Shown in pieces: positions 1-47,623 of a stretch of 47,623 bases of DNA (position 1 is its first letter; each line of letters opens with the position of its first letter). Below the pieces are notes generated by a model. The model saw nothing but the letters and a program-made list of their open reading frames with translations. It was not told where the DNA came from and made no database searches. This DNA comes from Escherichia phage TanjaMuster_Bas81. A program made the translations under genes and the position numbers. The stretch lies in the sequence record PQ850630.1; one strand, given 5' to 3'.

Positions 1-441
1 ATGGCGAATCCAAATCCAAAACACAAGTTTTCCTCTACAAATCAACCACCTCCGCGCGGCAAGAGCTATCGTACTGTGCTACTTGAGGCATTGCGTGCTG
101 CAAATACGCCGATGAATGAGATTGAATTCGTCACGTACTACATCAATAGAGCAATGACATGTGAAGATGCTCAAGCTACCGGTATGTTGCGGGAAATATT
201 TCTGCGGCTCAATCCAATTCCAAAGCCTGTAGCTCCTCCTGTAGAATTTGATTTCCCAGCTGACGGAACTCCAGTGCAAAAAATGGATGCAATCATCAAG
301 GGCGTCTCCACTGGCGTTGTTCCTGCTGATATCGGCAAGATGATGGCTGACATTATCAAGTCTGGCCTTGATATTCAGGAGATCACCGAACTCGCCGCGA
401 GACTTGAGCGACTGGAGAAATTACTGGAGCAACAACAGTAA
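1..441 (+). CDS. putative terminase small subunit
   Basis: 146-aa ORF directly upstream of the HNH and terminase large subunit genes; call is positional only, no motif recognised. Confidence 0.4.
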   Translation: MANPNPKHKFSSTNQPPPRGKSYRTVLLEALRAANTPMNEIEFVTYYINRAMTCEDAQATGMLREIFLRLNPIPKPVAPPVEFDFPADGTPVQKMDAIIKGVSTGVVPADIGKMMADIIKSGLDIQEITELAARLERLEKLLEQQQ

Positions 442-540
442 CTGATTTATAATAATCAATGCGGCTAGGGGGCACCCGAAAAGCGACTCATCACCGCCTG
501 CCGCATTCACTTCAATGATGCCCTGATGAGGAAGCTATAT

Positions 541-1056
541 ATGCTTACGCAAGCAGAATTAAAACACATCCTTGATTACAATCCTGACACCGGAATTTTT
601 ACATGGAAAAACCCACACAAGCAGGGAAGGGCTAAACCCGGGAAGATAGCAGGAACAATAAAATTATGCGGCACCGTTGGTAGCAAGCGGCTGTATCACT
701 ACATTCATTTTGGAAGGAAGTGGTATAGATCACACAGGCTGGCTTGGCTTTACATGACTGGTAGTTGGCCTGAAAAAGAAATAGACCACATAAACAACAA
801 TACGCTTGATAATCGTTTTGTTAATCTGCGAGAGGCTGACCATCAACAAAATGGTTACAACAAAAAGCTACAGGCAAACAACATGTCAGGGGTTAAGGGT
901 GTGTACTGGGATAAATCAAGATGCAAGTGGATGGCGAGATTAAATATAAATGGCAGGGAGGTTAACATTGGCAGGTTTGCCAACATTGAAGATGCAGTCA
1001 AAAAGATAATGGAAGAAAGAGAGAAACATCACGGGGAGTCTTGTAATCATGGCTAG
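541..1056 (+). CDS. HNH homing endonuclease (HNH motif plus C-terminal AP2-like DNA-binding domain)
   Basis: GIFTW N-terminal motif, HINNN..N..LREADHQQN HNH-like motif, GVKGVYWDKSRCKWMARLNINGREVNIGRF AP2-like segment; GAGGAAG RBS 6 nt before ATG 541 (track ORF begins at 526); sits between terS and terL. Confidence 0.7.
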   Translation: MLTQAELKHILDYNPDTGIFTWKNPHKQGRAKPGKIAGTIKLCGTVGSKRLYHYIHFGRKWYRSHRLAWLYMTGSWPEKEIDHINNNTLDNRFVNLREADHQQNGYNKKLQANNMSGVKGVYWDKSRCKWMARLNINGREVNIGRFANIEDAVKKIMEEREKHHGESCNHG

Positions 1057-2473
1057 AAAAAGACTCTCAAGTGTGGCAATTGAAAAACTTGAACAGGTAG
1101 TAGGTAACTCAACTGCAAAGCCTGAGTCTGCCGTGTTTGGGCTTGTAGATAAGTTACTCCATGATGGCACTCCCAATGTCGTAAAGCGCCTTAAGATGAC
1201 AGCCACTGGGGTATCTGAAACTGATGAAGAACCAACAATATTAATTCCTGAGCGGATGGAACTTATCCTTTACCCACGGCGCTTTAAGGTGTTTTATGGT
1301 GGTAGGGGCAGCTCCAAGAGCCGAACGTGTATATCCTACCTTATCGAAAAGGCAAGGTTCCGCAACAGTCGCGTTGGTTGTTTTCGTGAGATACAGAACT
1401 CAATCAAAGAATCAAGCTATGCAGAGCTGGTCGATGAGATAAACAGGAAGGGCCACACTCAGGAATACCGTTGCGTTGATGGTGAGATAACACACCACTC
1501 AACGAGGTCAAAGTTTGTTTTTCGTGGCCTGTGGCGAAACATAACCGCCATCAAAGGTATGGCTGGTCTTACAGATGTGTTCTGTGAAGAATCCGAGAAT
1601 ATTAGTCAGGTGTCATGGGATACATTAATCCCGACAGTCCGTGCGGCTGGCTCTGAAATTATTATTGTTTTTAACCCAAACAAAGAGACTGACCCCACGT
1701 GGACTAACTTTGTTGAGCCTTACATCGACAAGATGGTAGGTGGCATATATCAGGATGATGATATTGTTGTTGTTAATGTTAACTACGTCCACAACCCGTG
1801 GTTCACTGAAGAACTTAAACAGCACATGAACCAGATGAAGGCAGTGGATTATGATCGCTATCTGTGGGTGTATGAAGGGTTATTCAACAAGCGTTCCGAA
1901 GAAGCCGTGCTTGGCGGGAAATGGCAAACGCTGGACTTCGAGCCATCTCCCGAATGGGGAGGGCCATATTATGGCATTGACTTTGGTTTTTCTCAGGATG
2001 CAACCGCAGCAACAGAATCATATGTAGAAGATTTTGGCGATGGACGCAGAAACCTGTATATCTATCGTGACTTTGCAAAGGTTGGCCTTGAGATAACTGA
2101 CACGCCGGAAGCGATGAGATCAGCATTCCCAAATTCAGAGAAGTACAGATGGTATGGGGATTGCGCAAGGCCTGAAACAATAAGCCATATACGCCGATCT
2201 GGATTCGACATTCATCCGTGCGCAAAATGGCCGGGGAGCATTGAGGACAGTATTACGTGGCTGCGTGGGTGTGACAGGATTTACGTGCACTCAAGATGCA
2301 AGCACGTCATTGAAGAGATGACAATGTACAGCTACAAGGTGGATAAATTAACAGGGAACATACTCCCCGACATAGTTGATAAATACAATCACGCGATTGA
2401 TAGTTTACGCTATGGACTTGGAGACCACATCGTTCAGCGCGGTAGCGGGATGCTAATCCGGCGCAGGCGATAA
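1049..2473 (+). CDS. terminase large subunit
   Basis: 474-aa ORF with Walker A-like GGRGSSKSR near N-terminus and C-terminal nuclease-type acidic residues; typical terL size and position. Confidence 0.85.
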   Translation: MARKRLSSVAIEKLEQVVGNSTAKPESAVFGLVDKLLHDGTPNVVKRLKMTATGVSETDEEPTILIPERMELILYPRRFKVFYGGRGSSKSRTCISYLIEKARFRNSRVGCFREIQNSIKESSYAELVDEINRKGHTQEYRCVDGEITHHSTRSKFVFRGLWRNITAIKGMAGLTDVFCEESENISQVSWDTLIPTVRAAGSEIIIVFNPNKETDPTWTNFVEPYIDKMVGGIYQDDDIVVVNVNYVHNPWFTEELKQHMNQMKAVDYDRYLWVYEGLFNKRSEEAVLGGKWQTLDFEPSPEWGGPYYGIDFGFSQDATAATESYVEDFGDGRRNLYIYRDFAKVGLEITDTPEAMRSAFPNSEKYRWYGDCARPETISHIRRSGFDIHPCAKWPGSIEDSITWLRGCDRIYVHSRCKHVIEEMTMYSYKVDKLTGNILPDIVDKYNHAIDSLRYGLGDHIVQRGSGMLIRRRR

Positions 2474-2500
2474 AAATAAAGCCCTCATCTGAGGGCTTAA
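2474..2500 (-). terminator. intrinsic terminator (hairpin aagccctc/gagggctt followed by T-run on minus strand)
   Basis: perfect 8-bp GC-rich stem at 2479-2498 with 4-nt loop; rev-comp is followed by TTTATTTTT; ends the minus-strand two-gene cassette and lies just after the terL stop. Confidence 0.6.
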
Positions 2501-2694
2501 AGCTCATCTCTCAATCTTGATATATCACTCACAGCGGCATACATGTTAGATTTAACGCGTTCAGACTTTTCATCTCTGCATCTGTCTTTTATTATTGAAA
2601 TTGCAATATTGAAAGCCTCAATCTTTGCCTCCCTTATCGCTTGATTCCTTGGTTTCACTTTCGCCTTCGGTATTTCACGAAGGCATCTCGGCAT
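2497..2694 (-). CDS. hypothetical small charged protein (65 aa)
   Basis: ATG 4 nt downstream of the stop of the upstream minus-strand ORF (possible coupling); helical, charged sequence MPRCLREIPKAKVKPRNQAIREAKIEAF...; same frame as C-terminal part of track ORF 2497..2850. Confidence 0.3.
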   Translation of the reverse strand: MPRCLREIPKAKVKPRNQAIREAKIEAFNIAISIIKDRCRDEKSERVKSNMYAAVSDISRLRDEL

Positions 2695-2698
2695 GTAA

Positions 2699-2854
2699 TT
2701 AGTAGGCATTTGATGGGTAGTAACCTTCTTTGATACCAAGCACCTTGGCGATTGTTGGGCCAACTTTCTGGGCGGTAACGATGCCAAATTTAACGTAATC
2801 AGCACCATAAGTTTCGGCAATGTACGCTTCGCATTCTTTTTTAGTCTCAAACAT
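2699..2854 (-). CDS. hypothetical protein (51 aa)
   Basis: manual translation MFETKKECEAYIAETYGADYVKFGIVTAQKVGPTIAKVLGIKEGYYPSNAY; AAGGA RBS 9 nt upstream; not in track (<60 aa). Confidence 0.4.
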   Translation of the reverse strand: MFETKKECEAYIAETYGADYVKFGIVTAQKVGPTIAKVLGIKEGYYPSNAY

Positions 2855-2955
2855 TTCTTTTGTTCCTTAATCTCTTGTCGATAAGATGATTCTACATCAC
2901 CACTATATCCACTTCAACATTTATTATTATTGTTGATAAACCCGCATCACCACAC

Positions 2956-2987
2956 TTGACCAATCTACACCGAGCGCATAGTATAAT
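2956..2987 (+). promoter_or_regulatory. sigma70-like promoter (-35 TTGACC, -10 TAGTAT/TATAAT) overlapping AATCTACA motif copies
   Basis: TTGACC 2956-2961, 17-nt spacer, TAGTAT 2979-2984 (TATAAT 2982-2987); upstream of gene starting 3016. Confidence 0.5.
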
Positions 2988-3015
2988 CTACATCAGGTTT
3001 ATCGGAGATATCACT

Positions 3016-3222
3016 ATGCGCAGCTATGCAGGATTCACACAGGAGGAAAAAGAGCAGGTTTATTCACTGGCACGGGCTGGTGTGCCTGATGACGTGATTT
3101 GCCGTAGGTATGACATCGACGAGGATTTTCTGCTGCGCGTTATTGATGACGTCTTCGTTAACCTGCAAGAGAAGCGCGGGTACAAGGGTATCTGCTGCAA
3201 GAATGATTTTTTGAGAGGGTGA
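3016..3222 (+). CDS. hypothetical protein
   Basis: ORF with GGAGA RBS 7 nt before ATG 3016 (track ORF extends to 2956 without RBS). Confidence 0.5.
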   Translation: MRSYAGFTQEEKEQVYSLARAGVPDDVICRRYDIDEDFLLRVIDDVFVNLQEKRGYKGICCKNDFLRG

Positions 3223-3223
3223 T

Positions 3224-3631
3224 ATGTTTAATAATAAACTAAAGAAAATAATCCGCGATGCTGCGGATAAGAAATACACCAAAAAGATTGATATATCATT
3301 CATTGACGGCACTGGCCTGTACAATCACGCCTGTCACCTGAATGCGGTAAACCGGGCTAGAGATGGGAGTTCGTGCGCAGTGGTTGAGGTTGTGGTGATT
3401 GATGATAAGTCGGTGAGCGCTCATTACATCAATATGCAGTCAGACGGCACATACATCGACTACACGCTTGGGTGGCACTGGTCAGGTGCCGATTACCGAT
3501 TTGTGCGATATGTTCCGTTTACTGAATGGAGTGATATAACAAGTTCGCTTGAGCGCCTCAAGTCAGAACTTTGTAAGCCAGTCAGCAAATGGATGCGCGC
3601 CTTTATGTTAACTAATAACGAAATGTGTTGA
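3224..3631 (+). CDS. hypothetical protein
   Basis: 135-aa track ORF, tightly packed with neighbours. Confidence 0.55.
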   Translation: MFNNKLKKIIRDAADKKYTKKIDISFIDGTGLYNHACHLNAVNRARDGSSCAVVEVVVIDDKSVSAHYINMQSDGTYIDYTLGWHWSGADYRFVRYVPFTEWSDITSSLERLKSELCKPVSKWMRAFMLTNNEMC

Positions 3632-3639
3632 GGTGATTT

Positions 3640-3807
3640 ATGATTATTGAAGGTAAAATTTTTACTGATTTGTCGGTCAGCGAGATAAAAGAAAAATTTT
3701 CAATGAACATCAACCAGGAAGGCGATGCAATTATCATCGACAAACACCAGGCCGCACAGCTCATCGAAGTCCTGCAGCGTTGGATTAATGGTGAGAAGAT
3801 TGAGTGA
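3640..3807 (+). CDS. hypothetical protein (55 aa)
   Basis: manual translation MIIEGKIFTDLSVSEIKEKF...; GAGGTGA RBS; stop overlaps next ATG (TGATG). Confidence 0.45.
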   Translation: MIIEGKIFTDLSVSEIKEKFSMNINQEGDAIIIDKHQAAQLIEVLQRWINGEKIE

Positions 3808-3995
3808 TGAGCGTTTATTTTATTCATGCTGAAGCCGTGCTGAGTAACGGCTGCGTTGCTGAGAAGATAGGAAGAATCGCAATTGCTGATAGCGCCGTGA
3901 CGGCGTTCGATGGATTCTTTTCTGATGCTACGGTTGCCAAGCTACGAGAGCAAGGTATTGAAGTTGTAATTGATAAATTCGAAAAGGTGGAGTGA
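3807..3995 (+). CDS. hypothetical protein
   Basis: track ORF; ATG at 3807 overlapping upstream stop. Confidence 0.5.
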   Translation: MSVYFIHAEAVLSNGCVAEKIGRIAIADSAVTAFDGFFSDATVAKLREQGIEVVIDKFEKVE

Positions 3996-4156
3996 TGGCA
4001 CTATTCTGGTCGTTCTGGATTCCATTTAACTTTATGTTCTGGTGGGCTATGGCCGCCGGAGTGAATGAACCAAGCATGCTACACTTCATGATCGGTTCAT
4101 TTTTCGCGGTGGTAACTGGTATTGTGCCATGTTTACTGTATCAATATTTCAAATAG
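3995..4156 (+). CDS. small hydrophobic membrane protein (53 aa, two predicted TM segments)
   Basis: manual translation MALFWSFWIPFNFMFWWAMAAG...; strong AAGGTGGAG RBS; TGATG coupling with upstream gene. Confidence 0.45.
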   Translation: MALFWSFWIPFNFMFWWAMAAGVNEPSMLHFMIGSFFAVVTGIVPCLLYQYFK

Positions 4157-4405
4157 AGGTGGGGTAATGACAAGGAAATAGGTTCACGAATATTCTATTG
4201 CAGCCAGGAAGCGCGTCGAAGGTGTATGGACGAATCATGGATTGCGCAGCAATAGAGCTAAATTGTTTGCAAAATGTCACCAAGTAGTAATTGGCGACAG
4301 GATTGAGTGTTACGCGTTTAATCAGTGGATGAAGTCTGGTGTTGTTAATAAGGGATAATTACATCAGCACCGCGAGCATCATAATCAGCATTGCCACCAT
4401 GCTAT

Positions 4406-4435
4406 AATCCCATCCAACGTGATGGGATTTTTTTA
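4406..4435 (+). terminator. intrinsic terminator/attenuator hairpin immediately upstream of portal RBS
   Basis: 9-bp perfect stem aatcccatc/gatgggatt, 6-nt loop, followed by TTTTT; ends a ~250-nt ORF-free stretch. Confidence 0.55.
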
Positions 4436-4442
4436 TTGGTGA

Positions 4443-5858
<1,416 letters not shown>

Positions 5859-5946
5859 CGCAAGACTGCCGCAACCTCGCATATCGCAGAGCCTGACCGA
5901 CCCGTTAGGCGCTGCAACCCGCCTGTCAAAGATGGATAAGGTGATA

Positions 5947-6789
5947 ATGCGCAAATACAGACAACTCAGGACTCGTGCGCTTGAGTTGTTTTGCGCCATT
6001 CCGCATAGTCAGGTTAACGCAGAATCAAGCGGCCTGTATTTCTACGATTTCAGTAGTGCACGTGCTGCCACGTTCATGGATGAATTGCGGGCGCTGATTG
6101 ACGAGATTCTGCTGGAAGGTGACGATTTCGGTCACGGCAAGATGTGGGCTAATGTGTTTATTGGTGATGCGTATCAGGCCGGAACGCAGAAGGCTAACTA
6201 TGAACTATCAAGCCTGTCTCCTGTTTACGCCGAGCAACGACCGATTGCTGCAATACTCTATAGCGAGCCTTATCTTAACCGTCTGCAACTGGCTTATACG
6301 CAGGGATACTCAGACTGGCGCGGATTGAGCGATTATTCCCGACAGCAACTGGCATCAGTCATTATGGAAGGCATTGCCCGTGGTGCTAATCCTCGCGATG
6401 TTGAAGCCGACATCGTTAAGCGTGTCGATGTGTCTCACAGCTACGCTAAGCAGCTGGCGCAGACAGAAATCACCGGTACGCTGCGTCAGGCTAACAGGCG
6501 TGAGGTCATTGAGGCGCGAGAGGAATTGGGTATTGAGACGGTGATGCTGTGGCAATCAGCATTAATGCGCACAACCCGCCAGACTCACGCAGCCAGGCAT
6601 GGACGGTTTTACACGCCAGAAGAGATTGATACGTTCTATAGCGAGAATGGCAACAGATATAATTGCCACTGCGCACAAACTCCGGCACTGGTGATGGATG
6701 GTAAGCCTGTCATTCTTGAGTCATCGCAGGAAAGGCTTAATAAGCAGCGTGAAGCATGGCAATCGGCAAACAAAAAGCCCTCTAAGTGA
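5947..6789 (+). CDS. head morphogenesis protein (Mu F / SPP1 gp7-like minor head protein)
   Basis: follows portal; start chosen at ATG 5947 after AAGGTGA; track ORF extends upstream to 5803 overlapping portal, so start is uncertain. Confidence 0.55.
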   Translation: MRKYRQLRTRALELFCAIPHSQVNAESSGLYFYDFSSARAATFMDELRALIDEILLEGDDFGHGKMWANVFIGDAYQAGTQKANYELSSLSPVYAEQRPIAAILYSEPYLNRLQLAYTQGYSDWRGLSDYSRQQLASVIMEGIARGANPRDVEADIVKRVDVSHSYAKQLAQTEITGTLRQANRREVIEAREELGIETVMLWQSALMRTTRQTHAARHGRFYTPEEIDTFYSENGNRYNCHCAQTPALVMDGKPVILESSQERLNKQREAWQSANKKPSK

Positions 6790-6805
6790 GGGCTTTGGTT
6801 TATCT
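6774..6805. terminator. bidirectional intrinsic terminator
   Basis: stem aaagccctc/gagggcttt 6774-6796 flanked by A-run and T-rich tract; at convergence of plus and minus gene blocks. Confidence 0.6.
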
Positions 6806-6872
6806 TATCAGCATACACAGAACAAATATTATTATCGCATAGCACAATATCTCTGCGACGCTGAATATTGTT

Positions 6873-7481
6873 TTAATCATCCAGTTTCACACCGGGAATT
6901 TTTCCTGCTGCGATTGCGTCATAAATATGTTTAGCAATGTGCTTGATTTGCTCCTTATTGTTGCTAATTAACTGACTAGCTTTTCCTATCTCAGAAATAG
7001 TCTCATCACGCTTCCTTTCTGATTCTGTGCGGAGTGGGCGGAAATTATGCGTGTTTGATTGCAGAGCTACCGGTGTGTTATTGCTCCAACCAAAAACAGC
7101 TTTACCATCAACGGCTACGCACTTAAATCTACACCACTCACTTCCGTGAACCTTGTATTGGTATTCGCACTCACACCCTGCTGGCGGCAGACCTTCTCCG
7201 TTCCATGCTGGCTTTTGAGATTCGGCTAGTGCTGCTTTGTATTGCCAATAGGTCACTATCGACTCCTTGTGGTCGCAAGATAAAGGTACGGCATTAATTC
7301 CATGCCAGTAATACACAAGGCTATTCCCAGTGTGATGTTTCCATGAAAATCCATCATAGTGCGGGTCATTTGTGTCCCATACGCACAGCGAACCGTCATT
7401 ATCTTGAGTAATTGACAGTGCACCATCAGGCCACCCACCACGCTTAGGCAATTCTTGAACTAACAGGTCGATAAGTTTCAT
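6873..7481 (-). CDS. hypothetical protein (Cys/Trp-rich)
   Basis: 202-aa track ORF, last gene of minus-strand cassette. Confidence 0.55.
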   Translation of the reverse strand: MKLIDLLVQELPKRGGWPDGALSITQDNDGSLCVWDTNDPHYDGFSWKHHTGNSLVYYWHGINAVPLSCDHKESIVTYWQYKAALAESQKPAWNGEGLPPAGCECEYQYKVHGSEWCRFKCVAVDGKAVFGWSNNTPVALQSNTHNFRPLRTESERKRDETISEIGKASQLISNNKEQIKHIAKHIYDAIAAGKIPGVKLDD

Positions 7482-7702
7482 TTTGTTTCTCCATCAAAAA
7501 GGATTTCTTTGTATTCATCACTAACTTCATATGCCTTATTTAGTTCGAATACTTCATACGAGTTTTGACCACCTTCTCGCCATGAGAGTTTGTCATTTAG
7601 TTTTGCGGCAACAGCGTCGGCTTCATGCTTGTGTGGATAAACAGCAACGACATTTGATGAGACGCCGCATTCGATGCAACCAACATTAAATACAAGCCAC
7701 AT
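7478..7702 (-). CDS. hypothetical protein
   Basis: 74-aa track ORF, overlaps neighbour by 4 nt. Confidence 0.5.
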   Translation of the reverse strand: MWLVFNVGCIECGVSSNVVAVYPHKHEADAVAAKLNDKLSWREGGQNSYEVFELNKAYEVSDEYKEILFDGETK

Positions 7703-7704
7703 AA

Positions 7705-7968
7705 TTATTCCCCCAGCGCCTTATTAACCGCCTCACGCGCATTATCCAGAGCGCGACGCTTGCTTGATATTGTCCAGACTTTGCCTGAGTGGTCGTCGTA
7801 GATTTCAAGTAGCTGCTGGAGTGCGGCGAGCATGGTCTTGTTATTGTCGTGACGATACCCAACAGAAAACCCAAGCCAAAGCCAGTCCTTTTCTCTATCC
7901 GTCATGCAGCCAAAGTCAACAGAATCGAACCATTTGCTAAATAATTTGTGCACTTCGCGCTGCGTCAT
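7705..7968 (-). CDS. hypothetical protein
   Basis: track ORF; ATG at 7968 preceded by GAGGT RBS. Confidence 0.5.
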   Translation of the reverse strand: MTQREVHKLFSKWFDSVDFGCMTDREKDWLWLGFSVGYRHDNNKTMLAALQQLLEIYDDHSGKVWTISSKRRALDNAREAVNKALGE

Positions 7969-7976
7969 CGCCAACC

Positions 7977-8117
7977 TCACTTAATATATTCCACAATCTC
8001 GCATTCGCGCATCTGCACCAGACCAAATGGCGCGCAGAGTTTGCCGAATTTCATAACTTTAATCTGAGACAAATCGAATGCGGCGGTTTGTCCGGTGGTG
8101 AATTTTATGATTGCCAT
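7977..8117 (-). CDS. hypothetical protein (46 aa)
   Basis: manual translation MAIIKFTTGQTAAFDLSQIKVMKFGKLCAPFGLVQMRECEIVEYIK; GGGAGA RBS; TAATG overlap with upstream gene. Confidence 0.3.
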   Translation of the reverse strand: MAIIKFTTGQTAAFDLSQIKVMKFGKLCAPFGLVQMRECEIVEYIK

Positions 8118-8323
8118 TATTCTATCTCCCTAATTGACCAGCCGGTTTTCTGCCAGTCGTATTCAGATGAGTATCCACACGCCTGAAACCAGTCATCCAT
8201 GTTGTACCCCATCTCGTCTATGATGGCCCCGCATTGCATCTCGAAAAACTCATCACCACAAAACGCCTCATGGACAACTCTACTACCTAGCCGCATTGCC
8301 ATTACCGCCTCTTCGTATGTCAT
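8117..8323 (-). CDS. hypothetical protein
   Basis: 68-aa track ORF. Confidence 0.5.
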   Translation of the reverse strand: MTYEEAVMAMRLGSRVVHEAFCGDEFFEMQCGAIIDEMGYNMDDWFQACGYSSEYDWQKTGWSIREIE

Positions 8324-8385
8324 AAATCACCTCAATTATTTGTGTATCTGAATGATTAAAGCCGTCATGATGACGGCGGCATGGA

Positions 8386-8514
8386 CTAAATTGCAGTCCA
8401 GAGTTTATCAGCCCATGCAAGCATCGCCGACTTAGCCTTACCATCTGGCGCGTCACGCCATGCCTTGCGGATTACTGCGGCGCGACATTTGTTTTTGAGT
8501 GGTTGGTAGGTCAT
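8386..8514 (-). CDS. hypothetical protein (42 aa)
   Basis: manual translation MTYQPLKNKCRAAVIRKAWRDAPDGKAKSAMLAWADKLWTAI; GAGGATGA RBS; first gene of minus cassette. Confidence 0.3.
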   Translation of the reverse strand: MTYQPLKNKCRAAVIRKAWRDAPDGKAKSAMLAWADKLWTAI

Positions 8515-8581
8515 GGTTGTCATCCTCAATTAACATTGCGGAGGTGTTTCCGCTTGATGTAGATACTATGCATCATCACTC

Positions 8582-8610
8582 AATCTACGTCAACATCATT
8601 GTGATAGAAT
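8582..8610 (+). promoter_or_regulatory. extended -10 promoter (TGaTAGAAT) with AATCTACGTCA motif at -35 position, upstream of lysis genes
   Basis: TG 8602-8603, TAGAAT 8605-8610; motif 8582-8592; inverted motif copy at 8555-8565. Confidence 0.5.
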
Positions 8611-8636
8611 TAATCATTATTTGAACAGGAGGCAGA

Positions 8637-9077
8637 ATGAAACTATCGCAACGAGGTAAAAATTTCATCAAGTCATTCGAGGGGCTTGAACTACGCGTTT
8701 ATCCAGACCCAGCAACTGGCGGCGCACCATATACAGCGGGTTACGGTCACACTGGCGGTGACATAAAGCCCGGCATGACGGTAACACAAGCAATGGCTGA
8801 CGCATGGTTTGATAAGGATGTGGAGAAGTTCGAATCCGGCGTATCCGCGCTACTAACTGCGCCAACAACCCAGCCACAATTTGATGCAATGGTGTCTCTG
8901 GCGTACAACATCGGACTAGGTAACTTTGGTAAATCCACACTCCTGAAGAAGCACAATGCTAAATGCTACCAGTGCGCCGCTGGTCAGTTTCCTTTGTGGA
9001 ATCGTGCTAATGGCAAGGTTATGAATGGATTAACGCGGAGGCGTAACGCGGAGCGCGCTATGTATATGGGGCAATGA
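8637..9077 (+). CDS. endolysin (lysozyme, glycoside hydrolase family 24-like)
   Basis: N-terminal KLSQRG.NFIKSFEGL...GYGHTG motif typical of lambdoid R/R21-type lysozymes; AGGAGG RBS. Confidence 0.8.
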   Translation: MKLSQRGKNFIKSFEGLELRVYPDPATGGAPYTAGYGHTGGDIKPGMTVTQAMADAWFDKDVEKFESGVSALLTAPTTQPQFDAMVSLAYNIGLGNFGKSTLLKKHNAKCYQCAAGQFPLWNRANGKVMNGLTRRRNAERAMYMGQ

Positions 9078-9313
9078 AAAAGCTAAGCAACTGGCTGCTC
9101 GGCGTGTGGATTTCGTTCTGCTCGCTGTTGCAGTTATGGCCTGATGCAATGATGCATGTATGGGTAATGATGCCGGATGACCTGAAAGCGGCGCTACCGC
9201 CAATCGTGGTTAAAGGGGTGAGCTACTCAATCATGCTGATTGGCATCCTCGGCAAAATGCACGGCATGAGGAAAGAAAACCGGAGGCTGCGCGATGATGG
9301 CAACTCTCATTAA
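9074..9313 (+). CDS. putative holin (two TM segments, charged C-terminus)
   Basis: 79 aa, hydrophobic LLGVWISFCSLLQLW and VSYSIMLIGILG segments, basic/acidic tail; located between endolysin and Rz. Confidence 0.5.
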   Translation: MKKLSNWLLGVWISFCSLLQLWPDAMMHVWVMMPDDLKAALPPIVVKGVSYSIMLIGILGKMHGMRKENRRLRDDGNSH

Positions 9314-9791
9314 ATACTGGCGACCGCTGGCAATTATTATAATTGTTGCCGCTGGAGCGCTGTGGGTGGCAAATAAGGTATCCAATTATGGTGAACAGCA
9401 ATATGCCGATGGATATGCAAAAGCCATTGCCGAACAGAAGGCCGCAGAAGAACAAGAGGAGCAACGACGCAATGCAGAACTGCAAAAGATTCATGCCGAC
9501 GCACAGCAAAGGATTGACGCTGCGCGTAATGATGCTGTTAATGCTGCTACTAAGTCTGGCAGGTTGCAGCAACAGCTCGCAAATATCCGCAAGCAGCTCG
9601 TCGGATATTCCACCGCTGAGTCCATTGGCAATCCAGCCGCAGAAACCGGAGTTTTGCTTGCCCAATTGCTCTCAGAATCTGTCGAAAGAAATCGACAGCT
9701 GGCAGATTACGCTGACAGGGCCAGAGACGCAGGATTAGCGTGTGAGGCGCAATATAATTCATTGAGAGCGAGAAATGCTAAGCAGAGATAA
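9294..9791 (+). CDS. Rz: Rz-like inner-membrane spanin (i-spanin)
   Basis: N-terminal TM (LAIIIIVAAGALWVA) followed by long coiled-coil region rich in A/Q/E/R; GGAGG RBS; contains embedded +1-frame lipoprotein ORF. Confidence 0.7.
   Translation: MMATLIKYWRPLAIIIIVAAGALWVANKVSNYGEQQYADGYAKAIAEQKAAEEQEEQRRNAELQKIHADAQQRIDAARNDAVNAATKSGRLQQQLANIRKQLVGYSTAESIGNPAAETGVLLAQLLSESVERNRQLADYADRARDAGLACEAQYNSLRARNAKQR
9529..9738 (+). CDS. Rz1: Rz1-like outer-membrane lipoprotein spanin (o-spanin), embedded in Rz
   Basis: +1-frame ORF inside Rz with lipobox LSLAGC then Pro/Ser-rich mature region; start codon uncertain (ATG 9529/9532/9541). Confidence 0.6.
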   Translation: MMLLMLLLSLAGCSNSSQISASSSSDIPPLSPLAIQPQKPEFCLPNCSQNLSKEIDSWQITLTGPETQD

Positions 9792-9921
9792 GCGAAAAGA
9801 ATATGACAAGATGGCTTCTGATGTGGTAAGTGGTCGCGCTGGTTATCAGCCTGCGGTGAAATGCAGGCTAAGCAAATCGCCAAAGAAATGCTATGGAAAA
9901 CCACCTGAATCACTGCGCAAT

Positions 9922-9950
9922 AAAAAACCCCTCAATTGAGGGGTTTTTCT
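9922..9950. terminator. bidirectional intrinsic terminator
   Basis: cccctc/gagggg stem 9928-9943 flanked by A6 and T5 tracts. Confidence 0.75.
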
Positions 9951-9951
9951 T

Positions 9952-10089
9952 ATGAGTCAGCGATTCGCAGTCGCTGACTGCTACCAGAAAACATGTACCG
10001 AAGCTCACGTTGTCGTTACTTATAGCAAAGTAATAGTAGCAATAACCTTTCCCTGCGTCAACTCCATGCGCAATAAAAAAACCCCGTAA
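9952..10089 (+). CDS. candidate small hydrophobic peptide (45 aa)
   Basis: manual translation MSQRFAVADCYQKTCTEAHVVVTYSKVIVAITFPCVNSMRNKKTP; putative SD GAGGGG is buried in terminator stem; flanked by two terminators; speculative. Confidence 0.2.
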   Translation: MSQRFAVADCYQKTCTEAHVVVTYSKVIVAITFPCVNSMRNKKTP

Positions 10090-10099
10090 TGGGGCTTTG
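10074..10099 (-). terminator. intrinsic terminator of minus-strand cassette
   Basis: cccc/gggg stem 10082-10094, rev-comp followed by T7; directly after stop of gene 10102..10308. Confidence 0.6.
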
Positions 10100-10101
10100 T
10101 T

Positions 10102-10308
10102 TTAGAACTGAGTAATGCGAGCGTCTAAAATATTCCCATAGGTTCGCATTGCGTTAAGTTGAGTGAAGAGTAGATGCTTTTCAATTTCAGGAAGAAGCAT
10201 ATATTCAGGATTATTTTTGATAAAGGCATCAAGCATTTCCGCCCTTCCCCATAAGTCGCGAGCCTCATCAATAACTCTTTTTTGGTAAGGTTTCATTTCT
10301 TTAGTCAT
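10102..10308 (-). CDS. hypothetical protein
   Basis: 68-aa track ORF. Confidence 0.5.
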   Translation of the reverse strand: MTKEMKPYQKRVIDEARDLWGRAEMLDAFIKNNPEYMLLPEIEKHLLFTQLNAMRTYGNILDARITQF

Positions 10309-10460
10309 TTTAATTTTCCGTATAGCGGTTTAATTTCATACCCAAACATCTGCGCATTCTCATGCTCAACGCTACCAGCAAACACCAGGTAACGCTTGCC
10401 TCGATTATCCGTAACGATGTAGGCAGATGGCTCACTCTGCTGGCAATGTTGTTGGCTCAT
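10305..10460 (-). CDS. hypothetical protein (51 aa)
   Basis: track ORF 10305..10523 trimmed to ATG 10460 preceded by GAGGAA RBS. Confidence 0.4.
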   Translation of the reverse strand: MSQQHCQQSEPSAYIVTDNRGKRYLVFAGSVEHENAQMFGYEIKPLYGKLK

Positions 10461-10740
10461 CAACAGATTCCTCAACCGCAGCTTCAACGATGCGCACCAG
10501 TGAACACTCAAGGTTCGGTGCATTGTAATTACCAGCCAGAAACAGAACGCTACCCGTACTAATCAGCACCTGCTTTGCGCCTGCCTGTGACAGATTCTGC
10601 ACGATGAATTGCGCCGTTTCCGTGCCGATTTTCAGCACTGCACTACCGTCGCTGTTCAGTGATACCAGTTGTGCGGATGTGTCAGCAATATTGGTAAAGT
10701 TCGCATTTCGTTGCGCGATTGTGATGTCGCAGAATGACAT
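10432..10740 (-). CDS. hypothetical protein
   Basis: 102-aa track ORF; 29-nt overlap with downstream gene. Confidence 0.45.
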   Translation of the reverse strand: MSFCDITIAQRNANFTNIADTSAQLVSLNSDGSAVLKIGTETAQFIVQNLSQAGAKQVLISTGSVLFLAGNYNAPNLECSLVRIVEAAVEESVDEPTTLPAE

Positions 10741-11231
10741 TATTTAATCTCTCCATTCAGTTCATTAACAATTAACGTCGCATAGCCAGCAATATCTTTC
10801 CAGCTATCGTCATAAGTCGGGTCGCCATTCAGGATGCGCCCAATCTTGTGCTGAATCATGTCGAGCGCCTCGCGTTGGCTTGGCGTCAGGTTGCGCCAGC
10901 CATCTACCTCGCGCATTACATCTTTCAGCTCCTGCATGATTTCAGCGCCGTCTTTGAATTTGCCGTATCGACTACCGCGTTCGGTGATGAGTTGCTCGGT
11001 TGCGTCAGCCTCTGGCGCGCCAATGCAATCGTTGAGGTCTTGCTCGTCGGTAATTGGCTCACGGTATGCAATAACAACATCCCCGCAACCCTCAATCACT
11101 TCAATGCGACCAGCATAATCTATGCTTAGATAGAAAATCTCACCAGTACTTCCTGACTTAACTACAAGATAAGCCGTGTCATGGCCAGCAAAATCATCAT
11201 CACATCCTTTCAGATATTTCCACTTTTTCAT
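10740..11231 (-). CDS. hypothetical protein (acidic, conserved-looking LTPSQREALDMIQHKIGRI...DSWKDIAGYA segment)
   Basis: 163-aa track ORF; family not confidently recognised. Confidence 0.55.
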   Translation of the reverse strand: MKKWKYLKGCDDDFAGHDTAYLVVKSGSTGEIFYLSIDYAGRIEVIEGCGDVVIAYREPITDEQDLNDCIGAPEADATEQLITERGSRYGKFKDGAEIMQELKDVMREVDGWRNLTPSQREALDMIQHKIGRILNGDPTYDDSWKDIAGYATLIVNELNGEIK

Positions 11232-11422
11232 TTCATCGTCACCAGATTATTTTCATCAACATTAAAATTCTCACGAATCACCTGGTACATCTCATCTTTA
11301 GGCATATCAGCCAGTGCCACATAGCAGCGGGCAAAGTAGCGAACATCACGGAGTGTCAGCGGCTGGCGCTTCTCCACAATGCTGGTGATAATGTCCATCG
11401 GCTCGCGTCGTGGTCTTGGCAT
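11228..11422 (-). CDS. hypothetical protein
   Basis: track ORF trimmed to ATG 11422 with AAGGAG RBS. Confidence 0.5.
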   Translation of the reverse strand: MPRPRREPMDIITSIVEKRQPLTLRDVRYFARCYVALADMPKDEMYQVIRENFNVDENNLVTMK

Positions 11423-11522
11423 ATTTACTACTCCTTCTCGAAAATTATTGTTGACCAATCTACATCATTTAGTCAATACTTATTGACGTAGATTGTACCA
11501 CAACGGAAAAGGTGATGTGGAA

Positions 11523-11720
11523 ATGCGATACAAAGAAATAGCAGCGAGATATCAGAAAGAGGTGCGCGAGGTTATGGAAATCCTTAACGTTCGCGAAGAT
11601 ACCATTAAGTATGTGGAAACTGCCATGTGTTCACTGGCTCTTGAAGCGGAGGTTGCAGGTCGTGAAAAGGCTGACGAACTTATATCTGCGGTGGTTTATA
11701 GTTCAACCAGTAACGGTTGA
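11523..11720 (+). CDS. hypothetical protein
   Basis: track ORF trimmed to ATG 11523 after AAAAGGTGA. Confidence 0.5.
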   Translation: MRYKEIAARYQKEVREVMEILNVREDTIKYVETAMCSLALEAEVAGREKADELISAVVYSSTSNG

Positions 11721-11780
11721 AGACGAAGGTTATCTGTGCGTTGAGCATGTTGTTATTAAATTCTACGGGAGAAATTACAA

Positions 11781-11975
11781 ATGGCGCATGACGAGCTGTA
11801 CGAAAACTCGCTAATCCAGCGACTGAATGAAGTTGAACGTACTCGCGAATGGCTTGAGTGTGACCTGCGAGAAGTGCGTAACCGCCTGCAACGCAATCGC
11901 AGCCAGCAGAAGGACGTTATCGACTGGTCGGGCGATACGCCTAAATTTAACAACATTGGAGAATGGATAAAATGA
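11781..11975 (+). CDS. hypothetical coiled-coil protein
   Basis: 64-aa track ORF, GGGAGA RBS. Confidence 0.5.
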   Translation: MAHDELYENSLIQRLNEVERTREWLECDLREVRNRLQRNRSQQKDVIDWSGDTPKFNNIGEWIK

Positions 11976-12193
11976 GAAAGTTCAGCACGATACACGAATT
12001 GGTTTTAGCTGATATTCGTGAGTCAAACGCCAGAAATAAGAAGTCAAGAAATCAGCGGCAAGATATTACTTTTCGCACACTGCTTAAGCAATCGATGCGC
12101 AATAAAAAGGAATGGAGATACAGACGCGACCGAGTTCTGATAAGACTGTGCAAGTTAAACATGAATAAGATACTTAAGGATATGACAAAATGA
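11972..12193 (+). CDS. hypothetical basic protein
   Basis: track ORF, ATG 11972 overlapping upstream stop (ATGA). Confidence 0.5.
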   Translation: MRKFSTIHELVLADIRESNARNKKSRNQRQDITFRTLLKQSMRNKKEWRYRRDRVLIRLCKLNMNKILKDMTK

Positions 12194-12441
12194 GCGCACC
12201 ACATATGCCGATGATGAATGAGGAAGGATTTTTGAACTGCCCATTCTGTGGCTGCAATGAAGTTAGCATTGCTGTCGATGAGGATGGGTGGGAGTACATA
12301 GAATGCGGAGATTGCTATTGCCGTACAGACGCATTTCGTAACAGAGAGCTAATGACTAAATCATGGAACACGAGAGAGGGACACATCTACACCGCAGACG
12401 ACTTCAATCAGGCAGCGGAGGAGCGCGATTATGGATTATAA
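12190..12441 (+). CDS. Lar-family restriction alleviation protein (zinc-ribbon)
   Basis: CPFCG...C..C motif and KSWNTRE segment match my recollection of the Lar (Rac prophage) family signature. Confidence 0.55.
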   Translation: MSAPHMPMMNEEGFLNCPFCGCNEVSIAVDEDGWEYIECGDCYCRTDAFRNRELMTKSWNTREGHIYTADDFNQAAEERDYGL

Positions 12442-12919
12442 ATCACAAATCATGCGCGTGATTATGATGCATCCCGGCGCAACGCGTGCATACATTGAGA
12501 AGCATTGCGGAGGAAAGCACTCTAGCACTACAACGCACCGTCTGCATGAGATGCTTGCGCTTGGCTTTATTCGCCGCGAGAAGTCAGTGATTCGTGGTGG
12601 CAAGTGGCAGTATAAGTATTTCATCTCTGATGATGCGGCAGGTATTGATGATGCAATTAAGTGCCATCTGATTGATAACGCTGGCGCAGAAGTGAAAGAA
12701 ATCAGCATCGCAACTGGCATTGATTACCGAATCGTGAAAAGCCGCGTCCGCATTATGTTTCATAACGGTGATGTGACGCGAAGCTATGACCACCACAAGA
12801 AACTGTGGCGTTACTCATGGAAGGAGCAGGAAGTAAATGTGAGCAACCTGTTTAATTCACTTCTTCGCAACGCAAGAGGTCGTCATGGGGAAAGCGAAAC
12901 GCAAGAAGCAAGAGTATGA
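12431..12919 (+). CDS. hypothetical protein
   Basis: 162-aa track ORF. Confidence 0.55.
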   Translation: MDYKSQIMRVIMMHPGATRAYIEKHCGGKHSSTTTHRLHEMLALGFIRREKSVIRGGKWQYKYFISDDAAGIDDAIKCHLIDNAGAEVKEISIATGIDYRIVKSRVRIMFHNGDVTRSYDHHKKLWRYSWKEQEVNVSNLFNSLLRNARGRHGESETQEARV

Positions 12920-13061
12920 GCCACTGCCGCCATGCGAAATGTCAGGAATGCCACAGCAAGAGGACGTGATTCTCACCGAGGCAGAGTGGCGCAAGGTGGC
13001 AAGGGTGCAAATCATGTTCCGCAAACTTGCTGAGGACGTACTAAATGAGATGGGCTATTAA
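12885..13061 (+). CDS. hypothetical protein (58 aa)
   Basis: manual translation MGKAKRKKQEYEPLPPCEMSGMPQQEDVILTEAEWRKV...; AGAGGT RBS; overlaps both neighbours. Confidence 0.3.
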   Translation: MGKAKRKKQEYEPLPPCEMSGMPQQEDVILTEAEWRKVARVQIMFRKLAEDVLNEMGY

Positions 13062-13395
13062 GCACAAATCCGGCAGAACTCTGTTTGTAACATCAGATGA
13101 GTTCATTGCCAATAACCGTAAAGAGATGGGCTGGATAGTGGAGGAAGTGAAGATGACGAGTAAAGAGCAGTTTAACGAATGGTTTTATGAATATACCGGG
13201 TGCAACCCAAAGGACAGTAGATATGTGAATATGGTCGAGATGTACTGGATGGCATGGCAGGCATCTCGCGCAGCAATTGAGATTGAATTGCCAGAGCCGT
13301 GCTCCCCAGGTGATTTCTGTGTTGATATACCAGCACAAGCACATCATGAAGTTATTGAAGCAATCGAAAACGCAGGCTTAAAGGTGAAAAAATGA
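13045..13395 (+). CDS. hypothetical protein
   Basis: 116-aa track ORF. Confidence 0.55.
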   Translation: MRWAIKHKSGRTLFVTSDEFIANNRKEMGWIVEEVKMTSKEQFNEWFYEYTGCNPKDSRYVNMVEMYWMAWQASRAAIEIELPEPCSPGDFCVDIPAQAHHEVIEAIENAGLKVKK

Positions 13396-13721
13396 TTATC
13401 CAGTTAAACGACATTATGAAAGCAGACATCATTCAGCTTGAAGATTATGACATGCAATTGGCGTTTGAAATCGAAACTGTTGAGCGTCAACTGCAATATG
13501 CAGATAAGAAGAATGACCGCGTCTGGCATGAGAAAGCACTTAAGGCACGCGACCACATGAAGCGCACGCGAGCACTCATCAAAACGCGACTCGATAAGCT
13601 GTATTTTGGCGAAGAAAGGATGTTGCATGGCGCAATTCTTGCCGAGGTGCGCAAAACAATGTCAGTTGGTCGCTTCATGGAACTGGTACATAAGGCTAAA
13701 CGTAATGCGGGGTTGGTTTGA
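13392..13721 (+). CDS. hypothetical protein
   Basis: 109-aa track ORF. Confidence 0.55.
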   Translation: MIIQLNDIMKADIIQLEDYDMQLAFEIETVERQLQYADKKNDRVWHEKALKARDHMKRTRALIKTRLDKLYFGEERMLHGAILAEVRKTMSVGRFMELVHKAKRNAGLV

Positions 13722-13969
13722 TGGAATTTAATATAAATGAGTCTGTAAAAATTAAGCTCAACGATAATGGCATCAATATTCTGCGCAAGCGACACAATGA
13801 ACTTCGTTTGAGAGTTCCTGGTATTGGTGATTTTGTCGAGCCAGCAAAAGATGATGATGGATATTCGTCATTTCCGCTGTGGGCGCTATTCGATACATTT
13901 GGAGAATATGTCCACCTTGGGTGCATTCCACCATTCGACACTACAATTATCATCCCGGAGCGAAAATGA
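13718..13969 (+). CDS. hypothetical protein
   Basis: 83-aa track ORF. Confidence 0.5.
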   Translation: MMEFNINESVKIKLNDNGINILRKRHNELRLRVPGIGDFVEPAKDDDGYSSFPLWALFDTFGEYVHLGCIPPFDTTIIIPERK

Positions 13970-14112
13970 TTCCATTACTTTGGATATTATCCGCCTACGC
14001 ATTCGCAAGGGTATTTGAGGCTGACACGCTGTACCAGATGATTTGCTATGGCGCTCTGTTCTGCCTGTCAGGTGCTGCGCTTGCATTCATGGATGATGTG
14101 ATTTCAGACTAA
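13966..14112 (+). CDS. small membrane protein (48 aa)
   Basis: track ORF 13879..14112 trimmed to ATG 13966 after GGAGCGAAA; hydrophobic MIPLLWILSAYAFARVF... Confidence 0.45.
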   Translation: MIPLLWILSAYAFARVFEADTLYQMICYGALFCLSGAALAFMDDVISD

Positions 14113-14264
14113 CACCGTATATCTTTTGTTCATCATGGGCTGCTATCATTTAATCAGGAGGTAGCCCATGAACATAATCCCTATCACTTACTTTCTCACG
14201 CTCTACGCGCTCACCGACTCGCCATTGTTTGCACTGGCTACCGCCTCATGGTGCTACATCTCCC

Positions 14265-14275
14265 TGTGTTATAAT
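14265..14275 (+). promoter_or_regulatory. extended -10 promoter (TGtTATAAT) upstream of capsid genes
   Basis: tgtgttataat at 14265-14275, about 30 nt before RBS of gene 14307. Confidence 0.45.
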
Positions 14276-14306
14276 TCGACCACAAACTAACCGTGGAGAG
14301 TTAACC

Positions 14307-16183
<1,877 letters not shown>

Positions 16184-16194
16184 GGAGCCGAATA

Positions 16195-17265
16195 ATGGAA
16201 AAGATTATTTTTACCAAAGACTTGGTAGCCAACTCCGCAGTAGTGGCTGACCAGTGGAAACATCTCACTATCGACCGTAAGGTGTTCTGCAATGCAGAAG
16301 CTGAGCTGGCGAAAACTTACGGTGTGAACGCCACCGCACTGGTAACGAAAGATTACTGGCGCGACGTGGACAACGTCACCACCCGCGTTTTCCGCAACGA
16401 AGCTGGTCAGGACATGATGGCTGACCTGATGGTTATCGCGGCAAACATCAACATCGGTAAGACTGTAGCAATCAGCCGCATCGCTTCCGATGCTGGTAAG
16501 GTCGTCCGCACCCTGTCTGGTCAGGAACCGGAAGATTTGGATAAAACTCGCTACGATTACACTGGCGATGTGATTCCAATCTTCAAGACTGGCTACAGCC
16601 GCGAATGGCGCGAACTGCTGGGTATGCAGTCTGAAGGTTTTGACCCACTGCTGGACGATCAGGCTAACGTCACCTTCAACCTGCGTTCCGACATGGCGCA
16701 GTATCTGCTGACTGGTGACCAGACTCTGAACGTGAACGGCGTTTACACTGGATACGGTATCACCAACCACCCGAACACTGTTCAGGTTAACCTGAATGCT
16801 TCCGGCGGCCTGAACATCGACCTGCAAACCGCAACACCAGACGAAATCGTGACCTTCTTCAATCAGGATTTCCAGGCTATTCTTGATGCGCAGAACGTAT
16901 TTGAGCAGGTGACTCTGTGGGTTTCCCCAGCAGTACGCCGCAGCTTCATGCGCCCGTATTCTGATGCAGCAGGTTTCAAAGGTGGCACTGTTGAGCAGTA
17001 CATCACGCAGTTTGGCAACGGTCGCATCGGCAAGATCGGCACCAACTTCCTGCTGACCGGCAACCATTTCGTTGGCTATGTTCGCAACGACATGTACATC
17101 CGTCCGCGTGTTGCTCAGCCTGTTTCCACCTACGCAGCAGCCCGTGCAAACCCGCACGATAACTTCAATTTCCTCGTGTGGTCTGCTTTTGGTCTGCAAA
17201 TTCGCAAGGATGCCACTGGCAAGTCAAGAGTATTCAACGGCTACGGCACGCAAACTACGGTGTAA
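16195..17265 (+). CDS. major capsid protein
   Basis: 356 aa, strong GGAG RBS, followed by attenuator hairpin; position after scaffold/decoration genes. Confidence 0.6.
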   Translation: MEKIIFTKDLVANSAVVADQWKHLTIDRKVFCNAEAELAKTYGVNATALVTKDYWRDVDNVTTRVFRNEAGQDMMADLMVIAANINIGKTVAISRIASDAGKVVRTLSGQEPEDLDKTRYDYTGDVIPIFKTGYSREWRELLGMQSEGFDPLLDDQANVTFNLRSDMAQYLLTGDQTLNVNGVYTGYGITNHPNTVQVNLNASGGLNIDLQTATPDEIVTFFNQDFQAILDAQNVFEQVTLWVSPAVRRSFMRPYSDAAGFKGGTVEQYITQFGNGRIGKIGTNFLLTGNHFVGYVRNDMYIRPRVAQPVSTYAAARANPHDNFNFLVWSAFGLQIRKDATGKSRVFNGYGTQTTV

Positions 17266-17267
17266 TA

Positions 17268-17290
17268 AAAAAGGGGCGAAAGCCCCTTTA
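17268..17290 (+). terminator. attenuator hairpin downstream of major capsid gene
   Basis: aggggc/gcccct stem with GAAA loop followed by short TTT. Confidence 0.45.
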
Positions 17291-17308
17291 TAACCACTAG
17301 AGGTCACC

Positions 17309-17683
17309 ATGAGCGATAAAGACATTGAGCAGGAAATCCAAGAAAAAGGATTGACAGCGCCACGCATCACTCTGCAGCACATTCAGTCACTCATTGATGG
17401 TGAATATTATTTTACGGCAGCAGACGGTGTGCAACAGTCGATGCACAAACAGGATGAGTTAACCAGACTCGTTGGCCCCCATAGAGAAATTGAATTTCTT
17501 ACCTTTTGTGTTTTGGTGTTGAAAAATGGCTTCACCGTCACAGGTGAAAGCGCATGTGCCAGCCCTGAGAATTTCGATGCTGAAATTGGTCGCAAGATTG
17601 CGCGCGAAAATGCGGTTAACAAAATTTGGATGCTGGAAGGATACCTACTTAAACAGCGTCTTTCGGAGGTGAATAATGGCTAA
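17309..17683 (+). CDS. hypothetical protein
   Basis: 124-aa track ORF, AGAGGT RBS. Confidence 0.55.
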   Translation: MSDKDIEQEIQEKGLTAPRITLQHIQSLIDGEYYFTAADGVQQSMHKQDELTRLVGPHREIEFLTFCVLVLKNGFTVTGESACASPENFDAEIGRKIARENAVNKIWMLEGYLLKQRLSEVNNG

Positions 17684-17873
17684 GTACGAAGTGATCGCTC
17701 GCGGAATCTTTGTTAAAGAGAAAGGCAAGATTCGTGAGTTGCAGCTTGGCGAGGTGATTACCGAACCAGACGAGCATCTGCTACCAAAACTGCGCATCAT
17801 GCCAGAGCTGGAAAAGTCTTTCGAAGTCGCAACCCCGCAAGAAAAGACGACAAAGAAAAAGAAAGCAGAGTAA
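17676..17873 (+). CDS. hypothetical protein
   Basis: 65-aa track ORF, lysine-rich C-terminus. Confidence 0.5.
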   Translation: MAKYEVIARGIFVKEKGKIRELQLGEVITEPDEHLLPKLRIMPELEKSFEVATPQEKTTKKKKAE

Positions 17874-17875
17874 AC

Positions 17876-17901
17876 AAAACCCGCATTATGCGGGTTTTTT
17901 A
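17876..17901. terminator. bidirectional intrinsic terminator
   Basis: cccgc/gcggg stem flanked by A4 and T6. Confidence 0.75.
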
Positions 17902-17904
17902 TTG

Positions 17905-18441
17905 CTACAGACGCATCGGCATAACAACAATCTTCGCAGTCTCGCCAGATGGCGCACTAAGGCAGCAAACTGCGGCATTTGTATTTCCATTCAACTCAAA
18001 CTTAACGCCACAGAATTTAGGATTAAACAACTTAGCCACTTTCTCGATATCAACAAGGTAGCCAGCATTAAAGCCAATTTCCTCTGCTGCTTTAGTTTCT
18101 TTTGGTATCACGCGGTCAATATCAGGGAATCGACCATCAATCTCTTCGCAGATACCAGCTCCAACCATCACGCCAGCTTCATCATGATACGTTGAAATTT
18201 TCGACTTGGTATCAATGATGGCGTACTCATAACGTTTTGTTGGAGATTTGCCAATCTTGATAATCACCTTTTCTGTCAGCTTATTGTCATGGCTGCCGCC
18301 AATAAATGCGCGATGACCGTCAGTTGATGCGACGCGACCATCAGGCATGAAGCAGATGCCATTCAGGTAGTAACGCACATCGTTTTTCGCCTGAAATATC
18401 AACGCGCCTTCAAGTAATAATTTGCTGATTTTTAGTTTCAT
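17905..18441 (-). CDS. truncated DNA polymerase III beta-clamp (DnaN)-like protein
   Basis: 178 aa; motifs DVRYYLNG, TDGHR, DGRFPD..RVIPK, IGFNAGY and C-terminal IVVMPMRL resemble domain II/III of bacterial beta clamp as I recall E. coli DnaN (...YVVMPMRL); about half clamp length. Confidence 0.55.
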   Translation of the reverse strand: MKLKISKLLLEGALIFQAKNDVRYYLNGICFMPDGRVASTDGHRAFIGGSHDNKLTEKVIIKIGKSPTKRYEYAIIDTKSKISTYHDEAGVMVGAGICEEIDGRFPDIDRVIPKETKAAEEIGFNAGYLVDIEKVAKLFNPKFCGVKFELNGNTNAAVCCLSAPSGETAKIVVMPMRL

Positions 18442-18617
18442 CACTTCACCTTAATCATGTGTTGTTTTGCAACCTTCAGGCATTCTTCAAAAATGCCACC
18501 CTTCTTTGCGCTCTGATTGCGCCTGTAGTGGGTAATTGCGGCCTCTATGGCCGCGTTGTCGATGCCCGGCAGTTTGTCGCGCAGGTTTTTCTCGATGAAT
18601 TGTTCAGGAGTCATCAT
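18441..18617 (-). CDS. hypothetical protein (58 aa)
   Basis: manual translation MMTPEQFIEKNLRDKLPGIDNAAIEAAITHYRR...; start and stop overlap neighbours by 1 nt (TGATG). Confidence 0.4.
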   Translation of the reverse strand: MMTPEQFIEKNLRDKLPGIDNAAIEAAITHYRRNQSAKKGGIFEECLKVAKQHMIKVK

Positions 18618-18880
18618 CAATCACCATCATCGTGAAGGCTGTTGAGTTTGCCTCCGCAGAAAGGACAAAAATTAAGCAGAACTGGATTTTTATTTCCAGC
18701 TTGATAGGTGACTTTTTCACCCAATGATTCTCCTGTGGAAATTAGCACCGATTGCACAGAAACTAATCCTTTTGTGTTTTTATTTGCTGCACGCTGAAGG
18801 TATTCAGCGAGATGTGCGCAAATATTAGTTGCGTATCTTTTCCCTTCGCTTGCGCATGGAATTAATTTTTCGGTCATCAC
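18617..18880 (-). CDS. zinc-finger protein (C-terminal CPFCG motif)
   Basis: 87-aa track ORF with Cys..Cys...CPFCGGK. Confidence 0.5.
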   Translation of the reverse strand: MMTEKLIPCASEGKRYATNICAHLAEYLQRAANKNTKGLVSVQSVLISTGESLGEKVTYQAGNKNPVLLNFCPFCGGKLNSLHDDGD

Positions 18881-19686
18881 ATCTTCTCCAGAATAGCCAT
18901 AACTTCGTGAATATCAGCAACAGGGATCTGGATAAATTCCTCATCCTCTGCCACCACATGACCAGCAGGAAGAATCACATGGTCGGCTGGCTTCAATAAC
19001 TCAATCAAACGGTCTACTGGCTTAATCTTTTTCGACTTCAGCACCTTCGCAGTGACCTTATCCTTACCTTGCGCCTTCGCTTCTTCCACTGCCTCGTCGA
19101 TAAGTTTAACCGCATCATCACCATGCTCACGCGTTACTGCTACGGCATTTGCATAGCTGATTTGCCCGGCGCTGATGCGCGCCTTTACTTCCGCCGTAAC
19201 GTCACCAAGCGATAGGTGCATTTGCACGTCAGATACTGAGCGACCTACCTTTTTTGCTATTTCTTCATTAGTCCAGCCAAAGCCTTTCAGTCGCGTGTAA
19301 GCCTTTGCGCGTTCAAACGGGTCGAGCTTCTTGCCCTGACTTGATGACACCATAAAGGCGATTTTATCCGCCTCATCCCCTGTGAAATCCTTACACTCAA
19401 TACGAACGATTGGTGCTCCGCGCTCAATGGCTCGCAGTGCGCCGAGATAGCGATGCTGACCATCAAGAATGCGGATTCCCTTCTCGTCAGGAATAACTGT
19501 TAATGCTGGTAATGGTTGGCCTGACTCCCAGCACTGCGCGAAATATTCCACATGCTGCTCATCTGCTTCGCGGATGTTGTATCCCGGCTCCAGATAGATT
19601 TGCTCCACTGGCACGAGATAGGTTTTGTTAACAGCGATGCCGTTTCGCGTCTCTTTGTCTGAATAGATTTTGCTGAGTGTTTTCAT
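18877..19686 (-). CDS. ParB-like nuclease-domain (ParB/sulfiredoxin) protein
   Basis: ILDGQHRYLGA motif characteristic of ParB N-terminal domain; 269 aa. Confidence 0.65.
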   Translation of the reverse strand: MKTLSKIYSDKETRNGIAVNKTYLVPVEQIYLEPGYNIREADEQHVEYFAQCWESGQPLPALTVIPDEKGIRILDGQHRYLGALRAIERGAPIVRIECKDFTGDEADKIAFMVSSSQGKKLDPFERAKAYTRLKGFGWTNEEIAKKVGRSVSDVQMHLSLGDVTAEVKARISAGQISYANAVAVTREHGDDAVKLIDEAVEEAKAQGKDKVTAKVLKSKKIKPVDRLIELLKPADHVILPAGHVVAEDEEFIQIPVADIHEVMAILEKM

Positions 19687-19697
19687 TGTTTATCCTA

Positions 19698-20174
19698 TTA
19701 ATCAAAAATCCAATTTTCTGTTTCCGAGTTGTGACCGAGGTTGTAGCTAATAACAGGTTTTGATGTGTCTATTTTTTTTAATTCATCAACAACAGTTGTG
19801 ATTACGGCTATATCCTGTTTTAGTCGCATCAAGTGATATTTCTTTCTACGCAACAAGCTTTCAAGCGCTAGTTGCTGAGATTGAAACGCATAAGATCGTT
19901 CTGCTGACTTAGCAATTTTCTTGATTGCATATCTATTTTTCTTATCTTTCCACTCCGCAAGCCAGCGGGGAATATCACGTTCATGATTGTATACTTTGAA
20001 CCAGTGGGCTGGGGCTATCCATACATAGTACGCTGTCTGGTGAAAAGCAATGAACTGCTGAGAAATTATTTTGATACCGTCACTTTCGACTGTTTCAAAA
20101 TACTTCCAGTAAACAGGCATGCCGTTGAACTCTGTTTTAGCATCTGGAAATGGAACTGACCATGATTCACTCAT
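19698..20174 (-). CDS. hypothetical protein
   Basis: 158-aa track ORF, first gene of minus cassette. Confidence 0.55.
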   Translation of the reverse strand: MSESWSVPFPDAKTEFNGMPVYWKYFETVESDGIKIISQQFIAFHQTAYYVWIAPAHWFKVYNHERDIPRWLAEWKDKKNRYAIKKIAKSAERSYAFQSQQLALESLLRRKKYHLMRLKQDIAVITTVVDELKKIDTSKPVISYNLGHNSETENWIFD

Positions 20175-20216
20175 TTTTCATCACCTCTAACATTTATTGT
20201 TGTTTCTACGCCACCA

Positions 20217-20245
20217 ACTATAAACGCCGCACTAATCTACGTCAA
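20217..20245 (-). promoter_or_regulatory. sigma70-like promoter for minus-strand cassette (-35 TTGACG, 17-nt spacer, -10 TATAGT)
   Basis: rev-comp of 20240-20245 is TTGACG; rev-comp of 20217-20222 is TATAGT; 35-40 nt upstream of gene start 20174. Confidence 0.6.
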
Positions 20246-20262
20246 CAGGAATATGCTAAAAT
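20234..20262 (+). promoter_or_regulatory. extended -10 promoter (TGcTAAAAT) with AATCTACGTCA motif at -35 position; face-to-face with the minus-strand promoter
   Basis: motif 20234-20244, TG 20254-20255, TAAAAT 20257-20262. Confidence 0.5.
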
Positions 20263-20292
20263 CATGCTAATCAAACAACAGGGGATTTAAAC

Positions 20293-20412
20293 ATGGGTTC
20301 AACAAACGGTCCATCTCGTTCACGCGCTACTGGCAACACAAAAACTGGCGGCAAAACTGGCGCAGTGAAGCCAAACGGTTCTACCCGCTCACCGTCGCGC
20401 GGTAAAAAATAA
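20293..20412 (+). CDS. small basic Gly/Ser/Thr/Lys-rich peptide (39 aa)
   Basis: manual translation MGSTNGPSRSRATGNTKTGGKTGAVKPNGSTRSPSRGKK; TAATG overlap with next gene. Confidence 0.3.
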   Translation: MGSTNGPSRSRATGNTKTGGKTGAVKPNGSTRSPSRGKK

Positions 20413-33008: not shown

Positions 33009-35165
33009 ATGGCTACCACACCAACCAATAAACCAATTCCGTCAGAATACCCTCGCGACCTGAAATTTAATGCCGGGAAGATTGACGAGGTAGTGACATC
33101 TGATGCGCATTACTACACCGATCGCTTCGGCGTGCGCCGCTGGACAATTGCTGGCTTCCAGCACACCGCAGAAGAAGCCATCCGTAACTATGGCTACATC
33201 ACTATTGACAGCTTCGAAGATGGTGCAACACTGACGCTACCAAATCAGGTTTTGCGTTATGAGGCTACTGGAGAATATTACCGCTGGGATGGAGATTTCC
33301 CAAAAATAGTTCCGGCTGGTTCAACTCCAGATAGCACAGGCGAGGTTAAATTAGGAGCGTGGGTTAGTGTTGGTGATGCTTCATTGAGAAGTGATTTGGC
33401 CCTAACCACAGGCGCAGGTCTAGTTGGTACAACATCCGGCAGGACCGTACAGGCAGAGTTTGATTACCGCAAAACTCAAGCGGAAAAAACAGAGATAAAC
33501 ATACTTGACTACCTTCCGGATAACGTGATCGCGGCGCTAAACGATGTTAATGCATCAATGGCTCTAGGAAGCGTAAGGACATACATCGAACAGGCTTTGG
33601 CGGCAGCAACGAGCGAGAATATCGGTACTGGGGTTACTTTACGTTTCCCGGCTGGGTTCTTTTGGCTTGATTCTACTCTTAACCTTCCTAAAAGGACGCG
33701 TATTGTTGGGGTCTACCCAGAAACATACTTTATGGCGCTCCCCAACTTTACCGGCACTAACGTAATTGCTGGCTCCACGGGACCAGCTATAGTCGCTATT
33801 GATAACTCAGGACAAGACCCGTTTTATATTGAAGGTTTCCAGATAAACGCAGATGGCTCACAACCGAATGTGGTTGGACTGCACATTGGCGGATGCCGTA
33901 ATTCCGTCGTCCGCCGAATATCTGTATCGGGGACCTTCGATGCTGCTGTTGTTATCCACCCTAAAAACGCAACATCTGGAGACGTGGAGAACCTGGAATT
34001 AAGCCACGTATGGACATTAGGTGGTGGGCTTGTGCTCAGGACTAATACAGATATCGACCGTGGAAATTTAACAGGTCTGTCATTCCGGGATTGTATGTTT
34101 TTCAGCACAATCGACAACAACCCTTCATGGGCGACGTCCGGTAACCCATCCATCAGATTCTCATGTCATACTGACAGACAGATTTTTTCATGTACATTCG
34201 ACCGCGTTGGTTGGGCTAGTCGTGCGACATACGCTATTTACTCAGAAAGTCTTGCAGGAAATAGCGAGGCAGATGTAAAAGGTTTCCGTGATATCCATTT
34301 CTCTGATTTCGCCGGAGAATCCCACAACGCTGACGGCTCGCTAACATCAGACTGTACGTATGCCCTACTTACGAAGATGCGGAATAGCACATTTACTAAC
34401 ATCCAACGCTCTGGCGCCGTGACCCGTGGGGGTATCATTATGGATGGGTGCGAATATGTGACCTTCAACTCAGTGTCTTTTGCAGATCCCAATATTAGCA
34501 CTGGAACAACTGCCCCACGGTGCGTATATCAAAACTCTACTAATAGATTTAACCGTTTTATCAATTGTGACTTAACAGATGCTACTGGTAGTATGTTTGA
34601 TTTAGATGGTTGGACCATAGCTAACAGTGTGATGTACTACTTTAAGGGCCTGTTCTGGGATGACAGTGGGACTAGTATCTGGGAATGTGAACAAATGTCT
34701 AGCACTCCTGGCGTTATGTTCGCAAGAAGTACATTAAACCAAAATAACGGGTCGGCCTTCCCTCAACAGTCTGGGGTTACAATGCTAACTTCAGGCGACA
34801 ACCTTCAAGTTACTTTTGCAAGAGACACCACTACTAAAACCTTTACAATACCTATTACTACATCTTCTGGTGTATTTAATAACCATGACAGGGTGTATGT
34901 GGCATTTAGACATCAGTTCCTTAGCTATGGAACCAATACTGTAGTGAAAATAGGGATTGGAGGTAAGTATGTTACAATCAGTCCTCAATCGGGAACTGAT
35001 TATTTTGCGGTGGTTAGTAGAGCACGTTCTTTGGCAACATCATTTGATATCCAAGTCACTTATAGTGGCGCTTCGGGAGATTGCATTATTCTTATTAGAG
35101 ATTTAATTGTATCAAATAAAATGCCGTGGCTCCCTAACTTCACCAAAGTCTTACTTTGCGATTAA
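33009..35165 (+). CDS. tailspike/receptor-binding protein with right-handed beta-helix (putative depolymerase)
   Basis: 718 aa; N-terminal conserved tail-attachment-like domain (GAWVSVGDASLRSDLA); central region with repeated hydrophobic beta-strand pattern typical of pectate-lyase-like beta-helix. Confidence 0.6.
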   Translation: MATTPTNKPIPSEYPRDLKFNAGKIDEVVTSDAHYYTDRFGVRRWTIAGFQHTAEEAIRNYGYITIDSFEDGATLTLPNQVLRYEATGEYYRWDGDFPKIVPAGSTPDSTGEVKLGAWVSVGDASLRSDLALTTGAGLVGTTSGRTVQAEFDYRKTQAEKTEINILDYLPDNVIAALNDVNASMALGSVRTYIEQALAAATSENIGTGVTLRFPAGFFWLDSTLNLPKRTRIVGVYPETYFMALPNFTGTNVIAGSTGPAIVAIDNSGQDPFYIEGFQINADGSQPNVVGLHIGGCRNSVVRRISVSGTFDAAVVIHPKNATSGDVENLELSHVWTLGGGLVLRTNTDIDRGNLTGLSFRDCMFFSTIDNNPSWATSGNPSIRFSCHTDRQIFSCTFDRVGWASRATYAIYSESLAGNSEADVKGFRDIHFSDFAGESHNADGSLTSDCTYALLTKMRNSTFTNIQRSGAVTRGGIIMDGCEYVTFNSVSFADPNISTGTTAPRCVYQNSTNRFNRFINCDLTDATGSMFDLDGWTIANSVMYYFKGLFWDDSGTSIWECEQMSSTPGVMFARSTLNQNNGSAFPQQSGVTMLTSGDNLQVTFARDTTTKTFTIPITTSSGVFNNHDRVYVAFRHQFLSYGTNTVVKIGIGGKYVTISPQSGTDYFAVVSRARSLATSFDIQVTYSGASGDCIILIRDLIVSNKMPWLPNFTKVLLCD

Positions 35166-35168
35166 AAC

Positions 35169-35195
35169 TAAGGCCCCGAAAGGGGCCTTTTCTCT
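35169..35195. terminator. bidirectional intrinsic terminator
   Basis: aggcccc/ggggcct stem with GAAA loop then TTTT; between convergent tailspike and ssb genes. Confidence 0.75.
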
Positions 35196-35210
35196 ATGCT
35201 TCTGATATTT

Positions 35211-35714
35211 TCAAAACGGAATGTCGTCGTCGAAGTCCATCGGAGGCTCATTACCTCCTTGTTGGCTTTGTTGTTTTGGTTGCTGCTGCTGTTGCGGATT
35301 TGTTCCCCATCCACCTTGAGGTTGTTGTCCTGATTGCTGGCGTGGTTGCTGACCAGAATCATCGCGTTTACCACCAAGCATCTGCATAACGCCGCCCATC
35401 TGTGGAATGACAATCTCAGTTGTGTATCGGTCCACGCCGTTACTGTCAGTCCATTTTCGAGTGCGCAGCTGGCCTTCTATGTAAACTTGCGATCCTTTGC
35501 GAAGATATTCTGCTGCAACTTCCGCAAGTTTCCCGAATATGACAACACGATGCCATTCAGTTTGCTCTTTCTTTTCTCCTGTTTGTTTGTCTTTCCACTG
35601 CTCAGATGTTGCAACGGAAAGGTTGGCAATTGCAGAGCCTGATGCTGAATATTTAACTTCAGGGTCATTACCGAGAGTGCCGACAATAATTACTTTGTTT
35701 ACGCCTCGTGCCAT
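35211..35714 (-). CDS. ssb: single-stranded DNA-binding protein
   Basis: OB-fold N-terminal region typical of bacterial SSB, Gln/Gly-rich linker, acidic C-terminal tail DFDDDIPF. Confidence 0.9.
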
Positions 35715-35717
35715 TTA

Positions 35718-36764
35718 TTAAAATCCTTCAATTGGGGTTGGTTTATGTTCGGTTTTTTCTTCCTGTGGTTCTGGCTGTTGGGGTTGCGGTTTAGCCAGTT
35801 TTGCAGGGTTGAAGTTATCTTGCGGTGTGATTACCACAGGAGATAATTGCTCATCATTGATGAAAGACTCAATGCGATCATATTCAGTAGCAGAAGCAGC
35901 GAGAGAAGGCCAGATTGCACGAATCTTATCTTTCAGGTTATCAGGTATTGATTTTGCCTCTTCCTTCAGGCCTTCCATGCCTTTTGCGGCAGAGAGCTGA
36001 AGTCGTGAGCGCCATGACTCAAACTCTTCGTCAACTTTAACTCCAGAGTCCACCCATTTGATGAGTCCGCGACCATGTGCCTCGCCAATGTATCCATGTC
36101 GAACGCTTTCACGACCAGACTCAAAGAAGATTGGGCGTAGTTCTTCTGGTAATTTGGTGAACTCCTGAATTTTTCCTCCATCGTGCATCATCATGCTCAC
36201 AGTCATTTCGAACATGAAGTCTTTCTCGCACACTGGCTGTAACCCAAGTGATACAGGCTCCTTCGGGTTTGCGAAATCAGTTTTCTGGCGAGCACGAAGA
36301 CATACAATGATATGCATATTGCTTTGCAGCATGGCATTCATAAACTTCTTGTGTTCAGCTTTGGCGCGCTTCCAGTCAGCCATCTTTTTGCCGTTAAGCA
36401 ACGGCTTTTCAGCAATCTCCGTGCAACTCCCTTCCCCTTCCCATTCGTGCGAGCCTGAATCAATAACAAGAACCTTAACGCCAGCAGCCTGAAACTCTTC
36501 AATGGCCTGACGGTAACGAGCAGGACTGAATGGAGCATACATATCAGCATGCAGGAATTTACCATCAAGGATGTTTGAGTACAGGCGACCGCGACCGTTT
36601 TCAGTATCAAGGAATCCGATTTCTTCTGGTGAGTCAACCATCCCGCGAGCAAGCTTAAGTGCGCTATATGTTTTCCCGCTACCAGACTGGCCTGAAATAC
36701 CGATTACCACACGAGAACCGGAACGCTCTGCTGGTTTTATATTGAGAATACCCATTTGCATCAC
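35718..36764 (-). CDS. RecA-like NTPase (AAA_24/Sak4-like recombination ATPase)
   Basis: Walker A GISGQSGSGKT near N-terminus, Walker B-like hhhhD (VLVIDSG); in recombination module next to ssb and exonuclease. Confidence 0.55.
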   Translation of the reverse strand: MMQMGILNIKPAERSGSRVVIGISGQSGSGKTYSALKLARGMVDSPEEIGFLDTENGRGRLYSNILDGKFLHADMYAPFSPARYRQAIEEFQAAGVKVLVIDSGSHEWEGEGSCTEIAEKPLLNGKKMADWKRAKAEHKKFMNAMLQSNMHIIVCLRARQKTDFANPKEPVSLGLQPVCEKDFMFEMTVSMMMHDGGKIQEFTKLPEELRPIFFESGRESVRHGYIGEAHGRGLIKWVDSGVKVDEEFESWRSRLQLSAAKGMEGLKEEAKSIPDNLKDKIRAIWPSLAASATEYDRIESFINDEQLSPVVITPQDNFNPAKLAKPQPQQPEPQEEKTEHKPTPIEGF

Positions 36765-36772
36765 CTCACTAA

Positions 36773-37723
36773 TTATAAATTAAATTGCTTCTTGAACCAT
36801 TCAGGCGTTTCCATTTCTATGACAGGATTACCTATTGAATAACCCGGCCACGAATTGGCTTTTTTACACGCCTTGTAAATTTCCATAGCTCCATGCAACT
36901 GAATGCGACCGATGCGCAACTGCTCTTCCGTTAATCTAATTAACGCAGGAATAAACGGTGCTTTCTTTTCCTGAACTAAAAGGTTTACCGAACGAGGCGC
37001 ATGACCGTATGCCGCAACAAACATATCGTGTTGCATAGCCATTTTCATGAAGTAGCCAAGTCGCGCAGCATGTCGGAAAAACTCTTCAGGCTTGGCGCTA
37101 ACTGCTGTTTTGTAGTCAATGATGTCTCCTCCTTTTGTCAGGCAGTCAAAGCGAACTTTTGCTTTTTCTCCATTAAGCTCACCGAGAATTGACACTTCAG
37201 CATAAGCACCAGCAAGAAGACTGCTGTAATAGCTATTTGCGTGGATTACAGCACGCATTTGCTGAATGGATTCATAATCACCACCTTCCAGCATTTGCCT
37301 TCCTGCAGCAGATTTTTCAGCCTCTTCACGGATAACATCGTAAATTTTAACTGGTTCGCCAGTCGCCTGAATGATTTTAATCACCTCAGCCTTCGACTTT
37401 CCAGAAAGCCCTTTAATTCCTCGCTCTTTCGCCCATGAGTTCATGTCGCTCACGGTAACAAGCAGGTCATCACCAAAATCTTCTTTGGTTGGCATGCGAG
37501 CATATTCAGCATCAAAACGCTCTGGTTCAAGCAGAGCTGTATGACTTCCTGTACCGAAGATAAGTGCTTTTGACTGCTCATCTTCTTCGTCTTTGTAGCG
37601 CCATGCCGCTGGACAGCGGTCATAAATGTTCCACAAACCAGAGCCATTAATGTGCTCTGTGTCGGCGTGGTAATCCTCATTACTGAGTTCATTGTTGAAA
37701 TAGACTTTCATTGTTAACCTCAC
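36773..37723 (-). CDS. PD-(D/E)XK family exonuclease (RecE/YqaJ-like)
   Basis: motif FDCLTKGGDIIDYKT consistent with PD-(D/E)XK nuclease core. Confidence 0.55.
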   Translation of the reverse strand: MRLTMKVYFNNELSNEDYHADTEHINGSGLWNIYDRCPAAWRYKDEEDEQSKALIFGTGSHTALLEPERFDAEYARMPTKEDFGDDLLVTVSDMNSWAKERGIKGLSGKSKAEVIKIIQATGEPVKIYDVIREEAEKSAAGRQMLEGGDYESIQQMRAVIHANSYYSSLLAGAYAEVSILGELNGEKAKVRFDCLTKGGDIIDYKTAVSAKPEEFFRHAARLGYFMKMAMQHDMFVAAYGHAPRSVNLLVQEKKAPFIPALIRLTEEQLRIGRIQLHGAMEIYKACKKANSWPGYSIGNPVIEMETPEWFKKQFNL

Positions 37724-37748
37724 TCATCATCACGTAAATGAATCTACA

Positions 37749-38183
37749 TCAATCCACATCAAAAGGCAAGCCAAAATAGAAAAGTGTGGCTTTTTTTAGT
37801 TCATCAAGTCCATAAGCGATGGCGGCATAATGACCAAGCCTACACATCTCTGTTAGCACATCCGATTGCTCCTTGCTCACTCTGCTTTTACTTTTATCGC
37901 GGCGCTTTGACTCAATCATTCCGCAACTGTGATTTACACCCGGAGTCATTATTACGTTGTCGCCTATTCCAGTCTTAACTCCCATCTTCTGGCGCTTCAG
38001 CACAAACTGCACTCTGCTTGATGTGCCAGTTTCGTTTGGTACATGAAACCACAGAACATCAGGGAATCGGTGTTGCATCCATGTGCCGTAACCCATCTGG
38101 TCAGTCTCCTCTTTAGGACACTCACCACGATAACCGCTATCAAATACCCATATACCGCTATCAAGCTGCTTCACTTTGCTCAC
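37749..38183 (-). CDS. VRR-NUC domain nuclease
   Basis: 144 aa with D...E.K-type nuclease motif arrangement resembling VRR-NUC. Confidence 0.5.
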   Translation of the reverse strand: MSKVKQLDSGIWVFDSGYRGECPKEETDQMGYGTWMQHRFPDVLWFHVPNETGTSSRVQFVLKRQKMGVKTGIGDNVIMTPGVNHSCGMIESKRRDKSKSRVSKEQSDVLTEMCRLGHYAAIAYGLDELKKATLFYFGLPFDVD

Positions 38184-40098
38184 CTGTAAAATCTTTTCTG
38201 TGGATTATGTCTCGGCCTTTATCATTAATACGATGCGTGATGCGTTTTGGCGATTTAATCAATCCAGCATACATCATGAATTGTTTTGCGTTCTGGCATT
38301 TCAGTATTTTCCCAGCCATTGACTTATCATCAAGGTGAGGAAAGATAGCCTTTGCCTTAAACATGTTTTTCATGTGAGTTGCGCCGCTATAAGGGTAGAA
38401 AACCTCGCTAGCCCATCCTTCTTTTCCGTCACAACGATTAATCCAGTAGCGATATAAAACCCCCTCTCCATCCTTCGTTAACTGAACCTTGAAATCCATA
38501 ACGTCAGCCCATTCATTATCCGTATACGCACGCTCATTCAGTGCCGCATTAGGGTCGCGCAGAACATGATCGCAATGTCGGCAATAACGCGCAGTAGGGT
38601 CATTTTTAGTCCCGCAACCATCATCAAAAATCCGTATTCCATGCTTGTCGAAACCGCAACGAATGTAGCTGAAAAATTCTTCGCATCGACCATCTGGCGA
38701 TAGTACATCTTTGCCAATGCAGCGGCGCGCATATGGGCTGTTCATTGTTCCGCATTTCGGGCACGGAACCTGTTCACCACTGCGCCTTGAACGCTGAGCC
38801 TCAGCTTCTTCCAGAATCGGGTCTTCATACAGCTGACCAAGCTCAAACATCGTGCCTGAGAAATCAAGAACCAGATGGTCTTCTTTATGATACCCAGCAT
38901 CAATTTGCTCCTTCTTCAGCAGGCGCATACCGCGACCAAGCAACTGGACAAGGAGAGTTAGCGACATTATTTTCCTGAGGATTACGCTTACATCCCATAG
39001 CGGAATGTTTACTCCGGTCGTCAGCGCGGCTATCTGGAATGTGTATTTTATTTTGCCAGTGTACGCATCCTTTAGAGCCTTACGTCTGGCTTTTTGCCCC
39101 ATATCTTCGGTGACAATAGCGTAGCTACCTTCTGGCAGATATTTAGCAGCTTCTAAACAATGCTTCTTGCCTGCGCAGGTAATTAACACTCCATTTCTAT
39201 CTTTTGTAAGCTCCATCACTTTGAGCATGATTTTCTGTGTGAGAGTACCTTGCTCAAGGATTTCTTCCTGCATCTGCTTAAGTTGTTCGGCAGTGAAGTC
39301 CTGCGTTCCGTCGATATCAGATCCACGGAATGCTGAAAGGTCGTAATGCAAATCATCAACATCATGAAGGCCAAAGATTGTTGGAACAACAAATCCGCGA
39401 TCTACCATGTACTTTGTGTCAATGTTTATTATTTCATTCTTCCAGTACGCACCTTTCATTGATTCAGTGCCACGGAATGGGCTTCCGGTGAATCCAATTG
39501 TTATCATTTCATGACCATGTTTTGCCTTGCATCTCCTGTTAAGTTCCGTAAGTATTACACCATATTGTGTTGTTGGATTCTCACTAATAATGTCCTGCCA
39601 CGGAACTTGGTGCCCTTCATCGCACAGGCAAAATCTGGGGGCAAAATCACTCAATCCACCTTTCTTAACGTCACCACTTGATTCATCTTTTTTATCAAAA
39701 AGTGCGTTAACGATTGTTCCTTCAGTTCCGCATATAATAGGGTATGCTGTACTTTTCCTGCCAAGAGATGCGCTATAAAGAGAATTTTTTACACCGCACT
39801 CCCACATCATTTCAGCATTCTGCTCTGCTATTTCCCCCTGCCTTGAAATAACAAGGCCATCCCACCCCATATCCTGAAATCTACTGCAAAGCATTGAAAT
39901 TATCACGGTCTTTCCTGATGAAACCGACGCTGTAACATAGCTTGGTTCAGGTTTCTTGCCAAAATTACGAATAACCTCAGCGCACTTTGCGTAAACAAGC
40001 CATTGGTAATCATATGGCTCTATGGAGCCTAATTTTATTGATTGCTTTAACTTCTCAATATTAATCTCTGAAATCATTTTGTCTATTTTGTTCATCAC
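38161..40098 (-). CDS. SF2 (DEAD/DEAH-box type) DNA helicase with C-terminal zinc-finger region
   Basis: Walker A-like SSGKT, DEGH motif II, helicase C-terminal motifs, multiple C-terminal Cys pairs (CPKCG, CRHCDH). Confidence 0.7.
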   Translation of the reverse strand: MMNKIDKMISEINIEKLKQSIKLGSIEPYDYQWLVYAKCAEVIRNFGKKPEPSYVTASVSSGKTVIISMLCSRFQDMGWDGLVISRQGEIAEQNAEMMWECGVKNSLYSASLGRKSTAYPIICGTEGTIVNALFDKKDESSGDVKKGGLSDFAPRFCLCDEGHQVPWQDIISENPTTQYGVILTELNRRCKAKHGHEMITIGFTGSPFRGTESMKGAYWKNEIINIDTKYMVDRGFVVPTIFGLHDVDDLHYDLSAFRGSDIDGTQDFTAEQLKQMQEEILEQGTLTQKIMLKVMELTKDRNGVLITCAGKKHCLEAAKYLPEGSYAIVTEDMGQKARRKALKDAYTGKIKYTFQIAALTTGVNIPLWDVSVILRKIMSLTLLVQLLGRGMRLLKKEQIDAGYHKEDHLVLDFSGTMFELGQLYEDPILEEAEAQRSRRSGEQVPCPKCGTMNSPYARRCIGKDVLSPDGRCEEFFSYIRCGFDKHGIRIFDDGCGTKNDPTARYCRHCDHVLRDPNAALNERAYTDNEWADVMDFKVQLTKDGEGVLYRYWINRCDGKEGWASEVFYPYSGATHMKNMFKAKAIFPHLDDKSMAGKILKCQNAKQFMMYAGLIKSPKRITHRINDKGRDIIHRKDFTGEQSEAA

Positions 40099-40670
40099 CT
40101 ACTCCTGCTAAAATCACCGTGTAATGATTTTCTATATTTCTTTATGGCGTTACCTGCTTCCTCTGCTGTATTAAAGTAACCAAGATTAAATCTCCTGCCG
40201 TTAACCGCTATCCTTGCTCTCCACTTTTTACTTTTTGCATCAAAGCCAACCCCTTTAAATCCAGATTGGTTATCAATTCTGATTTTCCTATTCATGCAGT
40301 TTTCGCTTGGTTTTGCCTCTCTTAAATTTAAGATGGCGTTATTTGATTTATCTAAGTCGATATGGTCAATCTCAAATTAAGGCCACTTCCCGTTAACATA
40401 AAACCATGCAAGTCTGTGGGCCATAAACCTGTATCCACCTATAACTATGCGTACATATCCGGTATTCTCAACATATCCAGCTCTCGGTGAGTTACTGTGA
40501 TTACCATTTCTCCACGTAAAAATTCCTGTTGATTTTTCATAATTAATTTTTGATTTAAGAAACTCATGGCTTAGCGATGACTCCTTTTGCTTTCTTCTCT
40601 CTAAATTTCTTGACTCTGCACCTGACAGAGCAGCACTTCGCCTTTGCAGTTCCGATGAACTCATTTCCAC
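40095..40670 (-). pseudogene. HNH homing endonuclease gene disrupted by in-frame TAA stop (N-terminal fragment 40377..40670, C-terminal AP2 fragment 40095..40295)
   Basis: same reading frame across TAA at 40377-40379; translation ...HRLAWFYVNGKWP*FEIDHIDLDKSNNAILNLREA...MNRKIRIDNQSGFKGV aligns with intact paralog 541..1056 ([35 protein letters not shown]). Confidence 0.6.
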
Positions 40671-40701
40671 AAACCTCGCACTTCTTTACGGTGATCGCCA
40701 T
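40564..40701 (-). CDS. small zinc-ribbon protein (45 aa)
   Basis: manual translation MAITVKKCEVCGNEFIGTAKAKCCSVRCRVKKFREKKAKGVIAKP; GAGGT RBS; overlaps out-of-frame with 5' part of HNH pseudogene. Confidence 0.35.
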   Translation of the reverse strand: MAITVKKCEVCGNEFIGTAKAKCCSVRCRVKKFREKKAKGVIAKP

Positions 40702-40808
40702 TTCATAACCTCTATTGTAACGATTAATTGTTTCATTTCAAGTAACGATTGATTGTTTCATGCGAGTAAATTACAATGATTCTACATCATCGTCAACAGG
40801 AAGATTTT

Positions 40809-41762
40809 ATGAGATACGACTGGAAAGACATTGAGCCAAAAATGCTCGGAAATTGGCAGGCCGCCATCATGTCTATCGTCAATGTGGATAGCAGAGTTTT
40901 CAATGGCAAGCACCAGCCATGCCCGTCATGCTCAGGAAAAGACAGATATCGCTTTGATGATAACTTCGAAACAAAAGGCGATGGCGGCGCAATATGCAAT
41001 CAGTGCGGGTCCGGCAGCGGCATGAACTGGCTGATGAAACTTTCAGGCATGAACTTCCCTGAAGCACTGGAGGCGCTTGGTGGATTCCTGAACATGCACC
41101 CACGCGAAAAGCTGGAGGCAATCAGGAAGGAACTACCGAAGATAAATTACAACGATGACTTCATCACCGAGCAGGAAGTAGCCGCAATCATGTCTAAAAC
41201 GACGCGTGTCGCGATGAGTGAGTGGACTTTGATAAATGGTATTGGTTGCGACGTTAGCGTCGTCAGAGGGAAATCTGGGGAGCTTATTGCGGTTGAGATG
41301 GTGCGCGCTGACACAATGAGTCCGTGCAACGTGGCATTCATTGGCATGGATGGTGATGCATTCAGAACATTCTACAAAGCAGGATATAACAAAGACTCAG
41401 CCATAAACGGCAAACTCACACGAGGCGCGATAAGCCCAATCGGAGAAGATAACGGAAAGTTCATTTATCTGGTGTCTGATTATGCCGACGCGTGGAAATG
41501 CCATTACTTCACTGGCGCGCATGTCTGGTGCTGCTGGTCGCCGGAAAATATGTGGGAAGTGGTGCGCTCGGTTAGCGGTGAGACGAAAGCAAGGTTACGC
41601 TGCATAGTTAATTATAAATTTGACGAGCTTTGCGCTGCGGAAAATGCAGGACTTCCGGTGATGCTGCCTGATGATTCCGACACAATCAGGATGGCGAAGC
41701 GAATCAGAAGAAAGATTTATGACGCTGGCGAGTTGATAGAGAAGATCTCAGTTTGCAGATAA
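40809..41762 (+). CDS. DNA primase (N-terminal zinc-ribbon plus TOPRIM-like domain)
   Basis: CPSCSGKDRYRFDD...CNQCG zinc-binding motif as in phage primase-helicases; AGGAAG RBS before ATG 40809; TACAAT -10 at 40771-40776. Confidence 0.65.
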   Translation: MRYDWKDIEPKMLGNWQAAIMSIVNVDSRVFNGKHQPCPSCSGKDRYRFDDNFETKGDGGAICNQCGSGSGMNWLMKLSGMNFPEALEALGGFLNMHPREKLEAIRKELPKINYNDDFITEQEVAAIMSKTTRVAMSEWTLINGIGCDVSVVRGKSGELIAVEMVRADTMSPCNVAFIGMDGDAFRTFYKAGYNKDSAINGKLTRGAISPIGEDNGKFIYLVSDYADAWKCHYFTGAHVWCCWSPENMWEVVRSVSGETKARLRCIVNYKFDELCAAENAGLPVMLPDDSDTIRMAKRIRRKIYDAGELIEKISVCR

Positions 41763-41861
41763 AGGAAACCATCCAGTTGGAGGGTTTTTGTTATTCATTG
41801 AACTCTGGCGCTTCAGTCCAGAAGTGCTCAGGTAAAATTTTAAGTTCGTGTGTTTTGCTCA

Positions 41862-43454
41862 TCACAACCCCCTCATAAATCTCATGCGCTTAACGGCAGC
41901 GGAAAGATAATTTCTAACCGTTGAGTTCATCCGCAGGCCATCCCATGAACCATCACTACACATCTTAATTGCTCTTGGATTATCCCTGTCCAGCATTAGT
42001 GGTGAATGTTTGTTCTCCTCAATGGCAAGAAGAACCTCATAAACAAACTTATCAGGTGTTAGTGTGATGTTATTAGAGTCAGCAGAATTGATTATCTTTT
42101 CAACTCTGTCACGGCACAGCTTGTTCTTTATAACAGACAAATAAGGCGTTTTAATGAATGCCTGTGATTCACAAATTCGCTTTATTTTTTCAACAATATT
42201 CGACCACTCAGTATTCTCAAGTCCATCAAATGCCTGTTCACCCTCAAGGAATCTTTTCAGCCCTGACAGGTGTTCAAGAACCGTGATATAACCCCACTCG
42301 ATATGCTCCATCGTCACTGATGGTGTCATTCCCTGCCGACTTGACAGATCGGTATACGCCGCCAGAGTTGCAAGATCGACAATCATTAGACCCATACGAG
42401 GGATAACATCACCAACAACACCATCGCAATCACCAAGCTCACTTTCCAGTTTCATAGACAGAGATCGGTGCAGTTTTTTAGCATTATCATCAGCCCATAC
42501 AACGTGAGTTTTCGCGGTAAGAACCCTACCTTTCCACTCATTGATTATTTTTCTTGAAAGCGTACCACTCACTTCCACATCCTTCATCGCTGGCATTTCC
42601 TCACCAGCAAGATGTCCAAGCTGGAACAGCACGCGCCCCATACCGCCATCTTTCTGCCATGAACGCGCAGCATCTATTCCCTGCTCTGGTGTGACAGTAA
42701 TCAGCGGAACAAATTTTGCGTTTTCAATTCCACCTTCTTTTGTTGCAATTTCGTACTCATTCATTGCCGACTTTAGTGCTCTCCCAACGCTGTGGTCCAT
42801 CATCGCAAGACGCTTATAATCTATGACTCCTTTCCCGTCATCTCCACCAGTAAGTGGCACTATCCATCCCTCTGCGCTTGCTGCCGCCATGATGCGTTTT
42901 GGGTTTTGTTCCCACGTAAGGTTTTCAAGCAACTCCTTTATTATTGGTCTATTAGGAACCCACACGCCGCCATCAGTTAGGGCTCTATACCACGCCATAG
43001 TGCCGCCAAGATATGCATTGCGCGGGTTGTTCCAGTCTTCAAGATGTTGCTTGTCATCGTTCACAACGTAGAGCAAAGACCCACCTCCGGCAATCAGGTC
43101 TAACTGCATCTGTTTCGTCGATGTTGATTTGGATGCGCAAACTCTGGACCCTATTCCCAGCGCATTGGCATACGCCCTGACGAAACTCACCGGTGCACCC
43201 TTACCTGCACCAGAGCGAGCCACGAGAAATATTCCAGTATTGCAGATACTACCTGTTGGACCAATCAAGTATCGTCCAGCCATCGCCTGAGCAAGACCCA
43301 ACGCGCCAGTTAAACGATATCTTCCCCCTCCCTCACGGCGCTCAAACCCCCTTGCGATCTCATCCATAAACTCACCAAGTGCCCCGGGAGCATCCCGCTT
43401 TATGCCCATAGCCAGAGACTCAAAATCAATCGAACTCATCAATACACCCTCCAT
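41862..43454 (-). CDS. putative replication protein with P-loop NTPase motif (helicase/initiator candidate)
   Basis: 530 aa; Walker A-like GIFLVARSGAGKGAP; located in replication module; family not confidently recognised. Confidence 0.35.
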   Translation of the reverse strand: MEGVLMSSIDFESLAMGIKRDAPGALGEFMDEIARGFERREGGGRYRLTGALGLAQAMAGRYLIGPTGSICNTGIFLVARSGAGKGAPVSFVRAYANALGIGSRVCASKSTSTKQMQLDLIAGGGSLLYVVNDDKQHLEDWNNPRNAYLGGTMAWYRALTDGGVWVPNRPIIKELLENLTWEQNPKRIMAAASAEGWIVPLTGGDDGKGVIDYKRLAMMDHSVGRALKSAMNEYEIATKEGGIENAKFVPLITVTPEQGIDAARSWQKDGGMGRVLFQLGHLAGEEMPAMKDVEVSGTLSRKIINEWKGRVLTAKTHVVWADDNAKKLHRSLSMKLESELGDCDGVVGDVIPRMGLMIVDLATLAAYTDLSSRQGMTPSVTMEHIEWGYITVLEHLSGLKRFLEGEQAFDGLENTEWSNIVEKIKRICESQAFIKTPYLSVIKNKLCRDRVEKIINSADSNNITLTPDKFVYEVLLAIEENKHSPLMLDRDNPRAIKMCSDGSWDGLRMNSTVRNYLSAAVKRMRFMRGL

Positions 43455-43729
43455 ACGCGCAAGAATTTACCCTGGATAACACCCTGTTTCACCGTTAACA
43501 CAGCACCCACCCTGTCAGCCTCAATTTTTAGCGCCTTCTGAAGTGACGCCATTGTCATCTGAAAACCTCGCTCTATGTCGTATGCGTAGCACCCATCTCT
43601 GCCCCCAATCAAAATTGAAGTTGAATACCCGTTCTCAAAGTAAAACTGACACCCATCAGGAGCGGTAAGATTATTTATCACGTCGTGAGCAAGCGATGTC
43701 GTAACAGGGAATATCGGCGCGCAACTCAT
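43439..43729 (-). CDS. hypothetical protein
   Basis: track ORF trimmed to ATG 43729 with GGTGAGG RBS. Confidence 0.45.
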   Translation of the reverse strand: MSCAPIFPVTTSLAHDVINNLTAPDGCQFYFENGYSTSILIGGRDGCYAYDIERGFQMTMASLQKALKIEADRVGAVLTVKQGVIQGKFLRVWRVY

Positions 43730-43736
43730 ACTCACC

Positions 43737-43967
43737 TCACCCAACTCGCTTAATGTGCAAAACTTCATCGAAATATGAGCACGTTCTGAATTTCATCCCA
43801 AAATCCTCACCAACCCTTCCGAGACACGCGCGAAATCTTTCAACAGACATCACTTTATCTGCAATATCCTCATAAGAAATCGAATTAACCTGACCAACAT
43901 CCATATGTTTTGCAACGCGATACACGAATTCCATCTTTGAACCATCACGGTACATTTTGTTTCTCAT
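43737..43967 (-). CDS. hypothetical protein
   Basis: track ORF trimmed to ATG 43967 with GGAGGTG RBS; first gene of leftward operon. Confidence 0.45.
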   Translation of the reverse strand: MRNKMYRDGSKMEFVYRVAKHMDVGQVNSISYEDIADKVMSVERFRACLGRVGEDFGMKFRTCSYFDEVLHIKRVG

Positions 43968-44132
43968 AGACACCTCCATCCGCATTCCAACAGGAACTAT
44001 AGATAAAAAATAAAATTAGCGCAACACAAAACAGGTCTAACCAGCAATAATAGCTACCACACTTAACAACTGGTCAGACCACCATCTCGTATCTGATATA
44101 TGTGGATGGTGCACGTCGTTCAATTTGTGCTC

Positions 44133-44487
44133 GATTTTTACCTAATTTACCGTATATTTATTAGTCAGTTTTTTGCATAACCAATTGATTTATATGATTT
44201 TACCTGTTTTACCGGAAATCTAATGAGTATTTTCATCATTGAGAGTAGTAGTATATTAATTGGTCTAATTTTTAAAGAACTCTAATAAAATCAATATATT
44301 AATATAAGAAAGTAACTTACTTACTTATATAGGATTTACCGGGTAAAACCGGTAACTCCTCCGCAGTCCGCGTCATTACTGGATTGATTTTTACCACCTG
44401 TAGGTAAATACAGTAGTTTTTAAGTCAGGATTGTTTTGTAAGATGTTGATTACCGGTACTTTATTTGAAAAACCGGGATTTACCGGG
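44133..44487. repeat. AT-rich region with six iteron-like repeats GAT(T)nTACC / TTTACCGG (candidate origin or operator cluster)
   Basis: copies at 44133-44142, 44196-44204, 44333-44340, 44386-44395, 44448-44454, 44477-44484; spacing roughly multiples of 10 bp. Confidence 0.5.
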
Positions 44488-44623
44488 TTTTTGTGGTGTG
44501 ATTAATAATCGCGCAATTAGCCATGTTTCACCAGAACTCACTGATGCGACACCTGAAAATCGCATTGACGTAGAATTACAACTGATGTAGATTGAACTCA
44601 TCAAAACAAACGAGGGTGAAGAG

Positions 44624-44770
44624 ATGAAAATCAAATACCGTGAAGAATTTGAAGATGCACAGGTTATGGCACGTATCGCAGTTGAGCGCACAGACAACAT
44701 CATTCCTGCCGAAGCATTCTGGAACGCAGCAATGCAGGCTTTAATCTCTGCGTATGGGTTAAGTAAATGA
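44624..44770 (+). CDS. hypothetical protein (48 aa)
   Basis: manual translation MKIKYREEFEDAQVMARIAVERTDNIIPAEAFWNAAMQALISAYGLSK; GAGGGTGA RBS; first gene of rightward operon. Confidence 0.4.
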   Translation: MKIKYREEFEDAQVMARIAVERTDNIIPAEAFWNAAMQALISAYGLSK

Positions 44771-44947
44771 CAGGCGCAAAACTCGAGCTTATCGCCAGTC
44801 TGGTTATCTTGGCATTCATCATTATCGCAGTGGCAGTTTCAAAATCAGGGTATGAGAGGTGAAATGAGCAATTGGCATAACGAACATATCATGCAGTGGT
44901 ATCGCCGTAGCATCAAGGCAATCATTAACTCTTATGAGGTTTAACAA

Positions 44948-45130
44948 ATGGCAAAGACTATCTATCGCCGCGAGAAACTGGAACCAGAACTCGGTCACGT
45001 TGGCGCGCAAAACTTTATGAGCAAGCAGGCACGTAATGCGATGGAATCTATCCGCGTGAATCGCGTTGTGCGCGTGTTTAATGGTGAAGGTAAGCGTAGG
45101 GTAATGGATGAGCTGATTATCGTATTCTGA
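44948..45130 (+). CDS. hypothetical protein
   Basis: 60-aa track ORF, GAGGT RBS. Confidence 0.45.
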   Translation: MAKTIYRREKLEPELGHVGAQNFMSKQARNAMESIRVNRVVRVFNGEGKRRVMDELIIVF

Positions 45131-45166
45131 ACTCGATTCAGCGATCTTATTTCTAATGGTGATGAT

Positions 45167-45400
45167 ATGGCAAAAGTAAAAACATACGAGTTCTGGTTTG
45201 TTCAGAACAAAATGTATGCAAGCAGGACAATCAGGCGAGTCAGCTGGTGGAATAAGTGGTTAATCATGTCTGGCTGCATTGTGCTGGCAAAGTGCAAATT
45301 CAAAGCGATTGACATCACAGATGAGGATGCGCTCAAAATCGCAAAGATTGAGTTTGAAGAAGATGGCTATTACGAAGAAATTATGGGGGTTAGGGTATGA
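45167..45400 (+). CDS. hypothetical protein
   Basis: 77-aa track ORF, GGTGA RBS. Confidence 0.5.
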   Translation: MAKVKTYEFWFVQNKMYASRTIRRVSWWNKWLIMSGCIVLAKCKFKAIDITDEDALKIAKIEFEEDGYYEEIMGVRV

Positions 45401-45894
45401 GTGAAGTTAAGCGAATTGATATCGACCACAAAGGACTTCCATTCACTGATAATAATGGGGTTTACGTTTTCTACGAAGACTATGCAGCACTAGAAGCTAA
45501 ATGCGCTGCGCTGGTGGTGGAGAATGCGGTGCTGAATAAATTTATCGTACAGAGTTGCTACGTGTTTGACGGCGAGCAGGGTGAACTATCTGATGCGTAT
45601 ATCTGCGCAATAGATGGAAGGATGCCGCAAACCACAGCCACCGACGCTTTCTTGGCTGAAGTGAAGACTGAAGCACGCAAGGAGGGAGCTTACTTTGTGG
45701 CGAACAGAATGCTGGCTGCCTGGGAAGCTGGTTTTATTGATGATACTGCAAAGAACGCCGCGGATATTGCCAGGATGATTCTTACCTCTACTGAGTTTAT
45801 GGCTAATGCGCCGGAAGGCGATTTTGACCGCTCATTCTCTGATGGCGTTCTCGAAGATATCGCCGCCCAGCTTCGCAAAGGAGGCAACCAGTGA
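45397..45894 (+). CDS. hypothetical protein
   Basis: 165-aa track ORF. Confidence 0.55.
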   Translation: MSEVKRIDIDHKGLPFTDNNGVYVFYEDYAALEAKCAALVVENAVLNKFIVQSCYVFDGEQGELSDAYICAIDGRMPQTTATDAFLAEVKTEARKEGAYFVANRMLAAWEAGFIDDTAKNAADIARMILTSTEFMANAPEGDFDRSFSDGVLEDIAAQLRKGGNQ

Positions 45895-46499
45895 GCGAGA
45901 TTAATTACCAGGCTCTGCGTGAAGCGGCGGAGAAGGCGACGAAAGGCCGGTGGGCTGTTGAGTTCGACGATGAGATTTACTCCACTGACGGCGTGAACCA
46001 TGAGCAAATAGCCATGGTATTCAGTGAAAACGAAGCGCGTGATGCTGCATTTATCGCCGCAGCCAACCCCGCCACCGTGCTGGCGCTGCTGGATGAGCTG
46101 GAGAAGACGCAGGCGCAATCGTCAAAGTGGTGCGAAGCCTTCCATAAAGCCGTATCGGTTGGTGCTCGCTATGAAGAGCGCATAGCAGAACTGGAGGGGG
46201 ACGCATTCAATCCCGCAATTATTGATGTGGTAGCAGAACGCCAGCGGCAACAGTCGGTTGAAGGATGGACTCCTGAACATGACAACGCATATCAAAATAG
46301 CGAATTAGCAGATGCAGCGGCTTGTTACGCAATTCATGCGCACAACCAAGGTTTCTCCACTCCAGCACATTGGCCGTGGTCTCCTGACTGGTGGAAGCAA
46401 TCAGGAGCACGCCGCGACTTAGTAAAAGCTGGCGCTCTTATTCTGGCAGAAATTGAACGTATTGACCGCGCCGCTGGCATTGGCGTGAAGGGGGAGTGA
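45891..46499 (+). CDS. Ead/Ea22-like protein
   Basis: N-terminal INYQALREAAEKAT.G.W and AAANPATVLALLDELE segments resemble lambdoid Ea22 family as recalled. Confidence 0.5.
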   Translation: MSEINYQALREAAEKATKGRWAVEFDDEIYSTDGVNHEQIAMVFSENEARDAAFIAAANPATVLALLDELEKTQAQSSKWCEAFHKAVSVGARYEERIAELEGDAFNPAIIDVVAERQRQQSVEGWTPEHDNAYQNSELADAAACYAIHAHNQGFSTPAHWPWSPDWWKQSGARRDLVKAGALILAEIERIDRAAGIGVKGE

Positions 46500-46500
46500 T

Positions 46501-47163
46501 ATGAGCACTATCACCAAAGAATTCACCAAAGAGCAGTTACAGCAAATTATCGAAACTGACCACGTTCAATGTGGTGAGGCTTCTGCACTGGCGCGTATCG
46601 CGCTGGCATCACTCGAAGCGGAGCCTGTAGCGTGGGCGCACAGATTAATCAACAAGCGTAACGGAGTCGTTCACCCTTGGGTTTACGGTAGCGCAGAGGC
46701 GTGTCCAAGCGAGGTGGATATCTTCAATATTGAGGTAATGCCGCTCTACACCGCCCAGCCAGCGCCGGTATCTGTGCCCGTAGCTCTGAATCGACTGCGC
46801 TCCATAGTGGCTGACCCAAGAGCTTTACCTCGGCGCAAGGAGTGGATTAGTGGGCAGCAATACAGCTATGTGCTTCTTGAAAACGTAGAGGCGATGGTAG
46901 ATGACGCCTGCCGCACCGCCATGCTTCATGGCTCAGAACCGGAAACTGATAACACAAACCAGCAATTCGAAAGCCTGGATAAAAGTGAATATCTACCCGT
47001 TCATATTAATTATCAGTGCGCTCTATGTGGCGCACGCTTTAGTGGGGATGTATTGATGACCAGACACCAACGACGCCGCTATACCACTGGCGCTAAAATC
47101 TTCCTTGCTGTTTATATGTTAGCACTGGTGGCAGCCATTGCAGGAGTTGTGCATTATGTTTAA
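46501..47163 (+). CDS. hypothetical protein with C-terminal TM segment
   Basis: 220-aa track ORF; hydrophobic IFLAVYMLALVAAIAGVV at C-terminus. Confidence 0.55.
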   Translation: MSTITKEFTKEQLQQIIETDHVQCGEASALARIALASLEAEPVAWAHRLINKRNGVVHPWVYGSAEACPSEVDIFNIEVMPLYTAQPAPVSVPVALNRLRSIVADPRALPRRKEWISGQQYSYVLLENVEAMVDDACRTAMLHGSEPETDNTNQQFESLDKSEYLPVHINYQCALCGARFSGDVLMTRHQRRRYTTGAKIFLAVYMLALVAAIAGVVHYV

Positions 47164-47335
47164 CGATATCAACGAAGCCATTCTTCATGCCATAAAGAAG
47201 CACGCAATGTATGGCAAGCGATACCATTTCGCTCTTATCCAGAGATTAAACAAAATTGAGGTGAGCACTCATCCAGAAGATGACAGACGACAGGTGATGT
47301 GGTCAACGAGGTCTATGAAGCATGCAAACAACTAA
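47156..47335 (+). CDS. hypothetical protein
   Basis: track ORF trimmed to ATG 47156 (track start 47138 is TTG). Confidence 0.4.
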   Translation: MFNDINEAILHAIKKHAMYGKRYHFALIQRLNKIEVSTHPEDDRRQVMWSTRSMKHANN

Positions 47336-47495
47336 ACAGAAAGTCTGGCAACTCGCCAAACAACACGAGCTGGATGATTTTATCGCAAAGGTGGCAAAGA
47401 CATTCCCTGACGCACTTGAAATCGTTCATGTGCAGACGCGAACAGAAAATGCATGGTGCTATGCTGGCAAGCGTGATAATGATGGTATACAATAA
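47322..47495 (+). CDS. hypothetical protein (57 aa)
   Basis: manual translation MQTTKQKVWQLAKQHELDDFIAKVAKTFPDALEIVHVQTRTENAWCYAGKRDNDGIQ; preferred over antisense track ORF 47313..47519 on composition. Confidence 0.35.
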   Translation: MQTTKQKVWQLAKQHELDDFIAKVAKTFPDALEIVHVQTRTENAWCYAGKRDNDGIQ

Positions 47496-47538
47496 GCACA
47501 TAACCACCATTGCTTTCACTCATATCATCACCCAACCT

Positions 47539-47567
47539 TTAACCCGCCTTGTGCGGGTTCTTTTTTA
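47539..47567 (+). terminator. intrinsic terminator
   Basis: aacccgc/gcgggtt stem then T6. Confidence 0.7.
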
Positions 47568-47577
47568 TCTACGTCTA

Positions 47578-47588
47578 TGTGTTAAAAT
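47578..47588 (+). promoter_or_regulatory. extended -10 promoter (TGtTAAAAT) reading toward window end
   Basis: tgtgttaaaat 47578-47588, same class as promoters at 14265 and 23873; degenerate AATCTAC motif at 47566-47576. Confidence 0.4.
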
Positions 47589-47623
47589 TAACGTATGTGA
47601 GTTACTCAAAGAACACAAAAGAC

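What the first reader, a model, noticed from the sequence alone, without database searches (positions are those of the whole stretch)
44100..44600. AT-rich divergent control region with six iteron-like repeats: candidate replication origin or operator array
Between the leftward replication operon (first gene at 43967) and the rightward early operon (first gene at 44624) lies about 650 bp with no ORF, very AT-rich, containing GAT(T)nTACC / TTTACCGG units at 44133, 44196, 44333, 44386, 44448 and 44477, spaced at roughly helical-turn multiples. A palindromic cluster TTTACCGGGTAAAACCGGTAA sits at 44335-44355, and two inverted copies of the 11-bp motif at 44566-44593. The position next to primase/helicase genes and the iteron architecture fit an origin with an adjacent DNA unwinding element, or a multi-operator site for an early regulator.
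Basis: inference. Interest (0 to 1): 0.6.

Follow-up and report, generated by a model that had tools for sequence, protein, structure and literature searches.

The report
Candidate phage replication origin with iterons
The repeat-filled, AT-rich gap between two opposed early operons is most likely this phage's replication origin: eleven short repeats that match the neighbouring MCM-like helicase flank the easiest-to-melt DNA in the genome, a known design (staphylococcal islands) not yet described for this phage group.

Summary
There are 11 copies, not 6, of a (A/T)TTTACCGG unit within 44137-44484, against 0.8 expected. They form a left array (4 copies, all + strand) and a right array (7 copies, 3 on the - strand). 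Between them lies the least stable duplex of the whole 47.6-kb genome (44238-44337).

The window is a Skatevirus-cluster siphophage. At the same position, relatives carry other repeats: AGTTACCGG, GAGTTCCC, GCCCCACG, TTATCCC and (A/G)TGCCC. Each repeat type goes with one allele of the adjacent ~500-aa protein, across more than 30 genomes and contigs. It does not go with the primase or with the small first gene.

The window's copy of that protein (41862-43439) models as an MCM-like AAA+ ATPase with a C-terminal winged helix. It belongs structurally to the DUF3987 helicase family. Its winged-helix region, not its ATPase region, follows repeat similarity.

The layout matches the origin and Rep helicase of staphylococcal pathogenicity islands (SaPIs). 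The operator reading is disfavoured because the repeats overlap neither candidate promoter. The "inverted 11-bp motif" at 44566-44593 is a direct repeat inside a conserved promoter.

Origin function and DNA binding are inferred, not shown. I class this as a new member of a known kind.

The parts
44137..44151 (+). Left array, doublet 1: two iterons (TTTACC at 44137-44142 and 44146-44151) 9 bp apart, pointing towards the AT core
   Evidence: conserved in 4 relatives
44199..44215 (+). Left array, doublet 2: two iterons (TTTACC at 44199-44204, TTTACCGG at 44208-44215) 9 bp apart, 62 bp from doublet 1
44238..44337 (.). AT-rich core, the candidate DNA unwinding element; its core 44271-44330 is 85% AT
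   Evidence: Least stable duplex of the whole window at 60, 100 and 200 bp (-59.1 kcal/mol per 60 bp; genome mean -82.9, sd 5.0). A matching 85-90% AT core lies between the repeat arrays in all relatives examined.
44335..44355 (.). Right array, palindromic cluster: one + iteron (44335-44342) and two - iterons (cores at 44342-44346 and 44351-44355, 9 bp apart) pointing back towards the AT core
   Evidence: invariant in relatives except one base in ZCEC08 that breaks the hairpin but keeps TTTACC
44356..44385 (.). Conserved GC-richer spacer, CTCCTCCGCAGTCCGCGTCATTACTGG; role unknown
   Evidence: a similar block sits at the same place in the L017 contig
44390..44408 (.). Right array: inverted iteron pair TTTACC-N7-GGTAAA
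44448..44458 (+). Right array: iteron GATTACCGGTA, with a palindromic TACCGGTA core
44477..44488 (+). Right array: iteron GATTTACCGGGT, inside an imperfect hairpin-capable stretch 44468-44492
43996..44024 (-). Candidate leftward promoter TTGCGC-17-TATAGT for the helicase operon (inference only)
   Evidence: Best minus-strand match in my relaxed scan. I found promoter-like sites by eye at the same place next to the gene start in relatives' sequences.
44565..44593 (+). Rightward early promoter TTGACG-17-TAGATT.
   Evidence: conserved in about 150 phages of all repeat types
41862..43439 (-). MCM-like AAA+ helicase of the DUF3987 structural family (525 aa from Met6): Walker A RSGAGKG, C-terminal winged helix at about residues 439-500 of the 530-aa ORF. 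Proposed iteron-binding initiator-helicase.
   Evidence: tracks repeat type and does so by domain
43439..43729 (-). 96-aa protein, one of two paralogous small partners of the helicase; function unknown; the alternative candidate iteron binder in this lineage
   Evidence: no family hit; structure prediction failed
43737..43967 (-). 76-aa first gene of the leftward operon, a paralogue of the 96-aa protein; does not track the repeats
   Evidence: Only 30% identical in Bas80 and Bas77, which have the same repeats. Its counterpart is deleted in a viable seszw mutant.
40776..41762 (+). DnaG-type primase (zinc ribbon plus Toprim), a probable replisome partner; not the specificity determinant
   Evidence: 91-95% identical across phages with different repeats

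Best explanation
The gap 44130-44490 is the phage's replication origin, of the 'iterons plus self-loading initiator-helicase' type.

Proposed mechanism:
1. Eleven (A/T)TTTACCGG iterons form two arrays. Copies within an array are often about one helical turn (9 bp) apart.
2. The left array points right. The three minus-strand copies of the right array, two of them in the cluster that abuts the core, point left. The arrays therefore converge on a roughly 100-bp AT-rich element that melts most easily.
3. The MCM-like (DUF3987-type) helicase encoded two genes to the left (41862-43439) is proposed to recognise the iterons through its C-terminal winged helix. It would assemble on both sides of the AT core, open it and load itself.
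4. The DnaG-type primase (40776-41762) then primes synthesis.
5. Divergent early transcription from the flanking promoters would add negative supercoiling that helps opening.

What is shown here: the repeats, their architecture, their conservation, the fold of the protein, and the co-variation of repeat and protein. What is inferred: binding, melting and origin firing.
For: 1. The cluster is far above chance and conserved above background.

2. The AT core between the arrays is the least stable duplex in the genome, about 4.8 sd from the mean.

3. Six repeat types occupy the same syntenic gap in related phages, all with two arrays around an 85-90% AT core:
- TTTACCGG
- AGTTACCGG
- GAGTTCCC
- GCCCCACG
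- TTATCCC
- (A/G)TGCCC

4. Repeat type matches the allele of the ~500-aa protein in every case examined. Ten further viral contigs agree.

5. Controls that do not track the repeats:
- The primase is 91-95% identical across repeat types.
- The first small gene is 30% identical in Bas80, which has the same repeats.
- In IME207 and DS8 that gene is replaced by an AP2-domain protein, again with the same repeats.
- In a viable genome-reduced seszw mutant the small gene is deleted, while the helicase and the gap are intact (PMC9825161).

6. Domain-level signal. The window's AAA+ domain is closer to the GAGTTCCC group (60% against 46%). Its winged helix is closer to the AGTTACCGG group, which shares the TTACCGG core (61% against 44%). 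The heterogeneity test gives p = 0.0015.

7. Fold of the protein:
- AF2 model with mean pLDDT 89.
- Viral DUF3987 proteins match at Foldseek E 1e-19 to 1e-6.
- The allelic proteins of other repeat types hit Pfam DUF3987 at E about 1e-35.

8. Literature. DUF3987 proteins are described as MCM-related phage helicases with a C-terminal winged helix (PMC4889955), and one has been shown to be a helicase (PMC11724360). SaPI origins have 6-12 penta- or hexanucleotide iterons. These are split around a central AT-rich region, with opposed orientation, and are read by the Rep winged helix (PMC9371898).
Against: There is no experimental evidence of binding or origin activity for any phage of this cluster.

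The iterons and the helicase gene are physically linked, so co-inheritance within one mosaic cassette could produce the association without any interaction. Only the controls above and the domain-level signal argue beyond linkage, and the domain signal rests on few residues.

The 96-aa protein also tracks the repeats within this lineage, so it is not excluded as the binder.

The origin lies upstream of the operon, two genes away from the helicase, not immediately downstream as in SaPIs.

The window's protein alone is below the Pfam DUF3987 cut-off (13.6 bits against 27).

GC skew turns near 44000, but it follows gene orientation everywhere, so it is uninformative.

Four of the seven right-array copies point away from the core.
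Confidence: 0.65

Rival explanations
1. The region is the origin, but the iterons are read by the small partner protein(s), in particular the 96-aa product of 43439-43729. These would act as a separate origin-binding initiator or loader that recruits the MCM-like helicase.
For: A small protein of this family sits directly upstream of the helicase in nearly all relatives. The 96-aa paralogue is 93-96% identical in all phages with TTTACC repeats. The small proteins also diverge between the AGTTACCGG and GAGTTCCC groups.
Against: - In the GCCCCACG group the small protein is swapped (72 aa against a 90-aa AP2-domain protein) with no change of repeats or helicase.
- In seszw the small gene is deleted in a viable mutant.
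- The 76-aa paralogue is only 30% identical in Bas80 despite identical repeats.
- No DNA-binding family or fold was detected. The model was unusable at pLDDT 43.
Confidence: 0.13
2. The repeats are an operator or regulatory array that controls the two divergent early promoters, for example autoregulation by the helicase or another early protein, with no origin function.
For: The repeats lie between two divergent promoters. Many initiators also autoregulate. The left array begins about 110 bp from the candidate leftward promoter.
Against: - No repeat overlaps either candidate core promoter. The nearest copies are about 80 bp upstream of the rightward -35 and about 110 bp upstream of the leftward -35.
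- The rightward promoter is nearly invariant in about 150 phages whose repeats differ.
- No helix-turn-helix regulator was found in the cassette.
- An operator array does not explain two converging arrays around the genome's weakest duplex, repeated in six repeat types.
Confidence: 0.12
3. The conserved inverted copies encode a structured RNA or transcription terminators rather than protein-binding DNA sites.
For: Several hairpins can form: 44335-44355, 44390-44408 and 44468-44492 (A-run, stem, T-run). The fold z-scores are -2.3 and -1.9. A CUCCUCC stretch could pair with a ribosome-binding site.
Against: - No Rfam match.
- The covariation term is -0.25 kcal/mol, with a single compensatory pair.
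- ZCEC08 breaks a stem pair but keeps TTTACC.
- The terminator scan found none.
- The left-array copies are direct repeats, not inverted.
- RNA structure does not explain why the motif changes with the helicase allele.
Confidence: 0.04
4. The repeats bind a host factor such as DnaA, or serve in packaging, or are chance low-complexity sequence in AT-rich DNA.
For: Some phage origins use host initiators. Several public records of relatives are opened in this gap.
Against: - DnaA boxes are not enriched (54 against 50.9 expected).
- The motif differs among phages of the same hosts and follows a phage protein.
- The terminal duplication in INT55 runs into a gene and looks like an assembly overlap.
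- The terminase genes are about 3 kb away.
- Chance is excluded.
Confidence: 0.04

Closest known systems
SaPI (Staphylococcus aureus pathogenicity island) replication origin with its Rep initiator-helicase
   Same: - 6-12 short (5-6 nt) iterons, split into two sets around a central AT-rich region.
- At least two iterons on each side in opposed orientation.
- A cognate AAA+ helicase of the MCM-related (pre-sensor II insert) clade with a C-terminal winged helix that sets iteron specificity.
- A primase encoded nearby.
- Many specificity types among related elements.
(PMC9371898; here.)
   Different: - The host element here is a virulent Gram-negative siphophage, not an island.
- The origin lies upstream of the operon, between divergent promoters and two small genes away from the helicase, not directly downstream of rep.
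- The one DUF3987 helicase that has been tested unwinds 5'-3' (PMC11724360), whereas Reps unwind 3'-5'.
DUF3987 (PF13148) phage and mobile-element helicases, classed as MCM-related superfamily 6
   Same: MCM-like AAA+ core, C-terminal winged helix, and pairing with a primase gene (PMC4889955). The allelic proteins of relatives hit PF13148 at E about 1e-35. The window's model matches viral DUF3987 proteins.
   Different: The window's protein alone is below the Pfam cut-off, and its own subfamily is rare: 51 representatives among 1.84 billion proteins. I found no paper in the searched library that assigns iterons or origin recognition to this family.
Satellite phage P4 alpha protein with ori and crr (from my own knowledge, not checked here)
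   Same: Short octamer iterons in both orientations are bound by the C-terminal domain of a primase-helicase. Initiator and helicase are combined in one protein.
   Different: P4 alpha is an SF3 helicase fused to a primase. Its origin is bipartite, with ori and crr kilobases apart. No sequence or fold match to it appeared in my searches.
Lambda-type origin (O protein iterons plus an AT-rich region; from my own knowledge)
   Same: Iterons lie next to an AT-rich unwinding element. Initiator-origin cassettes are exchanged among relatives. Nearby transcription activates the origin.
   Different: The lambda origin lies inside the initiator gene, uses 19-bp iterons, and needs a separate loader (P) and the host DnaB helicase. 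Here the repeats are 6-9 bp, lie between genes, and the phage carries its own helicase.

Membership tests
SaPI-type iteron origin (Rep-ori) | Six to twelve copies of a short (penta- to hexanucleotide) repeat | tested here: met
   11 copies of the TTACC/TTTACC core in 44137-44484
SaPI-type iteron origin (Rep-ori) | Iterons split into two sets around a central AT-rich region | tested here: met
   4 copies to the left and 7 to the right of 44238-44337, which is the genome's least stable duplex
SaPI-type iteron origin (Rep-ori) | At least two iterons on each side pointing in opposite directions | tested here: met
   All four left copies are +. The right set has - copies at 44342, 44351 and 44403. 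The pattern is cleaner in the GAGTTCCC relatives, where every right-array copy is -.
SaPI-type iteron origin (Rep-ori) | Origin immediately downstream of the rep gene | tested here: not met
   The repeats lie upstream of the operon, separated from the helicase gene by the 96-aa and 76-aa genes
SaPI-type iteron origin (Rep-ori) | Cognate AAA+ MCM-clade helicase with a C-terminal winged helix that determines iteron specificity | tested here: inconclusive
   The fold criterion is met. Co-variation of repeat with allele and with the winged-helix region is observed. Binding was not tested.
SaPI-type iteron origin (Rep-ori) | Sequence membership in the SaPI Rep protein family | tested here: not met
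SaPI-type iteron origin (Rep-ori) | Supports initiator-dependent replication, and the initiator melts the AT region | not testable with these tools
   Needs a plasmid origin assay, marker-frequency analysis and KMnO4 footprinting
DUF3987 (PF13148) helicase family | Score above the Pfam gathering cut-off | tested here: not met
   The window's protein scores 13.6 bits against a cut-off of 27 (E = 0.039). 8 of 22 remote homologues match the family, best E 2.6e-10. Allelic proteins of Bas78 and SB28 score 121 bits.
DUF3987 (PF13148) helicase family | MCM-like AAA+ fold with a C-terminal winged helix, like annotated family members | tested here: met
Operator array at divergent promoters | Sites overlap or abut the core promoter elements they control | tested here: not met
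   The nearest repeats are about 80 bp and about 110 bp from the -35 elements of the candidate promoters. The promoters themselves are predictions.
Operator array at divergent promoters | A cognate sequence-specific transcription regulator is encoded nearby | tested here: not met
   No helix-turn-helix or other regulator family in the flanking genes
DnaA-dependent origin | Cluster of DnaA boxes (TTATNCACA) | tested here: not met
   54 matches with up to one mismatch in the genome against 50.9 expected; only two one-mismatch matches in the gap

The most novel reading that the evidence does not exclude
DUF3987/MCM-like helicases of virulent enterobacterial siphophages are self-loading, sequence-specific origin recognisers, a bacterial-virus counterpart of SV40 T-antigen, papillomavirus E1 and SaPI Rep. 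Closely related phages swap helicase-plus-iteron cassettes of at least six specificities. The natural pairs (TTTACCGG, AGTTACCGG, GAGTTCCC and the others) would give a readable winged-helix recognition code. They would also suggest diversifying selection on replication specificity, for example to escape satellites, defence systems or competitors in mixed infections.
Probability: 0.5. Interest if true: 0.65.

Novelty: new member of a known kind. Interest (0 to 1): 0.5.

Why it matters
Nothing in the literature I could search says how phages of the Skatevirus cluster start replication. These are common Salmonella and E. coli phages used in biocontrol, in the BASEL collection and in genome-reduction work.

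If the reading is right, it would:
- locate their origin;
- assign an initiator role to a widespread but poorly characterised helicase family (DUF3987);
- provide at least six natural helicase-iteron pairs for studying how a winged helix reads DNA.

It would also tell phage engineers which roughly 400 bp must not be deleted, and which helicase and origin must be moved together.

Tried and rejected
- **GC skew.** The cumulative skew turns near 44000, but it follows gene orientation throughout, including the lone + strand primase. It cannot separate replication from transcription.
- **Structured RNA.** No Rfam match, modest z-scores and no covariation.
- **DnaA boxes.** Not enriched.
- **Physical genome ends in this gap.** The INT55 record repeats about 307 bp at both ends, but the repeat runs into a gene, so it looks like an assembly overlap. 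Akira is simply opened there.
- **Sequence search of the helicase against solved structures.** Nothing significant.
- **Pfam on the window's helicase alone.** Nothing at E < 0.01.
- **Structure of the 96-aa protein.** Only close homologues exist, and the model was unusable at pLDDT 43.
- **Second AT-rich region at 40300-40775.** It is mostly ORF-covered and holds no iteron array, only one 20-nt tandem pair.
- **Primase as the binder.** Rejected, because it is 91-95% identical across repeat types.

Full report
**What the window is.** The 47,623-bp window is a complete siphophage genome opened at a 146-aa ORF that starts at base 1. Its closest relatives are the E. coli phages ASO78B, ZCEC08, Bas80 and Bas77. 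The BASEL paper places Bas77-81 in the Skatevirus cluster (PMC11990801).

The finding lies in the gap between two operons.
- The leftward operon carries a 76-aa gene (43737-43967), a 96-aa gene (43439-43729) and a 525-aa P-loop protein (41862-43439).
- The rightward operon consists of small early genes and starts at 44624.

**Checking the observation.** A core search finds 11 TTACC copies in 44138-44484:
- two plus-strand doublets with 9-bp spacing, at 44138/44147 and 44200/44209;
- a cluster at 44336(+), 44342(-) and 44351(-);
- an inverted pair at 44391(+) and 44403(-);
- single copies at 44450(+) and 44480(+).

The consensus is (A/T)TTTACCGG.

The cluster is far above chance. TTTACC occurs 37 times in the genome against 17.3 expected, and 9 of those fall here. 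TTACC occurs 11 times in 361 bp against 0.79 expected (Poisson 9e-10). No other window of that size holds more than 5, and 5000 Markov simulations of the region reach at most 7.

The copies are also conserved. Against Bas80, whose gap is 81.5% identical over the aligned part, 54 of 55 core positions are identical, while only 75.6% of the other intergenic positions are (p = 4e-6). Where the Bas80 sequence next to the leftward gene is unrelated, the first doublet is still present.

One sub-claim is wrong. The '11-bp motif' at 44566-44593 is a direct repeat, TGACGTAGAAT / TGATGTAGATT, not an inverted one. It is unrelated to TTTACC and lies on the -35 and -10 elements of TTGACG-17-TAGATT.

**Anatomy.** Between the left array (44137-44215) and the right array (44335-44486) lies an AT-rich core. 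Nearest-neighbour stability shows that 44271-44330, 44238-44337 and 44138-44337 are the least stable 60-, 100- and 200-bp stretches of the whole genome. The 60-bp value is -59.1 kcal/mol, against a genome mean of -82.9 (sd 5.0).

The rightward promoter at 44565-44593 is conserved in about 150 phages. The best leftward candidate is TTGCGC-17-TATAGT at 44024 to 43996. By eye, relatives have similar sites next to their gene starts (sequences). None of the repeats overlaps either promoter.

**Comparative evidence.** The repeat-bearing part of the gap is shared only with the four close relatives. The last 60 bp are shared with about 150 phages. Other members of the cluster have different repeats at the same place:
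- GCCCCACG in Bas78, Vi II-E1, IME207 and DS8 (the Vi II-E1 record already annotates two 25-nt copies);
- TTATCC(C) in Segz_1, INT55 and seszw;
- (A/G)TGCCC in SB28.

Each has two arrays around an 85-90% AT core. The repeat type matches the allele of the ~500-aa protein: more than 93% identity within a type, and none to 23% between the window's type and the others.

Metagenomic and IMG/VR contigs that encode 47-58% identical homologues of the window's protein extend the pattern.
- The 51-52% and 47% identical homologues have 11-16 copies of AGTTACC(GG).
- The 55-64% identical homologues have 7-12 copies of (G)AGTTCCC.
- This holds without exception in 17 loci.
- In the GAGTTCCC group the geometry is cleanest: the left array is mostly + and the right array is entirely -, so both converge on the AT core.

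**Which protein reads the repeats?**

The primase does not. It is 91-95% identical across phages with TTTACCGG, AGTTACCGG and GCCCCACG repeats.

The first small gene does not.
- It is only 30% identical in Bas80 and Bas77, which have the window's repeats.
- In IME207 and DS8 it is replaced by an AP2-domain protein while the repeats and the helicase are unchanged.
- In the published genome-reduced seszw phages (PMC9825161), all listed mutants keep the helicase and the gap intact.
- Mutant seszw_290S has an internal 182-bp deletion of the small gene and has also lost the two genes downstream of the helicase, yet it is viable. MZ375351 shows the same 92% coverage in two pieces but I did not inspect it.

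The window's two small genes are paralogues of that family. The 96-aa one cannot be excluded for this lineage.

Within the helicase the signal is domain-specific. The AAA+ region of the window's protein is closer to the GAGTTCCC group (60% and 58%) than to the AGTTACCGG group (46% and 43%). The winged-helix region 439-500 shows the reverse: 61% and 52% against 44% and 40%. That follows the shared TTACCGG core. The Woolf test for heterogeneity gives p = 0.0015. The sample is small and the two groups are only two lineages, so this is suggestive rather than conclusive.

**What the protein is.**
- It has no Pfam hit at E < 0.01 and a partial match to a PHROG 'DNA primase' family.
- Its subfamily is rare: 51 representatives among 1.84 billion proteins.
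- Longer remote relatives are fusions of a primase-polymerase domain with DUF3987.
- 8 of 22 aligned homologues hit DUF3987. The window's protein does so only weakly (E = 0.039).
- The allelic proteins of Bas78 and SB28 hit DUF3987 at about 1e-35.
- The AlphaFold model is confident (mean pLDDT 89, pTM 0.78).
- Foldseek's top PDB hits are almost all MCMs.
- Viral DUF3987 proteins and the Salmonella phage LPSTLL 'replicative DNA helicase' match over the full length.

Kazlauskas et al. describe DUF3987 proteins as MCM-related phage helicases with a C-terminal winged helix, encoded beside a primase (PMC4889955). One such protein has been shown to be an ATP-dependent 5'-3' helicase (PMC11724360).

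**Mechanism proposed.** The layout reproduces what is described for SaPI origins (PMC9371898):
- 6-12 penta- or hexanucleotide iterons;
- half on each side of a central AT-rich region;
- at least two per side in opposed orientation;
- iterons read by the winged helix of a self-loading helicase of the MCM-related AAA+ clade.

I therefore propose that the helicase binds the two arrays, opens the AT core and loads itself, and that the DnaG-type primase then primes synthesis. The flanking divergent promoters probably help opening through negative supercoiling; this last point is inference from the twin-domain model.

What is shown: the repeats, their architecture, their conservation, the fold of the protein, and the co-variation. 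What is inferred: binding, melting and firing.

**Rivals.**
- A separate small initiator protein is possible in this lineage, but it is contradicted in two sister lineages.
- A pure operator array is disfavoured by the position of the repeats and by the invariance of the rightward promoter.
- RNA structure has no support: no Rfam match, no covariation, and a stem-breaking change in ZCEC08 that preserves TTTACC.
- DnaA boxes are not enriched.
- Packaging is unlikely.
- GC skew is uninformative.

**Novelty.** Iteron origins with cognate initiator-helicases are a known kind (SaPI Rep; also P4 alpha and viral SF3 initiators, from my own knowledge). I found nothing in the searched literature that assigns an origin to Skatevirus-cluster phages or iteron recognition to DUF3987 helicases. 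The library is incomplete, so this is absence of evidence only. I class the finding as a new member of a known kind. Its added interest is a set of at least six exchangeable helicase-iteron specificities among otherwise closely related phages.

Noticed in passing
window 44565-44623: The rightward early promoter and leader (TTGACG-17-TAGATT plus the ribosome-binding site) are 88-97% identical in about 150 Salmonella, E. coli, Shigella and Klebsiella phages whose neighbouring sequence is unrelated. The promoter contains a direct repeat, TGA(C/T)GTAGA(A/T)T, over the -35 and -10 elements. This could be a shared regulator site. In contigs L019 and L020 only the first copy survives.
   Followed up: partly
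window 44356-44385: A GC-richer block, CTCCTCCGCAGTCCGCGTCATTACTGG, directly after the palindromic iteron cluster is conserved in the four close relatives. A similar block (CTTCTCTGCAACCCGCACCACGCCTGG) sits at the same position in contig L017, whose helicase is only 47% identical. It holds no iteron, and the CUCCUCC stretch resembles an anti-Shine-Dalgarno sequence. Unexplained.
   Followed up: partly
window 43439-43967; loci L014, L015, L017, L019, L020 upstream of the helicase: The 76-aa and 96-aa genes are paralogues of one small-protein family (N-terminal GSK(L/M)xFVY, C-terminal (F/L)x(V/I)(W/K)R(V/I)). A member sits just upstream of the MCM-like helicase in nearly all relatives. The family has no Pfam match, and it is deleted in a viable genome-reduced seszw mutant. 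It may be an accessory factor of the helicase.
   Followed up: partly
window 40717-40761: A tandem 20-nt direct repeat, GTAACGATT(A/G)ATTGTTTCAT, with 25-bp spacing, lies just upstream of the primase start at 40776. It may be a promoter or operator of the lone plus-strand primase gene.
   Followed up: no
window 40095-40295 and locus L012 2822-3094: Free-standing AP2-domain ORFs: 66 aa next to the SNF2-like helicase in the window, and 90 aa replacing the small helicase partner in IME207 and DS8. They resemble the DNA-binding modules of HNH homing endonucleases and may be remnants of homing elements in the replication module.
   Followed up: no
window 41762-41862, compared with locus L001 4047-4463: ZCEC08, Bas80, Bas77 and ASO78B carry a 138-aa gene between the primase and the helicase; in Bas80 and Bas77 it is annotated 'RNA-binding protein'. 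The window lacks it. In contig L015 a DUF3850 protein occupies that place. The equivalent genes are deleted in a viable seszw mutant.
   Followed up: partly
loci L007 and L008 (INT55, OP745620): This public record repeats about 307 bp at both ends, starting inside the first rightward early gene. It is probably an untrimmed circular-assembly overlap rather than a terminal repeat.
   Followed up: yes
window 44624-45200 (early small ORFs): In one relative (ST1UNAM, OQ469755) a gene under the match to this stretch is annotated 'anticodon nuclease activator family protein'. This hints that some of the small early genes are anti-defence or defence-triggering factors.
   Followed up: no
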